64,000 nucleotides of DNA from Drouetiella sp. GTDB lineage: Bacteria > Cyanobacteriota > Vampirovibrionia > Obscuribacterales > Obscuribacteraceae. This document shows, in pieces, positions 1-64,000 of this stretch. The stretch covers positions 1,642 to 65,641 of the forward strand of contig DATNPY010000039.1 of NCBI GenBank assembly GCA_036702955.1, in the 5' to 3' direction. The translations under genes and the position numbers were made by a program. How positions within the stretch are numbered: position 1 is the stretch's first letter; each line of letters starts with the position of its first letter. The notes under the pieces were generated by a model, which was given only the letters and a program-made list of their open reading frames with translations, was not told the DNA's origin and made no database searches.

Positions 1-758
1 TTGTAGAACTTGGTACCGCCTCGTCGGCAGTCATATTGCACTTCGAGTCGGAGCTCATTGAGTTCCTTACGAACAGAGATGAACCGCAGATACTCGGCGC
101 GTAGTTTTGAACCAATTCTCTGGCTCGGATTGTCTCGCCATTTAGCCACCCTGGCTCTTATGCGGGCAGCTTGTTCTGCAAGCAGCAGAAGCCTTGCGCA
201 CGAGCTTTCGAAGACATCGATGCTTTTGCGCTCGGCACGCATCCTGGTGAGGTCGCCGTGAAACGAGTCAAGCTGGATGAAGAGCATCATCATGTACTGA
301 CGACGCACTTCGAAAGCTCTGTATACGATCTTGCTGAACCTGGCTCGCTTTCTGATCGAGTCGAGCAAAGCTTGTCCCTCAGTCAGGTGTCGCTGCAAGC
401 GATCAGCGATGTTGACCTTGTCTATGCCGCTGAGACGATGTGCCAGTTGCTTTCTGGCCTTCTCGACACGATGTTGTGCTTGTTGCAACTCGACTATGGC
501 CCCGCGCAGAGTACTCCCTTCGTCGACAGCGCATCGGTTGAACAGGGCGAAGTCAAATTCCGAATCATCGACTATCGTGTCATGTCGTGGAAGCTTATCG
601 ACCTCAGCGATCTGCTCGCACGCGAAGTGCATATTCAGCTCGATTTCATTTGCGTCTTGCACCGCGCCTTTGAGCTCTTCCCACAGGCGAGTGAACTGGG
701 TTCGCTCTACCGCTAAATCAAAACCCGAAGGCACAACGGTAACATCGTTAGTTAACAT
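1..758 (-). CDS. hypothetical alpha-helical protein, 3' end cut by window edge (absent from supplied ORF track)
   Basis: Reverse-strand ATG at 756-758 is preceded by GGAGG (rc of 765-769). The frame stays open to base 1 (MLTNDVTVVPSGFDLAVERTQFTRLWEELKG...). It is co-directional with the 862..1602 gene and 103 nt downstream of it. No family recognised. Confidence 0.5.
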   Translation of the reverse strand, partial: MLTNDVTVVPSGFDLAVERTQFTRLWEELKGAVQDANEIELNMHFACEQIAEVDKLPRHDTIVDDSEFDFALFNRCAVDEGSTLRGAIVELQQAQHRVEKARKQLAHRLSGIDKVNIADRLQRHLTEGQALLDSIRKRARFSKIVYRAFEVRRQYMMMLFIQLDSFHGDLTRMRAERKSIDVFESSCARLLLLAEQAARIRARVAKWRDNPSQRIGSKLRAEYLRFISVRKELNELRLEVQYDCRRGGTKFY

Positions 759-861
759 AGTGGCCTCCTCGATCTCTGAGTTGGGCCGTTGTTCATTCGC
801 ACCCCGCTGCTGGAAAGGCAAACGGGGTGCGAAGAAAACGATCACAGGTTAACGATAATGG

Positions 862-1602
862 CTAGTCGGCCAGTAAGCCCTTTTTCACTTTCCGGTCCAG
901 CAGTGCCGACACTTCAGTATCGGCAAACAAGTCAGGATAGCCGGATCCGGGGCACTGCACCGCCCAGTTGTAGATGGTGCGGAGCTGTTGCGGATCGGTG
1001 ATCAGGGGCGATTGCTGCCGCACTCGGTCAAGACCATCAACAACCTGGCTCGCCAACTTGCGGTACAGGGTCTTAATAGTCGCGGCGAGGGCAGCCGCTC
1101 CGTGTCGCGCCTTATCTTTGCTGGTCTGATACTCCACCATGCCGTGCAGCTTGAGCACCTCGGTGCGAGGCCAGTGCGTGGCCATCAAGTTCCACGGGTC
1201 TTGATCTTGCCCGCCTTCTCCCGCCGACCTGAAGTCGGTGCGGAGGATGAGGCAGGGCACGTCGAGCATCTTGGCGTACATGAACTCCACGACGGTGCCG
1301 GCATCGAGGTTGGCGCCGTCGAAGTTGAAGATGGCCATGTCGCAGGTCATGACGTGCTTGAGGTCGAGGTTCCGGATATCGACAGTGCGATGAACCGGCT
1401 CCTCCAGATCTTGAGGCAGAATGCACTCGTAGCGACCGCGGGAGATTTTGCGGATGAACTCTCCAAGCAGGGAGTTTCCGATCAGGTCTTTGTGGGTCCA
1501 GAGGTCACCAGCGAAGTAAACCGTAAAGGGCTTCTTCGCAGATGGAGTGCGCGTCCTGCGGGTGGTGGTGGTGCTGGTTTCAGTCGACTTTGAGGTGGTC
1601 AT
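862..1602 (-). CDS. nucleoside 2-deoxyribosyltransferase-like protein
   Basis: Motifs FTVYFAGDLW and DAGTVVEFMYAKMLDVPCLIL resemble the PF05014-type fold with its catalytic Glu. ATG at 1602 follows AGAAGGA. The track ORF extends to 1659, which is an alternative start. Locally high GC. Confidence 0.55.
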   Translation of the reverse strand: MTTSKSTETSTTTTRRTRTPSAKKPFTVYFAGDLWTHKDLIGNSLLGEFIRKISRGRYECILPQDLEEPVHRTVDIRNLDLKHVMTCDMAIFNFDGANLDAGTVVEFMYAKMLDVPCLILRTDFRSAGEGGQDQDPWNLMATHWPRTEVLKLHGMVEYQTSKDKARHGAAALAATIKTLYRKLASQVVDGLDRVRQQSPLITDPQQLRTIYNWAVQCPGSGYPDLFADTEVSALLDRKVKKGLLAD

Positions 1603-1983
1603 GGTCTGGTCCTTCTGCTTTCGCGAAGGCACCATGCACACGCCAACATCGACTGTCATTGCGTCCAGCTGCCAATTTGGGGAAACGTCTGGTAGCTTTC
1701 ATTTGCAAATAGCCTTTGTTAGCGAAAGACGAGCCTTCGCTGGTTGATGCTATCTGCGACAAGATTCGTCACGAATCAACCGGAATGGCTGTTCATGCAA
1801 ACTTGACTCAACCAACCGATCACGCGCCTGCCTTGAAGCTATGCCAAAACCGACTGCCTGTGCAGCGAGAATTTTGAGCGAAAGCTTCAGAGTGTGAGGT
1901 CGAGGAATGTTCCTTGTCGAAACTACATGTGATCAGTCAATGCCCTGAGCCTACAGGAGTACAGGGGCGTGGGTTACTGCGCG

Positions 1984-2168
1984 AGCTAGCGCACGATGTC
2001 GGACCGGTATTTGTCAAGGAGTGTGTACCACTTGCAGGATAGGTGATTTGGGCATTTTTGTTTGACCGCGAATGACAAACCGTTACGTGGTTTGAAAGTG
2101 AGCGGAATTTTCATCAAATGCGCTTGCTGTCTGGCTTATTCAAGCTAGCGCAGGCGGATAGCTAGCGC
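1984..2168. promoter_or_regulatory. three copies of the 9-mer AGCTAGCGC in a 535-bp noncoding region
   Basis: Exact AGCTAGCGC at 1984-1992, 2143-2151 and 2160-2168, with the last two 17 bp apart. A reverse-complement copy GCGCTAGCT lies at 6018-6026 in the next large intergenic region. Confidence 0.25.
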
Positions 2169-2194
2169 GCTTCGGCCAGGTTTACACAACGTGA

Positions 2195-3244
2195 TTATCT
2201 TGCGTACATCGCCGCTCTCAGACCGTAGCGCAGCAGCCCTGAGAAAACTCGTGGACCCTGTTTTTTGATTTGAGTTTCAACTGGATGTGCTCTGGGGTCG
2301 TTGCCTATGAATGGCTCAGATTTGAGATTGGCGCCCTGAGCAATCTGCCCAGTTGTAGGATCTCTGAATTGCTCATGTTTGTCGTACAGATTTTTTCCGT
2401 AGCTAGAGTAGACCGCCGTGTCGAACTGTTCATAAGGCACAAACGGTCGCATCGCCATGCGCTCGTGCATGAGAACGTCTGTCGTTTTTACGTTACGTGG
2501 CGGAATGTTCTTGCCGGATGGATCGACTGCGCCGGGATTGTAGAAAACGTCTGTGACGCCCAACTTCTTTTGCGCTTCAAACTGGATATCAAAGCCCTGC
2601 ATGCGGCTGCGATTGCTTTCAGCCTTGGAATGGCTCTGCAGGTGCTCCATTTGCATCTGGCTGAACATCTGTTTCTTCTGCACGGTCGAGAGAGATGGAT
2701 TAATCCAGACCTGATACAGTTGCTGCGCCAGCGTCAACTCCTGAGCCAGGTCCGCCGCATTCCAATATCCAGGCAGACAGGTGAGCACAGTACCGTCAGG
2801 AGCCAGCACAAACATCTGGATATTGTGCGGTCCTGCACCATTGGTAGTGTCAACAGCTTGTTCATCGGGTTTATGTTTGCCCGACGCACCGGCATACTTC
2901 TCATGAGAAATGTCATGAAAACCGCAGACGAATTGTTCTTTGAGCATCGAAAAGGCTGGGTCCTGCGAGAGCGACACGGCTCTCAAGCTATTTCCGGCAC
3001 TTCACGTTGCTCCGTCGATTTTGCCGAGAATGTGCAGCCAGAAAATCAACTTGCCTGACTTCTGGGCTTCGTCTTCAGCCTTATTCAGGTTTTTGTACCA
3101 ATCGATGTCGCTGGTCAATGCATGCACGCGCGCTGAGCAAACTTGCCCTTCGAGGACCTTTTCAGCCTGTGCAGCAGGAATGCTCAGCGCGGCGCTGGCT
3201 GATACCAATACCGCAAGCATAGACAGAACCCTGGCTCTTTTCAT
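2195..3244 (-). CDS. secreted thioredoxin-like protein interrupted by one in-frame TGA (candidate selenoprotein, otherwise pseudogene)
   Basis: Track ORFs 3002..3400 and 2195..2986 share one frame, separated by TGA (3002-3004) plus 5 sense codons. ATG 3244 follows GAGGGAG and opens a signal peptide MKRARVLSMLAVLVSASAALSIPAAQA. The lead-in DIDWYKNLNKAEDEAQKSGKLIFWLHILGKIDGAT-TGA-SAGN and the later NIQMFVLAPDGTVLTCLPGYW together look like one thioredoxin fold. Confidence 0.5.
2967..2984 (-). other. stem-loop 17 nt downstream of the in-frame TGA (SECIS-like candidate)
   Basis: Minus-strand RNA reads GAGAGC-CGUGUC-GCUCUC. It has a 6-bp perfect stem plus a flanking U-G pair, and a 6-nt loop containing GU that lies 24-29 nt after the UGA. 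Confidence 0.35.
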
Positions 3245-3353
3245 AGAGAGACTCCCTCGTCTGGATGATGTATTAATACCAGCGGGATATGCATTTTTCG
3301 TGAAGTCATGTGGTGGTTCCATTTCAATCAACCGCTTTTGACTGAGGCTATAC

Positions 3354-4409
3354 TTGTCCAGGATTTTACTCAGGGCAGTTCTGATGCGCTTTAATCTCAA
3401 TTCCGGAACGCGCAGTGCCAGACCTCATGCGATAGTCTTGGCGACGCTGCTGATCATCTTGCAGCAGTTCATCGGTTCATTACCTGTTCAGTCGGCAAAT
3501 GTCAATTTGACTGTCAAGAAAAGTCAGCTGCCTTTCGTTTACATCCCATACACATCAGACGTTCACTCGACCACGCTCTCTGCCGAGGCGATTCAGCTGG
3601 CTCAGCAGTTGCACCTGACCGAGCGATTGTTTGAACTGTCGCAATTGAGGAAGGCTCGTGAAGCGGACAAAAGCTCGCTTTCCAGCGAGCAAGTCGAAAG
3701 ATACCGAGATCTGAGAGAGGATGTCACTGAAGTTATCGAACAAACTCGCCTGGAAGTGGATTTTGCGCAGGCTGAACTGGCGCGGGAAATTGCAGTGCAC
3801 AGCGAATTGCTGGCAGCTTATACAGCCGATCGCAACCGCAAAGTAAATCTTTCGAATGCCTGGGGATACCGCACTAATGGTGTTCTCTGGGCAGCTGCTG
3901 AAGGGCTGGACATTCCCACTTATGCACATCCCAAATATTCAATTCCTTCAGGAATTGTTGGAATCGTTGCCGGTCTTGCTCCAAGCGCGTTTTCACTCTA
4001 TGCCTTGCGGCAGGACAGTGGCGGCAGATTCGAGCGTAAGCCGCATCCGAACATGCTTTCGAAGGTGTTCAACTATCATGTCACTCCCGAGCTGGAATAC
4101 CCTGATTCAGTCTGGACATGGCTGAATTCCCAGGCACCAGTCGGTCCGAAAGTAACTCGGTTGGAGTTTTTGATTGACTGGTGGCAGAAAGACGGCAACA
4201 TTCGCTATTTCACTGAAAAACCGACTCATCATCAACTGGACCTGCTGACTGCGACAGCGCAGGATGATTTGACTATCCAGTTGATCTCAGACCGGCTGTC
4301 CATGCTGCGCACCGTCGACGCGATGATACTGGGCATGAACCGCCCGCTTCTCGAGATGATGATGGTGGTGCGTGGCACGAAAGAAATCGGCAAAATCGAA
4401 TCTAAGTGA
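3354..4409 (+). CDS. hypothetical membrane/secreted protein
   Basis: Long ORF, divergent from the 3244 gene. Hydrophobic N-terminal segment AIVLATLLIILQQFIG and a second one GIVGIVAGLAPSAFSLYAL. TTG 3354 follows GAGG; ATG 3384 is an alternative start. No family recognised. Confidence 0.5.
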   Translation: MSRILLRAVLMRFNLNSGTRSARPHAIVLATLLIILQQFIGSLPVQSANVNLTVKKSQLPFVYIPYTSDVHSTTLSAEAIQLAQQLHLTERLFELSQLRKAREADKSSLSSEQVERYRDLREDVTEVIEQTRLEVDFAQAELAREIAVHSELLAAYTADRNRKVNLSNAWGYRTNGVLWAAAEGLDIPTYAHPKYSIPSGIVGIVAGLAPSAFSLYALRQDSGGRFERKPHPNMLSKVFNYHVTPELEYPDSVWTWLNSQAPVGPKVTRLEFLIDWWQKDGNIRYFTEKPTHHQLDLLTATAQDDLTIQLISDRLSMLRTVDAMILGMNRPLLEMMMVVRGTKEIGKIESK

Positions 4410-4428
4410 CGTTTGCAAAATATGGAAG

Positions 4429-4464
4429 TGCGTCAGGAGCTGCGTCAGGAGCTGCGTCAGGACC
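4429..4464. repeat. 3 x 12-bp tandem repeat (TGCGTCAGGAGC)
   Basis: Read directly: units at 4429-4440, 4441-4452 and 4453-4464 (last unit has one mismatch). Noncoding, just after the stop at 4409. Confidence 0.8.
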
Positions 4465-4571
4465 TGCCTGTGGACGGACTGCTCCATCAACTCTGGGCGA
4501 AATGTGCAGCGGAAGCGTCCTGATTTACTATATGTCTAAGTATCGCTTCGATTTTTTAGAACGCAGGGAAA

Positions 4572-4600
4572 GATGCCGGTCGCAATCCGCGACCGGCATC
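4572..4600. terminator. strong hairpin between convergent genes (possible bidirectional terminator)
   Basis: GATGCCGGTCG-caatccg-CGACCGGCATC forms an 11-bp perfect stem. It lies between the 3' ends of 3354..4409 (+) and 4622..5713 (-). There is no clean U-tract on either side. Confidence 0.45.
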
Positions 4601-4621
4601 CCCTGATAAACGAGCGCCGAG

Positions 4622-5713
4622 CTAGGCGACAGTCAAATTACGCGACCGTCTCCAGTCCTTGAAGTCTTCGTGTACGGCAGCGCTCATTGTGTCCACGGCA
4701 GTGCGCAGCCAGCCCGAAGGGCGTTTGGCCATGTCGCGCTTGATTTTGGCTGCAGCACCCTTCGTGCCGAGGTGCACATTTGCTGCCTCGAAGCCCATGG
4801 CAAAAAGCAGCGCTTCCTCGTCGCGAACCTTCGGCAGAGCGCTCAGCTCCATCTTGGAACACGAGGGCGAAAGCCGCCGCACGACCCACTTTCCCTGTGT
4901 CTGCAGGTAGGGGTCACGCGACCGGATGGCTGCGTCGAGCACCTCCTGCAGGTGCGACTCCGGCTTCTTGTCGCCGTATGCCCATGAGCAGGCCGAGGGC
5001 AGTAGCGCCTTAGCCTCGCGGGCGATGCGCGCGCCATCGTGCGTGGCGATGACGACGAAACGCTGGCGACCCAGACTGCCCACACCGGCGCGGCGCTGAA
5101 AGCTCCGGTAGACCGGCTTGGGTTTCGGCAACATGCTCTCGATTGCCGTCTTTGCTGTCGTTGTCAGCGATTTCACGGCGCGGCACTGCGTGTCGAGCTT
5201 GCGCCAGAAGTGCGACGGAACTGCCAGCCGGGCAATTGCCATGGCGCGCAGCTCGGGATTGTCTTCCTCCAGCACGATCGGCTTGCCACCGCAGGCGATG
5301 CTGGCCATGTAGCCGCGCAAAATCGCCTCGCAGGCTCTGTTCTTGGTGATTACAAGGTCGCCGACAGCAATCGCTTTGGCGGCGCTTGTGGCCAGGCGAA
5401 CCAGGTCGAATGTGTACGGCAGCTTGTACGCTTCGTCGAAATCAGCGATGCCGAGAATCAGCCTCGCTTCAATGTCGCGCCAGGTGCTGTACTGCTCGAC
5501 GTGGAGGTCGCCGATGGAATTGACGCCAGGAGCGTCTTGCAAGTCCGGGCACAGCTCGGGAAAAATCTGCGCCCAGCGGTAGAAGGTGGCGCGCAAGAAA
5601 GCAAACTCATCGTCAGCCATCATCTGGTGCTTTGCATCGAGATCGGCGGCGACGATGGTAATAAAGCTTTTGACCCAGTCCTCGTAGAGGCTGGTGGCTT
5701 TGACTATTTTCAT
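4622..5713 (-). CDS. DUF2252-like protein
   Basis: 363-aa ORF with FLRATFYRW and GDLHVEQY segments, which I associate with the DUF2252 family. Very GC-rich (one 60-nt line counted at 42/60). Several antisense shadow ORFs overlap it. Confidence 0.5.
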   Translation of the reverse strand: MKIVKATSLYEDWVKSFITIVAADLDAKHQMMADDEFAFLRATFYRWAQIFPELCPDLQDAPGVNSIGDLHVEQYSTWRDIEARLILGIADFDEAYKLPYTFDLVRLATSAAKAIAVGDLVITKNRACEAILRGYMASIACGGKPIVLEEDNPELRAMAIARLAVPSHFWRKLDTQCRAVKSLTTTAKTAIESMLPKPKPVYRSFQRRAGVGSLGRQRFVVIATHDGARIAREAKALLPSACSWAYGDKKPESHLQEVLDAAIRSRDPYLQTQGKWVVRRLSPSCSKMELSALPKVRDEEALLFAMGFEAANVHLGTKGAAAKIKRDMAKRPSGWLRTAVDTMSAAVHEDFKDWRRSRNLTVA

Positions 5714-6445
5714 GTGAAGTCCTTTCTCCAGGTCATCTGCACCAGTTCAGTGGCAATCCGCAGATTGTCTCATCACCATCGGCGCAGATGCGTGAAGCGT
5801 TTGGAAAAATCTCATACCACACCGCAAGACCCTGTCTTGTGCAAGCACGGCGATGTCTGGTTCGTAAAACGGGGCTGTTAGTTACTGTGTTGGAAAAAGA
5901 AAAGAGATGTTTTGAAACTATCAAAAGAGGCGATTTATAAACAACAAAGCGCTGACTACATGAGAGACAACAAACTAATGCATATTGCGCCCCTTCGCTA
6001 ACAACGATCCGTGCCCTGCGCTAGCTCAGAACTGTTAGTGAGTTTGGTGGATACATTTGATGCATCTAATAGATCGGCCAAGTTGAAGCAGAATTGATTG
6101 CATCGCTTCGACTACCAATCTGAGTAAACACCCCTCTGACCTCTAAAATTGCCTTTTATGTCTTGAAACGCGCACAGGATTAGCGTGTCACATTCTCGCC
6201 ACGAATTTAATTTGCCAAAGTGAGACGGCTCTAATATATTGACATTACCCCTATCACCTTAGTAGTTCAACCAACCCACGCTAAACGCGTGAGCACTTTG
6301 ATTCGCCACCTGATAAAACAGGCAATTCGAACAAAAGGCTGACCCTCGGCGTTCCCCTTCGGCTCAATATCGATGCGTACTCAGACTGGCTCTGAGTGCT
6401 GCTGAAACTCGGCGTCGCACTTTCCCCAAACCCTTCAGGTAAGTC

Positions 6446-7147
6446 ATGCTCGACAAACATAATCACCCTGGCGACCACGTCGATCCCACAGTCAAACTCG
6501 ACAACGTCGATCGACATCTTCAGACTCAGGCAATCCAATTGCTGGGCGACCCGCATCTGATGGCTGCTGTGACCGGCTCTCATAAGCACATGTCGGCGCA
6601 TGATGCAGCGGCGTGGGGACTGACTGGCTTCGCACTGGTTGGTCACGAAAATACTCCCGCTCAAAATCAAGCCGCCATCGCCAAAGGCAATGATGTCGCG
6701 AGCCGCGTCATGAATACCACAGTCGCGACTGAAGCTGACGTAAACGCTGCGCTCTCTGCTTATGGCGACATCAATGGTGGCTTCCTCGATAAGGAAGGTT
6801 CTTATGCTCAAGCCAATCTGGCTGGTGCCATCTCGCATGCTCAAAACAGACTGGACCTGCAAAGATTAGCCTCCACAAACGGTACCGGAGATAACGCGTA
6901 TACGATTCAGACACAGTTCGCTTCGCCCGCAGACTATCAAGCTTTTGTCAAACAGCAAGCCGATTTGAAGTCAAAACCAGACAACGCAAATGACACTCGC
7001 TCAGTTTCACTGGCAAGCACTGAAGTATTTGATCGCAAGGTTGTTTCGACTGTAGGAAATTCGACCAAAGATGCTGTTACTGGAACTGCCTCATATCTGG
7101 AAGCAAATGGCGAGAAAAAAGAGTTGCCTAAGCCAATAGCTGCATAA
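6446..7147 (+). CDS. hypothetical protein
   Basis: ATG follows AGGTAAG. The 233-aa ORF has ordinary composition. The competing antisense ORF 6281..6862 looks less protein-like. No family recognised. Confidence 0.35.
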   Translation: MLDKHNHPGDHVDPTVKLDNVDRHLQTQAIQLLGDPHLMAAVTGSHKHMSAHDAAAWGLTGFALVGHENTPAQNQAAIAKGNDVASRVMNTTVATEADVNAALSAYGDINGGFLDKEGSYAQANLAGAISHAQNRLDLQRLASTNGTGDNAYTIQTQFASPADYQAFVKQQADLKSKPDNANDTRSVSLASTEVFDRKVVSTVGNSTKDAVTGTASYLEANGEKKELPKPIAA

Positions 7148-7230
7148 GTAAATAGACAGTTTTTAGAATAAGTGACCACGCTCCAACCCAACTGCGTGGA
7201 CATTTGTTTGAGACTAAACTTGCATACGAT

Positions 7231-8424
7231 TTAGTTTGAGCTTTCCAGCCGAATGTGCGTGATTCCAGAGTCATAAATTGCCAGGCTGTAGGCAGGAGAT
7301 GCACCGGCAGTTATTTCTGGAAGCTCACCATCGGGTCGCGACTTGACCACCGCGCGGACCGACCAACTGCCCACTTTTGGGTAAGTGGTTGCCACTCTGT
7401 GGTCCTCTACTTTACCGATCGGATCTCTGGGTATTTGAATTTCCCATGTCGTTTGGTGAACATCAGGTGATACTAAATATGGTGAGTTCCAGCCGATCGT
7501 TTTGCAAAATGTTTTTGCTGAACACGGGTCTTTAAGCGTGATATCGACGCTTCTGTCATCCACTACCGAGCACGAGGCAATCTGCCCGCTTTTGACCGCG
7601 TTTTGTAACGCGTCAGAGACGGCTTTCGGCGCACTCAGTTCAGTTATTTGTGATTTGAAAGCACTGATAGCTTCCGCCAGATCCACTGGATATCCGTTGC
7701 TTCTGGCGGTTCCCAAATCTCTGTTAGACAAAAACCTACGCTGCTCGGCGCGTTTGAAGTAAACTTCGCCGAGCTCGTGGAAAGAGTTTGCGGTGGTGGG
7801 GTGATAGCCGATTGCCGTGTCGTAATCGCTGATTGCGCGAACGGCTTCTCCCTGGCTAGCTAAAATGTCGCCCCTCGTGATGTATGGGTCTGCGTCACCG
7901 GCGTCAAGGCCAATCGCTTTTGAGCAGTCTGTCAGAGCATCTGCTGGGTCTCCGGCGCGCCAGTAGGCTTCTGCGCGATTCGCCCATGCTGCCTCGTCGC
8001 CTGGATTGAGGGCTACGGCTTTTGTAAAGTCCGCTATCGCTTTGTCATACTGCCCTAGGCGCAGATATAAGAAGCCCCGGTTGTTATAGGCGATCTCGTT
8101 GTTTGAATCGAGTTCCAGAACCTTCTGAACGTCTTTGATTGCCTTGTCGATTTTTCCTAACTTGCCATATGAAAACGATCGACTAATGTACGCATCGGTA
8201 AACCGCGGGTCTTGCTCGATTGCTTGATTCAATAATGGCAAGGCTTCTTCGAACTTTGATTGGCTATTCAGTGCATGCGCTTTCAGGTAGAGGGTCTTAG
8301 CCGATAAGTCTGACGGCGGGCATGTAGCGTTAATTGCAGGTGCCGCCGGAGCCAATAGAAAGAACGACGCAGGTGTGAGAAGTAATGATGCCAGGCGTCC
8401 CAATGAGGACAATTCAAATCGCAT
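7231..8424 (-). CDS. secreted TPR-repeat protein
   Basis: ATG 8424 follows AGGAG and opens a signal-like MRFELSSLGRLASLLLTPASFFLLAPAAPA. Multiple 34-aa TPR-type units follow (AYNNRGFLYLRLGQYDKAIADFTKAVALNP etc.). The track ORF extends to 8547. Confidence 0.7.
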   Translation of the reverse strand: MRFELSSLGRLASLLLTPASFFLLAPAAPAINATCPPSDLSAKTLYLKAHALNSQSKFEEALPLLNQAIEQDPRFTDAYISRSFSYGKLGKIDKAIKDVQKVLELDSNNEIAYNNRGFLYLRLGQYDKAIADFTKAVALNPGDEAAWANRAEAYWRAGDPADALTDCSKAIGLDAGDADPYITRGDILASQGEAVRAISDYDTAIGYHPTTANSFHELGEVYFKRAEQRRFLSNRDLGTARSNGYPVDLAEAISAFKSQITELSAPKAVSDALQNAVKSGQIASCSVVDDRSVDITLKDPCSAKTFCKTIGWNSPYLVSPDVHQTTWEIQIPRDPIGKVEDHRVATTYPKVGSWSVRAVVKSRPDGELPEITAGASPAYSLAIYDSGITHIRLESSN

Positions 8425-8731
8425 ATTCGCTCCTGCCGAAGTATCAATTATTGATGTTAACGCTAATCCGAATTTCTGTCTCAATCCAAGAAGTTGACAT
8501 GAAGACTGGCGTGCGATTTCTCCAGCATTTTTCACGGGCACTTGCAAAAATTTGACTTAAAAAGTTTATTTTAGGTTATCTTTGGAGAAATTTTTTAAAC
8601 CGGCATCCGGGGAGGGGCGCCGCCCCTCCCCGAACGCAATGAAAGGCTGGTGGATCAGCCCCTCAGGTCATCGGCACGGCTTGACGTCGACCTGGCGACG
8701 CAATCGACGTTGGCTGACCACCCCGGTGCGG

Positions 8732-10609
8732 TTACTTCACCGACGGGTCACTGAAGGTCGTCACCGCCTCCTGCTGCTCCTTCGAGTCGACGTAGCTGAG
8801 GGTAACGGCGTCGCCCTCTCGCACGAGCGCGAGCGAGTCGTAGACCTTGCTCGTGACGGTGAAGGTGTGGCTGTCGCCAGTGATGGTGATGTAGTAGGTC
8901 GAGGTACCGGCGACGATGTTCCAGCCGACGCGCTTCACGACGCCCGTGACAGGAGTGCTTCTGGTGCCCTGCTGCGCGACGTTGCCAGAGTTGCCGCCGC
9001 CACCCGCGATCCAGCCCTTGTAGGCGTTGAGCGCGTCCTGACGGTTGTTGGCGAACTGCACGTTAGCCGAGTCGAGGCTGTGCGCGTCGACGAAGCCCAC
9101 ACCGGCGAACGACTCCGTGCCGTTGTCTTGCGCGATGCCGTAGATGGCGACCCAGGTCGGACGACCCTCGATCTGATAGAGCTGCACGCTCTGCACGTCC
9201 ATCTTGTTGTTGGTGTTGGCCTGGATCTTCTGGAACGCCTGGTTGACGATGCTGCCCACGCCGATGCCGGAGAGCCCCGGATAGAAGGTGCCCCTGGCGT
9301 CCTGCGTGCTGTAAACGATGACACCGTTGGCACTGGTGTCCGAGTCGTTGTTCGACGTCATCGGCACGACCCACACCGGCTTGTCGGCGTTGTTGTAGAC
9401 GAGCTCGATGCCATCAGGCTTCTGCTGGTAAGAGTTGGAGAAGTTCGGCCAGCTGCTGCGCTTGTCGCTCCAGGCGCCCCAGTCAGTGAGGTAGCTCTCG
9501 ACGATGCTCCTGGACATGACGCGGTCGACCCAGACCGGCACCTTGTCGGGTGCGAAGCTCTGAATGGCGCCGGTCTGCGCGTCGACGAGCAGAACCTGCG
9601 ACACGACCTGACCCTGCGCAGCCCAGGCATACTTCCAGGCAGTGATCGTGTAGAACGGCTTCCAGCTGTCGTCGACCTCGAGCGTGGCCTCGTCCAGATG
9701 CACGCTGATGAAGCCGCTCATGTAGAGGTGCCGCTCCAGCTGACGCTCCCACGACGAGCCGGGCATCAGTTTGATGTTGTAATCCTGCTTCACGTCAGCG
9801 ACGCCGTTCGGGTCCTCGGCGTCGACGCGGATGTATCCGGGGCTGTCGGGTGCGGAATCCCAGAACTTCTTCCAGCCCGACTGGATCTGCAGCGGAGCGA
9901 TCCACCACAGGTGCCCGCCCACCGACTGCAGGGTGTAGTCCGAGATGTCGGTCTTCCAGATGCTGCCGAGGTTGCCGCCGGTGCTGCCGATCACCTGGTG
10001 ACCGCGGTACGCCGCCATAGCCTGGCTGACCATGACGATGTGGTTCGGGTCGGTGTCGGGGAGCTTGTCGTCCTTCGACGCGGTCGTGATGTGCGCGAGC
10101 CCGGCAAGGCGCTCCTTGTGCCCGGTTCCCCACGCGGTACACATCGTCCAGATCATGCAGGTGAGAGCCAGCACCACCACCGGTACCACAAACGAACCGG
10201 CTGAAGCCCAGACGGCAGTCGGAATGTCCTCAGATGAGCGCGAGGACCCGTAGGAGTTGTAACGCGACGACTGCTCGGGCTGCGGCTTCTCCTTGCCCCA
10301 GAAGTAAGAACTGACGCAGCCGACGATGGCGGCGATGAGCAGCGTGAAGAAAATGATCCAGAATGTGCCGCCGAGGAAGCCGTTGAACGTGGGCTTGACG
10401 AAGTAGAACCACAGCTTCAACCCGTACAGCACGGCGAAGCCGCCCACGAGTGCGGTGATGACGGTGTTCTTGACTTTCCTGCCGGACCAGAAGAAGGCGC
10501 CGACAGCGAGGATGACGGCGGTGGGAGCAGCCCACCAGGCAGCCAGTTGCGTTGTCTCCGATGTGAAATTGAGCAGCCAGTGGAGTAGCGCTGCGAACAT
10601 GTGTGTCAC
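8732..10609 (-). CDS. multi-pass membrane-anchored protein with large extracytoplasmic domain, compositionally foreign (high GC)
   Basis: 625-aa ORF. The N-terminal ~170 aa hold about 4-5 hydrophobic helices. No family recognised. A 60-nt line at 9001 counts 38/60 GC, against 25/60 in the neighbouring TPR gene. A 540-aa antisense shadow ORF is typical of high-GC coding DNA. Confidence 0.65.
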   Translation of the reverse strand: MTHMFAALLHWLLNFTSETTQLAAWWAAPTAVILAVGAFFWSGRKVKNTVITALVGGFAVLYGLKLWFYFVKPTFNGFLGGTFWIIFFTLLIAAIVGCVSSYFWGKEKPQPEQSSRYNSYGSSRSSEDIPTAVWASAGSFVVPVVVLALTCMIWTMCTAWGTGHKERLAGLAHITTASKDDKLPDTDPNHIVMVSQAMAAYRGHQVIGSTGGNLGSIWKTDISDYTLQSVGGHLWWIAPLQIQSGWKKFWDSAPDSPGYIRVDAEDPNGVADVKQDYNIKLMPGSSWERQLERHLYMSGFISVHLDEATLEVDDSWKPFYTITAWKYAWAAQGQVVSQVLLVDAQTGAIQSFAPDKVPVWVDRVMSRSIVESYLTDWGAWSDKRSSWPNFSNSYQQKPDGIELVYNNADKPVWVVPMTSNNDSDTSANGVIVYSTQDARGTFYPGLSGIGVGSIVNQAFQKIQANTNNKMDVQSVQLYQIEGRPTWVAIYGIAQDNGTESFAGVGFVDAHSLDSANVQFANNRQDALNAYKGWIAGGGGNSGNVAQQGTRSTPVTGVVKRVGWNIVAGTSTYYITITGDSHTFTVTSKVYDSLALVREGDAVTLSYVDSKEQQEAVTTFSDPSVK

Positions 10610-10693
10610 TTCTTTCTGTCATCGTTTGGACACGGATGTTGCCGATGTGCGGTTGCATTGCGCGTTTTGCTTCGCCGGGCTTATCAAACAAGC

Positions 10694-11431
10694 CTAGCTA
10701 ATCTTGACCTGATGGTACTCTTCCAGAAGAACCTGCCCTCGCCTGCCCCATCTTTCTGCCGCACGTTCTGCTCGCGCTCGAGATTTGGCGATGGCCGCAG
10801 CACAGCCATCGTCACCCCATTGACTGACGTGAGCGCTCATCGCAGCTTCGACTTGAGACCAGTAGTTTTGCACCTCCACAAAGCAGTTGCCATCGTTTGG
10901 CTCCTGAAGTTCGTCACCGAACCACAACACCTCCTCTACCTTGTGACCAGCGAGCGGCTTGCGCCAGAAAAGCCACCAGGGGAGCACCTCTTGCGACCTC
11001 GCGAGGGGATACACAGACTCCCACACAGACCGCGCACCGTAGATGTGATCGGGGTGCTCGGCGCCCCATGATGTCGTCTTGATGTTGGAAGGGCTGAACG
11101 TCACAACTACCGATGGCCGCAGGCGCCTGATCACATTTGCCACGAGGCGATCCAACTTACCGTTGCTGTACTCGGTCTTCAGCCCTCCATCTTTGCGTTG
11201 AAGAAACACTACTTTCTTGACGCCCACGGCCAGGGCCGACTTGATCTGCTCACGCTCGCGCTCGCGTACTTTGCCTGCGGCATCGCCGCTCGTAACCACG
11301 ACATAGATGACCTGAGCTTCATGCTCTATCAACCAGGCTGCGAGCCCAGCGGCATGAAAATCGATGTCGTCGGGATGAAAACCGAACATCACCACGAGCC
11401 TGTTCTTGTAGGCTCCTGCATTAAGTTCCAT
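10694..11431 (-). CDS. PIG-L/LmbE-family N-acetylglucosaminyl deacetylase-like protein
   Basis: HPDDIDFHAAG near the N-terminus and a later HPDH motif match the PIG-L family signature. Same strand as 8732..10609 and 84 nt upstream of it. Confidence 0.7.
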   Translation of the reverse strand: MELNAGAYKNRLVVMFGFHPDDIDFHAAGLAAWLIEHEAQVIYVVVTSGDAAGKVREREREQIKSALAVGVKKVVFLQRKDGGLKTEYSNGKLDRLVANVIRRLRPSVVVTFSPSNIKTTSWGAEHPDHIYGARSVWESVYPLARSQEVLPWWLFWRKPLAGHKVEEVLWFGDELQEPNDGNCFVEVQNYWSQVEAAMSAHVSQWGDDGCAAAIAKSRARAERAAERWGRRGQVLLEEYHQVKIS

Positions 11432-11861
11432 TGAAGATTCCTTTTCACGAATCTTGTGAGAACGATGGAATAAAGAAAATCTCTTCGCGCACCTATCGCA
11501 GCTTGCGCGCTCTCCTGAGCACCACTTCGTCGCGAACAGCCATCCCCGACACAGCGGCTTCAGCTGTGAAAGTGCAGTCCTTCATAGGATTTGGGCAGTT
11601 TGGAGGCGGGCTCGAGGTCGTTCAAGAAAAACAATACGTGCATTCATGGTTGCGAGGCAAAGGCGTTCAGATCAAGTTAGCCTGGCTCGTGTGTATTTTA
11701 TTTGCAGACATTCGGGCAACGCAGCTTACGCGAACTTCTCACTGGATTGGCGACCGGCCGTAATTGGACATTTATCGGCAGACCAGGGTGATGTCAGTCC
11801 TGGTGCTATTCGACTGATTGTTGCTGGATTTTCTGGTCCACTGAAAGCTAGAACCTTTCAG

Positions 11862-14231
11862 CTAAGCCGCAGGGGGACGCAAAAAGACTACGCCGGCCCG
11901 GTAGGCGTGAGTATTCCAGGCCGAGAGTGGATCGTGCGACCAGACTTTTGAGCTGGAGTGATTATCCCAGGTGCCGTCGGTTCCAACTATTCCGGTATGA
12001 GCATAACCGCCCGCTCCGCTTCCTTTGGGGCGACGGTAACCACAGACAACGTCGCCTGCGTGTGGCGTCGTTGAAACCGTCCAACCATGCGCCACCAGCT
12101 GGTCCTGAAGTGCTGAGACGCTGATCGAGTTTGCATAGCTAAATCCAGCTTCGTTCAAAACCGCGGAAACCGAAGCTGCACAGCCCAATCGTCCGCCATT
12201 CAAGTATTTCTGCCACATGGCGTGTCCCACGTTGCGGTCAGCTGCTGCCATGATCTTGCCTTGCGCATCGCTGACTGTGATATCTCCGAGGCTATGCATG
12301 CGGCTTTCCGCCAACTTGAACATGTTTGCACCGGCTTGTCTGTAGTCTGTATATCGCGAATTGTCGAAATCCGCCGCAGTGGGCGTGCGACCAAGCACGA
12401 ATGCCAGTGAGATTTTGCCCGCATCGTCGTCACTCAGCCTGTCAGGGTTTGCCCCGAGCAATTTGGCCTCGTGCTTGATTCCAGCTTCGGATACAAGTTC
12501 CTGCATCTCTCTGGGAAGAACTTTGTTTAACTGATCCTGGGTAAGCGGCTGTCCACCACCATTCATGTCGCTCAAAAATTTGAGCAAATCATTTTGAACC
12601 TGCGGATTTTCCAGAGACTTAGCGTAGTGGTCTAAAGCCTTAACTGAGTCACGTACAGGATCGTTTGGAGCGAGATGTGCTCTGTCAGCATCATGATTTA
12701 CCTTCGCAGCATAGCTTTCAATCGCTTTCTCCAGTGCTTGTGGATGCTCGCGCATGTAGGCTTGCAATTTCGAAAGGTCTGGCGGATTGCCGAGGTCGAC
12801 GCCCATCAAGTCCGCCAGTCCAAGCATGGTAAAACCCTGATTCAAGCCATATCTACCCACGCGATAGCTATGGTCTGTGTTCTCTCTAACTGTCTGGTAA
12901 GGGTGCGCCCGGTCTGGATTGAACAGCGCCGCCGCAGCATCTTTGGCGGCTGCAACTGAATTCGCTTCTTTGGGATTTTGTGGCACTGAACGAGAGGGGA
13001 TCATCTGATCTACGCCAGCAGGGCTTGCATCTCCAGCGTGCCTGCCTGGTGCTGATTCGCGAGGAATGGTCGCGTGTCCGTGACTGCCGCGAACGCGATT
13101 CATCAGATCTGAAGTGTGCTTTACGTCAACTGGCATTGCTGGTGGTGCCGCTTTGCTCACCTCGGGAGCCAGTTTCTCAGCGAATTTTTGCTCTACTTTG
13201 TCGCTCACCAGATTTTGGGGATCAGCGATTTCCACCTGCTTCAGGTTGCCTGTGCGGGTTGGAACATCTTTCAAAGCGTGGCTGAATTTATCCACGATGC
13301 GAGCGCCCTGATATTCGACGAGATCGTCAACCGCCTTTTGTTGCACTTTGTCTGGGGCACTTGTTTGTTTGGCATCACGGGCAACCTGGATAACTACATT
13401 TGCATCGTGAGGAGGACCTTCCGGATTGTGGACGACAGTTACAGAGCCATCTTTTTTGACGATAAAATTGGGCTTTGCTGCGTGCGCGTCAGCGTTCTTG
13501 TTCTCGAACACAACGGTAATCTTCGGTGCTTTCCCCGCTTCAACAGGTTTGTGGTCGGCTGCGGCATGTTTGTCTGACGCCTGCTTGAAATTTCCTTCTC
13601 TGATGTTCTGTTCGACCGACTTCCTGGCGTCAAATTGTGGCTTTTCAGCTTGAACTTGCGATGATTGATGCGCCGCGACACTGTCTCCGGTAGTGCGTCT
13701 TTCACCGTCTATGCTTTTGAGGTGAAGCGAAGGGCTGTTGAAATCAATGATGTGTGAAGGAACCGGATGATGCTTGTCAGTGAAGAGTGGGGTGAAAATT
13801 AGTGCGTCATGAGATTTTGTCAAATGATCTGATTGCGAATCGTTGCGATGTTCGGGTTGATGCGCTCGTTCCGAAAGTCTGGCATTTTGCGATAACTGAC
13901 CTGGTTTCGTCAGGTGTCGAACTTCATCGAGCATGTGATGATGAGGTTCGTTCCGATGTGCGTTTCCATGTAGGCTGCCATTGTCGCTGCCGTGAATTCC
14001 ACTGTGCTCTCCGCCGTGGTCGGTGCCGTGCACTCCACCGTGCTCGCTGCCGTGGTCGCTGCCGTGGTCGCTGGAGTGCACCCCGCCATGTCCGCTGCCG
14101 AAGTCGCGAACGTGGTTGTGCAAATGCGTGCCATGTTTGGTCAAATCATGTACGTGGTGTTCCGGCTTGTGGACCATTTTGTTCACGCTAGTCAGGGGCA
14201 GCAAATTGAATCTACCGCCAGAACATTGCAA
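11862..14231 (-). CDS. large His/Gly-rich protein with C-terminal CHAP/NlpC-P60-like cysteine peptidase domain
   Basis: N-terminal HG(S/G)(D/E)HGG repeats at about 13960-14110. C-terminal segment GRLGCAASVSAVLNEAGF...GGYAHTGIVGTDG fits a Cys...His amidase. ATG 14177 is an alternative start. Confidence 0.55.
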   Translation of the reverse strand: MQCSGGRFNLLPLTSVNKMVHKPEHHVHDLTKHGTHLHNHVRDFGSGHGGVHSSDHGSDHGSEHGGVHGTDHGGEHSGIHGSDNGSLHGNAHRNEPHHHMLDEVRHLTKPGQLSQNARLSERAHQPEHRNDSQSDHLTKSHDALIFTPLFTDKHHPVPSHIIDFNSPSLHLKSIDGERRTTGDSVAAHQSSQVQAEKPQFDARKSVEQNIREGNFKQASDKHAAADHKPVEAGKAPKITVVFENKNADAHAAKPNFIVKKDGSVTVVHNPEGPPHDANVVIQVARDAKQTSAPDKVQQKAVDDLVEYQGARIVDKFSHALKDVPTRTGNLKQVEIADPQNLVSDKVEQKFAEKLAPEVSKAAPPAMPVDVKHTSDLMNRVRGSHGHATIPRESAPGRHAGDASPAGVDQMIPSRSVPQNPKEANSVAAAKDAAAALFNPDRAHPYQTVRENTDHSYRVGRYGLNQGFTMLGLADLMGVDLGNPPDLSKLQAYMREHPQALEKAIESYAAKVNHDADRAHLAPNDPVRDSVKALDHYAKSLENPQVQNDLLKFLSDMNGGGQPLTQDQLNKVLPREMQELVSEAGIKHEAKLLGANPDRLSDDDAGKISLAFVLGRTPTAADFDNSRYTDYRQAGANMFKLAESRMHSLGDITVSDAQGKIMAAADRNVGHAMWQKYLNGGRLGCAASVSAVLNEAGFSYANSISVSALQDQLVAHGWTVSTTPHAGDVVCGYRRPKGSGAGGYAHTGIVGTDGTWDNHSSSKVWSHDPLSAWNTHAYRAGVVFLRPPAA

Positions 14232-14359
14232 ACTTCTTGCATAGTCATTTTTTGTGAGACTAAATTTGATTCTGGAAAAAATTGATCATTTTCTTCACGG
14301 CAGAGTTATCAATTTGCGACAATGTGCATTCCCTCTCCTGATCGACCAAAGGCGCCAAC

Positions 14360-16159
14360 GTGAAACTGACCATCTTGCAGAAAGGCTTGTTAATCGTTCT
14401 GCTGTCTGTCGTCCTTCAGATAATCTGCGTTGCCGCTCAATTTCTTTTGCAAAACGAAGTTGAGCGAGAACTGGCTCGTTATCAGCATTCCACCAAAATT
14501 GTTCATCTGGTGGAAGAAACGATTCGCGATCTGTACTTTACCGGAAACGCTGTGAAGATGGGACGCGAATTCCAAATCTCAGAAGCCTCGCGCGCTATCG
14601 ACAAGATGTATCCGACAACCAAACGAAGATTGGCAGAGTTGCGCAAGCTGATTGGAGATAACAAAGAAGAGCAGCAACTAGTGAACAACGTCGAGGGGCC
14701 GCTGCTCGGAATGGGTGATGACATCTATCGCGCCAAAAATCTCCTGCGAGAGGGAGAGTTCGAAGAAGCGAAGACATATCTCGTTAAGAGCAGTGTCGAT
14801 GCGAAGACTATTATTCCTCGCGTCGCGGATAACCTCTTCATCCTTCTCAACCGCGAAAAGCAGATTGAGGAGCAGAGCCCCGGAATTCAGGAAGATTTCC
14901 GCAAAAAGATTCAAATGGCTCTTGTATTGACTTTGATTTTAAATGTCGGATTGGCAATTGGGCTGACTGCTGTTTTTAATAGAGGGTTGGCGTCTCGGCT
15001 GCAGGTTCTTTCCGACAACGTTTTGAGATTGGCTTCCAATCAGCCTTTACGTGAGCCGCTCAAAGGTAATGACGAACTGGCTGCTCTTGATGAAGCATTC
15101 CGCAAAATGACAGCAGCTCTTGCTGAAGCCCGTGAAAACGAACAGGCGGTGGTTGAAAACGCCAGAGAAGTAATCTGTTCGCTCGGAGCCGATGTTCGCT
15201 TCTCGTCTGTCAATCAGGCTGTTGAAACTTTGATAGGTTATGACGCTGCGCATTTGATAGGTACTCGTTTCGTTTCTATCATCGCGCCTGCTGACATTGA
15301 GCAAACGCTGGATTATTTTGCTGAAGCTAAAAACAGCGAATTAGAGAAGCCGCTGGAAAATCGTCTTGTTTGCAAAGATGGCTCATACCGCAATTTTGAA
15401 TGGTCCGTACGCTGGTCGGATGAAAAACAGTCTTACTTCTGCGTTGCTCACGATGTGACCGAAGCGAAGAGAATCGAAAGGATGAAACAAGAATTCGTCG
15501 CTATGATCAGTCACGATCTTCGCTCTCCATTGGCTTCGATACAGGCTTTTCATGAGTGTCTGGATCGTGGCGTTTATGGAGCTTTGAGTCAGGACGGTGC
15601 GCAGAGTTTGCATAGCGTTGATGCCAGCATTACGCGGTTACTGAATTTAATTGGCGATTTACTAGACGTTGAAAAGCTCGAAGCCGGCGTTATGAGCTTG
15701 AATATCTCTCCAATTGAATTGTCGACAGTTTTCGAGCAGTCACTCTTTTCCGTCGATGAGCTGGCGCATAGAAAGAAAATTGAAATCAAGTCGGATTGTC
15801 CTGACCTTTCCATAAATGCTGATGGTTCCAGGCTCATACAGGTGCTTGTTAATCTTCTTTCCAACGCGATTAAATTCTCATCTCCCGGCACCACCATTGA
15901 GGTGAGCGCAAAAGCTGATAAAGAGCAGGTTTTGCTTGAGGTCACTGACCACGGGCGCGGTATTCCCGCCGACAAAATCGAGACTGTATTTGACCGCTTC
16001 ACTCAAGTTGAAGAGGGCGACTCCAAAAATCGACAGGGAAGTGGCTTGGGACTGGCGATCTGCAAAGCCATCGTCACGCAGCACCACGGCAACATTGGTG
16101 TTCGCAGCCAGGTGGGCAAGGGCAGTACCTTCTGGGTTTCCTTGCCGTCTGATGTTTAG
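14360..16159 (+). CDS. sensor histidine kinase (TM-HAMP-PAS-HisKA-HATPase)
   Basis: H-box ISHDLRSPLASI and G-box GSGLGLAICKAIV. Two hydrophobic segments flank a periplasmic-type region. PAS-like segment around VICSLGADVRFSSVNQAVETLIGY. Confidence 0.85.
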   Translation: MKLTILQKGLLIVLLSVVLQIICVAAQFLLQNEVERELARYQHSTKIVHLVEETIRDLYFTGNAVKMGREFQISEASRAIDKMYPTTKRRLAELRKLIGDNKEEQQLVNNVEGPLLGMGDDIYRAKNLLREGEFEEAKTYLVKSSVDAKTIIPRVADNLFILLNREKQIEEQSPGIQEDFRKKIQMALVLTLILNVGLAIGLTAVFNRGLASRLQVLSDNVLRLASNQPLREPLKGNDELAALDEAFRKMTAALAEARENEQAVVENAREVICSLGADVRFSSVNQAVETLIGYDAAHLIGTRFVSIIAPADIEQTLDYFAEAKNSELEKPLENRLVCKDGSYRNFEWSVRWSDEKQSYFCVAHDVTEAKRIERMKQEFVAMISHDLRSPLASIQAFHECLDRGVYGALSQDGAQSLHSVDASITRLLNLIGDLLDVEKLEAGVMSLNISPIELSTVFEQSLFSVDELAHRKKIEIKSDCPDLSINADGSRLIQVLVNLLSNAIKFSSPGTTIEVSAKADKEQVLLEVTDHGRGIPADKIETVFDRFTQVEEGDSKNRQGSGLGLAICKAIVTQHHGNIGVRSQVGKGSTFWVSLPSDV

Positions 16160-16256
16160 ATTGGAGTTTGGTGCCGCCTGCGGAAGCAATCAAAATGCCG
16201 TTGCTGTAAATTTGATCAACGACTCGTTAACCAGCAAATTCTCCGATCAACAAACG

Positions 16257-16913
16257 TTAGGTGAATACCAGAGCTGCTCCCGTTTCTATCGCATGCACAG
16301 AAGCATTGTATAGATTGAGCAGCGAGTACGACTCTATTCCATACCTCAAATATTTTTTCGAGTTGTCCTGCCCCTGATCCTCCGTGGCTTCCAGAAGTTC
16401 ATCGCTTTCTGGGTCGGTATCCAGCGGCAATTCCAGTTCTTTTGCAATGCGCTCGCACTCTTTCTTTAACTGCGGGCACGAACCGATCATGCCGCCGGGA
16501 ATTTCCATCGATTCCGGTGGAAACAGTACGGAGTCAAAGTCTTGCGGTAAGTAAAAGCCTTCTGCATCGCTGTGCAAGATGAGATGATCGAACGCACGCG
16601 GTGGTGAATCTGGATCGAACATATCGAAGTATTCTTCCAATTCTTTGTCATCAGGCGCACTTTCGTCGCCTGGTTCTGGCAATTTCTTGTACAGATCTAA
16701 GTGCGCAGCCAGTCGTCGCAAGTAGTGTAATCCGGAATAGCCAAACATATCGCACGAGAAAACCTTGCAATCTCGGGGCTCCACATGCGCTTTCAAATTC
16801 TTGGAAGCAAGAAATTCGTTGACGCTCTGGAGATTGTTTTGAAGCCATGCAGCTCCTTCCTCATCGTTTTTCAGCAGATCTGCCAACATGCCAACGCAGA
16901 GCGAAAGTCCCAT
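16257..16913 (-). CDS. hypothetical acidic cytoplasmic protein
   Basis: 218-aa ORF with no signal peptide and an acidic C-terminal half. No family confidently recognised. Confidence 0.45.
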   Translation of the reverse strand: MGLSLCVGMLADLLKNDEEGAAWLQNNLQSVNEFLASKNLKAHVEPRDCKVFSCDMFGYSGLHYLRRLAAHLDLYKKLPEPGDESAPDDKELEEYFDMFDPDSPPRAFDHLILHSDAEGFYLPQDFDSVLFPPESMEIPGGMIGSCPQLKKECERIAKELELPLDTDPESDELLEATEDQGQDNSKKYLRYGIESYSLLNLYNASVHAIETGAALVFT

Positions 16914-17080
16914 CTTTTTTCCTTATGGTTGCTCGAAACGCTCAATAGTATAAACTGCTCAACTCAGGTAATTTTTTCGGTTTTAACGTCAAAAAGAATC
17001 TTTCAATCGAGCCGAAGTTCGGCAACCAATTTCGGGCTACTGCCGTCTCCTCACCCGGCACATCACAATGAGGTGGGTAG

Positions 17081-18199
17081 GTGAAGCATCTGTGGTTCAG
17101 TCGCGCCGTTATGGTCGCGGGGGTTTTAACGATACAGACCAGTCAGGTCTATGCAGCAGACGCTAACCTCGCTGTACCCGACAGTAAAGTTATACCGAAT
17201 GGTAAAGCGATAAAGCAGTCAAAGGAAGCGACTGAACAAGGCTCATCAACGACACCAGGTACCCAGGATTCTGCTAACGGCGTTCCTGTCAATCCTATCA
17301 ATCACAAAAGCGGATTCGCTCTCACGCTTGCTGGCGGAGGTGCTAGAGGAGCCGCGCATATAGGTGTGCTGAAGGTGCTCGAAGAAGAAGGCCTCAGACC
17401 AGATTTCGTTGCAGGCAACAGCATCGGTGCCATGATAGGTGGACTTTATGCTGCGGGTGTACCTGTCAAAGAGATTGAGCGTCTCGCACTTTCCGGCGAA
17501 ATGAAAAAGGCCTACTTCCCCAGTAATCGAAAAGTGCAGGCTGTGACTTATTTTGGACCATACTTCATGGCAAGAGCTGTTTTGATTCATCCGCAAATTG
17601 GACTTTACAGTGGACGTTCTCTCGCTAAATTCGTCAACAAGCACCTTCCCGAAGGTGTTACGAACATTGAGCAAATGCCGATCCCGTTTTCGTGCGCAGC
17701 AGTTGATCTGACCACGACCAAAGCTGTCTGGCTCAGCAAAGGGAGCATCGCTGACGCAATACGAGCCAGCAATTCTGCTCCCGGTTTCTTCAGACCAGTC
17801 AAGGTAGGTGAGCAAGTGCTGGTCGACGGCGGCGTTCGTGCCAATCTGCCGACAGAGATTGCTGAGGCTAAAGGGGCACCAGCGGTAGTGGCAGTGCGAT
17901 TGCAGGCTTATCTAGAGAAGGTTGACCAGAAAGAATTCGACACGACAATGAATTACGGCGATCGCATCACAAGCATCCTGCTTGCCGAAATTGAGAACAA
18001 AGCCGTAGACAAGGCTGATGTACTGATAGAGCCAAAGGTGGCCTACATGCGGATGACTTCGTTCAACCCCGACGAAATGGCGGCGGCTATCAAATCCGGC
18101 GAGATTGCAGCGCGGAAGGCGCTACCGAAGATTCGCGCAATACAGGCCGAACACGCCATCAAAGCTGACGCACCTGTGGTGGAACTGGTTAGCCGCTAA
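17081..18199 (+). CDS. secreted patatin-like phospholipase
   Basis: Oxyanion GGGARGAAHIG, nucleophile elbow GNSIG and catalytic DGG (LVDGGVRANLP). N-terminal signal peptide. Confidence 0.85.
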   Translation: MKHLWFSRAVMVAGVLTIQTSQVYAADANLAVPDSKVIPNGKAIKQSKEATEQGSSTTPGTQDSANGVPVNPINHKSGFALTLAGGGARGAAHIGVLKVLEEEGLRPDFVAGNSIGAMIGGLYAAGVPVKEIERLALSGEMKKAYFPSNRKVQAVTYFGPYFMARAVLIHPQIGLYSGRSLAKFVNKHLPEGVTNIEQMPIPFSCAAVDLTTTKAVWLSKGSIADAIRASNSAPGFFRPVKVGEQVLVDGGVRANLPTEIAEAKGAPAVVAVRLQAYLEKVDQKEFDTTMNYGDRITSILLAEIENKAVDKADVLIEPKVAYMRMTSFNPDEMAAAIKSGEIAARKALPKIRAIQAEHAIKADAPVVELVSR

Positions 18200-18215
18200 T
18201 CAGCGGCTATCGACG

Positions 18216-19136
18216 TTACTGACCGTTTACGTCAGCTACCAGGGCTTTGCGCAGTGAGCCATCACACTTTATGATCAGTTGCTCAGCCTGAGCGCGACCA
18301 AGTTTGCGTTTGACCATCAAAATGGCTGTCTTAGCGCGGTCGTGTGATGCAACCAACGCACCTTCGGCGAGGTGCCGCGGCACACCACCGAGGATGGAGA
18401 TGATTGAAACGGCGCGCTCTCTCAATTTTTCATTGGTTGGCCGCAAGTCAATCATCAGATTTTCGTAGACTTTTCCGAGACGCACCATCGTGCAAGTCGT
18501 AATCAGGTTGAGGACCATCTTCTGCGCAGTGCCGGCCTTCATGCGGGTTGAGCCGGTCAGCGCTTCTGCACCAACAACCGCCGCGATCAGCACATCGCAA
18601 TCGCGAGCCAGCGCACAATCAAAGTTGTTGACGATGCCTACCGTAGCTGCGCCTAGTTCTTTAGCCTTTTGCAGCGCACCAATGACATAAGGTGTTCTGC
18701 CGCTAGCCGTAATTCCGATCACGACATCGCGAGCGGAAATCTGCGCGCTTACTACGTCTTGAATTCCCATTTCTTTCGAGTCTTCGGCGTCTTCGAAAGA
18801 GCGGAACATCGCATCTTTACCACCGGCGATGTATGCCTGCACAACCGAAGTCTCGACACCGAAGGTCGGAGGACACTCGGTCGCGTCGAGCACACCCAGC
18901 CGCCCGCTTGTACCGGCTCCGAAGTAAATCAATCTGCCGCCATCTTTCAATTTGTTTGTGATGATATCGACAGCCTTTGCGATTTCCGGCACGCATTTCT
19001 GCACACCTTTAGCGATTTCGAAATCTTCAGTTTGAATTCGCTCGACGAGTTCAACGGTATCGAGGACGTCGAGGTCCATCGTTTTTTCATTCCGTTCCTC
19101 AGTCACCATCTTGTTGAATTCTTGTGTAAAGCCCAT
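18216..19136 (-). CDS. murQ: N-acetylmuramic acid 6-phosphate etherase
   Basis: SIS-domain protein with GAGTSGRLGVLDATECPPTFG and the length (~300 aa) typical of MurQ. Confidence 0.85.
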   Translation of the reverse strand: MGFTQEFNKMVTEERNEKTMDLDVLDTVELVERIQTEDFEIAKGVQKCVPEIAKAVDIITNKLKDGGRLIYFGAGTSGRLGVLDATECPPTFGVETSVVQAYIAGGKDAMFRSFEDAEDSKEMGIQDVVSAQISARDVVIGITASGRTPYVIGALQKAKELGAATVGIVNNFDCALARDCDVLIAAVVGAEALTGSTRMKAGTAQKMVLNLITTCTMVRLGKVYENLMIDLRPTNEKLRERAVSIISILGGVPRHLAEGALVASHDRAKTAILMVKRKLGRAQAEQLIIKCDGSLRKALVADVNGQ

Positions 19137-19225
19137 TTCGGTGCCCCCTTGATCCCTTATTGTCGCCTAAACCTTAATACCCACTGTGTGATCTTATTGC
19201 GCATTGTGTGAACAAGTTGCAAACT

Positions 19226-20638
19226 TTAGTGCACCGCCGCCGGCACTTCGCGGTGACGAAGCTGAACCGTCGATCGCTTCAAAAACTTGCCGTCACCTGC
19301 TTTTCCGACATATCTCTCGTCTTCGATAACAACCTTGCCGCGGGATAGAACTGTCTCGGTCACCCCTTGAACGCTTCTACCTTCATAGGGATTGTAGTCT
19401 ACATTCATGTGATGTGTCTTGGCGCTTATTGTCATCTTCTTATTTGGGTTGAAAATAACGATGTCTGCATCTGAGCCAACGGCAATCGTACCCTTGCGTG
19501 GGAATAGTCCAAAGATTTTTGCAGGAGCGGTTGAAGTTATCTCAACAAATCGATTTAAAGAGATTCGTCCTGCTGCCACTCCACCGTCATAGAGCAGGCT
19601 CATTCTCGTTTCGACACCCGGAGCTCCGTTGGGAATTTTCGAGAAGTTGTCTCGTCCGAGTTCCTTTTGTTCCTTCATGCAGAAGGGGCAATGGTCTGTC
19701 GAAACGACCTGCAGGTCGTTCATTCGCAACCCTTTCCACAATTCGTCCTGATTCCACTTATCACGTAACGCAGGTGTCATCACGTATTTGGCGCCTTCGA
19801 AGCCCTCGCGCTCATAGTCTGAGTAGTCGAGGAACAAGTATTGAGGGCATGTTTCGGCAAATGCCGGAATGCCTTCATCGCGCGCTTCCTTCACTTTCTT
19901 GAGCGCATCGAAGCAGCTCAAGTGCACGATGTAAACCGGTGATTCCGCCATCTCCGCAAGTGCGATGGCGCGGTTCACACCTTCAGCTTCTGCCAACGTA
20001 GGGCGGGTCAGGGCGTGGTATTTAGGTGCTGTATGTCCCTTGGCGAGCGCTCTTTGAACGATTTCGTCGATAACAATACCGTTCTCGGCGTGCATGCAAA
20101 CCAGCCCGCCATGCTCCCCGGCAAAGTTCATGCCGCGGAAAATCGTGGCGTCGTCAACGAGCAGAACGCCTGGATACGCCATAAACATCTTAAAGCTCGT
20201 GACACCTTCATCGTTGATCAGACGCTTGATTTCTTTCAATCGCTCATGAGGCAGGTCCGTCACAATCATGTGGAAGCCGTAGTCAATAGCTGTCTTGCCC
20301 TGGGCTTTCTCGTGCCAGGTATCGAGCGCTTCGATAATCGACTTACCTTTGCTCTGGATGGCAAAGTCGATAATGGTCGTCGTGCCCCCGTGAGCCGCCG
20401 CAAGCGTGCCGGTGCGGAAGTCGTCGGCAGATGTCGTGCCGCCGAACGGCATGTCCATGTGAGTATGAGCATCGATGCCGCCGGGAATGACGAGCCGGTC
20501 TCTGGCGTCGATTATCTTGTCGGCTTCCATGTCTAGTTGCTTGCCGATCACCGAAATGACTTCGTCTTCAATCAAAATGTCGCCGATATAGTCATCTACT
20601 GCCGTGATGATGCGTCCATTTTTGATCAGGGTTTTCAT
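19226..20638 (-). CDS. D-hydantoinase / dihydropyrimidinase
   Basis: MKTLIKNGRIIT start at 20638 behind GAGGAG. Metal-binding GGIDAHTHMDMPFGGT. Length and motifs match the cyclic amidohydrolase family. Confidence 0.85.
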   Translation of the reverse strand: MKTLIKNGRIITAVDDYIGDILIEDEVISVIGKQLDMEADKIIDARDRLVIPGGIDAHTHMDMPFGGTTSADDFRTGTLAAAHGGTTTIIDFAIQSKGKSIIEALDTWHEKAQGKTAIDYGFHMIVTDLPHERLKEIKRLINDEGVTSFKMFMAYPGVLLVDDATIFRGMNFAGEHGGLVCMHAENGIVIDEIVQRALAKGHTAPKYHALTRPTLAEAEGVNRAIALAEMAESPVYIVHLSCFDALKKVKEARDEGIPAFAETCPQYLFLDYSDYEREGFEGAKYVMTPALRDKWNQDELWKGLRMNDLQVVSTDHCPFCMKEQKELGRDNFSKIPNGAPGVETRMSLLYDGGVAAGRISLNRFVEITSTAPAKIFGLFPRKGTIAVGSDADIVIFNPNKKMTISAKTHHMNVDYNPYEGRSVQGVTETVLSRGKVVIEDERYVGKAGDGKFLKRSTVQLRHREVPAAVH

Positions 20639-20875
20639 AAACCTGCTCCTCGACATGCGGTGATATTAGCGATGGACATATTAGCTGAAAACACATATTA
20701 GGATCTATGAAATTAACCTGTCAGGCGGAATGTCGGCAGTGGGCAGCATGCTATAAAACTGTGGGTGGCGATTGAGCAACGCCAGTGTGGCTGCGGTCGG
20801 CAGCCCCTCAGTGGGGCAAATTTCAGGGCTGCCTGAACAGGCGCTTGCCGGGGTGGCTGCTTGAACAGTGCAGAG

Positions 20876-20917
20876 GCAGTTTTGGCTGAGATGAGAGCAG
20901 TTTTGGCTGAGATGATA
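20876..20917. repeat. 2 x 21-bp tandem duplication upstream of dnaG
   Basis: GCAGTTTTGGCTGAGATGAGA at 20876-20896 and GCAGTTTTGGCTGAGATGATA at 20897-20917, ending 30 nt before the dnaG start. Confidence 0.85.
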
Positions 20918-20946
20918 AGTCGATTTGTCCAGATAGGAGTGCTTGC

Positions 20947-22842
20947 TTGAGTACGATTCCGCCCGAAAATATATCCGAAGTCCGCAGCCGCGCCAACATT
21001 CTGGAAGTAGTTTCAGAATTTGTGACGATGAAGCGCAGCGGCACAAGCTACATGGGTCGTTGCCCATTCCATGACGAGAAGTCGGGGTCGTTTTCAGTGG
21101 TGCCCGATAAGGGCTTTTTCCACTGTTTCGGCTGCCACGCAAAAGGCGATGTTTTCGCGTTTGTGATGAAGATCAAAGGCACAGATTTCCCGACCACAGT
21201 TCGAGAATTGGCTCATAAATTTGGGGTTCAAATCGTCGAAACGGCAGAGCAGCGTGAGGAATACGATAAGCGTTCCCACATGCTGATGCTCTATCAGCAA
21301 GCCAGTCAGTATTTCATCCACTTGTTACATGACCCCGCGCAGGGAGCGATTGCACGCGATTATTTAAGCAAGCGCGGCATTCCAGAAGAAATCATCGAGC
21401 GCTTCAAGATTGGCTACGCTGGACCGACCTGGGACGGTCTGCTCAATTACCTGACGAGCACTACCAAGGTGGCGCCGGCGACGCTGGAAGAGGCTGGACT
21501 GGTGCGCCGCAAGCAGGAAACCAATAGCTTTTACGATCTGTTTCGCAACAGATTGATGATTCCCATTTGCGATGATCGCGGGCAAGTCATCGCATTTGGT
21601 GGCAGGACTCTGGGAAATGACGATGCGAAATATGTCAATTCACCGGAAAGTCCGATCTACGTAAAGAACCGCCAGCTTTACGCCTTCAACCTGGCTAAAG
21701 AGTCGATAAAAGCTAAGGACGCAGTTATTGTGGTGGAAGGATATTTCGATGCCATCACACCGCATCAGTATGGATTCACAAATACCGTTGCCACTTGCGG
21801 TACCGCACTTTCTGAAGCGCAGGCGCGGTCGCTTGTGCGTTACACCGAATCGAAGCGTGTCTATCTGGCTTTCGATGCAGACGCAGCAGGCGCATCAGCT
21901 GTTGAGCGAGGCGCTCATGTTCTGCATCAAGTGGCGGAAGGCATTGGCATCGAATTGCGTGTCTTGAGAATTCCTGGTGCCAAAGACCCTGATGAGTGCT
22001 TGCGCGCCGAAGGTGGACCTGAGGCTTTCGCAGAGGCCATTGAGAATGCGCCGCTTCTTATCGATTACCAGTTGGAGCAGGCTTTGAGCGAGTGCGATAT
22101 AGCCAGCCACGTTGGCAAAATTGACGCAGCTCGCAAAGTCATTCCGATTCTCGCTCAAATAAATCACAGCGTCGACCGTGGCGAGTATATTCGACAGCTG
22201 GCAATGAAAGTCGGTGTGCGCGAAGAGGAGCTGCTGTCTGACGTTTCGCAATATCGCAAAGACAACCGCATCGGTTTGAATGCTGGAGGCAATGCACCGT
22301 CACGCCCGCGCGCAAGCCAGCGTGGACCGGTCAAAGTCGGTCATGTCGAGGCTGAACAGCAGTTGCTGGCGCTCTATTTCACATCGCCTGAGGATTACCA
22401 GCGAACAGCAATCGCTCTGGAAAACGAGTATTTCCTCACACCGGTGAATCAATTCATCAAGGAATGTATCGAGGGGATCGGCACCGACTTCAACACCGTT
22501 GACGATTTGCAGTTCAAACTCATGGACCGACTGGCGCCTGAGCCAGAGGCATCAGCCGCATTTGTCGAGGTGATGGAACGCGTCGACGAAATGCGAAAGA
22601 TGAAAATGCCGATCGATGTAACGCTGTTTCAGTGCAAAAAAAGGCTGCTAAGCGAGAAAGTGACGCGCATCCTGGCAAATTTGAAGGCTCTGCTCACTGC
22701 TGCTGACAATGAGACTGATCTTCTGGCTTTGCAGAGTAGAATTAGCAAATTGAATATGCTCAATCGAACCACACCGTCATTAGAAACTTTAGAAGAACTG
22801 GACGAGTTTAAACGAAACATCGAAACTGCCATGGCGGCGTAA
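20947..22842 (+). CDS. dnaG: DNA primase
   Basis: CHC2 zinc finger CPFHDEKSGSFSVVPDKGFFHCFGC and TOPRIM VIVVEGYFDAI. Conserved position directly upstream of rpoD. Confidence 0.95.
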   Translation: MSTIPPENISEVRSRANILEVVSEFVTMKRSGTSYMGRCPFHDEKSGSFSVVPDKGFFHCFGCHAKGDVFAFVMKIKGTDFPTTVRELAHKFGVQIVETAEQREEYDKRSHMLMLYQQASQYFIHLLHDPAQGAIARDYLSKRGIPEEIIERFKIGYAGPTWDGLLNYLTSTTKVAPATLEEAGLVRRKQETNSFYDLFRNRLMIPICDDRGQVIAFGGRTLGNDDAKYVNSPESPIYVKNRQLYAFNLAKESIKAKDAVIVVEGYFDAITPHQYGFTNTVATCGTALSEAQARSLVRYTESKRVYLAFDADAAGASAVERGAHVLHQVAEGIGIELRVLRIPGAKDPDECLRAEGGPEAFAEAIENAPLLIDYQLEQALSECDIASHVGKIDAARKVIPILAQINHSVDRGEYIRQLAMKVGVREEELLSDVSQYRKDNRIGLNAGGNAPSRPRASQRGPVKVGHVEAEQQLLALYFTSPEDYQRTAIALENEYFLTPVNQFIKECIEGIGTDFNTVDDLQFKLMDRLAPEPEASAAFVEVMERVDEMRKMKMPIDVTLFQCKKRLLSEKVTRILANLKALLTAADNETDLLALQSRISKLNMLNRTTPSLETLEELDEFKRNIETAMAA

Positions 22843-22875
22843 GACCATCGACCTTCCTAACTGGAGACCTGCTGC

Positions 22876-23982
22876 GTGACTCAGAGTAAAGATAAAGAAG
22901 ACACCTTCATCAATAAGCTCGATAAGCTTGAAGAGGCTGGCAAACAACGAGAGCGCACTGGACTGGAAGAGATGCTCATTCATCAAGGCGATGATGATGA
23001 CGAACTTCCACCTCGGGCAGGGCGTAGTTCTGACAGCGACGACAGTAATGATGACCCGGTATTCATGGGTGGTTATGACGACGAAAAAGTCGACGACTCC
23101 GACCCCGACCAGTTCGCTGAGACCGCGTCGAAGGGCTTAGCATCTGATGATCCGGTGCGCATGTACTTGAGAGAGATTGGACGCATTCCTTTACTTACTG
23201 CTGCTCAAGAAATCGAATTGGCTCGTCGAATTGAGCTTGGTGGCGCAGATGGTGCGATTGCGAAGCGTAAACTTGTGCAGGCAAACCTGCGCCTGGTCGT
23301 ATCTATCGCCAAGAAATATGTAGGTCGAGGCATGTTGTTCCTTGATCTTATTCAAGAAGGAAATCTCGGACTGATTCGCGGCGCCGAAAAATTCGATCAC
23401 GAGCGCGGCTACAAATTCAGCACCTATGCGACATGGTGGATTCGTCAGGCGATCACTCGATCGATTGCGGACCAGGCTCGTACCATTCGCATTCCCGTGC
23501 ACATGGTTGAAACAATTAACAGGCTCAAAAAGATCACGCGGCAACTTGCTCAAGAGAAAGGCCGCAAGCCAACTGAAGAAGAACTGGCAAATGCGATGGA
23601 AATTACAGTCAGTAAATTGCGCGATATTGTCAAAGTAGCTCAAGAGCCCGTGTCACTGGAGACACCGGTAGGAAAGGAAGAAGATAGTAAACTCGGTGAT
23701 TTCATCGAGGATAAGGATACGACGACACCGGCAAGCTCAGTAACGCAGGAGCTTCTGCGCGACGACATTGTTCAAGTTATGGAAGGGTTGTCGCCACGTG
23801 AGCGCGATGTTCTGCGTCTCCGCTTTGGGCTCGACGACGGTCGTCAGCGCACGCTCGAGGAGGTCGGTCAGCTTTTTGGCGTGACGCGCGAACGCATTCG
23901 ACAGATCGAAGCAAAGGCGCTGCGCAAATTGCGTCACCCGAATAGAAGCAGACGCTTGCGCGAATATATGGACGGCGAGTAA
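22876..23982 (+). CDS. rpoD: RNA polymerase sigma-70 factor (primary-type)
   Basis: Region 2 [30 protein letters not shown]. Region 4.2 [30 protein letters not shown]. Acidic N-terminal region. Confidence 0.95.
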
Positions 23983-24064
23983 TTAGGGCGCCTGAATGCC
24001 GAACCGATTGCCTGTGTTCAGTATTGCTGGTGTGCGTATTAGATGGACGGAGTATTCAGCCTGC

Positions 24065-24994
24065 CTAAATGCCGATCTGATCGCCTGTGCTCATTATGAG
24101 CGTGTTGCGAGATCTGACTCCATTTACGATCACCTTCAACGGCTGATTGTAGCCCCATGTTGATGCACCCTGATTGTAGAAACCTTCCGGTATTCGGAAC
24201 ACAATTTGAGTCGGCGTTACTGAATCGACAGGCGCGCGGAGCGGACCCATGTAGACGGCGACGTCAGCGGCATTGGTGCCAAAGTTTTCGCCCGTGATTG
24301 TAACTGGAGTGTTGAGCCAGGCCCATGTCGCGCTGAGTCCTTTCAGATAGGGAACCGCGTTAATGCTCAGGGGCAACTTTCCTGCATCCAAGCCGGCACC
24401 ATTGACGGTGACAGTGGTTGATCCACCAGCTGAGACCTCGGGAACTTTAACGACTATCTGCGAAGCAGTAGCTGAGACGATTTGTGCCTTCTTTCCATTT
24501 ATAAGCACTTCGTTGTCTGCTGGATCAGAACAAAGATTTGTTCCGTTGATTGCCAGTGTGCTACCAGCTCCTACTGATTCTGGAGACAGGCTTGTGATCA
24601 CAGGTTTCGGCGTTGTCAGCCTCCAGCCGAACGTAGCACCTTTGGGACCTCGGGCTGTGATCAAAATTTGATTTCCGCCCCAACCCAGATCTCCGGTCAC
24701 ATTCGTTGTGACCGATTTATTCTTGCCAAACGCTTGCTCTGACACATAGGGAAGGCTTGAAGAGGAAATGCGCAGAGTTGTGAAGCCAGGCGCTGTTGCA
24801 TCGCCGTTATAGTACGTGAGAAACAGCTGCAACTTCTCTTGACCCTTCTGCAGATTTATCGATTGAGACGTATTGATGGTGGCATCAGACGTTGCCACCA
24901 GATTCGGCGACGACTCGGCAATAGTAATATCTTCCGCAAAAGCTGGCGTAGCGCACAGCATGGTGAGGCACGAAAACAGCAGACTTTTCCGCAT
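24065..24994 (-). CDS. secreted protein with IPT/TIG-like repeats
   Basis: Signal peptide MRKSLLFSCLTMLCATPAFA. Repeated units of the form ITSLSPESVGAGSTLAINGTNL...VLINGKKAQIVSATASQIVVKVPE. Confidence 0.55.
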   Translation of the reverse strand: MRKSLLFSCLTMLCATPAFAEDITIAESSPNLVATSDATINTSQSINLQKGQEKLQLFLTYYNGDATAPGFTTLRISSSSLPYVSEQAFGKNKSVTTNVTGDLGWGGNQILITARGPKGATFGWRLTTPKPVITSLSPESVGAGSTLAINGTNLCSDPADNEVLINGKKAQIVSATASQIVVKVPEVSAGGSTTVTVNGAGLDAGKLPLSINAVPYLKGLSATWAWLNTPVTITGENFGTNAADVAVYMGPLRAPVDSVTPTQIVFRIPEGFYNQGASTWGYNQPLKVIVNGVRSRNTLIMSTGDQIGI

Positions 24995-25139
24995 GACATT
25001 CTCCCTGATGACTCAGCCGCGAATTGTAGCGTATATGCGGGCTAAATGCTGCTTGCTTGTATCGAAGCTTGCTTGTGTCAAAGCTGACCGCATCACAGGT
25101 CATCGGTTTTGAGTCGAGGCTCAAATTACAGCTGTAACG

Positions 25140-25544
25140 CTATCTGAGATTTTGCATGACCAGAACAGTCAAATTGATGACGATAAATATTCCGGCGATC
25201 AAAAAGCCGAACATCAATTCTGTTGCAAATACAGTTTGTTTAGTGTCGAATGTCGTTACGATACCCAGTCTCTGAGCGATGAAGAAGATAATTGTCAGCG
25301 CAAAAAATACATCGCAAACTAGCGCAGTCATGTTAGCAAACTGAGGAAACAGTATGACTGCGACGGCCATGAGTGTTGACGCCAGAAGCAGACCCAGCGT
25401 AACTTTGTCAGCTAAGCGTACTTTCAGTTTTGTGTTGGAAAAAGCTTTAGCAATGTGCTGCATCGCTTCGGCGCTGGTCGACCACCTGGAAGACCGCGAT
25501 GTTTTCGGTTTTGCTGTTTGAGTCTCATCTACAATTTCTGACAT
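25140..25544 (-). CDS. small integral membrane protein
   Basis: ATG 25544 follows GGTGAGG. The C-terminal two-thirds form 3-4 hydrophobic helices. The track ORF extends to 25754 through non-protein-like sequence. Confidence 0.45.
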   Translation of the reverse strand: MSEIVDETQTAKPKTSRSSRWSTSAEAMQHIAKAFSNTKLKVRLADKVTLGLLLASTLMAVAVILFPQFANMTALVCDVFFALTIIFFIAQRLGIVTTFDTKQTVFATELMFGFLIAGIFIVINLTVLVMQNLR

Positions 25545-25777
25545 AAGCCTCACCCTGTCTGATAAATGCGACGGCGAGTTTCCTACCTGTTCATACCAAA
25601 AATCCGCCCATCTCAATCCTGTTTGATTTTGGAGGCTTTGGCAAGTAACTCGTGAGGTCTCGGCTTGTTTTAAAGAGGTTTTAACTCCTGAGGCGACCCT
25701 GAAAGCCTCTGCAGTTTGGCTTTTGCCCCGTGGCTGAGTGGTTTGCCCGGGCAATTTCCAAGTAGCTGTGGTACCGT

Positions 25778-27025
25778 GTGCGGCGGGGATTGAGGACTTT
25801 GACGAGCACTACAAATCTAACCGCGACTATTTTGAAAAGCAGCGCTCTGGCAGCGCTGTGTTTGTTTGCGTGCGCAGATTCCGCCTTCCGATGGACCGTA
25901 AACAGCGGGCGCTTCGACCGGTTCGAGGCTGCCAATCACCGTTGGACGTGGTGGCAAGTCAAAGGCTACAAGGAGCTTCCTTACACTCCCGATGTTGTGA
26001 TGTTTGGATCGTCGCTGTTAACTCGCATTGTCAACGAAGGCGACGCGACTTATCTAAAGCACTCCATCAATGCCACCAGGCACAACCGCTCTCAGCAGTT
26101 GGAAGATTGTGTGCAGTCACGCACTGGCGTTCCAATCAAAACATTTGCTTTCAATCTCGCTGGTTTGCATGCATCTGACGCTGCGGTAGTAGCGAATGGA
26201 CTCTTGCGCGACAAGACACCAAGCACAATAATCTACACAATTGCACCGCGTGACTTTCTGGATAATCTTCTGGAAGCGCCGTACACCACAGAGCAGTTCG
26301 AGTTGATGGGCCATACGACTGAACTGGGAGAGCTTGCCCCGCATGCACGTTTGTCGACCTTCGATCGGATAAGTTTTGCGTTCACCGATTTGTGCAACAA
26401 AATCTCCGAGATTTCGAAATGCAAATACGAGTTGGCCACAACGTTCGAGCGAAACTACCGCGCACTTGTTGTGCCTGTCATCGAAGCGAATGCGAATTCG
26501 AAGCGCATCATCTCACCTCTGGCTATCGGCATAAAAACCAGTGCTTTCGACTATTCCGACAATCTTCCGGTTGCTCCCGAAGATCCGAAGAACATCGAAA
26601 AGAACGATAACTTGCAGTGCTACAGATTCTGCTATCAACCCTTTCGTCCGAAGCTTTATAACGCCCAGTTCTATTATCTGGATTATTTTTTGCGTTTCGC
26701 AGAAGAGCGCGGAATCAAGGTGATTCTCGTAAACATGCCGCTTCGGCAAGATAATTTGACCGCCATGATGCCGAATTTTTATGAGTTGTATAAAAGTGAC
26801 GTGAATAAACACGCTGCAAAATTTCATGCTCAAGTCATCGACTTGTTCGACTCAAAAGCTTTTACTGACGACGATTTCATTGACACCGTTCACTTGACCG
26901 GGCACGGTTCGGTCAAACTCGTCGATAAACTCGCAGCCGCTGTCGCACCAGATATAGCATCAACGGTCGTTGCGCAGCGCAACATCGAAAGAGCCAAACT
27001 GGCTGGACAAAATAAGACTCACTGA
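25778..27025 (+). CDS. SGNH/GDSL-like hydrolase or acyltransferase-like protein (DUF1574/AlgX-like)
   Basis: N-terminal hydrophobic anchor, FGSSL near the start and C-terminal DTVHLTGHG (DxxH-type block). Confidence 0.4.
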   Translation: MRRGLRTLTSTTNLTATILKSSALAALCLFACADSAFRWTVNSGRFDRFEAANHRWTWWQVKGYKELPYTPDVVMFGSSLLTRIVNEGDATYLKHSINATRHNRSQQLEDCVQSRTGVPIKTFAFNLAGLHASDAAVVANGLLRDKTPSTIIYTIAPRDFLDNLLEAPYTTEQFELMGHTTELGELAPHARLSTFDRISFAFTDLCNKISEISKCKYELATTFERNYRALVVPVIEANANSKRIISPLAIGIKTSAFDYSDNLPVAPEDPKNIEKNDNLQCYRFCYQPFRPKLYNAQFYYLDYFLRFAEERGIKVILVNMPLRQDNLTAMMPNFYELYKSDVNKHAAKFHAQVIDLFDSKAFTDDDFIDTVHLTGHGSVKLVDKLAAAVAPDIASTVVAQRNIERAKLAGQNKTH

Positions 27026-27065
27026 AAGGAACAAAGGGTGTTCCGGGCGGAACTCCCTAAAAGCC

Positions 27066-27647
27066 TCACAATGTAGATTGTTTAAGGGGAGGGGCATTTG
27101 CTCCTTCCCTTTTTACAACGGTCCAATCTCTAAAAGTTAGCTGTGGACCACGAATTCGGTAACGACTAATAAGCTGATCATTGAATTCTATTTCCAATTC
27201 CGAAATTTGATTGTCAAATGAAGCTAGCTGATAAGTGCGTTTATTTTTATCAGCCAAAACCGTAGTGTCATCGCCCCACAACATATCTGCTTGCGACAAA
27301 GTCAAGTTAGGGACGGCTGGAATCGGACCATAATTTAAGTTGGTAGGGTTCAAGATAACTTCTCCGTTAGGCTCAATTTCACAGACGGCAGCCACTAAAC
27401 CTTCACCAGAATGCCTAATTTTTCGCATGAACTCAAAACGTTGCGTTCTTCTTGATTCAGGGACGCCGAGATGGCAAGGGAGAGCACTAACAGAGCCTAT
27501 CTCAGCCGGTAAAATACACCACCGGCGTAAATTTTCCTTATCATTTTCGGTGATCGTTTTGGTGCCGGAATCATTTGACCGCGCTGGCAAAGCACCACAT
27601 GCGATTGTGGCAAGCATCAAAAGAATTGCATATTTCGTATTAATCAC
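27066..27647 (-). CDS. hypothetical secreted protein
   Basis: Signal peptide MINTKYAILLMLATIACGALPARS. No family recognised. Confidence 0.5.
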   Translation of the reverse strand: MINTKYAILLMLATIACGALPARSNDSGTKTITENDKENLRRWCILPAEIGSVSALPCHLGVPESRRTQRFEFMRKIRHSGEGLVAAVCEIEPNGEVILNPTNLNYGPIPAVPNLTLSQADMLWGDDTTVLADKNKRTYQLASFDNQISELEIEFNDQLISRYRIRGPQLTFRDWTVVKREGANAPPLKQSTL

Positions 27648-27995
27648 CCGTTAAGACCATAATAAACGTTATAGCAGGTCATACCATCTGTCTGATTCTT
27701 CACTCGATCTTCAACAGTCATTGTGACCCATTTCAACATTTCTGGACATCTCTAAAAAAATTTGAGCAACAAGGCACCATATATGGTGGCGCAGCGTTTA
27801 ATCTTAACTGAAACATAGTGCTCATTATCAGGCAGGTTAACCCTATCAGTTAGCTACGATCACGCGTTCGACCACCAATCTACAGACCCACCGGGCGCCA
27901 GTGCTCACTATTTCCCTTATCGCATGGATTTCCGAAAAGGTACGCTGATCAAGACGGAGTTGTCAAGGTCCTGAAGGGTAAAAGTTTACCATAAG

Positions 27996-28376
27996 ATGTG
28001 TTCTTCAACTTTTCAAAAAGGAAGCGGTATGCAAGTTAGGCAATGCGACAAACTCTACTTTGTAGACATAGTCGTTTCGCTAATAGCTGGCTCCGTTGCA
28101 GCATTCTTGTCAAATGCAATATTGATGAGCATCCCGATTGTATTCTCAACAGCAGTTTGGGATAGAAATACCTTCGAATACATAATTCTCAGCGGAGTAG
28201 TTGGATTCTTGCATGGAACAGTTGGTTCGATGACTATGGTACTTCTTCACGTAACCTTAAATCGCCAGAAGATGTTGTTTTCGTCAGGACGGTTTCGATT
28301 CGTAGCTTATCTGGCAATCAGCACTGCAAGCGCCGCCATGCTAGGAGTATTGATACCTTCGGCAAAGCTAGTGTGA
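27996..28376 (+). CDS. hypothetical membrane protein
   Basis: 126 aa with 3-4 hydrophobic helices. Low-GC region (a 60-nt line at 28141 counts 23/60). Its stop overlaps the next start (GTGA). Confidence 0.45.
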   Translation: MCSSTFQKGSGMQVRQCDKLYFVDIVVSLIAGSVAAFLSNAILMSIPIVFSTAVWDRNTFEYIILSGVVGFLHGTVGSMTMVLLHVTLNRQKMLFSSGRFRFVAYLAISTASAAMLGVLIPSAKLV

Positions 28377-28741
28377 CAATCTTTCTGAAATTTGCCCCTA
28401 TTTTGTTAAAAACGTATGCGATTACGGGCTTCTGGGCTGCGCTTGCTACTGCATTTGTATTAGACGTAAAACCATTCGAGCGATATAAAATTCGCAATAA
28501 ACCAGTTCAAGGAACAGTGATAATTCATGTTCAAAATCATGACAATTTCGCAGAGTTAGAGAGCGAGATTGCAGAACTTCTCTCGCTGACAAGCGGAGAG
28601 ATGACACAACTGCCAACCAGCTCTGACGAGCGAATGTATGTAATAACCGGACGTGACGAGGAGACAACACTGGCGACTCTTGAGCCGGCAATAGCCAAAT
28701 ATTCATTAAAAGTTGAAATTCCAAGAGGCAAAAACCGCTGA
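28373..28741 (+). CDS. hypothetical protein with N-terminal membrane anchor
   Basis: 122-aa ORF translationally coupled to 27996..28376. No family recognised. Confidence 0.4.
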   Translation: MTIFLKFAPILLKTYAITGFWAALATAFVLDVKPFERYKIRNKPVQGTVIIHVQNHDNFAELESEIAELLSLTSGEMTQLPTSSDERMYVITGRDEETTLATLEPAIAKYSLKVEIPRGKNR

Positions 28742-28941
28742 ACTATGTCCGATTTTGGCGCTTTTTCATAACGGGTTAGCTCAAAAGCTTTGCTTTCGGT
28801 GTGTTTTTTTTCATACCAAGTCCGCTAAAAATACTTGTTTTAGGTGGACTATGTTCGCCGTTTTTCGACCTTTTGGGCGTTTCTGTAAAAGTGCATTCTA
28901 TTTTGCGTGATTCTTATCCATGATAAATTGCAGTCTTGAAA

Positions 28942-29253
28942 TCAAGTAATACCCAGTCTGTAGACGGTTGCGACGTGCACCCCGAAAGCGTCGGCTATCT
29001 CACGTATCGAGTGTCCATCTCTTCGCAGTTTGAGAGCCATTTTCTTCTGTTCGGCGGATATCGCCTTTGGTCTGCCAAAGCGAACACCGCGCTGTAGAGC
29101 TGCCTTGCGTCCTGCTCCTGTGCGCTCTCTGATAAGGTCTCGCTCAAATTCTGCGATGCCTGCGAAAACGGTCATGATCATTTTGCCACCAGGCGTGGTT
29201 GTGTCGGCCCAAGGCTCGGAAATCGATTTGAACTTGACACCCGCGTCTATCAA
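28942..29253 (-). pseudogene. serine recombinase (resolvase/invertase) remnant with only the C-terminal half
   Basis: GIAEFERDLIRERTGAGRKAALQRGVRFGRPKA plus the HTH SIREIADAFGVHVATVYR match the E-helix and DNA-binding domain of resolvases. The catalytic Ser region is absent. An in-frame TGA lies just upstream, and no resolvase-like N-terminus appears in any frame of 29254-29500. Confidence 0.7.
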
Positions 29254-29509
29254 CGACTCTGTCGTTTCAAGAAGCGTCTTAGTGGACCGTGCTCAGAAAC
29301 TGCGCGCAGCCGATATCTCCGTCAACTCATACTTTGACTCTGGCGCATCACCGCGAGGTGCATCAGGTGCCCCAGCAGATCTTTTATTACTGCCATTGTT
29401 GAACCGCTATTTCCACGGTGCTATGAAGTGCAATCGATTCAGCTGTCGCAATTCGTTCAATGCTCTTCGTGAATTCTATGCAGGTGGGACTGTAGAATGT
29501 GTCAAGAAT

Positions 29510-29803
29510 TTATTCTTCTTCCGGCATCCAGTCTAAAACTTCCGGTGGTCGACGAATCTCTTCGATCATTTCGTATAAAGTGGAAGCGTCTTGCGCCGGA
29601 ACTGCGCCCGGCGGCACCAGCGCCACTTGTACCGTCAGCGCACGCGAACCAAGTTCTAAGTGAATCTTGCTGCCAATCTTCACTTCTGTCGATGACTTCG
29701 CCGGTCGATCATCTACGAAGACGCGACCCTGATCGCAAGCCATTTGTGCCACTGTGCGCCGCTTGATCAGGCGAGACACTTTCAACCATTTATCTAAACG
29801 CAA
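29510..29803 (-). CDS. S4-domain RNA-binding protein
   Basis: MRLDKWLKVSRLIKRRTVA is a classic S4 motif. Small size (97 aa). Confidence 0.7.
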   Translation of the reverse strand: MRLDKWLKVSRLIKRRTVAQMACDQGRVFVDDRPAKSSTEVKIGSKIHLELGSRALTVQVALVPPGAVPAQDASTLYEMIEEIRRPPEVLDWMPEEE

Positions 29804-29820
29804 TCCAGACTCCTTGCCTG

Positions 29821-30492
29821 TTATCCTTCACTTGAAGAAAGCGTCGACTTGCGTGGAGGCTCGATGGCGGTGTGATTTCCAGTCTGAGAAAAGCGCTTCA
29901 GCTTTTTCAAGAACGTTGGATCGACCAGGCAAACGCCATCTTTGCAGTTGCTGGCGGCAACTCCATTCAGCAAAGCTTCCTCGTGCTTCGACAGCTGGGG
30001 AATGACAGGGTCTAGCGCCCGCTCCACTGTTGGCGTCAGTTTTCGCTGAGTCATCTCCAGCACCTGCCGCGCTATTCCCGGGTCGAGCCAGACCGCCCCA
30101 ACCTTCACGCTGCGGATCGCCATTTCCAGATTGACTGAGAAATCACCTTTGAGCACGTAGCCGTCAGCGCCTGCGTCAAGCGAGTCAAAAATGTCGTTTT
30201 GATTATCGCTTGCTGTTAGCATCAGCACCCGCAAGCCTGGTACGCGTTGCTTAAGTCTCTTCGTCAACTCGATCCCGCTCAGACCAGGCAGTCCAATGTC
30301 AACGAGTGCAACCGTCGGGTTCGCTTGAGTGATGGCGTCGAGAGCTGCTTCACCGTCTTGAGCCTCACCGACGAGCGAAAAATCGGGAATTTTCTTGAGG
30401 AAGTTTCTGAGGCAAAACCTGATTACCTCGTTGTCTTCGACGAAAAATATGTCTATTGAACCGACTTTTTCCATTGCGTTTCGAAATGTCAT
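29821..30492 (-). CDS. response regulator, NarL-like receiver with divergent C-terminal domain
   Basis: Receiver motifs FFVEDN, ALVDIGLPGLSG and YVLKG. The C-terminal LSKHEEALLNGVAA... only loosely resembles a LuxR HTH. ATG 30474 is an alternative start. Confidence 0.75.
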   Translation of the reverse strand: MTFRNAMEKVGSIDIFFVEDNEVIRFCLRNFLKKIPDFSLVGEAQDGEAALDAITQANPTVALVDIGLPGLSGIELTKRLKQRVPGLRVLMLTASDNQNDIFDSLDAGADGYVLKGDFSVNLEMAIRSVKVGAVWLDPGIARQVLEMTQRKLTPTVERALDPVIPQLSKHEEALLNGVAASNCKDGVCLVDPTFLKKLKRFSQTGNHTAIEPPRKSTLSSSEG

Positions 30493-30631
30493 GACAGGAA
30501 CATATCAATCCTAGTACGGCAATGGCAATATGGACGCATTTTTAATGCCACTGTTCCGAATTGTATTTTTTTGCCAGAAAAAGTGGAGGGCGCCCGCAGG
30601 CGCCCCGCTTGAATGAATCTGCCCAACTCAA

Positions 30632-31381
30632 TCAGATTCCCAATAAGCCACGTAGACCACTTAAACTCCCACCGTTCAAGTTGCCGTTCTGGACGTATGC
30701 GCCCAGATTGCCGAGTCCACTGCCACTAAGAGCGCTTCCGAGGCGACTTAAGTTGCCTGGACTGGTCGCGCTGTTGATAAAACCATTGTTGGGGTTGATG
30801 TAGCCATTTGGGTAGGGATTGTACTGATTGGCGTACGGGTTACCGTTCGAGTATGGGTTGCCGCTGTAGGCCGATGCATATGGATTAGCATAAGGGTTTG
30901 CGTACGGCGTGCTCATGGGGTGAGCGTAAGGATTTACGGCTGGATTGTTCATGTTGTTCATCGCGTTGACATAAGCTGGATTCGAGTATGGATTGACGCC
31001 GCCGTTGCGCATGGCGTTTTCCATTTCGCTTCTCATGCTGCCACAGCCGTCGTGGTGACGGTGCATGTGCGCTCTAGCTGATAAGTCGTAGTTATTGCTG
31101 TAAGCGCCGCTGTTGTAGGGCTGCGTCGTCAATCCACCGTAGTTGCCGTACTGATTGGCGCCAAGGTTTGCTGTATTTGGATCGACGCCGTTAGTGTATT
31201 GATCGACGTTGCCGGTCAGGTAGTGTCTTCCATCAACATTGCTGAATGGAGTCAGTGAGCCAGGTTGAGTGACTGCACCGTTATTGACGTCATTGTAATC
31301 ATAATGATCTTTGCTAAAGGCTTGGCTAGGCATCAGCAACACCAGCAGCGCCGCCGCTGGTAAAAGAGGCTTCAAATTCAT
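30632..31381 (-). CDS. secreted Asn/Tyr/Pro-rich low-complexity protein
   Basis: ATG 31381 follows AGGCAGGA and opens a signal peptide MNLKPLLPAAALLVLLMPSQAFS. Contains NPYANPYANPYASAYSGNPYSNGNPYANQYNPYPNGY repeats. Confidence 0.6.
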   Translation of the reverse strand: MNLKPLLPAAALLVLLMPSQAFSKDHYDYNDVNNGAVTQPGSLTPFSNVDGRHYLTGNVDQYTNGVDPNTANLGANQYGNYGGLTTQPYNSGAYSNNYDLSARAHMHRHHDGCGSMRSEMENAMRNGGVNPYSNPAYVNAMNNMNNPAVNPYAHPMSTPYANPYANPYASAYSGNPYSNGNPYANQYNPYPNGYINPNNGFINSATSPGNLSRLGSALSGSGLGNLGAYVQNGNLNGGSLSGLRGLLGI

Positions 31382-31570
31382 TTTTGTCCTGCCTTGAAAA
31401 CGTCGGTCAGTGCTCTCTGGCAAACTTGCCTGTTTCGATAGACGACAGGATCTTCCAATTGATTCCGGAACTTGAAAAATTTTTTTCCGGGTCGGTATGA
31501 TGGGCGCAACGACGCCGAAGCTACGTCCTTCGGTAGGTGGAACTATGGAGCCGCGGCTCAGGAGACTGTT

Positions 31571-31996
31571 GTGACTGCTAAATATAAGTGGACCATGCTC
31601 AGCGCGCTAGGTGGAGAGATGAAAGAGGTGCGCGACGGTTACGCGCTTGGGCAACTGCCTCTCTCTGAAATGGTGATGCAGCCGACGCGCGTGTTTCATG
31701 CCGGGGCTATCGTTACCCTCGCAGACGAGGTCGCTTCGGCTGCGATCCATGGCGGACCCATGGAGGATGCGCATGAGACTGACAAGAAATTCCCCTACTC
31801 TGTTCAGCTGAGCGTCAATCTTCTGACCAATGACCCCGTGGGTCCACTGACCGCCGAGGCTAAGGTGATTCGCAAAGGTCGGATGACCGTTGTGGAGACG
31901 ACTATCACCACTTCAGATAATCAGGTCGCCGCGTTAATGCGAAGCACGCATATGATGGTCGATTTGAAAAGGACTGGACCGCATCAAAAGCGGTGA
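31571..31996 (+). CDS. PaaI-family (hotdog fold) thioesterase
   Basis: GTG 31571 follows AGGAG. Length (~141 aa) and the segment HAGAIVTLADEVASAA fit PaaI-like thioesterases. The track ORF starts at 31472. Confidence 0.6.
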   Translation: MTAKYKWTMLSALGGEMKEVRDGYALGQLPLSEMVMQPTRVFHAGAIVTLADEVASAAIHGGPMEDAHETDKKFPYSVQLSVNLLTNDPVGPLTAEAKVIRKGRMTVVETTITTSDNQVAALMRSTHMMVDLKRTGPHQKR

Positions 31997-32036
31997 CATG
32001 TTGCTTTCTAAGAAGGCTGTTTTGTTGAATTATATT

Positions 32037-32120
32037 GCCGTTCCGCAATCTCTCGGAATTTGATAGCCGTTACGCAACTTCCGGAGATTTGACCGCCGGT
32101 TCGCAACCTCCGGGGGTGAG
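32037..32120. repeat. 3 x 29-bp tandem repeat upstream of the TPR gene
   Basis: Units start at 32037, 32066 and 32095: GCCGTTCCGCAATCTCTCGGAATTTGATA / GCCGTTACGCAACTTCCGGAGATTTGACC / GCCGGTTCGCAACCTCCGGGGG... Each has a short internal TCCGG/CCGGA palindrome. Confidence 0.7.
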
Positions 32121-32217
32121 TGGTATCATATTCAGTGGCGCTTTCTTGGCGTCAATCGCAGGCTAGTGAGAAATTGCTGATTGAGGTATGTTATAGACGT
32201 ACAACGCGTTTGGTCGA

Positions 32218-33513
32218 TTGACGATGCCTTCTGGAGACAGTGATAAGGATTTGCGGCAAGTGGCTGAGTCACTTGTGCTTGCTGACCGAATGTTTCGGAA
32301 AGGTCGAATCTCCGAAGCTGAGCCGATGTATGAGCGGTCGCTGGCGATGCTCATTCGCACTTACGACGAGGCTCATCCTGATGTAGATTCCTGCCTGATG
32401 CGCCTGGGTGATATCTATTTTGCACGTGAGAAATTCGCGCAAGCGTTGAGTACTTACAGCCGTCTGCATGGACTTCGCTGCCGCAGACTGAGCATTCATC
32501 ACGCTGATACTGTGGCTGTTCTCTTTAAAGTCGCCAAGTGTCAGGAACGACTGGAGCGGTTCGAAGAGGCCACGAAAACATACGAGGAAGCAATCTCTGT
32601 TGGTGAAAAGTGGTTGCAGCCAGGCTTGCCGTTGATCGGAAGCATGATGGAGAGCTACGCAATTTTGCTTCGCAAGTATCTGAATCAGCCGCAGCGGGCA
32701 ACAGAAATCGAGCATCGAGCCAAGGAGTATCGCAAGAGGTACACTGGCTCAAAAGGCACGCTGTCTAGACTTAATTCGATGCAGAGTGCGCAATCATTGC
32801 CATTCGCTCCGGCGGATACTGGAACTTCGTTCTCGCCTGTTCCGGCGACTCCGGCTGTTCCGGCTGTTCCTGCTATTCCGGTTGTTCCGGCTGTTCCTGC
32901 TATTCCGGCTGTTCCTGCTGTTCCTGCTATTCCGGCTATTCCGGCTGTTCCTGCTGTTTCGCCTGTACCTCCGAGTGTGATTCCTGAACCTGTTGATGAA
33001 TCACCAAAGCCCGTGCACGTTCGGAATGAATCGCTATTGCAGACCGAATACGATACGCCTCCCAAAGTAGCGAAACCTGTTGTTGGCAAGACTTCTTATT
33101 CGGGTTCTCGACCTCAATTTAAGATTGTCGACGCGCAATTAACATCTAACGCAAGCTTGAATGCGAATGCTGCCCTCGATAAGTTCAACTCACGCGACCA
33201 AGATGTCGCAGGTGAAGAAGCAAGTGACGATGACGAGGACGACTACTACGAGGACGACGACGACGACTATGATGAGAAGCCTAGTCCGAAGAATCCACTC
33301 CTGATTGCTTTTGTGGTGCTAGTGGCGTTGATAGTGCCAACTTTCATCGGGTGGATTGTTATGACCAGGCACCCCAAGATTGAGCTGGCTCAGCCCGCGA
33401 GCCAACCGACATCATTTGGAGGAACTACCTTGCCTGTGACAACGGGTCCATCAGAACTGGATGCTCGTTCTCAAGATGCTTCACCGCGCAGGGACGGCAT
33501 GTCATCTCCGTGA
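32218..33513 (+). CDS. TPR protein with Pro-Ala-Val/Ile repeat, acidic tract and C-terminal transmembrane helix
   Basis: N-terminal TPR-like helices. (PAVPAI)n region, DDDEDDYYEDDDDDYDE tract and hydrophobic LLIAFVVLVALIVPTFIGWIVM. Confidence 0.65.
   Translation: MTMPSGDSDKDLRQVAESLVLADRMFRKGRISEAEPMYERSLAMLIRTYDEAHPDVDSCLMRLGDIYFAREKFAQALSTYSRLHGLRCRRLSIHHADTVAVLFKVAKCQERLERFEEATKTYEEAISVGEKWLQPGLPLIGSMMESYAILLRKYLNQPQRATEIEHRAKEYRKRYTGSKGTLSRLNSMQSAQSLPFAPADTGTSFSPVPATPAVPAVPAIPVVPAVPAIPAVPAVPAIPAIPAVPAVSPVPPSVIPEPVDESPKPVHVRNESLLQTEYDTPPKVAKPVVGKTSYSGSRPQFKIVDAQLTSNASLNANAALDKFNSRDQDVAGEEASDDDEDDYYEDDDDDYDEKPSPKNPLLIAFVVLVALIVPTFIGWIVMTRHPKIELAQPASQPTSFGGTTLPVTTGPSELDARSQDASPRRDGMSSP
32836..32970 (+). 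repeat. coding 9-bp tandem repeat (CCGGCTGTT/CCTGCTATT) encoding P-A-V/P-A-I
   Basis: About 14 consecutive 9-nt units read directly. They generate spurious ORFs in other frames and on the other strand. Confidence 0.8.
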
Positions 33514-33584
33514 ACCGCCTCTCAGTTTTGGCGGTTGACAAGCGTACGCCTTCTCATTCTATTTTGGGTTAAATTCCGCCACAG

Positions 33585-35459
33585 TTGGGATGTCTGGACA
33601 ATTTTGTCTCAATCCGCGACCCTCGAAAAACACGTTCTTTAACCTTAAAATTGACCTGGAGAGGCACTTTGCAGGATAATTTGCAGCTTCCGCCCAGCGG
33701 ACCAGTGGCGGCTAAGGCTGGTCTCCGGTTACACTCTAATAGGGAATTCGCGGTTCCAAGACAAGATCTCTTCCGGCGGCTGCTTGCGGAGACGACGAAG
33801 CGGAAGAAAGCATGCGGCAAGAGTTCATTAGTCACAGCGAAGAGAATTGATTTGAGAAAAGTAGGTTGGGTAGTTATCGTGGGACTGCTTGCCATTATTG
33901 CGTGGCTGGTTTTGTCACCTTCCGGTCCGATTAATACCAACGGCAGGCACATCGACTTCTCGAACATTTCGAAGATGCAAGTGCCCGGCGTTTCGATTGC
34001 AACGATTACGCAACCAGAAACCGTCTTGTTCATGGGCACAGACGTTGTGTACGATGGTGCCGGCAGACATCTTCATGCGGACAAAGTTGCCTTGAACGGC
34101 AGGTCCGACACTATGATGCTTGTCTTTCTGAACCCGCCAAACAACAAGGTTTCCGTGCTGCACATTCCTCGCGATACCGAGGCTGCAATCGGCAAATATG
34201 GTGTGCAAAAAATCAATTCGGCCAACGCCATTGGTGGTCCTGAGTACGCAAAGACAGCTGTAACGCAGCTTCTCGGCGTGCCAATCGATCACTATGTCGT
34301 GATGAACATTCAAGCTCTGACGCAACTTGTGAATGAGCTTGGCGGTATCACTGTGGAAGTGCCCAAGAAGATGGCATATATGGACTGGACCGCAAAGCTG
34401 AAGATCGACCTGGAGCCAGGTGTTCACACCCTTACCGGTAACCAGGCGATGGGTTTCGTTCGTTTTCGTCACGACGAGTTGGGCGACATTGGGCGCGTGC
34501 AGCGTCAACAAATGTTTTTGCACGCAGTCAGTCGTAAGATGCTTGACCCTCGTTCATGGGTGCATGTTCCTGCGTTGCTCAGTATCGCTCAGAAGAATAT
34601 CGACACCGACATGACGCAGATGCAACTGATTGAGGCGCTGAATTTCGCTCACGGTGTGCCTAAGGAGAACATCAGATTTGTCATGCTGCCCGGTGAATTT
34701 TCACCGAATGGAGACTGGGTGACTGGCTACGAAGCAAGGAATGTTGCTGCCCGCCTCGCCAATCCTGATATTGAGCTGCCTGTCAGCAGAAAAAATCTTT
34801 CAATCTGTGTTCAAAATGCCACTACAGATCCCCAGTTCGGATGGAAAGTGGCTCAGGCTCTGCGTAAACTCGGCTACGTCTGCAGTCTCGGCAAAGACGA
34901 TCGGTCGCCGGTTTACACCAAATCTAGAATCATCGCACAGAATGGCAGCATCGCCGACGCAAAAATGTTGCAAAAAGATCTTGGCGATATCGGTCAAATC
35001 ATGAATGCGTCGATCGGCAATTTGACTACGTCTATAACGCTTGTTGCGTTCAACGATATCAATCTCGATAAGATAGCTATGTCGAGCGAGGATGCTCCGT
35101 ATCTCGCACCTCCGCCTCGTCCGCAATCGATGATTACGACCGTCGCGCATAATCATACAAAGCATGGCAAGCGAAATGCCATGAATACGGCTGACCTGGA
35201 ATCGACAGATTTGTCGCCTATGCCGATTGAAGACAATCAGACACTGGATGTGGTGCCGCACGAGTCTGCTACCACTCCAGAGCCGAGCGAAGCCGTAGCG
35301 CCGAAGACCAACGATGCTGTTGAAGCCCGTCAGGCGCCTGAGCCTGTGGTCAAGCCTTATACCGCTCCGGTACCAACGCCCAGCGTGGCCCCACAACCCA
35401 GCACTACGCCGGCACCGACACCAGCAACCAATCCCGAGCCTGAAAAAGCCCCGGAATAG
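33585..35459 (+). CDS. LytR-CpsA-Psr (LCP) family protein with LytR_C-like domain and Pro-rich tail
   Basis: GRSDTMMLVFLNPPNNKVSVLHIPRDT...INSANAIGGPEY...FVRFRHDELGDIGRVQRQQ matches the LCP core. Membrane anchor VGWVVIVGLLAIIAWLVL. The true start is probably downstream of 33585. Confidence 0.75.
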   Translation: MGCLDNFVSIRDPRKTRSLTLKLTWRGTLQDNLQLPPSGPVAAKAGLRLHSNREFAVPRQDLFRRLLAETTKRKKACGKSSLVTAKRIDLRKVGWVVIVGLLAIIAWLVLSPSGPINTNGRHIDFSNISKMQVPGVSIATITQPETVLFMGTDVVYDGAGRHLHADKVALNGRSDTMMLVFLNPPNNKVSVLHIPRDTEAAIGKYGVQKINSANAIGGPEYAKTAVTQLLGVPIDHYVVMNIQALTQLVNELGGITVEVPKKMAYMDWTAKLKIDLEPGVHTLTGNQAMGFVRFRHDELGDIGRVQRQQMFLHAVSRKMLDPRSWVHVPALLSIAQKNIDTDMTQMQLIEALNFAHGVPKENIRFVMLPGEFSPNGDWVTGYEARNVAARLANPDIELPVSRKNLSICVQNATTDPQFGWKVAQALRKLGYVCSLGKDDRSPVYTKSRIIAQNGSIADAKMLQKDLGDIGQIMNASIGNLTTSITLVAFNDINLDKIAMSSEDAPYLAPPPRPQSMITTVAHNHTKHGKRNAMNTADLESTDLSPMPIEDNQTLDVVPHESATTPEPSEAVAPKTNDAVEARQAPEPVVKPYTAPVPTPSVAPQPSTTPAPTPATNPEPEKAPE

Positions 35460-35525
35460 CGCCAGATCAGACGCAATTAATGCACTCTGCGGCGGGTTTT
35501 TCGGCAAATCGATATCATAGACATT

Positions 35526-36458
35526 ATGCTAGTGGCTGGACTTTCGCTAGTCTGTCTGGATGTTACAGGTGTTTATTCGGTGTTTTTAACTCGTGGCAAT
35601 CATGTGATTCTTCTGGCATCGTTGATGGTGCTCTGTGTGCCACAGTGTCAAGCTGGAACTGGCGGAATATTCTCCTCGTCGACTTCGCCGCGACGCAAAA
35701 TCCAGCAGATTCAACCGATTGAGAGCCCAACATCTCTTCCTAATAGAAGTGTCGTAAAACCTGCAACCACTATTCCGCCCAGCCCGGGCACTGTTTTCTT
35801 CGATACTAAAAAGTCTGGAAAGCCTGATGGCGACCTTAACGCTGATAAGCAGATGCATGAGCTGCAGCAGACTTTGAGCGGCTCAAATGATTCTTCAGGC
35901 GCGAACTCGGCGAATCCGACAGGAACTAATGAAGCCTCCCCGAAAACCACTGACGGTGAAGCTATTTCGAAAAATGGCTCCAAACTGAATGTCGAGGTGC
36001 CGCTGCGAGGTTTGAGTGGCTCTGCCAGCGTCAACTCGCAGGGAACGGGAAGCATAGACTCTTTTTTTCAAATGGATAGCGGCCCCGTTGGTCGGTCGAG
36101 TAATTCCAATTTGCCAGAGCGGAATGCCGTGGCTAAATCTCAATCTACGACGCCAAATTCAGCGGAGACAACCAGGTCTGCCGGCATTGCACCTCTTCGT
36201 TTTCTCTGGCATGTGATGGATAATGCAGGCGTGCCAATGTTTTTCGGCAACAAGGACGACGATCTCGATCCCAGTCTGCGCCAGGGCTACACTGGTTCTA
36301 CTGTAAGCCGAACAAAAGCTGCTCCTTCTGCACCAGTTATTAACGTTGGCACCGCAGGCAGTGCTGTAACTGCACCGTCGCAAGGTCCACATAAGATCCC
36401 AGAGAGCGAACTTGAAGGTACTGATTCCTGGGTGAAAGATAATGAGCAAATGCCCTAG
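35526..36458 (+). CDS. hypothetical secreted Ser/Thr/Asn-rich protein
   Basis: Hydrophobic N-terminus, low-complexity body. Overlaps the first TolC-like gene by 17 nt. Confidence 0.4.
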   Translation: MLVAGLSLVCLDVTGVYSVFLTRGNHVILLASLMVLCVPQCQAGTGGIFSSSTSPRRKIQQIQPIESPTSLPNRSVVKPATTIPPSPGTVFFDTKKSGKPDGDLNADKQMHELQQTLSGSNDSSGANSANPTGTNEASPKTTDGEAISKNGSKLNVEVPLRGLSGSASVNSQGTGSIDSFFQMDSGPVGRSSNSNLPERNAVAKSQSTTPNSAETTRSAGIAPLRFLWHVMDNAGVPMFFGNKDDDLDPSLRQGYTGSTVSRTKAAPSAPVINVGTAGSAVTAPSQGPHKIPESELEGTDSWVKDNEQMP

Positions 36459-37908
36459 CCGGCTATGGCTCACGGCGACTTGCCTTTCTGCATTTTTCAA
36501 TTTTTGTGATTCGGTTTTTGCTCCGCCTGCCGCCTACATGCCGCTTGCTGCTTTCGCTGAAGGTGCTGGCTCTAAACCAAGTGAATTCCCGGCTCAGGGA
36601 ACTGTTTCTGGGCATAGTGCCAACTCGGCGCCAGACGCATCCATAACGCCAAGCCGAATGATGTCTTTGAGCGCGTCTTTCGATCGCGCCGTTGAGTTCA
36701 ATAAAGAAGCAATCGCCGCTAAAACCAACGTTGACTACGCCCGTTCGTCTATCAAAGTTGCCGGGGCCTTGCCAAATCCTCGATTCAATTTGCAGTATGG
36801 TTGGGGACCAGCTTTCCAGGTAATCATTGCTGGAAATCCGCAGCAATTTGGCTTTCAAAATCAGATTAGAACCGCAGGCACACGCACAAAATTGGTTGAA
36901 TTCGCTAGCGCCAGTTATCGCGTCGCTGAATTGCAATATGCCGCCACCATGTTCGATATTCATAATCGCGTGCGCCGTGCCTACGCTGAACTGGCTGCTG
37001 CTGAAGCTTTTGCCGATTTGATCGAGTCAGAAAGAAAAGTCGCTGTTGAACTACTGCAGACAACGCAAAGCAGGTTCGACCAGAAAAAAGTCAGTCAATC
37101 AGATCTGTTCCAAGCTCAACTTGGAGTCTTGCAGTTCGAAACGCAGCGGTTTCAGGCACAATCGCGCTTACAGACTGCTTCGGCTGCTCTGGCTCTGATT
37201 GTCGGTGAGATACCCGAAAAAATTGAAGTAATCGACGTGGACGATAATGGTCTCTTCAAGCTATCAGCGTCCAGAAGTGACCTTGTGCCTTCGCCCGATC
37301 AAGCGCTTCCTGCACTCAATGAATTGCTTCCTTCCGCACTGATCTCGCGACCTGACTTGAAGGTGGCTGTTCAGCAGAAATACGCTGACCGCCGCGCTCT
37401 GTCAGTGGCTCGGTCTCAGCGCATACCGGACCTGTTTGTAGAGATGGGCTATCAATTTACTACTTTCAAAAAGACGCAACCATACAATCTCTTCCCCGGC
37501 AGAGTGCCTAATTCGCCGGGCTGCTATATCAATGCATCTTTTGAGGTTCCGGTTTTTTATCAGCATCAGGGCGAGACCTCGCAGGCTAAAGAGGTGTACC
37601 TGCAAGACCAGGATCAGATTGAGCAACTTCAGTACCAGGTCGCTGCCGATGTGGTCAGTGCTTATGAATCCGTGTCTGTTACCAGGGCGACGATCAGGAA
37701 ATATCAACGTGATTTACTGCCTGCTGCAGCCCGCGTTGCCCGTGTCGCTCGTCGCAATTACGAACGCGGCAACACTGACCTCGCGCAGGCGATTCTCGCC
37801 AAGCAGCAATACCAGCAGATGTTATCGTCCTACTTTGATGCTGTGGTGAACTATCAGACGGCGTGGGCTGATCTCGAGAAAGCAATGGGTGTCTCTTTGA
37901 AATTATGA
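36442..37908 (+). CDS. TolC/OEP-family outer-membrane factor, paralogue 1
   Basis: Signal-like N-terminus. NPRFNLQYGWGP..., FDIHNRVRRAYAELAAAEAF and C-terminal YQTAWADLEKAMGVSLKL match the outer membrane efflux protein family. ATGA overlap with the next gene. Confidence 0.8.
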   Translation: MSKCPSRLWLTATCLSAFFNFCDSVFAPPAAYMPLAAFAEGAGSKPSEFPAQGTVSGHSANSAPDASITPSRMMSLSASFDRAVEFNKEAIAAKTNVDYARSSIKVAGALPNPRFNLQYGWGPAFQVIIAGNPQQFGFQNQIRTAGTRTKLVEFASASYRVAELQYAATMFDIHNRVRRAYAELAAAEAFADLIESERKVAVELLQTTQSRFDQKKVSQSDLFQAQLGVLQFETQRFQAQSRLQTASAALALIVGEIPEKIEVIDVDDNGLFKLSASRSDLVPSPDQALPALNELLPSALISRPDLKVAVQQKYADRRALSVARSQRIPDLFVEMGYQFTTFKKTQPYNLFPGRVPNSPGCYINASFEVPVFYQHQGETSQAKEVYLQDQDQIEQLQYQVAADVVSAYESVSVTRATIRKYQRDLLPAAARVARVARRNYERGNTDLAQAILAKQQYQQMLSSYFDAVVNYQTAWADLEKAMGVSLKL

Positions 37909-39473
37909 CCAGATCGATCTATCCGAGCTGTTCAATTCCCTGTGTGCGCGCCGGTCGTGCGTCCATCTTATCTGTGGCACTGGCTGTTGTACTTGGTGTC
38001 GCACTCGGTGTTGATGATCCGTTGCTGGCGTCGAATATATCGCCGTCATCCTCGCCATCGCATATATCGCCGTGGTCCTCGCCATCGAACATATCGCAGT
38101 CCTCATCGGCATCGTCCGAGTCCCGCTATCCGCGAACGCTGACGGCAGAGCCTGTGCCTCAACAAACCACGGTTTATGGTACCGAATATGGTTCTCGCAG
38201 AAAGTTGACGCTACAAGAATGCTTCGAGCGCGCCGATACAAATAATAAGGAGATTCAGATAGCGGCTGCGAAACTTCCGGTTGCTCAGGCGGCAATTGTC
38301 ATCGCAAAGGCTATTCCTAATCCTGTCTACAACATGACGTACGGCTGGGGACCAGCCTGGGACTACATTGTTGCCGGTAACAATCAGCAAGTTGGAATTA
38401 CCGAAGAAATTCAAGTCGCCGGGCGGCGCACGAAGAAAGCCGGTGTAGCATCTGCAAACTTTTTGCAGATGGCACTTCAGCTTGAGGCAACTCGCTTCGA
38501 TGTACACAATCGTGTGCGTAGGGCCTACGCTAACCTGGCGGCATCAACGTCTTTCTATCGTCTGGTGCGCAATCAGCGCAACATTGCAGACGAACTGGTC
38601 AAGGTCGCTGATGCAGGCGCTGACCCGACTTCCGCCAAAGCCCTGCAGGCGAGAGTGATTGTGATGCAGTTTGAAATGCAAGTCAATGGTGCAAGAAGCC
38701 GAGTCGTTCAAGATTCTGCGCAACTGGCGCTCCTTCTCGGAGAAACTCCTCATAGTGAGGAAATTATCGACATAGAGGACAATGATGTATTCGCACTCGG
38801 GGCGACAAAAAACAAAATTGTCCCGGCTCCGGACCGTGGACTGCCTGCACTGGAAAAGCTGTTGCCCGCAGCCTGGACATCTCGCAACGACCTCAGAGCT
38901 TCTATACAACAGGCTTACAGCAATCGCAAATCACTCACTCTGGCTAAAACACAGAGAATTCCAGACCCTCAGATCGGCGCAAACTTTCTCTTCACCGCTT
39001 ACAACCGCCAGCAGTTGCAAGACTTTGACCCGTCTGGTACCCGTTTTCCCGGCAATCCGCTAGACCGTGTTCCGCAGCAGCCTGCTTTCCTTCTGACGGT
39101 GTCTGAGGAAACCCCGCTGTACTATCAGTATCAAGGGCAGATAGAGCAAGCCAAAATCAACTGGGTGCATCAGCTCAAACAGAATGACCTTCAACGTGCT
39201 CAGATCGCCAACGATATTGTGGTGGCATATGAAAGTTTGCTTGTCGCGCGACAGAGCATCGAGAAGTTTCAGGCTGAATTGTTGCCCCAATCATTCAAGG
39301 TGGCAAAGCTCACGCAGCAGGGCTACAAAGCAGGTACTGCAGATTTTGGCACCGCGGTGTCGGCACAAAGCCAATATCAGCAAGTTCGTGCCACGTACTT
39401 CAACTGCGTTGTTGCTTATCAAAATGCCTGGGCTGATCTTGAGAAAGCCGTGGGAGTGCCTCTCAAACTATGA
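37905..39473 (+). CDS. TolC/OEP-family outer-membrane factor, paralogue 2
   Basis: Same conserved blocks (FDVHNRVRRAYANLAA, YQNAWADLEKAVGVPLKL). N-terminal ISPSSSPSHISPWSSPSNIS repeat. ATGA overlaps at both ends. Confidence 0.8.
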   Translation: MTRSIYPSCSIPCVRAGRASILSVALAVVLGVALGVDDPLLASNISPSSSPSHISPWSSPSNISQSSSASSESRYPRTLTAEPVPQQTTVYGTEYGSRRKLTLQECFERADTNNKEIQIAAAKLPVAQAAIVIAKAIPNPVYNMTYGWGPAWDYIVAGNNQQVGITEEIQVAGRRTKKAGVASANFLQMALQLEATRFDVHNRVRRAYANLAASTSFYRLVRNQRNIADELVKVADAGADPTSAKALQARVIVMQFEMQVNGARSRVVQDSAQLALLLGETPHSEEIIDIEDNDVFALGATKNKIVPAPDRGLPALEKLLPAAWTSRNDLRASIQQAYSNRKSLTLAKTQRIPDPQIGANFLFTAYNRQQLQDFDPSGTRFPGNPLDRVPQQPAFLLTVSEETPLYYQYQGQIEQAKINWVHQLKQNDLQRAQIANDIVVAYESLLVARQSIEKFQAELLPQSFKVAKLTQQGYKAGTADFGTAVSAQSQYQQVRATYFNCVVAYQNAWADLEKAVGVPLKL

Positions 39474-40879
39474 ACCATCGCTATCGACATAAGCCTGGGA
39501 ATCATCACCGATTGTTCGAATTTTTCGTTCGAGCACTGGCTTGTGCGGCGTTCTTAGTGCCACCACATGCGAAGGCAGAACCTGCAGGCGATGGGGATGA
39601 TTATGGCAAGGTGCCACGTCTTCCTGTGAGCAGAATATACAATTTGAATGCATGTTTTAGCATCGCCGATCAACACAATAAGGATATTGCTGTTGCCAGA
39701 CATAACCTGCAGATTTCGCAGGCAGGAATCAAGATTGCTGGAGCTTTGCCAAATCCCCAACTACAAGTGCAGACCGGGTTTGGAGATGCGTTCGAGTATC
39801 TGTTCACGGGGCAAACGCAGCAAGCGTTTTTAACTGAACAAATCCAAACTGCGGGCAAACGTTCCAAAAAGATTGCTGTTGCAAAACAGACTTTGAAAAT
39901 ATCTGACGTGCAACTTTCAGCTTTGCGTTTTGATGTGCACAACCGCGTCAGGCGCGCTTACTGCGAACTGGCTGCGGCAGAGGCGTACGACCTTTTGATA
40001 CAGCGGCAAAAATCGGCAGCATTGGAGTTATTGGAAATTGCGAAGGCTAGAGCTGGAAGCGTCAAGGATGACGCGGATGTGCTGCAGGCGAGTTTAAACG
40101 TCGACCAGTTCGAGCCGCTCCTCAATCAAGTGCAGGGGCGCTTGCAACAGGCGTCAACCAATCTTACTCTTTTGCTTGGCGAGAAGCCTGACCGCGTTGA
40201 AGTTTTCGATGTGGATGATACAGGTTTGTTCGAATCAAATAAGACTACAAACAATGTTCCTGCGCCTGAGCGTGCCCTGCCAGCGCTCGGAGACTTGATT
40301 CGGCTCGCAATTACCGCGAAACCTGACTTGAAAATGGCGCAGGAGAGAGCAACGCTCAGCCGCAAGTCGCTTTCGTTGTCGCGAGCTGAACGTGTGCCTG
40401 ATGTTTTTCTGGGCTCTGGATTCACTTTCTCCACCTTTGCAAAGAATCAGCCCGCTGGGCTTTCCGGCGCTGGAAATTATTTCGGAGAAGGTGCGTTCTT
40501 TACGATGTCGACTGAAGCCCCTGTGTTTTATCAGCACCAGGGAGAAATTAAACAAGCCGCAGCAACTGTTCGTCAGTCAGACCTGCAGGTTGACCTGCTC
40601 AGGGCACAGACTGCGGCAAGCATTGTTGCCGACTACAACATGATTAAAACAACACAGGTAAACCTTTCACTGTTGAAGGAAAGATTGTTACCCACGACTG
40701 GCGCGCTGGCTACCGCGGCGCTGGAGGCTTATAAGAAGGGCTCTGTGGATTTAGGTACTGCGATGGTCGCGCAACAACAGTCGCAGCAAACATTGTCGAG
40801 CTTCTTTGATGCCGTTGTCTCTTATCAGAATGCGTGGGCAGACCTGGAGCGTGACGTCGGAGTTCCACTGAAAATTTGA
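39470..40879 (+). CDS. TolC/OEP-family outer-membrane factor, paralogue 3
   Basis: Same conserved blocks (FDVHNRVRRAYCELAAAEAY, YQNAWADLERDVGVPLKI). Confidence 0.8.
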   Translation: MNHRYRHKPGNHHRLFEFFVRALACAAFLVPPHAKAEPAGDGDDYGKVPRLPVSRIYNLNACFSIADQHNKDIAVARHNLQISQAGIKIAGALPNPQLQVQTGFGDAFEYLFTGQTQQAFLTEQIQTAGKRSKKIAVAKQTLKISDVQLSALRFDVHNRVRRAYCELAAAEAYDLLIQRQKSAALELLEIAKARAGSVKDDADVLQASLNVDQFEPLLNQVQGRLQQASTNLTLLLGEKPDRVEVFDVDDTGLFESNKTTNNVPAPERALPALGDLIRLAITAKPDLKMAQERATLSRKSLSLSRAERVPDVFLGSGFTFSTFAKNQPAGLSGAGNYFGEGAFFTMSTEAPVFYQHQGEIKQAAATVRQSDLQVDLLRAQTAASIVADYNMIKTTQVNLSLLKERLLPTTGALATAALEAYKKGSVDLGTAMVAQQQSQQTLSSFFDAVVSYQNAWADLERDVGVPLKI

Positions 40880-41008
40880 GCATGCTCGGCTCTCTTGGCA
40901 ATACTGATTTGCGTTGATTTCATGTCTGATGGTCACATTCTTAAGCACTTTGAGTTGATCCTTTCAGGTTGTGGCTAGATAATATCCCCGGTTCTGCAGG
41001 TATTCTGA

Positions 41009-41899
41009 ATGTTCTTGTCCAGGCGATTTTCGTCTCTCGCGGTATCATTGGCGTTTCTTGCATCCGTTCCGGGCGTGTCGGCTAGCACACTGGCATTTAC
41101 TGCCAACGGTGGCAACATCACAGCTTTCGAGGGCGATTGCGAAGCTCGCAGCATAGGCGGTGTGGCGCTCCCAAAGGGCACAGTCGCGATTTCCGGAAAT
41201 ACAATCACAGTCAATGCTGTGCCAGACTGGTTATTCGACCGCCATCCTGTCCTCACAGGGGTTGTAATCAATCCATCGCTGGTAACTGCAGGGACGGCAA
41301 ATACAGTTACAGGAATTGCCTACTTTACGAAAGGCGAATGGCTGAGCAATCTGGGTCCTAATCGGGCTTCTGAATATGTCACTTTGAAGGACGGTGCTAC
41401 TTTGTCCGGGCATATCGCCGGGGCTACAACGACGGCACTAGATATGGTGCTGGCTGATGGTACACGCCGCACAGTCAATTTCTCCGAACTGGAGTCGATT
41501 ACTTCCCCTCGGGCTTATCCGTTCAAAATTCCAGCTAGTTCCGTCAAGATTGAACCTTCTGATGGTTCCTACACCGCAGAAGTGACCACCGCATCCTTCA
41601 CTCCCGCTATGTTCCATAGCCATCTCGCTTTGTTCGGCTCAAACAAGCCCCGAGTGCCTAAGTCAACTTTAGCTGGCACAGAGGGCGGTGTATCAAACAA
41701 GTATATTGCTACGATGATCGCCACAGATATCATATCTAATACCATCGCGCCAGCCATTGCGATACCGATAACGTTCACGCGCTCGACTTTGCATGCTCGC
41801 CAGTTGCTGTTTTTCAACGAAAACAACAGCGTTTCTCAGCCGCCATTTGCTCCGCAAGTCTGGTCGAATGGAACCATACACTTTTATCCCTTCCAGTGA
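41009..41899 (+). CDS. hypothetical secreted protein
   Basis: Signal peptide MFLSRRFSSLAVSLAFLASVPGVSAS. Beta-rich composition. Sits between the third and fourth TolC-like genes. Confidence 0.5.
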   Translation: MFLSRRFSSLAVSLAFLASVPGVSASTLAFTANGGNITAFEGDCEARSIGGVALPKGTVAISGNTITVNAVPDWLFDRHPVLTGVVINPSLVTAGTANTVTGIAYFTKGEWLSNLGPNRASEYVTLKDGATLSGHIAGATTTALDMVLADGTRRTVNFSELESITSPRAYPFKIPASSVKIEPSDGSYTAEVTTASFTPAMFHSHLALFGSNKPRVPKSTLAGTEGGVSNKYIATMIATDIISNTIAPAIAIPITFTRSTLHARQLLFFNENNSVSQPPFAPQVWSNGTIHFYPFQ

Positions 41900-41914
41900 T
41901 CAACACTTTCGGGT

Positions 41915-43498
41915 TTACAGGTCGAGCGGCGAGCCGCAAGCTTGTTCAAGACTTGTATACGCCTGCTGATACTGCATTACCGCGTCCAAATACATGTTGC
42001 GAATTTGAATGTTGGCTTGCTGAGCAAGAAGCGTAGAGTTGATGTCGGATTGTCCCACCTCGTAGCTGCGGCGTGATAGACGAGCCACTTCGTTCGAGTC
42101 TGCCAGCACGTGTTCTTGATAGACGCGGATTCGTTCGCGAGCGGTCAGAACATCGTTATATGCAGCCACGACGTCACCCTGAATTTTGTTTTTCTGCGAG
42201 CCAATTTCGTAGCCAAGCTGCCTTCCAATAGCTTTATATTTGGCTATGTCGCCCTGGTTCATGTTGCTTACGGGCGTTTCGATATTCAACGTAAAAAAGT
42301 TCGCGTTTAGTTTTGGTCCACTCGGGGGATTGCCTGCAACTGACTGCCCATAGGTGACTTGAGGGTTCGGCATGATGTTTGCAATAGCATTTTTCATGTT
42401 AGCGCTGTTGACTTTCAACTGTTGGTTCAAGCTTCTCAGCTCAAGTCGATTTTCCAGCGCCAGATTTATGTAAAACTGCAACGGATGCTCGGCTTTGCTA
42501 AAGTCAGGCAGAATGCCAGGTTTAACCGCTTTCAGCTGGAATGCCGAGGGTTTTGGTCCAGTGAAGTCAGGCAGCCTTGGTACCGTAATTGGTGACTCTG
42601 CCGAGCGCCCCATAATAACGTTGAGGTTTTGACCGCTGCGCACCAGGCGCTGATTGCCTACACCTAATTCGATTTGAGCCTGAGAAGTAGCCAGTCTTGC
42701 TCGTAAAACGTCCAACTCGGGAACGTCGCCAGCCTGAAAGCGCTTCGTCGACACGTTCAACAGACGTTCGGTCAGCTCATATAAATCAAAAAGCTGTTTG
42801 GCGGTTTCCTGAGCTACGACCGCATCCGTGAAGGCACTGCGGGCGGTCGCTCTCAGCGCCCACAATGTGGTCAGCAAATCAGTTTTGTTCTGGTCGTAAT
42901 AGCGCTTTGCGGACAAGACCCGAAATGCCAATTTCCAGGGCGGATCGTAAACAGTTGTTGTACCGATACGGCGTACTTGTTCTGCGATCAATCCTCTATC
43001 CATAAAGAAAGAAGGGTTCGGCGCAATCGCCGCCTGAGCAATTCCAGCTTTAGAAATGGGCAGCTGGGCTCGAATGGCGGCGGCACGAGGACTTTTGGTC
43101 AGTGTTTCGTCAAGCGCTTGAGAAAGCGTCACTCCCTCGCTCTGTCCGGGCTGCAACGGTGGCGTTTGACCCGTCGAATATTGCACCGTGCCTTTGACTT
43201 GCCCTGGTACGGTTGGAGTAATCGTGGCGCCGTTAGGACCGCCCAGAAGGTTTTGAACATCTTGAGCCGACGGTGAAACCGGACCCCGCAGCGCTGGCGT
43301 CGATGAGGCGGGCGCCACGGTCGAACCAGGCGACGTCTGACTGCTGCTTGGCGCAATCGGTCGAGCCGGTGCAGGCATTCCAGCTGATATTACATAATTG
43401 TCGGTGCCGTCCTGCAAAAACTGGTCCGCACCCCTGGCGAGTGCTGGAGCGTTATTGATTGTCAGGATGCCGAGGACGGCTAGTAAGTGTCGATTCAT
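41915..43498 (-). CDS. TolC/OEP-family outer-membrane factor, paralogue 4 (convergent)
   Basis: Signal peptide and Pro/Ser-rich linker. OEP-type repeats with C-terminal YQQAYTSLEQACGSPLDL. Confidence 0.75.
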   Translation of the reverse strand: MNRHLLAVLGILTINNAPALARGADQFLQDGTDNYVISAGMPAPARPIAPSSSQTSPGSTVAPASSTPALRGPVSPSAQDVQNLLGGPNGATITPTVPGQVKGTVQYSTGQTPPLQPGQSEGVTLSQALDETLTKSPRAAAIRAQLPISKAGIAQAAIAPNPSFFMDRGLIAEQVRRIGTTTVYDPPWKLAFRVLSAKRYYDQNKTDLLTTLWALRATARSAFTDAVVAQETAKQLFDLYELTERLLNVSTKRFQAGDVPELDVLRARLATSQAQIELGVGNQRLVRSGQNLNVIMGRSAESPITVPRLPDFTGPKPSAFQLKAVKPGILPDFSKAEHPLQFYINLALENRLELRSLNQQLKVNSANMKNAIANIMPNPQVTYGQSVAGNPPSGPKLNANFFTLNIETPVSNMNQGDIAKYKAIGRQLGYEIGSQKNKIQGDVVAAYNDVLTARERIRVYQEHVLADSNEVARLSRRSYEVGQSDINSTLLAQQANIQIRNMYLDAVMQYQQAYTSLEQACGSPLDL

Positions 43499-43866
43499 GA
43501 GCGGGTTCAGTATATCCGAGGCTTCGAAACGACTGCCAGGTAGCCTTTTAATGTACTTTGGGAAAGCAAACTGAAAGGAACAGCGCCTGGAGGCGCTCTC
43601 TGAGCCGATTCATTTTACAGCAAGGTCTTTTTGACGATGTGACTAATTCGTGAAGCCGCAAGCAGGAGCTTTCTATCGCGTACGGACGAGCATTAATTTG
43701 CTAACATCTAGGAGTGGTTTCGCTAGCGTGTCTATAAAAGCTCTGGCGGGTATAGATACGGGGTCCAGGAATCCAATCTGTTTAGAGTCGCAAGATTCAC
43801 GCAAGGATCAGATATAGTTCTTTCTGGACAGTACGGAGATCAGGCCCACGGCACGGCCGCGGCGAT

Positions 43867-44607
43867 ATGAACGACAAGGAAAGCCGAAGTTTTTTGCGGG
43901 GGCAAATGGAGTTTACCCCTCAGCGGATGATGCGATACATCCGCTCGCGGGCGCGTTTGGCTACCGACGAAGATGTCGAGGACATCTTGCAGAACGCCCT
44001 TGTGCTGGTCACAAAGCACTTCGACCCTTCCCATCCCGAGGCTAAGCTCGCTCCCTACTGCCTGGGCGCCTGCAACAAGGCAATCGCGCAGAATCTGGAG
44101 CGCTATCACAAGGTTCAACTAAAGAAGCGCGACGAGAAGAAAACGTCTGACCAGACGGTCGAAATCGGCGTTGCCGCGCACGACGCCAACTACGACGGCG
44201 AATCGATGACTCGTAAGCAGTACGGTCTCGGCAAAACCTTCAGCGAGGAATCTTCCACATCCAATCAATGGCGAACGACGTCGTTAGACTCCATGTTTGA
44301 CGCCGAGGATGGTCGCACCGCCGACGACGTTTTCGGCATGGAATATACAATGTCTGGAAATTCTGAGGGGAATGACCCGGCGGCAAAAGCCATGATTAAC
44401 GATCTAATAGATCAGATTCTGGCTGAGCTTCCAGAGCAAATCCACCGCACCTGCTTCGTTTTGAAGTATGTCGAAGGTTACAAAAGAGAAGATTTGATTT
44501 CATGTCTAAAAATGGACCCCAAGAGTATAGATACGATCGACAAGAAAATAGTTCGAACGCTGAAAGCGTTTAAAGAGAAATTGGACAGAGACGAGGCGCG
44601 TATCTAG
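43867..44607 (+). CDS. ECF-like sigma-70 family factor with long sigma2-sigma4 linker
   Basis: Region 2-like DEDVEDILQNALVLVTKHFD. Region 4-like CFVLKYVEGYKREDLISCLKMDPKSIDTIDKKIVRTLKAF. About 100 aa of Ser/Asp-rich sequence lies between them. Confidence 0.55.
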   Translation: MNDKESRSFLRGQMEFTPQRMMRYIRSRARLATDEDVEDILQNALVLVTKHFDPSHPEAKLAPYCLGACNKAIAQNLERYHKVQLKKRDEKKTSDQTVEIGVAAHDANYDGESMTRKQYGLGKTFSEESSTSNQWRTTSLDSMFDAEDGRTADDVFGMEYTMSGNSEGNDPAAKAMINDLIDQILAELPEQIHRTCFVLKYVEGYKREDLISCLKMDPKSIDTIDKKIVRTLKAFKEKLDRDEARI

Positions 44608-44610
44608 GAG

Positions 44611-45294
44611 ATGGAAATGAACACCCTGAATGAAAAGTTGGATAAGGTCCTCGCAATCAGTGACGAGAAGAAATGCGCTGAGTCATTTGAGAAATTCTGC
44701 GCTGAGAACTTCAACGACCTGCCGCTGCCAGGAGAAAATACAAAGTTTGACGGTGCAATGTGGGCTGCGTCTCAATTTAGAGCGTTGTCAAAGACCGATG
44801 AAGCGATCATCAAGCGTGTCACCGAGAAGTTGCTTGGCGAGCAGGTCGATGTCGTGAAAGAAGCTGTCGTGAAGCTGAGAGACATGGTCGGCAGCACGAA
44901 AGAAGCGGCGATCAATACATGGCAAGATATGCTGGCTGCGATGGCGTGGCAGCAGATGGTGCCTGCAGGAGCGTTGCGTGGAGTGGGTGCGCAGTTGGTT
45001 GGTCTGGGAACGTTCCAGAAGACAGTCGACGATGCAAACATTCAAATCAATCTTGGATGGCACGTAGACACGGACCAGTTGCGGATTCTCTTGCAAGCGA
45101 AAGACAAGGAAGAAAATGCCCTGTCCAATGTCGAAATGAGAATCAACGAAGCTGAACGCGGCGTTGTCTTCTCGAGAAAGACAAATGAAGACGGTTCTGT
45201 TGTCGCTCCGAGCGTAAAGGTTGGACCGGGACAGTATCAGATTCAAGTCTTCTTTGCCGACAAAGTTGTAGAGACACCGTTCTTCCGCATTTAA
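44611..45294 (+). CDS. hypothetical protein co-transcribed with the sigma factor
   Basis: ATG lies 4 nt after the sigma gene stop, behind AGGAG. No transmembrane segment. Helical N-terminal half and beta-rich C-terminal half. Confidence 0.5.
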   Translation: MEMNTLNEKLDKVLAISDEKKCAESFEKFCAENFNDLPLPGENTKFDGAMWAASQFRALSKTDEAIIKRVTEKLLGEQVDVVKEAVVKLRDMVGSTKEAAINTWQDMLAAMAWQQMVPAGALRGVGAQLVGLGTFQKTVDDANIQINLGWHVDTDQLRILLQAKDKEENALSNVEMRINEAERGVVFSRKTNEDGSVVAPSVKVGPGQYQIQVFFADKVVETPFFRI

Positions 45295-45396
45295 CCCAGT
45301 ACGCTCAACTGCTTTTTTCCGAACCGCTCCTTTCCGAACTATATTTTGTCACGATCTAAGTCTCATCTTGCTCGGCAGCAGATGTAAGGCTAGACA

Positions 45397-45437
45397 GCAA
45401 CCCGCGAGCTTGATGAAGTGCTCGCGGATTGCTTTTT
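45397..45437 (+). terminator. intrinsic terminator after 44611..45294
   Basis: GCAACCCGCGAGC-ttgatgaagt-GCTCGCGGATTGC (13-bp stem with 1 mismatch) followed by TTTTT. Confidence 0.6.
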
Positions 45438-45589
45438 GTTGGTGTGTGTGAAGTGCTCGCTGGCTGTTTTTTGTTGGTGTGCGTGAAGTGCTCGCGGGTT
45501 GTTTTTTGTTGGTGTGTGTGAAGTGCTCGCGGGTTGTTTTTTGTTGGGGTGTGTGAAGTGCTCGCCGGGTGTTTTGTGATAGGTGTCAG
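45415..45589. repeat. 5 x 35-bp tandem repeat (GAAGTGCTCGCGGGTTGTTTTTTGTTGGTGTGTGT)
   Basis: Units start at 45415, 45450, 45485, 45520 and 45555, an exact 35-bp period. The first unit is the 3' arm plus T-tract of the terminator. There are no spacers between units. Confidence 0.9.
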
Positions 45590-45680
45590 TTTCTGAGGAC
45601 ATGCAAGTCCGAGGCAGTATCAAAGTCAAATGCATGGATGACAGGTTATGATGTCGCCGATGTCTTTGTGAGGAAGAGTT

Positions 45681-46655
45681 TTGTCGAAGCCGCTCAGCTT
45701 ACTGTCCTTGCTCATTGCAGTTTCTTTCAGCGCGTCCATGACTACAATTCCGCTACAGACCGTAGCGGCAGACAAGCGAAACGAGTCGGAGTGGCACACA
45801 GGGAACTGGCAGCCGGCGCAGGGATTCAAGCAAACCCCAATATGGCCGGCGCACGCAGTTCCGGGAGGATTTTCGGTAAAAGGTCCGGAAGAATTGAACG
45901 CAGCCGGAGATTTTGTTGGCAAAGTTTCGATCCCGACCATGACCGTTTATCCAGCCAAAGGCAAGCCGAATGGCGCAGCTGTGGTCATCTTCCCTGGTGG
46001 TGGTTACTATTGCCTGGCAATGAAACTCGAAGGAACCGATGTCTGCGATTGGCTTACTAACAAAGGCGTGACGTGTATCTTGCTCAAGTATCGTGTGCCC
46101 GGGGATCATTTGTATCCACGGTCGGGCTGCTATCCTGGTTCTGCAGCCGCATTGCAGGATGCTCAAAGAACGCTGCGTCTTGTTCGGTCGCAAGCTGCGG
46201 AATTGAAGATCGACCCGCACAAAATTGGTGTGTTGGGATTTTCAGCTGGTGGTCATCTGGTAGCTGCTACGAGCACACTCTTCGACAAGCAGTTGTATAA
46301 GCCTATCGATGCCGCTGATAAGCTCAGTTCGCGTCCTGATTTTGCTATTGCCCTTTATCCCGGGCATTTGAACGAGCACACGACCCAAAAGTTTCAGCTG
46401 AATCCATATGTTCCAGTTAGCAAAGACACTCCGCCCACTTTTATAGTGCAGGCGGAAAACGACCCCGTCGATGATGTGGAAAATTCTCTCGCTTATTTTG
46501 CAGCTTTGAAGAAAGCGCAAGTGCCCGCTGAATTGCACATATATGCCGAGGGAAAACATGCGTTCGGATTGAAGCAATCGAACTTACCTATCTCCGAGTG
46601 GACCAAACTCGCCGAACGGTGGTTGGCAGAAAACAAAATGATTCCCAGGGGGTGA
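45681..46655 (+). CDS. secreted alpha/beta hydrolase (esterase/lipase-like)
   Basis: Signal peptide, FPGGGY oxyanion region and nucleophile elbow GFSAGGHL. Confidence 0.75.
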   Translation: MSKPLSLLSLLIAVSFSASMTTIPLQTVAADKRNESEWHTGNWQPAQGFKQTPIWPAHAVPGGFSVKGPEELNAAGDFVGKVSIPTMTVYPAKGKPNGAAVVIFPGGGYYCLAMKLEGTDVCDWLTNKGVTCILLKYRVPGDHLYPRSGCYPGSAAALQDAQRTLRLVRSQAAELKIDPHKIGVLGFSAGGHLVAATSTLFDKQLYKPIDAADKLSSRPDFAIALYPGHLNEHTTQKFQLNPYVPVSKDTPPTFIVQAENDPVDDVENSLAYFAALKKAQVPAELHIYAEGKHAFGLKQSNLPISEWTKLAERWLAENKMIPRG

Positions 46656-46656
46656 T

Positions 46657-47283
46657 ATGTTTTTGAGTGCAAAATTTTTCCGGTCGTGGCTGCTTACGAT
46701 GTGCCTGCTTTCTTCTGGCTCGACGCTGGCTCTTGCTGATTCAAAAGCGGGCGATGTAAAAGCGGCTGCGAAATCTGACACGAAATCGGATACGAAATCT
46801 GATACAAAATTGGACGCGAAATTGGATACGAAATCCAATACGAAATCGGGCGCGAAATTCGATACGAAATTGGATGCGAAATCAGACGCGAAATCCGATT
46901 CGAGATCTTTCGACAAGCTGTATGCCGACTGGACAAAATCTTTCAATAAAAAGGACATGGTGGGAACGATGTCGATTTTCGCTCCAACCTGCACTGCTGC
47001 GCTTCCCGATGCGACACACAAAACCTACGACCAGATCGAAAGTGGTTTTAAAAAGCTGTTTGCAGATAAGAGTAAAAGTTACCAGTACACGTACGATGTC
47101 CACAATATTTATCACAACGGCGATTTAGCCGCAGTGCGCATTACCTGGCACCTCGCCACTTACCAAAATGGAAAGTTGCTCGAGAAAAACAATGAACATG
47201 GACTCGACGTACTGCAGCGCGACAAAAGCGGCGCCTGGAAAATCGTTAACTGGGTGGCGTTTGCGGAGCACTTGCCGCTCTGA
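46657..47283 (+). CDS. secreted NTF2/SnoaL-like (DUF4440-like) protein with K-S-D-T repeat linker
   Basis: ATG lies 1 nt after the upstream stop. Signal peptide, then a repeat tract. The C-terminal ~120 aa resemble the NTF2-like fold (GDLAAVRITWHL...WKIVNW). Confidence 0.5.
   Translation: MFLSAKFFRSWLLTMCLLSSGSTLALADSKAGDVKAAAKSDTKSDTKSDTKLDAKLDTKSNTKSGAKFDTKLDAKSDAKSDSRSFDKLYADWTKSFNKKDMVGTMSIFAPTCTAALPDATHKTYDQIESGFKKLFADKSKSYQYTYDVHNIYHNGDLAAVRITWHLATYQNGKLLEKNNEHGLDVLQRDKSGAWKIVNWVAFAEHLPL
46768..46899 (+). repeat. coding 12-bp tandem repeat, about 11 units (GAYACGAAATCN)
   Basis: Read directly. Encodes (A/T)K(S/L/F)(D/N/G) repeats. Confidence 0.85.
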
Positions 47284-47340
47284 GTCTGTTTTCTGAGTCC
47301 ACTTTGCAAGACTGTTGCTCTGGCACAAGAGTCAGCCGAC

Positions 47341-48006
47341 TTAGCCGATTGAGATCATAACGACTGTGGATTCAGTGACGAGTTTCAGACAATCGTGAAC
47401 GATTTTGATGCCATCCATCATGGCTTTGCCGCGTTCTGGAAAATCTTCCGCTGGTGGCATTGTTGATTGCATCGCCATTATTTCCTTCATTTTTTCTGGT
47501 GGCATTGCCGCCGCCATTTTTTTCAGTATTTCTTCCCGGTACTGCTCAGCAGCGTGCATATATTCCGATGCAATCTCGTTTTCAGAAAACTTTGCAGGGT
47601 CGAGTTTGTTCAAATATTTTTCTTTCAGTTCGCTGTCTAATAAGTGGCGTTGCGACTCGCCTTCTCGATCTTGATAAGTTTTTGCCATAAGGTCAATTTG
47701 TTTCTCGTCTTTCAAAAAGGCAAGTAGTTCAGCCATCACATATCCTGACCAGTTGTACAGGTAAGGTTCTTTTGAATTTTGGACCAGGAAATTGTAGATT
47801 TTCTTGTAGTCCTTCATTCGGGCTTTAAAAGCAGGTGAATTCATCATGTCACGAGTTACTGCCATCAACACTTTGTGCTCTTCTGCTTTTTGATCGTCAT
47901 CTGCTTTGGTCAAAGTCGAGCCAATCAGGTGCAAGTCAGCCATAGCGCAATATTCTTCGAATTTTGCGCGCTCCATCACATAGAAGGAAGCTATGGCAGA
48001 CATCAC
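47341..48006 (-). CDS. hypothetical cytoplasmic protein, possibly YfbM/DUF1877-like
   Basis: The N-terminus MMSAIASFYVMERAKFEEY and C-terminus ...STVVMISIG resemble my recollection of the YfbM termini. This is weak evidence. Confidence 0.35.
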   Translation of the reverse strand: MMSAIASFYVMERAKFEEYCAMADLHLIGSTLTKADDDQKAEEHKVLMAVTRDMMNSPAFKARMKDYKKIYNFLVQNSKEPYLYNWSGYVMAELLAFLKDEKQIDLMAKTYQDREGESQRHLLDSELKEKYLNKLDPAKFSENEIASEYMHAAEQYREEILKKMAAAMPPEKMKEIMAMQSTMPPAEDFPERGKAMMDGIKIVHDCLKLVTESTVVMISIG

Positions 48007-48107
48007 AAACTCCTGTCAGGTAAAGCAGCGTTTCCGTTTCAGTTACACGCGGTCCAAAAGCTTGCCAAGTGCGTTAAACTGGGTGCCCCCAATTGTAGTA
48101 AAAAATC

Positions 48108-49448
48108 ATGGCACCAACCACATCCACCAGCAGAACCCAACCCAAAATCCTGAGAATTTTACGACTGAGAGTGACGGACAAACCCGGATTTTTGGGTAAA
48201 GTCGCCACGCTGCTTGGTGATCTTGAAGCGAATATCGGCGAAATCCACATTCACAGCCAGGGTCCTGACTTTATTATTCGCGACATCAGTTTGCAGCTTG
48301 ATGATGAAAAACATCTGCAGCGCGTTCAAGACGCCGTCTCCAGCCTTGAGGGAGTTGAGGTCGAGATGATTATCGACCCTGTGCAACAAGTGCATCAGGG
48401 CGGCAAAATCGAGATGCGCAGCCGCATTGAGCTGACTTCGCTGGCGGAGTTGCGGCGCATCTACACGCCAGGAGTGGCGCAAATTTGCAAATTGATCGCT
48501 AAAGACAAGAATTACAGCAAGGAATACACGAGCATTTCAAACACTGTTGCTGTCGTTACGAATGGCACCGCCATTCTTGGGCTCGGAAACATCGGTCCCG
48601 TTGCAGGCATGCCTGTTATGGAAGGGAAAGCTGTGCTCTTCTCCCAACTTGTAGGCATCAGCGCCGTGCCTATCTTGATTGAATCAACAGACAGTGACTA
48701 CATTATCGAATCGATCAAAGCTATTGCCCCCACATTCGGTGCCATCCATTTGGAAGATATCGCCGCCCCTGAGTGTTTCGATATCGAGGAGCGCCTGCAA
48801 AATGCTCTCTCCATCCCGGTTTTGCATGACGATCAGCATGCGACCGCGATTGTTGTGCTCGGTGCGTTGCTGACCATCACTCAGAGAATGGGAATCGACC
48901 TTGCTTCGTGCAACATCGGTATCATTGGTCTGGGCGCAGCTGGAGCTGGTATCGCACAATTGCTCGATAGCTTCGGCGCCAAGAAAATATTTGGAACTGA
49001 CCTGAAGCAAGCTGCAATGGATAGACTTGCATCGCGCGGTGGTCATCCTGTCAGCCTGCAAGCCGTAATGCAGGAGTCAGACGTAGTTGTGGCCACGACA
49101 GGAGTTCCAGGGTTGATCAAACCTGAGATGGTTAAGCAAGGACAGGTAATTCTGGCTCTATCAAATCCAGATCCGGAAATCGATCCAGATCTCGCTATTG
49201 CTTGCGGGGCGAAATTCGCCGCTGACGGAAGGACCATTAACAATGCGCTCTCCTTCCCGGGATTGTTCAAAGGCGCCCTCATGTCTGGCGCACCGCGCTT
49301 TACTGATGCGATGAAAATTGCCGCTGCCCATGCAATTGCGGGTCAGACGAAAATGGACAATCTCGTTCCGAGCATCCTGGATCGCGAAGTGCATAAAGTC
49401 GTCGCAGATGCTGTTGCTCTGGCCGCACGTACTGGTGAGCCCGCTTAG
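48108..49448 (+). CDS. NAD(P)-dependent malic enzyme with N-terminal ACT domain
   Basis: ACT-like LRLRVTDKPGFLGKVATLLGDLEANIGEIHI. Malic enzyme core YTPGVAQICK...GTAILGLGNIGPVAGMPVMEGKAVLF and Rossmann IIGLGAAGAGIA. Confidence 0.9.
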   Translation: MAPTTSTSRTQPKILRILRLRVTDKPGFLGKVATLLGDLEANIGEIHIHSQGPDFIIRDISLQLDDEKHLQRVQDAVSSLEGVEVEMIIDPVQQVHQGGKIEMRSRIELTSLAELRRIYTPGVAQICKLIAKDKNYSKEYTSISNTVAVVTNGTAILGLGNIGPVAGMPVMEGKAVLFSQLVGISAVPILIESTDSDYIIESIKAIAPTFGAIHLEDIAAPECFDIEERLQNALSIPVLHDDQHATAIVVLGALLTITQRMGIDLASCNIGIIGLGAAGAGIAQLLDSFGAKKIFGTDLKQAAMDRLASRGGHPVSLQAVMQESDVVVATTGVPGLIKPEMVKQGQVILALSNPDPEIDPDLAIACGAKFAADGRTINNALSFPGLFKGALMSGAPRFTDAMKIAAAHAIAGQTKMDNLVPSILDREVHKVVADAVALAARTGEPA

Positions 49449-49730
49449 GAAAAAATCAACCATAGTGGGCAAATTGTCCAGGGCGTCCAGGACAATTTGC
49501 CGGCCACGGCACCAATTTTCGTCGGCGTCCATTCCTCAGTAATGCATTGGATTCGTGATCCAGATAGGGCTCCGTTTGGTTGCGCCATTTGACAGCCGGG
49601 CGAGATTGCCAGCCTGACATTAATTTGGCCCCTTGTGATTAACGAATTCCAGCTTCAATCGCTCTTCCATCCGGAAATGGAACAACTCTCGGTCAGATCT
49701 CATTTACTTGTCAGAGAATGCTCCTTGCGG

Positions 49731-50477
49731 TTACCTAAATCCGCCGCTTGCATAAAGCTGCTCACCAGTAAGCCATCCTGACTCATCAGACGCAAGGAAC
49801 ACGGCAATAGATGCGATATCTTGAGGTTGTCCAACACGACCCAGAGGAGTGCTCTTGATAGCCTCCTTTTCAAAATCCGAGCCTGTAAAACCGGCTGTTT
49901 GTGTGCCTTCTGTTGCTACGAGACCGGGATTCAACGAGTTAACGCGGATTTTTCTCGGTCCCAATTCGCGAGCCAGCACACCGGTTATCGCGTCCACCGC
50001 ACCCTTAGTGCCACTATACACAGAGCTGTTAGGAGGTGTAATGCGACCAACGAGCGAGCCAATGTTAATGATGGTAGCGCCTTCGCCGAGATGTTTAACT
50101 GCGGCTTTTGTAGTCAGCAACAAACCCAAAACGTTGATGTTGAATATTTGGTGGAAATGTTCTTCCGTGACTTCTTCAATGGGCTTCATGTCGTAGACAC
50201 CGGAGTTATTAACTAAAATGTCTAAACGTCCGAAATTTTTAATTGCAGTCTCAATAATGTTGCTTGCTTCAGCTCCGTTCGCCACGTCGCCCTTCACAGT
50301 TACAGCTTTGCCACCAGCAGCGGTGATTGCTCGCGCGACTTCATCAGCGCCCTCTTTACTGGACGCATAGTTAACTACGACCGAAGCTCCGGCTTCTGCG
50401 AGTGATTTCGCTATCGCCGCTCCAATACCTTTGGAAGCCCCCGTTACTACAGCCACCTTCCCGGCCAATTTGCTCAT
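49731..50477 (-). CDS. short-chain dehydrogenase/reductase
   Basis: ATG 50477 follows AGGAG. TGASKGIGAAIA and YSGTKGAVD (YxxxK). Confidence 0.85.
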   Translation of the reverse strand: MSKLAGKVAVVTGASKGIGAAIAKSLAEAGASVVVNYASSKEGADEVARAITAAGGKAVTVKGDVANGAEASNIIETAIKNFGRLDILVNNSGVYDMKPIEEVTEEHFHQIFNINVLGLLLTTKAAVKHLGEGATIINIGSLVGRITPPNSSVYSGTKGAVDAITGVLARELGPRKIRVNSLNPGLVATEGTQTAGFTGSDFEKEAIKSTPLGRVGQPQDIASIAVFLASDESGWLTGEQLYASGGFR

Positions 50478-50762
50478 ACCTCTCTCTCCTCGTTCTAAGT
50501 TACCCAACCGCGCCCAATTAAGGCTCACCAATATTAGACCGGTCGTCTATTCCCGTCAATGCCTTTCGCCCTTCAGGTAACGGAAAATGCAATTAACGCT
50601 TTACCCGGGTTCAACCAACACACTATCCTGCGCAACCTTAGCGAAACCACAAGGAATATTTCATTGACAATAATCGGGCAGAACTCCTGCTGCGCCCACT
50701 CTTAGCATTCAGTGTCTGAGACGATTGGGAGGTAAAAGACCGTCCCAGCTCTTTCATCGCGT

Positions 50763-52358
50763 TTAGGATCGATTGGTAGAAAACGGCTTTCTTATGTTGT
50801 TTCCGATCAGCGATTTGAACATTTCTTCTCGCTCCAGCTCTTTCGTTCTAATATCTGTGTCGAGTTTTTCTGTAAACTCGGCCAGTCTCGCTGAGCGATT
50901 GCCGCTTAAATTGTGAGCGATGTTCAGCGGCGACAACAGCGCCTTGGCGGCGCATAAACGCGGGCGCTTTAGTCCAAGCAGAAGCCAGTGTTTAATTCTG
51001 AAGGTCAAGGAATGAACGTAGATAAGTTGATAGAGATTTAGATGATATGCGTAAATCAGGTCGCGTATGTCCGCGAAAGCTTCTTCGGGCGGCTTTCGAT
51101 ACTGCGCATATTGCGCAGATGTGCGGTGATTGATTATCGCTTTCTCGTAGACACTCAACTCATCTTGTACAACGCGCTTGCTTTCCAGCATGGCGTGCGC
51201 TTTGTCTCGGGCCGCTTCACCAAATGCGGTGCGGCGTTCGGGCGATATAACCAGTTTGACGATTGCTGCAGCGATGTCGGCGGGGCGACCGGGCGGAATC
51301 ACAAAGCCTGTAGCGCCGTCGTCTATGTACTCCGGCGTACCACCGGCGCTGGTTGCCACAACTGGGCGTCCGCATGCCATTGCTTCCAGCACTGTATATG
51401 GTGCATTCTCGTAAAGGGAGGGCACGACACAGATGTCGGCTGAGCGATATAATCCCGGCATTTCAGACAGTGGCACGTGGTTGATGAACTGCACGTATTG
51501 ACTTGAATTCGTGGCTAACAGTCTGCGTTTCACCGTCTCTGCCACTGATTGTCTGCCCACTTTCATGTCTCGACCGACAATAACAAAGCGAACGTTTTTT
51601 GTCTGTTCCAAAACCAAAGGAATTGCGTCAATCAGCTGATGTATACCTTTACGCTCTTCCAACCGACCTGCAAACATGACTGTGACTTGCTCTGAGGGTT
51701 CGAGCGTCTTTGGACCAGCCGGTGAAAACTTTTCTATGTCGACGCCGTTACGCACAATGTGAATGGATTTCGCATCATATCCGCAGTCGCGAGCGACATA
51801 GTTTGCCAGCTCCTGACTCGGCGAAGAGACGGCATCTGCATTCAGTATCGTCATTCTTTCCAACATTCCAAAGAGTGTGTGATCGAATGACGGTTTGAGA
51901 TCGTGATACCGCTCCGCAACGAATTTGAAGTGCGGAGTATGCAGTCGCACAACAAGTGGGCAAGACTTCGTCATCGCCACCAGAAGCCCTTCAGCAAGAT
52001 GCTCAGGCGCTTCTACGACATCGAACGGTTTCTTCGCATGCAACTCGGTAAATTTATTCCAGAGTGCGATTGTTGTTTTAAACAGGTAATGGCTGTACGG
52101 AAGCGAGATCCAGATCGTGGCGAGCTCGTCCAGCAGGTGACCCCAGACCGCGCGGTGCAGTTGAATTACGTGGCGCTTTGAGTTCTCCGCACCGTTTGCC
52201 ACAGGCGGCTCAACAGTATCTTCTTTGCGCGCCAGAGCAATGACTTCGACATCATGACCGAGCGCCGCAAGTGCGTTTGCGTGCTGGTACGTGTATGCAC
52301 CAATACCACCCCAGCTTGTCTCAGGCGGGTATTCGCGAGAGATGAGACAAATGCGCAT
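50763..52358 (-). CDS. GT4-family glycosyltransferase with about 130-aa C-terminal extension
   Basis: MRICLISREYPPETSWGGIGAYTY... and EX7E region PSLYENAPYTVLEAMACGRPVVAT. Confidence 0.85.
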   Translation of the reverse strand: MRICLISREYPPETSWGGIGAYTYQHANALAALGHDVEVIALARKEDTVEPPVANGAENSKRHVIQLHRAVWGHLLDELATIWISLPYSHYLFKTTIALWNKFTELHAKKPFDVVEAPEHLAEGLLVAMTKSCPLVVRLHTPHFKFVAERYHDLKPSFDHTLFGMLERMTILNADAVSSPSQELANYVARDCGYDAKSIHIVRNGVDIEKFSPAGPKTLEPSEQVTVMFAGRLEERKGIHQLIDAIPLVLEQTKNVRFVIVGRDMKVGRQSVAETVKRRLLATNSSQYVQFINHVPLSEMPGLYRSADICVVPSLYENAPYTVLEAMACGRPVVATSAGGTPEYIDDGATGFVIPPGRPADIAAAIVKLVISPERRTAFGEAARDKAHAMLESKRVVQDELSVYEKAIINHRTSAQYAQYRKPPEEAFADIRDLIYAYHLNLYQLIYVHSLTFRIKHWLLLGLKRPRLCAAKALLSPLNIAHNLSGNRSARLAEFTEKLDTDIRTKELEREEMFKSLIGNNIRKPFSTNRS

Positions 52359-52424
52359 GACGTTACTCGACTGGGATCTGCAGGGTTGCCGGACGAACGA
52401 TGCGAATTTGTCTATGAAACAAAT

Positions 52425-52979
52425 TTAGCCTTTTTTGACTTCCCAGAAATCTTCGCCGAGTACATCCCATGGCAGGCGATGCTCGTCTGGATTGCTGGCG
52501 TCGAAGCACTGATTGACGAAATAAATCATGTTGGCAGGTTGAGTTCCCACATTCGCCAAGCCGTGGGCGACTCCGCGGGGAATGTACAGCGCCTGAGCTC
52601 GACCGGCTCCCAGTACAAAACGCATTGTCTTGTTGTAGGTCGGAGAGTCTTTTCTCGCGTCGAACAAGCCGATGAGAAGGCGGTCTTGCGGGATGATAAA
52701 CCACACATCTTCTTGATTGTAGTGCAGGTGGAAAGCTTTGATAACGCCCGGAAGCATTTGAGAGTAGGTGCTTTGACGTACTTTGAACTCGGGCAAAATC
52801 TGCAGATTTCCCTGTTCGTCGAGACGAACAATTTCGGCTAATGATCCGCCATCATCAACAAATAAGTTGAGGTTGATCAGCTGGACACCTTCGATGGTGA
52901 CCTTCTTTGCGTAATCTTGCACTGAGAGTGCACTACTGTAGTCGCCACCAATAGCGTCTTTAGTCAACGGTTTGAGCAT
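52425..52979 (-). CDS. rfbC: dTDP-4-dehydrorhamnose 3,5-epimerase-like cupin
   Basis: Cupin-type segments KAFHLHYNQEDVWFI and LYIPRGVAHGLANVG. Located in the rfb context. Confidence 0.7.
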   Translation of the reverse strand: MLKPLTKDAIGGDYSSALSVQDYAKKVTIEGVQLINLNLFVDDGGSLAEIVRLDEQGNLQILPEFKVRQSTYSQMLPGVIKAFHLHYNQEDVWFIIPQDRLLIGLFDARKDSPTYNKTMRFVLGAGRAQALYIPRGVAHGLANVGTQPANMIYFVNQCFDASNPDEHRLPWDVLGEDFWEVKKG

Positions 52980-53228
52980 GAGAAGTTAAGCGCCTTTTCA
53001 GAAAGTTGTGCTAATCGAGCATATGACAAGACTAAAGAATACCAGTCAGGACCCGCTTAAGTCCAGACCTTGTGCCACTTTGCGAAGGTGTAGTTACTCT
53101 AACGCTTGTCTCTTTCGGAACGCTTTCAGTTTGTCAATGGCTTATCTGGTGAAGCTTTCAGCGCTTATCGACCTGCTAATCGAAGTCGTCGTGCGCGTCG
53201 AATTGTCGAATTAGATACTACTTTATCC

Positions 53229-54098
53229 CTACTTGGTTGCTGCAGCTTTTTGCCCCGAATGCAGTTGCATGTAGGTTTTGAGAGATTCCTGCCAGGGCGG
53301 TAATTCTCTGCCGATAGTGTTTATCAAAGTGGTTTTATCGAGCACAGAATATTTTGGACGTGTCGCAGGGCGCGGCATTTCGCTAGTTGCAATTGGAATT
53401 ACTTCATTGTCTCTGTCTCGCAGAATCTCTTTTGCGAATTCGTACCAGCTTGTCACGCCGTCGTCTGTGCCGTGATAGACGCCCCATCGACCGGTGACGA
53501 TCAGGTCCGCCACAGTCTCAGAGAGGCTCAGTGTGCATGTCGGTGACCCTATCTGGTCAGAGACTACGCGCAACGTTTTCCGGTCATTAGCCATTGAGGA
53601 GATAGTGTCTACGAAGTTCTTTCCGTTCGGACCGTAGAGCCAGCTAGTACGCACGATGTAGAAGCGTTGCAGATGACGTTGCACAGCCTTCTCACCGGCG
53701 AGTTTGCTCTTCCCGTAAATTGAGATGGGTCGCGTAGCGTCCCATGGCGTGTAGGGCTGGTTCTGCTCTCCGTCAAAAACATAGTCGGAGCTGAAATAGA
53801 GCATCGGCGTTTCAAAAATATTGCAGGCAACGGCGAGATTTTCGGTGCCGTATCCATTGATGTGATAGGCGAGATGTGGCTCAGACTCTGCCTGATCCAC
53901 TTTTGTGTAGGCGCCGCAGTGAATGATCAAATCCGGTTCTTGATCTTCGATGACTTCCAGGCACTGCGTGTAGTTGGTGACGTCCAGGCGCTCTTTTGGC
54001 ACGCTGACGACATTGTGTCCACGCGATTGCAAGCACGCAGATAAAGCTTGACCCAACATGCCACCAGCACCGGTGACTAAAAGTTTCATCGTTTCCAT
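53229..54098 (-). CDS. rfbD: dTDP-4-dehydrorhamnose reductase
   Basis: LVTGAGGMLG Rossmann motif and YGKSKLAGE (YxxxK). Length ~285 aa. ATG 54089 is an alternative start. Confidence 0.85.
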   Translation of the reverse strand: METMKLLVTGAGGMLGQALSACLQSRGHNVVSVPKERLDVTNYTQCLEVIEDQEPDLIIHCGAYTKVDQAESEPHLAYHINGYGTENLAVACNIFETPMLYFSSDYVFDGEQNQPYTPWDATRPISIYGKSKLAGEKAVQRHLQRFYIVRTSWLYGPNGKNFVDTISSMANDRKTLRVVSDQIGSPTCTLSLSETVADLIVTGRWGVYHGTDDGVTSWYEFAKEILRDRDNEVIPIATSEMPRPATRPKYSVLDKTTLINTIGRELPPWQESLKTYMQLHSGQKAAATK

Positions 54099-54269
54099 TC
54101 AGATCCGCGGCAACGCCACGCCTCCACCTTATGAGTTTTGCTCAGCCATGCGACATGATAGCAAGTCAGGCCCCCAGTTTCTAGCGCCGGGCAAGGTTTC
54201 TCCGAGCGTCTTTTGAAAGCTTTGCCTGGCTTCGGCGAGCGGCTTTTGTCCGGCTCTGGCAATGGCGCG

Positions 54270-54308
54270 TTAACAAAAGGGTCCGCACCTGAGTCGATGC
54301 GGACCTTT
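54270..54308 (-). terminator. intrinsic terminator after rfbB
   Basis: On the minus strand: AAAGGUCCGCA-ucgacucagg-UGCGGACCCUUU followed by UGUU. Lies 60 nt downstream of the rfbB stop. Confidence 0.55.
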
Positions 54309-54368
54309 CGATTACTTTTACAGCAGCTCGCTGGTAACGCCAGCTTTTGTTCAGGCGTGGCTCAGATA

Positions 54369-55418
54369 CTAGACCACGACTGTTGGTGTCGGTACTGGAA
54401 CGACGATAGGAGCGAACTCCGGTTTCGTTACAGCGTTCAACCAGGCTGTATTCGACTTGTACCAGTTGATTGTCTGGTAGATGCCTGTTTCAAAGGTGTG
54501 CTTCGGAGTCCAGCCCAATTCTCGTTGAATTTTGGTTGAATCGATAGCGTATCTGCGATCGTGTCCGAGCCTGTCTTCAACGTATTTGATCAGCTCTGGA
54601 CCTTTTCCGCATTCCTTCAAGATCAGCTGAGTGATCTGCATATTGGTGCGCTCGTTGTTTCCACCGATGTTGTAGACCTCTCCTGGAACTCCTTTATGGA
54701 ATGCCAGATCGATTGCTGCGCAGTGGTCTTCGACGTGCAACCAATCGCGCACGTTGAGCCCATCTCCGTACACCGGAACTTGCTTGTTGGCGAAGCAATT
54801 GGTGATGAAGAGTGGAATCAGTTTTTCAGGGTGCTGATATGGTCCGTAGTTGTTTGAGCAACGTGTGATCACAGCAGGGAAATTGAATGTGTGGAAGTAA
54901 GCTCTGCACAGCAGGTCAGCAGCGGTTTTGCTGGCTGAGTAAGGGCTGTTTGGTTGCAGAGGCGTTTCTTCGCTGAACAATCCTGTTGGTCCAAGCGATC
55001 CATATACTTCGTCGGTTGAAACTTGAACGTATTTGATGCGGAATCCGCCGGTCGGCAACTTGCCGTGCTTATAAGCTGCTTCGAGGAGCACCTGGGTTCC
55101 CATCACGTTTGTTTCAACGAAAACTGCAGGGTCTGAAATCGAGCGGTCGACGTGGCTTTCAGCTGCCAGGTTGATGATGCCATCGATCTTACCGAAACGC
55201 TTTCCAGAAACGATATCGTTGACGAGCGCTACGTCTTGAATCAATCCTTTGACGAATTTGTAGCGTGGATTATCGTGTACGTCTGATAAGTTCTCTGGAT
55301 GTCCCGCGTAGGTGACGGCATCTAGATTGATGATTGTGTAATCCGGATGATTATTCAACAAGTAGCGCACCAGATTGCTTCCAATGAAGCCCAGTCCGCC
55401 GGTGATGAGTAATTGCAT
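54369..55418 (-). CDS. rfbB: dTDP-glucose 4,6-dehydratase
   Basis: ITGGLGFIGSN, YSASKTAADLL and the overall pattern are typical of RmlB. RBS GAGGAG. Confidence 0.92.
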   Translation of the reverse strand: MQLLITGGLGFIGSNLVRYLLNNHPDYTIINLDAVTYAGHPENLSDVHDNPRYKFVKGLIQDVALVNDIVSGKRFGKIDGIINLAAESHVDRSISDPAVFVETNVMGTQVLLEAAYKHGKLPTGGFRIKYVQVSTDEVYGSLGPTGLFSEETPLQPNSPYSASKTAADLLCRAYFHTFNFPAVITRCSNNYGPYQHPEKLIPLFITNCFANKQVPVYGDGLNVRDWLHVEDHCAAIDLAFHKGVPGEVYNIGGNNERTNMQITQLILKECGKGPELIKYVEDRLGHDRRYAIDSTKIQRELGWTPKHTFETGIYQTINWYKSNTAWLNAVTKPEFAPIVVPVPTPTVVV

Positions 55419-55585
55419 TTAGTTCTCCTCGGTAATCCTGAAAACTTGACAACCGCAAAGCTTTCCAGTCGTCAGGAGCAATTGTCCAGTGACAACCCCG
55501 CCGTGGTCAACGTGAGAGAAATAATGTGCAGCCGATCTGCAGTGAATCTTGTCTAATGAAGTTGTCAACACTGAATGGCTGGCGA

Positions 55586-56659
55586 TCAGACAACCTCGAC
55601 TTTGCTGTCATCACCGATCATTAATCTAAATGCAATCGGTTTGCTGTTGCTTCTCTTAAGTTCGACATTGACACCAATCAATGAATCTTCTATACGACCA
55701 TGGAAGTCGACGATCTGACAGTGCTCACGCAAAATGCAGTGTTCGATTTCAGCGTGCGAAACCCGGGCTCCGTCGCCGATTGACGTGAACGGTCCGACGT
55801 AGCTGTCTTCGAGAATGCAATCTTCGCCGATCATTGCTGGTCCGCGGACGATGCAGTTTTTCAGTTGGCTGCCTTTGCCGACATGCACTCTGCCTGAAAT
55901 TCGTGAGCCACCGTCTGTAGTGCCAAGCATGGAGACGTCGGTCATCTCGTCAAGCACAACCCGATTGGCTTCGAGCATGTCGTCTTTCTTTCCGGTATCA
56001 AGCCACCAGCTTCGCAAAATGTGGCTGTCGACGTGGTGCCCGGTCGAGATTAGCTGTTGAATCGCGTCTGTAATTTCGAGTTCGCCGCGTTTGCTTGGCT
56101 TGATTTGATCGATAGCGGTGTGAATATTTTTGTTGAACAGGTAAACTCCGACCAGTGCCAGATTGGATTTTGGCTTGGCTGGCTTCTCTTCCAGGCAGAG
56201 GATTCTGCCGTCATCATTGAGTTGAGCCACACCAAATGAGCTTGGATTCTCAACTTCCTTAAGCAAAATGAAAGCGTCTGCTTTGCCTTCCTCGAAGCGC
56301 TTTACCAGCGGACCGACACCGTCTTTGATCAAGTTGTCGCCCAGGTACATGACAAATGGATCGTCTTTCAAAAATGGTCGGGCTGTTTTGACTGCATGAG
56401 CCAGACCGAGCGGTTCGTCTTGCAGGACGTATTCGATCTTGATGCCCCAGCGGTCGCCGTTGCCCACTGAAGCGCGCACATCGTTGCCGGTTTCCGGGCT
56501 GATAATAATGGCGATTTCTCGAATGCCCGCAGATATCAACGCTTCGATTCCATAGAATAGAATCGGTTTGTTCGCTACCGGCAGCAGTTGCTTTGCCGCA
56601 GTATGCGTAATCGGTCGCATGCGAGTGCCTTTGCCGCCGCTCAGAATTAGTCCCTTCAT
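55586..56659 (-). CDS. rfbA: glucose-1-phosphate thymidylyltransferase (long form with left-handed beta-helix C-terminus)
   Basis: MKGLILSGGKGTRMRPITHTAAKQLLPVANKP. 357 aa. Confidence 0.85.
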   Translation of the reverse strand: MKGLILSGGKGTRMRPITHTAAKQLLPVANKPILFYGIEALISAGIREIAIIISPETGNDVRASVGNGDRWGIKIEYVLQDEPLGLAHAVKTARPFLKDDPFVMYLGDNLIKDGVGPLVKRFEEGKADAFILLKEVENPSSFGVAQLNDDGRILCLEEKPAKPKSNLALVGVYLFNKNIHTAIDQIKPSKRGELEITDAIQQLISTGHHVDSHILRSWWLDTGKKDDMLEANRVVLDEMTDVSMLGTTDGGSRISGRVHVGKGSQLKNCIVRGPAMIGEDCILEDSYVGPFTSIGDGARVSHAEIEHCILREHCQIVDFHGRIEDSLIGVNVELKRSNSKPIAFRLMIGDDSKVEVV

Positions 56660-56689
56660 TTTTCCGCCTGTTTTTCTAGTCGTCAGAAC

Positions 56690-57313
56690 TTAGAACGCGC
56701 CACGCTTGCTGACGACAGCACCAAACGTGGAGAAAATAATTTGCCAGTCGAGCCAGTAATTCCAGTGGTCGCAGTACCACTTGTCTGCTTCGACTTTGAC
56801 GTTGTCTGGTAATTCATCCCTGCCATTCACTTGCGCCCAACCGGTTATGCCGGGTGGAAACTTGAGAACGCCTGATTCTTGCCGCATCGCCGTTAGCTCG
56901 GTCTGATTATACAAAGCCGGGCGTGGACCAACCAAACTCATCTCGCCTTTAAGGACGTTAACCAACTGGGGCAGCTCATCCAGGCTCGTTTTGCGCAGAA
57001 ACGCGCCAACTTTTGTAATGGGACTGGGCATCTTCAGCATCTGGTCTGTTGGCACGTCTGGAGTGCCGTAGAACATTGTTCGAAACTTATAAATTTCAAA
57101 CAATTCTCCGTTCAGTCCGACGCGCTTCTGTTTGAAGATGATTGGACCCTTTGAATCGGTCTTGATCGCGACAGCAACCATTGCGAGCACAGGTGCCAGC
57201 CCGACCAACGCAGTGGCTGAGATCGCTACATCTGTGACTCGTTTCAAGGCTTTCAGCACAATTGAGTTCCGTGGTTGCAGTGATTGTACTTTGGTACGGA
57301 AGGCTCGTGCCAA
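56690..57313 (-). CDS. polyprenyl-phosphate sugar-1-phosphate transferase (bacterial sugar transferase family)
   Basis: Single N-terminal transmembrane segment plus KFRTM and LKGEMSLVGPRP hallmarks. Confidence 0.85.
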   Translation of the reverse strand: MARAFRTKVQSLQPRNSIVLKALKRVTDVAISATALVGLAPVLAMVAVAIKTDSKGPIIFKQKRVGLNGELFEIYKFRTMFYGTPDVPTDQMLKMPSPITKVGAFLRKTSLDELPQLVNVLKGEMSLVGPRPALYNQTELTAMRQESGVLKFPPGITGWAQVNGRDELPDNVKVEADKWYCDHWNYWLDWQIIFSTFGAVVSKRGAF

Positions 57314-57365
57314 TACTTAGTCAAATTTGATAAGTAACATGATGTACTCGGGTATCACGCTTTGA

Positions 57366-58505
57366 TCAGGACACCAGTTCATCCACAACTTGATTTAGTG
57401 GAACGAATTTGGCAGTAAGTTTTCGGTATGTGCGCGTGAATGGCTGTGTGACATCGTGGCATACAACCAGGTTTTCACCACTGGGATACTGACGGCGAAA
57501 AGCTTGCAGCCCTGTGGGATCGTAATCGGATGATGACCAGCTGCAATCGATTGCAGTAGGCGTATGAATTCGTCTTGCGAAAATAAAATCAACTTCGTGA
57601 TTTCGTTTGTCGCGCCAGTAATAGAACTGGCGTGTCTGCAAGCTTGCATGCAGCTCATTTAGCACAAAGTGTTTCCACATTGGTCCAAGGTCGGTGCGCC
57701 GCAGCTGGTTCCAACCGCGATGAAACGCAATGAATCCGGTGTCGAAGCCATACACTTTGGGTGCAGCAATAATTTCAGTCGAGCGGCGTGAATTGAACGG
57801 GCGTAGAAGATTCGCGAAATAGGTTTTTTCTAAAACGGATAAGTAATTGGTGATTGTTGTCCGGCTGACGCCGCATGGTTCAGCGTATCTCGTCGCTTCA
57901 AAAATCATTCCGCTGTCGATCATCAACATCTCTGCGAATTTCTGAAGCGATGCTTTTTTCTCGAGTCTGAATTGATTTTGGATCGAGTTGAGCCAGAAGT
58001 CGTCCATCCATTGTTCAAACTCTCGCTCTGGGAAACCTTCTGAAAGAAAAAATGGTGGCAGTCCACCTCGCAAAAATCTTTGCTGCAAGTCGTGTTGCAA
58101 AAAGTCGGCAAGGTCGTTACTGACCATCGGGGTGAGCCAGAGTTCTTCTATGCGTTCCTCCGTCAAATCTTTGTCCGCAGCGATCACGGAAAGCGCAGTC
58201 GAACTCGTGGCCAGGATTCGAATCTGTGGATAGACTTGTCGCGCTAGAGAGATGATTGCAAGCGGGTTGACTACGCGGGTAATTTCATCGAAGACTACAC
58301 GTCCTTCTCCTATGCGAGCAAAAAATTCGAGCGGATGCTCGAGCGCTCTGCGCACGCTTGGGAGAGTGCAGTCGAAGTACTCGATTTGCGGAAGATTTTG
58401 AGCAATCAAGCTTTTTCCTGTCTTCGGCAGACCTGAGAACCAGACAGCACTTCCATGCTGCCAACGTTCTTCAACTTTGCGAAACCAGAAGCTTCTATTC
58501 TTCAT
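57366..58505 (-). CDS. AAA+ ATPase (COG1373 / DUF4143-type)
   Basis: Walker A GLPKTGKS soon after MKNRSFWFRK (codon 31 of the track ORF, which extends to 58595). The C-terminal half resembles the DUF4143 region. Confidence 0.6.
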   Translation of the reverse strand: MKNRSFWFRKVEERWQHGSAVWFSGLPKTGKSLIAQNLPQIEYFDCTLPSVRRALEHPLEFFARIGEGRVVFDEITRVVNPLAIISLARQVYPQIRILATSSTALSVIAADKDLTEERIEELWLTPMVSNDLADFLQHDLQQRFLRGGLPPFFLSEGFPEREFEQWMDDFWLNSIQNQFRLEKKASLQKFAEMLMIDSGMIFEATRYAEPCGVSRTTITNYLSVLEKTYFANLLRPFNSRRSTEIIAAPKVYGFDTGFIAFHRGWNQLRRTDLGPMWKHFVLNELHASLQTRQFYYWRDKRNHEVDFIFARRIHTPTAIDCSWSSSDYDPTGLQAFRRQYPSGENLVVCHDVTQPFTRTYRKLTAKFVPLNQVVDELVS

Positions 58506-58712
58506 ATTTTGAGTCTTGCACGTAGTTGTACTAAACGCAAGTATCATTTCTTCTGGTGTAGCTTGCTGCTGCTGATTAAAACGGCAAATGCTCATCTACG
58601 ATAGTTTCAAGCAGTCGTCCGTTACCGGGACATTACCGAATAACTCTAGTTTTCAACTTTTGTCGCCCAGTTTCGGATTGTTCTTACAGGCTTGAATAGT
58701 TTCTCTCGTCAT

Positions 58713-59000
58713 TAGTGCTACTAAACGATGAACCTATGTTGTTTGGTATGTTCGCACTGAATGCAAGTTATCTATTATTTGATGCGACTAAATGAAAATA
58801 AGCCTACGTATAGTTACATTTCACTGAATGGGTTGTTAATTTCGTTTAGTAGCATTATATGTCGACGCGACTCTCGTTAAATCAGTTTAGTTCCGGGCAA
58901 AACGGGCTTCTTTTGCAATTAGTAGCACTTATCGTTTTATTAACGCTGTCTAAGCTGGGATTGGCGAACGAAATGATTGCTTAGTTTTGTTTAGTAGCAC
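58713..59000. promoter_or_regulatory. array of TTAGTAGCA motifs in an AT-rich 540-bp divergent intergenic region
   Basis: Forward copies at 58846-58854, 58919-58927 and 58991-58999, spaced 73 and 72 bp. A reverse-complement copy TGCTACTAA lies at 58717-58725. Degenerate copies occur near 58527-58538, 58784-58794 and 58883-58892. Confidence 0.3.
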
Positions 59001-59135
59001 TATTGTTGGGTAAACCTGTTCGCATGAGCCGCCCTTTTGTTGTTCTTTTGAGAATACAGCTGCAAATCGCTCCAGTTTAGGAAACGATGCAAGAGCCCTC
59101 GTTTGATGAACAGCGCTGGTGAATTGCCCTAGAAT

Positions 59136-60059
59136 GTGGAGCTTACAGTCGAGCAAATCATGAAATTATCAATCGTTATCGTCAGTTGGAACACCCGAGA
59201 GCTTCTACGCGCTTGTTTGAATACGGTGAAGGCTGAGATAGATGATGCCTCCAATCAACTCTCCAGTGAAACTGAGGTCTTTCTAGTAGATAACGACTCA
59301 AAAGATGGATCAGCGCAGATGGTTGCTGATGATTTTTCCTGGGTGAAGTTGATCGCGAATAAAGATAATCTGGGCTTCGCCAAAGCGAACAATCAAGCCA
59401 TAAACATATGCACCGGGCGGTTGATTTTGCTTCTGAATCCAGATACGGAAGTGAAGCCAGGTGCGCTAAAGACACTCATCGACTTTCTGGACACGCATCC
59501 CAAAGCCGGTATTGTCGCACCACAATTGATAAATACTGATGGTTCAGTGCAGCGATCTTGTCGAGCCTTTCCGACCTTTAACGGCATGCTCTATGAGCTC
59601 ATGGGATTAAGCAAAATATTTCCCGATCAGCCGCGCTTTCGCGAATATAAAATGCTTGATTGGAATCACGACGACGAGCGCGAGGTCGATCAACCCGAGG
59701 GCGCATGCCTGATGATAAAGCGCGAAGTGATTGAGCAGGTAGGAACGTTAGACGAGGGATTCTGGATGCTGTTTGAAGAAGTCGATTGGTGCTACCGCAT
59801 CAAGCAGCAAGGCTGGCAAATCTGGTTTACACCGCGCGCAAAAGTGGTGCACCACTACGGACAATCAATCAAGCAAGTAAAAGCGAAAATGATTTTGTCG
59901 TCTCACCGCGGTCTTTATCGATTTTGGAAAAAACACTATCGCAAGGGGCGTTGGTACATGGATGCCCCTGCATATCTGGGGTTGATGGGGCTGGCTTATT
60001 TCCGCATTGCTAGCTTTCACCTGCGTGGTGGAAAGCAGATTGCTCCTAAGTCGACGTAA
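59136..60059 (+). CDS. GT2-family glycosyltransferase (rhamnosyltransferase-like)
   Basis: KLSIVIVSWN, VDNDSKDGS and EEVDWCYR motifs. ATG 59160 (MKLSIVIV) is a likely alternative start. Confidence 0.85.
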   Translation: MELTVEQIMKLSIVIVSWNTRELLRACLNTVKAEIDDASNQLSSETEVFLVDNDSKDGSAQMVADDFSWVKLIANKDNLGFAKANNQAINICTGRLILLLNPDTEVKPGALKTLIDFLDTHPKAGIVAPQLINTDGSVQRSCRAFPTFNGMLYELMGLSKIFPDQPRFREYKMLDWNHDDEREVDQPEGACLMIKREVIEQVGTLDEGFWMLFEEVDWCYRIKQQGWQIWFTPRAKVVHHYGQSIKQVKAKMILSSHRGLYRFWKKHYRKGRWYMDAPAYLGLMGLAYFRIASFHLRGGKQIAPKST

Positions 60060-60153
60060 GACAACTAAAACTGCAGATAAATTTCCCGCAAATTTTGAAC
60101 TAAATTGCCACTTCGTACGTAGTTCTATTTAGAAGTACGAATGGAGGTGATAA

Positions 60154-60270
60154 ATGGCACTGGAAGATTTTTGTCTTTACACGGGAATTGTTTTCTTGCT
60201 TGTCTACGTAATTACGCTGGTGACCTATATTTCCATGCTTAGAAAGGGGCGCAGAGGTGATTTCACTTAG
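60154..60270 (+). CDS. 38-aa single-pass membrane peptide (below the ORF-track size cut-off)
   Basis: GGAGGTGA lies 3 nt before the ATG. MALEDFCLYTGIVFLLVYVITLVTYISMLRKGRRGDFT has a hydrophobic core followed by a basic cluster. Confidence 0.45.
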   Translation: MALEDFCLYTGIVFLLVYVITLVTYISMLRKGRRGDFT

Positions 60271-60461
60271 CACCGCGTCTGGTGATGCGCTCTTTAGAAC
60301 TGGGCTTTGTTCGACGCGGAATTCATCTTACGACTGTGTGCCTGCAGGGTGCCGTTCAGCCATTTTTTGTTGGTCTCAATAATGGTGCGCGCAGGCATCG
60401 CTTTTGCGGACCAGGCAAGCTAAGATTCGGCATGTATGGTCGGCAATTTAATTTTGGAAGT

Positions 60462-63098
<2,637 letters not shown>

Positions 63099-63104
63099 TT
63101 GCAG

Positions 63105-64000
63105 CTATTCGCTCATCAAAACCGTAGGTGCCCAACCGAATTTTTTCAACGTATCTGAAAGTGTGGTTTTGTTCTCGTTTGCATAGACGACGGCGATGAC
63201 AGCCTGTTCGCTTGAGATGATGCCCGCATCTAGTGCATTTTTGCAATCGCGTATGGCTGTGACTGTAGGTTGGTCCAATACACCAACTTGCTGCAACGTC
63301 TGCACCAGAGGCACGTTGTTAGATTCTGCAAGTGGCTTGGCGGCGGCGATGTCTTCGTCAGAAACAAGCCCTGTCATGAAAAGCAGATCGTTAAGGTCAG
63401 TTTTCAATGATTCAACGTCGTAATCACCCAGATTGGAAAATATCTCATTCATCTCGGCATGGGTGCTCACGTGCCTGATGCGTTTGAAAATGCTCGCTGC
63501 CTGGTCTTCAAAGAGCGTGCCTTTCTTGATCATGTCGAGAAGGCGCAGGGCTGCTTCAAGGGTTATTGGCGTTCCGTAACCGCATTCCAGAAGCACTTGT
63601 TGAATCGTTTTGTCTTCAACTAATTCCAGTTCTTGCGCTGAAAGCAGCTGCCCTTCAGTCATAAATCCAGCCAGGACGAAGAGCTCGCCGACGCCGAACT
63701 GCAGCTTGAGGCTGCGAATTTTTTGTTCTTCAAGGGATTGTTTGAGACTAGTTTCTTGCAGTCGAGCCACTCTCAGGGCCTGAATTGCAGATTCTCGATC
63801 GAGGATGTTATCGCGAATCAGCCGCAGCGACATCAAGGTTGAATGGAGATTTTGATTCGAGATGGCACCCATTCCTAGCAGCACCATTCCTAGTGGCAAA
63901 CCGGTATTCAGGCTCTGGCGCATCCCTTCGTCTAAATGGCGTGGGTTGACGACACCTGCTTGCCGCATTATCTCGCCAAGCTTGTGTGTGAGCTTACCCT
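63105..64000 (-). CDS. protein built of GspE-N/MshEN-like helical repeats, 5' end probably outside the window
   Basis: Repeated LG(E/M)(L/V)L...G.I(S/T)..QL..AL-type units. The frame upstream of ATG 63968 stays open to base 64000 (GKLTHKLGEI-M...) and looks like part of another unit. Confidence 0.4.
   Translation of the reverse strand, partial: GKLTHKLGEIMRQAGVVNPRHLDEGMRQSLNTGLPLGMVLLGMGAISNQNLHSTLMSLRLIRDNILDRESAIQALRVARLQETSLKQSLEEQKIRSLKLQFGVGELFVLAGFMTEGQLLSAQELELVEDKTIQQVLLECGYGTPITLEAALRLLDMIKKGTLFEDQAASIFKRIRHVSTHAEMNEIFSNLGDYDVESLKTDLNDLLFMTGLVSDEDIAAAKPLAESNNVPLVQTLQQVGVLDQPTVTAIRDCKNALDAGIISSEQAVIAVVYANENKTTLSDTLKKFGWAPTVLMSE

Follow-up and report, generated by a model that had tools for sequence, protein, structure and literature searches.

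A coupled triplet of TolC-family genes in Obscuribacterales probably belongs to a variant CzcCBA-type efflux system and may encode a mixed outer-membrane duct

Results

Three coupled TolC-family genes and a distant fourth

The window, by which we mean the whole 64,000-nt stretch of the Drouetiella sp. contig DATNPY010000039.1 that was analysed, contains four full-length OEP/TolC-type genes, here called OMF-A to OMF-D (A to D), together with two genes for secreted proteins, U1 and U2 (Table 1). The bacterium is a member of Candidatus Obscuribacterales (Melainabacteria), non-photosynthetic and uncultured relations of the cyanobacteria. The six open reading frames have exactly the boundaries given in the first-pass annotation, and each OMF carries two OEP repeats, all scoring above the 22-bit cut-off of the Pfam family PF02321. 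Pairwise identity among A, B and C is ~43%, and that of D with A is ~26%. The triplet proteins contain the blocks FD(I/V)HNRVRRAY and AWADLE..(M/V)GV(S/P)LK(L/I), their genes are joined by ATGA start/stop overlaps at 37905-37908 (A/B) and 39470-39473 (B/C), and U1 overlaps A by 17 nt, confirming the shared blocks, the start-stop coupling and the overlapping secreted gene of unknown function that the same annotation had described. Gene callers place the start of U1 18 codons later, giving a product of 292 aa. A promoter and terminator scan returned counts equal to those of shuffled controls, i.e. chance level, and so does not bear on the transcript structure of the triplet.

Table 1 Genes of the OMF triplet locus and its flanks in the 64-kb window
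Gene or product	Position	Strand	Features
LytR-CpsA-Psr (LCP) protein	33585..35459	+	PF03816, E = 6e-44; 67 bp upstream of U1
U1	35526..36458	+	secreted, largely disordered; always precedes OMF-A
OMF-A, position-1 TolC/OEP paralogue, 488 aa	36442..37908	+	PF02321 x2, E = 9e-37
OMF-B, position-2 paralogue, 522 aa	37905..39473	+	PF02321 x2, E = 1e-27
OMF-C, position-3 paralogue, 469 aa	39470..40879	+	PF02321 x2, E = 2e-28
U2	41009..41899	+	secreted, beta-rich, C-terminal hydrophobic helix; conserved neighbour of OMF-D
OMF-D, distant fourth OEP paralogue, 527 aa	41915..43498	-	PF02321 x2, E = 8e-25
Divergent ECF-like sigma factor	43867-44607	+	NCBIfam sigma-70/ECF matches below cut-off
Uncharacterised protein beside the ECF-like sigma factor	44611-45294	+	possible regulatory pair with the sigma factor

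An OEP/TolC protomer is built of four beta-strands, six helices (two long, four of half length) and an equatorial domain, and the TolC/OMF trimer, a homotrimer in all solved cases, forms one 12-stranded barrel. Compared with the PDB by sequence, A gave weak OprM matches alone (E = 1e-4), and a fold search was therefore needed to place it. The AF2 model of A, the one OMF of the four that was modelled, had a pLDDT of 87.6 and the full TolC topology, with strands at residues 114-118, 134-142, 331-339 and 360-367 and long helices at 147-213 and 374-442. Foldseek matched this model to TolC, OprN, OprM, CusC and SilC with TM scores of 0.65-0.73, and with a probability of 1.00 for TolC, OprM and CusC. 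None of the OMFs reached the cut-off of the TolC type I secretion subfamily (TIGR01844; best 68.1 vs 225.15) or of the NodT-OprM lipoprotein subfamily (TIGR01845; best 60.6 vs 210.05). Read by eye, their N-termini look like signal peptides ending in AxA-like sites (AFA/E, LLA/S, AKA/E, with the slash at the end of the peptide), and no canonical lipobox L-[AS]-[GA]-C was seen there. OMF-B is distinguished by an S/P-rich N-terminal linker and a longer extracellular loop L2.

Conserved neighbours of the triplet

U1 has no Pfam or NCBIfam match and no conserved lipobox, and every one of the 25 homologues found is named 'hypothetical'. Four short motifs are conserved in U1, one (AGTGGIF) at the mature N-terminus and the others being S(V/I)ESFFQ, LWHVLDNxGVPMFxG..DLDPSL and KIPESELEGT, and the protein evolves with a dN/dS of ~0.19. 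In every triplet locus a U1 homologue immediately precedes A, and most of the junctions that were read overlap by 11-23 nt.

D and U2 are a separate conserved pair outside the triplet. The two are adjacent in the window and in the related loci L001, L004, L005, L006/L039, L020 and L022, and in L039, L040 and L022 one or both of them adjoin a second RND/MFP/AHSA1 set. U2 belongs to no Pfam or NCBIfam family; its AF2 model (pLDDT 77) has a beta domain at residues 26-197, for which no PDB fold was matched at E <= 0.001, the nearest being small Sm/SH3-like barrels at E > 0.007.

The ECF-like sigma factor that had been placed downstream appears to be a divergent sigma-70 family protein, with region 4 matching well and region 2 weakly, but its score of 35.8 bits on TIGR02937 falls below the cut-off of 42.9 and it has no Pfam match at E <= 0.01. 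The sigma pair occupies the same place in L001 (98% identical) and in the P0001 contig. Upstream, the order LytR-U1-A-B-C recurs in L001, L003, L004 and L005, so that the LCP gene is a conserved feature on the upstream side of the pump-less module, and the window, L001, L004 and L005 share the longer gene order RR-TPR-LCP-U1-A-B-C-U2-D-sigma.

Relatives link the triplet to a Czc-type pump

The first-pass annotation had reported that the OMF genes lack pump partners, and within the 64-kb window this stands: no MFP, RND, ABC or MFS component was found by Pfam scans of ~53/55 picked open reading frames spanning the whole window, and a BLASTP comparison of all window open reading frames with the RND and MFP proteins of a relative found no pump component either. 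For the family the claim does not hold, as ~19 related loci encode a CzcA-type RND, a CzcB-type MFP, U1, A, B and C in this order on one strand. The RND and MFP of these relatives are often a single fused protein, as in L008, where the adaptor is fused to the RND; a literature search for RND-MFP fusions, which was not exhaustive, returned no clear precedent. Their whole pump operon is translationally coupled: the A/B overlap measured 4 bp in 12 of the 12 loci read, and the B/C, U1/A and RND/MFP/U1 junctions in the loci read were mostly overlapping or abutting.

The RND of L039 scored 984 bits against a cut-off of 701 on TIGR00914 (CusA/CzcA family), and the related RNDs, which are those of relatives and not of the window, carry the TM4 motif DFGIIVDGAVVMVEN in five of the five checked, with DFGX3DGAX3VEN being the TM4 proton-relay signature of divalent-cation HME pumps. 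The relatives' adaptor scored 152 against a cut-off of 94.9 on TIGR01730 and 163 on the CzcB/NccB model, below its cut-off of 319, and the precomputed Pfam labels of these neighbours name ACR_tran and CzcB-type domains. The OMF triplet system is a variant of the CzcCBA-type system, and the window copy would be tied to metal efflux through its homology with the sister operon.

The block has been inherited and duplicated as a unit

We collected 36 related loci, all from Obscuribacterales or Melainabacteria MAGs. All of those covering the region retain A, B and C in unchanged order with the same 4-bp overlaps, and loss of any single paralogue was found in none of the complete loci. In the phylogenetic tree the OMFs form three separate orthologue clades that correspond to gene positions 1, 2 and 3, with one member per complete locus; A, B and C of the window fall into the position-1, position-2 and position-3 clades, respectively, and OMF-D forms a separate deep clade. 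The window together with L003, L004 and L005 forms a subclade within each of the three position clades, and this recurrence indicates at least one duplication of the block as a whole. Inheritance of the triplet as a unit, which the first-pass annotation had proposed checking by phylogenetic profiling, is thus borne out, and the independent retention or loss of paralogues in relatives that it had named as counter-evidence was not seen.

In each of two sister MAGs a pump-less and a pump-linked module coexist (L004 with L008, and L005 with L015), and L020 is a second pump-less locus in which U1, A, B and C are all retained. Synonymous divergence is near or at saturation between the window-type copies (dS roughly 1.8-2.3 vs the closest relative). 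The depth of the clean three-clade tree, together with dS at or near saturation, rules out that the triplet arose by recent tandem duplication or through an error of assembly. These comparisons show that triplication of a single OMF gene preceded the divergence of these lineages, that A, B, C and U1 have been kept ever since as one translationally coupled block, usually preceded by a CzcA-type RND and a CzcB-type MFP, and that the block in the window is a copy that was duplicated whole and lost its linkage to the pump.

Docking tips are conserved and extracellular loops differ

Purifying selection on A, B and C is strong (dN/dS 0.03-0.06, with 0.03 for A). The docking tips KRFxAGKA and RRxYExGxxDL and the helices H3 and H8 are conserved throughout the three paralogues, and this conservation of tips and helices extends from the window copy to the pump-linked copies. 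This conservation, together with the retention of U1, argues against a pump-independent role of the window copy, in which it would serve as a general TolC-like exit for ABC or MFS transporters or have an envelope-structural function under the control of the ECF-like sigma factor. The lack of any transporter in the 64 kb and the conserved order from the RR gene to the sigma gene in four loci favour such a role, as does the precedent of the cyanobacterial TolC homologues HgdD and Slr1270, which are encoded apart from their pumps; on balance we consider it very unlikely.

Clade-specific conserved positions numbered 3 at a threshold of 85% and 15 at 70%, with 10 of the latter 15 located in loop L1, strand S3 or loop L2, and the helical barrels of the three proteins contained hardly any such changes. 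The length of L2 is itself clade-specific, with a median of 31 aa in B vs 22 aa in A and C. Examined as a possible sign of diverged subunit interfaces, these positions, which are few and lie mostly in extracellular loops, neither support nor exclude an ordered heterotrimer. The sequences of A, B and C gave no sign that homotrimer interfaces have been lost. Because the barrels and docking tips have hardly diverged by clade, both homotrimers and random mixing are compatible with these data.

Discussion

Taking these observations together, we propose, with a probability of roughly 55%, that U1-A-B-C is the outer-membrane exit module of an Obscuribacterales-specific tripartite efflux system of the CzcCBA type (HME-RND, for divalent cations), that the window copy docks elsewhere, that the OMFs form mixed trimers and that U1 is an accessory protein. 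A single mRNA would direct the synthesis of A, B and C, which would assemble with one another into 12-stranded trimers of mixed composition, either as an ordered A-B-C heterotrimer or as a statistical mixture, and their paralogue-specific loops would then form an asymmetric extracellular cap. The window copy may dock to one or more pumps whose genes lie elsewhere, most likely the sister operon's Czc-type pump, since its adaptor-docking helix tips are unchanged, and U1 may serve the duct as a periplasmic accessory or assembly factor. As judged from sequence, a mixed three-subunit duct is plausible. A stricter version, in which A-B-C is an obligate ordered heterotrimer with an asymmetric pore and cap, fixed when one OMF gene was triplicated and produced 1:1:1 by coupled translation, and U1 is a dedicated periplasmic assembly or plug factor whose separate short motifs might touch the OMF subunits, appears unlikely to us.

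A competing explanation is that A, B and C form three parallel homotrimers, each a duct of its own on the same adaptor, providing one pump or several with alternative exits that differ in their caps or lumen properties, and co-transcription would do no more than secure co-expression. The barrels are almost without clade-specific changes, so that homotrimer interfaces look intact, and purifying selection acts on each paralogue separately, both as expected from this arrangement, which is also the assembly mode of every solved OMF (PMC8277102; fold-search matches) and the published reading of four co-transcribed OMFs in Treponema pallidum (PMC8407342). By contrast, no paralogue has been lost in ~22 divergent loci or after two independent pump detachments, the whole block was duplicated together with its strict 4-bp coupling conserved, and it is not obvious why a divalent-cation pump would need three ducts whose docking tips are identical. 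Moreover, with similar interfaces and one mRNA, avoiding all mixing would need a mechanism. We regard parallel homotrimers as a real possibility but a rather improbable one.

The modules of the relatives resemble CzcCBA and CusC(F)BA of Cupriavidus metallidurans and Escherichia coli in their CusA/CzcA-family RND (DFG..DGA..VEN), their CzcB-type adaptor and the OEP fold of their ducts, CusC and SilC being among the fold matches of A. They differ in having three OMF paralogues rather than one, in a gene order of A-B-...-C rather than C-B-A and in the frequent fusion of RND and MFP, and the window copy differs further in lacking an adjacent pump, and its OMFs fall well short of the cut-offs for the NodT and TolC subfamilies. 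Like the cus operon, the module contains an extra small periplasmic protein, and U1 occupies the position of CusF, although U1 is disordered and has no similarity to CusF. The TolC-YbjP complex of E. coli (9v52 and 9tg4 among the fold matches), in which an OMF binds a dedicated accessory protein, may offer an analogy for U1 or U2, but YbjP is a folded lipoprotein, whereas U1 is disordered, with short motifs and no conserved lipobox.

Subunit mixing has precedents elsewhere in the envelope. Similar paralogues co-assemble in the outer membrane as mixed porin trimers (OmpF/OmpC/PhoE) and as hetero-oligomeric channels of the PorA/PorH type, and TriABC-OpmH has two different adaptors, TriA and TriB, which co-assemble. 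Each porin subunit is a complete barrel, whereas the OMF barrel is built from all three subunits, so that mixing would change the pore itself. In MdtABC, tandem-encoded duplicated pump subunits likewise co-assemble as a hetero-oligomer, MdtB2C (PMC8277102), but the mixed component of MdtABC and TriABC-OpmH is the inner-membrane pump or the adaptor and not the outer-membrane duct. In a comprehensive review of 2021, OMFs are treated as homotrimers and heterotrimers come up for the RND pump MdtBC alone (PMC8277102). Our searches of a literature library for heteromeric or heterotrimeric TolC/OMF proteins, and for Melainabacteria with TolC, returned nothing relevant, in keeping with the earlier statement that a heterotrimeric channel was not known to have been described.

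A parallel in gene content is the tp0959-tp0972 operon of T. pallidum, in which several diverged OMF paralogues, TP0966-TP0969, are co-transcribed directly downstream of a pump, MacB, and a single adaptor, TP0965 (PMC8407342). There the pump is of the ABC type rather than an RND, the paralogues number four and no U1-like gene is reported; as T. pallidum belongs to a different phylum, its OMF expansion is presumably independent. The published models treat the four OMFs as homotrimers 'functioning in parallel' and leave heteromers out of consideration (PMC8407342).

Three-fold symmetry of the TolC-family duct is built into models of how pumps assemble, gate and dock to their adaptors. Three duct subunits kept as a unit across deep divergence and block duplication, and often paired with a pump fused 1:1 to its adaptor, provide a natural test of a heteromeric, asymmetric duct. 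If A, B and C do co-assemble, they would constitute the first heteromeric member of the TolC/OMF family and an outer-membrane example of duplicated subunits locked into hetero-oligomers, reminiscent of MdtBC and the V-ATPase rings. Mixed assembly would then deserve consideration also for the four OMFs that T. pallidum co-transcribes, which are vaccine candidates. If A, B and C instead form homotrimers, the system would still represent a previously undescribed Czc-type pump architecture in Melainabacteria, with a conserved disordered accessory protein.

Results

The ORF map of the window reproduced exactly the gene coordinates of the first-pass annotation, which had described three TolC-type outer-membrane factors (OMFs), A, B and C, and a fourth, D, all without pump partners. 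All four are full-length TolC-type proteins, each matching PF02321 twice (E = 8e-25 to 9e-37); A, B and C are ~43% identical in pairs and contain the conserved blocks quoted for them, and D is ~26% identical to A. Both ATGA overlaps within the triplet were confirmed in the DNA, as was the overlap of A with U1, the gene of a secreted protein 5′ of A. Pfam scans covering almost every sizeable ORF of the 64-kb window bore out the absence of any periplasmic adaptor (MFP), RND, ABC or MFS component, and BLASTP comparison of all window ORFs with the RND and MFP proteins of one relative detected no homologue. The remaining gene content is that of an ordinary chromosome (dnaG-rpoD, sugar-nucleotide genes, glycosyltransferases). 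Pfam gave no match at E ≤ 1e-5 for three large ORFs of 625, 789 and 878 aa. The nearby sigma factor, previously called ECF-like, does belong to the sigma-70 family as a divergent member, with a score under the ECF cut-off. This 246-aa protein carries a long insert separating regions 2 and 4 and shares 98% identity with the L001 orthologue, above any OMF (86–94%); an adjoining 227-aa protein without family could be its partner.

Features of the window and of loci in related MAGs (L numbers)
Feature	Coordinates	Strand	Remarks
A	36442-37908	+	Pfam OEP (PF02321) x2
B	37905-39473	+	Pfam OEP (PF02321) x2
C	39470-40879	+	Pfam OEP (PF02321) x2
D	41915-43498	-	Pfam OEP (PF02321) x2
U1	35526-36458	+	17-nt overlap with A
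U2	41009-41899	+	beta-rich secreted protein
Divergent ECF-like sigma	43867-44607	+	sigma-70 family, under ECF cut-off
227-aa protein	within 43867-45294		adjoins sigma
LCP protein	33585-35459		67 bp 5′ of U1
Loop L1 of A	~36796-36843		A residues 119-134
ORFs without Pfam match	8732-10609; 11862-14231; 60462-63098		625, 789 and 878 aa
U2/D region	L039:1986-4238; L022:13564-16334
RND-MFP fusion	L008:4693-9135		also L009, L010, L012, L014-L019, L021, L022
Unfused RND and MFP	L039:4938-9331
Tandem D-type OMF pairs	L020:18351-21259; L035:67-3650
Insertion between A and B	L005:11378-14873		3.5 kb

The nearest homologues of A are labelled Candidatus Obscuribacterales or Melainabacteria. A scan of one genome per species with two peptide patterns specific to this OMF family returned 36 loci, all in Obscuribacterales/Melainabacteria MAGs (several bin labels are evidently wrong), in each of which ORFs were called and compared with the window proteins and with the RND and MFP of L039. 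The relatives fall into three locus types. About 19 loci are pump-linked, with RND, MFP, U1, A, B and C in this order on the same strand. The pump-less window type, comprising the window and L001–L005, has the order RR, TPR, LCP, U1, A, B, C, U2, D (reverse strand) and sigma; L020, with housekeeping genes upstream, is a second, independent pump-less case. The third type holds single-copy OMFs (37–43% identity), about half of which lie in classical OMF-MFP-RND operons (L028, L029, L031, L032, L034–L036), and the other seven loci (L024–L027, L030, L033, L037) showed no adjacent MFP or RND in the ORF comparison. Both module types coexist in the MAG PLZS01000110 (L004 and L008, on the same 111-kb contig) and in the MAG DATNPZ (L005 and L015). 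A LytR-CpsA-Psr (LCP) gene stands 67 bp before U1 in each window-type locus. Enzymes of this kind link wall polymers to peptidoglycan, and the constant association with the pump-less OMF module may be a coincidence or a pointer to an envelope role.

A neighbour-joining tree of 89 OMFs resolved three clean clades corresponding to gene positions 1, 2 and 3, with single-copy and D-type OMFs outside them, and each locus covering the region contributed one member to each clade. Within every position clade the window, L003, L004 and L005 form a subclade, indicating that U1-A-B-C was duplicated whole rather than gene by gene. The A-to-B junction is a 4-bp overlap in 12 of 12 loci read, as is mostly the B-to-C junction; U1 and A overlap by 11–23 nt in most junctions read, and the RND, MFP and U1 genes overlap or abut. 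The three-clade tree, the conserved junctions and the presence of all three paralogues in every complete locus (L003 and L009 are cut by contig ends and L038 is frameshift-ridden) speak against the independent keeping or loss of paralogues that the first-pass annotation had named as evidence against a heterotrimeric channel. In one MAG, an insertion at L005 with two unrelated ORFs (231 and 433 aa) breaks the A-B translational coupling, with B and C intact. In comparison with the closest relative, dN/dS was 0.03–0.06 for all four OMFs (A to D) and reached 0.19 for U1, figures that are approximate since dS is near saturation. A, B and C form an ancient set of OMF paralogues that is non-redundant, inherited together and translationally coupled, with its ancestral place at the end of a Czc-type pump operon, and the window copy is a detached one, derived from duplication of the whole block. 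A pump-independent role for this copy appears improbable.

The pump itself is assigned by several lines of evidence. Precomputed Pfam labels at pump-linked loci give ACR_tran and CzcB-type adaptor domains, the RND scores 984 bits, over the 701-bit threshold of the CusA/CzcA family, and the adaptor matches RND-MFP and CzcB/NccB models. TM4 carries DFGIIVDGAVVMVEN in all five RNDs checked, which is the DFG-DGA-VEN signature known from HME pumps for divalent cations. RND and MFP are encoded by a single ORF of ~1475 aa in at least 12 Obscuribacterales loci, a fusion that implies a pump:adaptor ratio of 1:1, the usual ratio being 1:2; a limited literature search found no clear precedent for such a fusion. 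After TM12 the fusion continues through a ~20-aa cytoplasmic linker into an extra hydrophobic segment, the counterpart of the lipoprotein signal (LLGC) found in the unfused adaptor.

The AF2 model of A (pLDDT 87.6) showed a complete OMF topology, and Foldseek matched it to TolC, ST50, OprN, OprM, CusC, SilC, VceC, CmeC and MtrE (TM 0.65–0.73) at 15–18% identity; a sequence-level match to OprM was barely reached, and A scored far under both the TolC and NodT subfamily cut-offs. Identity is 58–63% within the position clades and 45–51% between them. Positions conserved within and different between clades number 3 at an 85% threshold and 15 at 70%, 10 of the 15 lying in extracellular loop L1, strand S3 or loop L2. 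L1 (GWGPAF..I.AGN.QQ) is invariably 16 aa long, and its sequence is highly conserved throughout A, B, C and the single-copy relatives. Such conservation is not usual in a surface loop and points to a functional cap or filter at the outer opening. The length of L2 depends on the clade: 31 aa in B, 22 aa in both A and C, and 15 aa in single-copy OMFs. The periplasmic helix tips KRFxAGKA and RRxYExGxxDL are common to all three, and so are helices H3 and H8. Judged from these sequence features, the docking end is the same in A, B and C, and most of what sets them apart is at the extracellular cap.

U1 lies between the adaptor gene and A in all pump-linked operons, has orthologues in 23 loci, and starts with a signal peptide bearing an AxA-type site, the rest being almost entirely low-complexity sequence. 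Four short motifs (AGTGGIF, SVESFFQ, LWHVLDNxGVPMFxG..DLDPSL and KIPESELEGT) persist across lineages in which the remaining protein is unalignable, and U1 is probably a periplasmic protein of short-linear-motif type. It matched no known family, and only 25 homologues, all 'hypothetical', were detectable. U2 and D constitute a separate conserved pair, of which one or both stand beside a second RND/MFP/AHSA1 set in L039, L040 and L022, so that every OMF set in the lineage comes with an uncharacterised secreted companion of its own. U2 is secreted, with a confident beta-rich domain and a C-terminal hydrophobic helix, and its fold had no PDB match. Tandem D-type OMF pairs occur in L020, which also has two tandem U2 copies, and L035, making OMF tandem multiplication a recurring theme in Obscuribacterales.

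Discussion

We consider it somewhat probable (roughly 0.55) that A, B and C co-assemble into mixed trimers of some form. No single paralogue was lost over deep divergence or in either of the two independent detachments, duplication took in the entire block, its strict coupling is conserved, and the docking ends are identical, for a pump that handles one class of substrate. Parallel homotrimers of A, B and C are possible, at less than even odds: the helical-barrel interfaces lack paralogue-specific remodelling, and a T. pallidum operon of four co-transcribed OMFs has been read that way (PMC8407342), but with such similar subunits synthesised next to one another, some mechanism would have to keep them from mixing. 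An obligate, ordered A-B-C heterotrimer, counted within the above estimate and making up slightly more than half of it, is by itself less likely than not. OMFs are described as homotrimers, with heterotrimers cited only for MdtBC (2021 Chem Rev review, PMC8277102), and wording for a heterotrimeric or heteromeric TolC or OMF was not found in the literature searched; we put forward the OMF heterotrimer as a hypothesis open to test. The system is best classed as a variant of the CzcCBA-type HME-RND pump, distinguished in Obscuribacterales by triplication of the OMF gene, the accessory protein U1 and the frequent fusion of RND and MFP.
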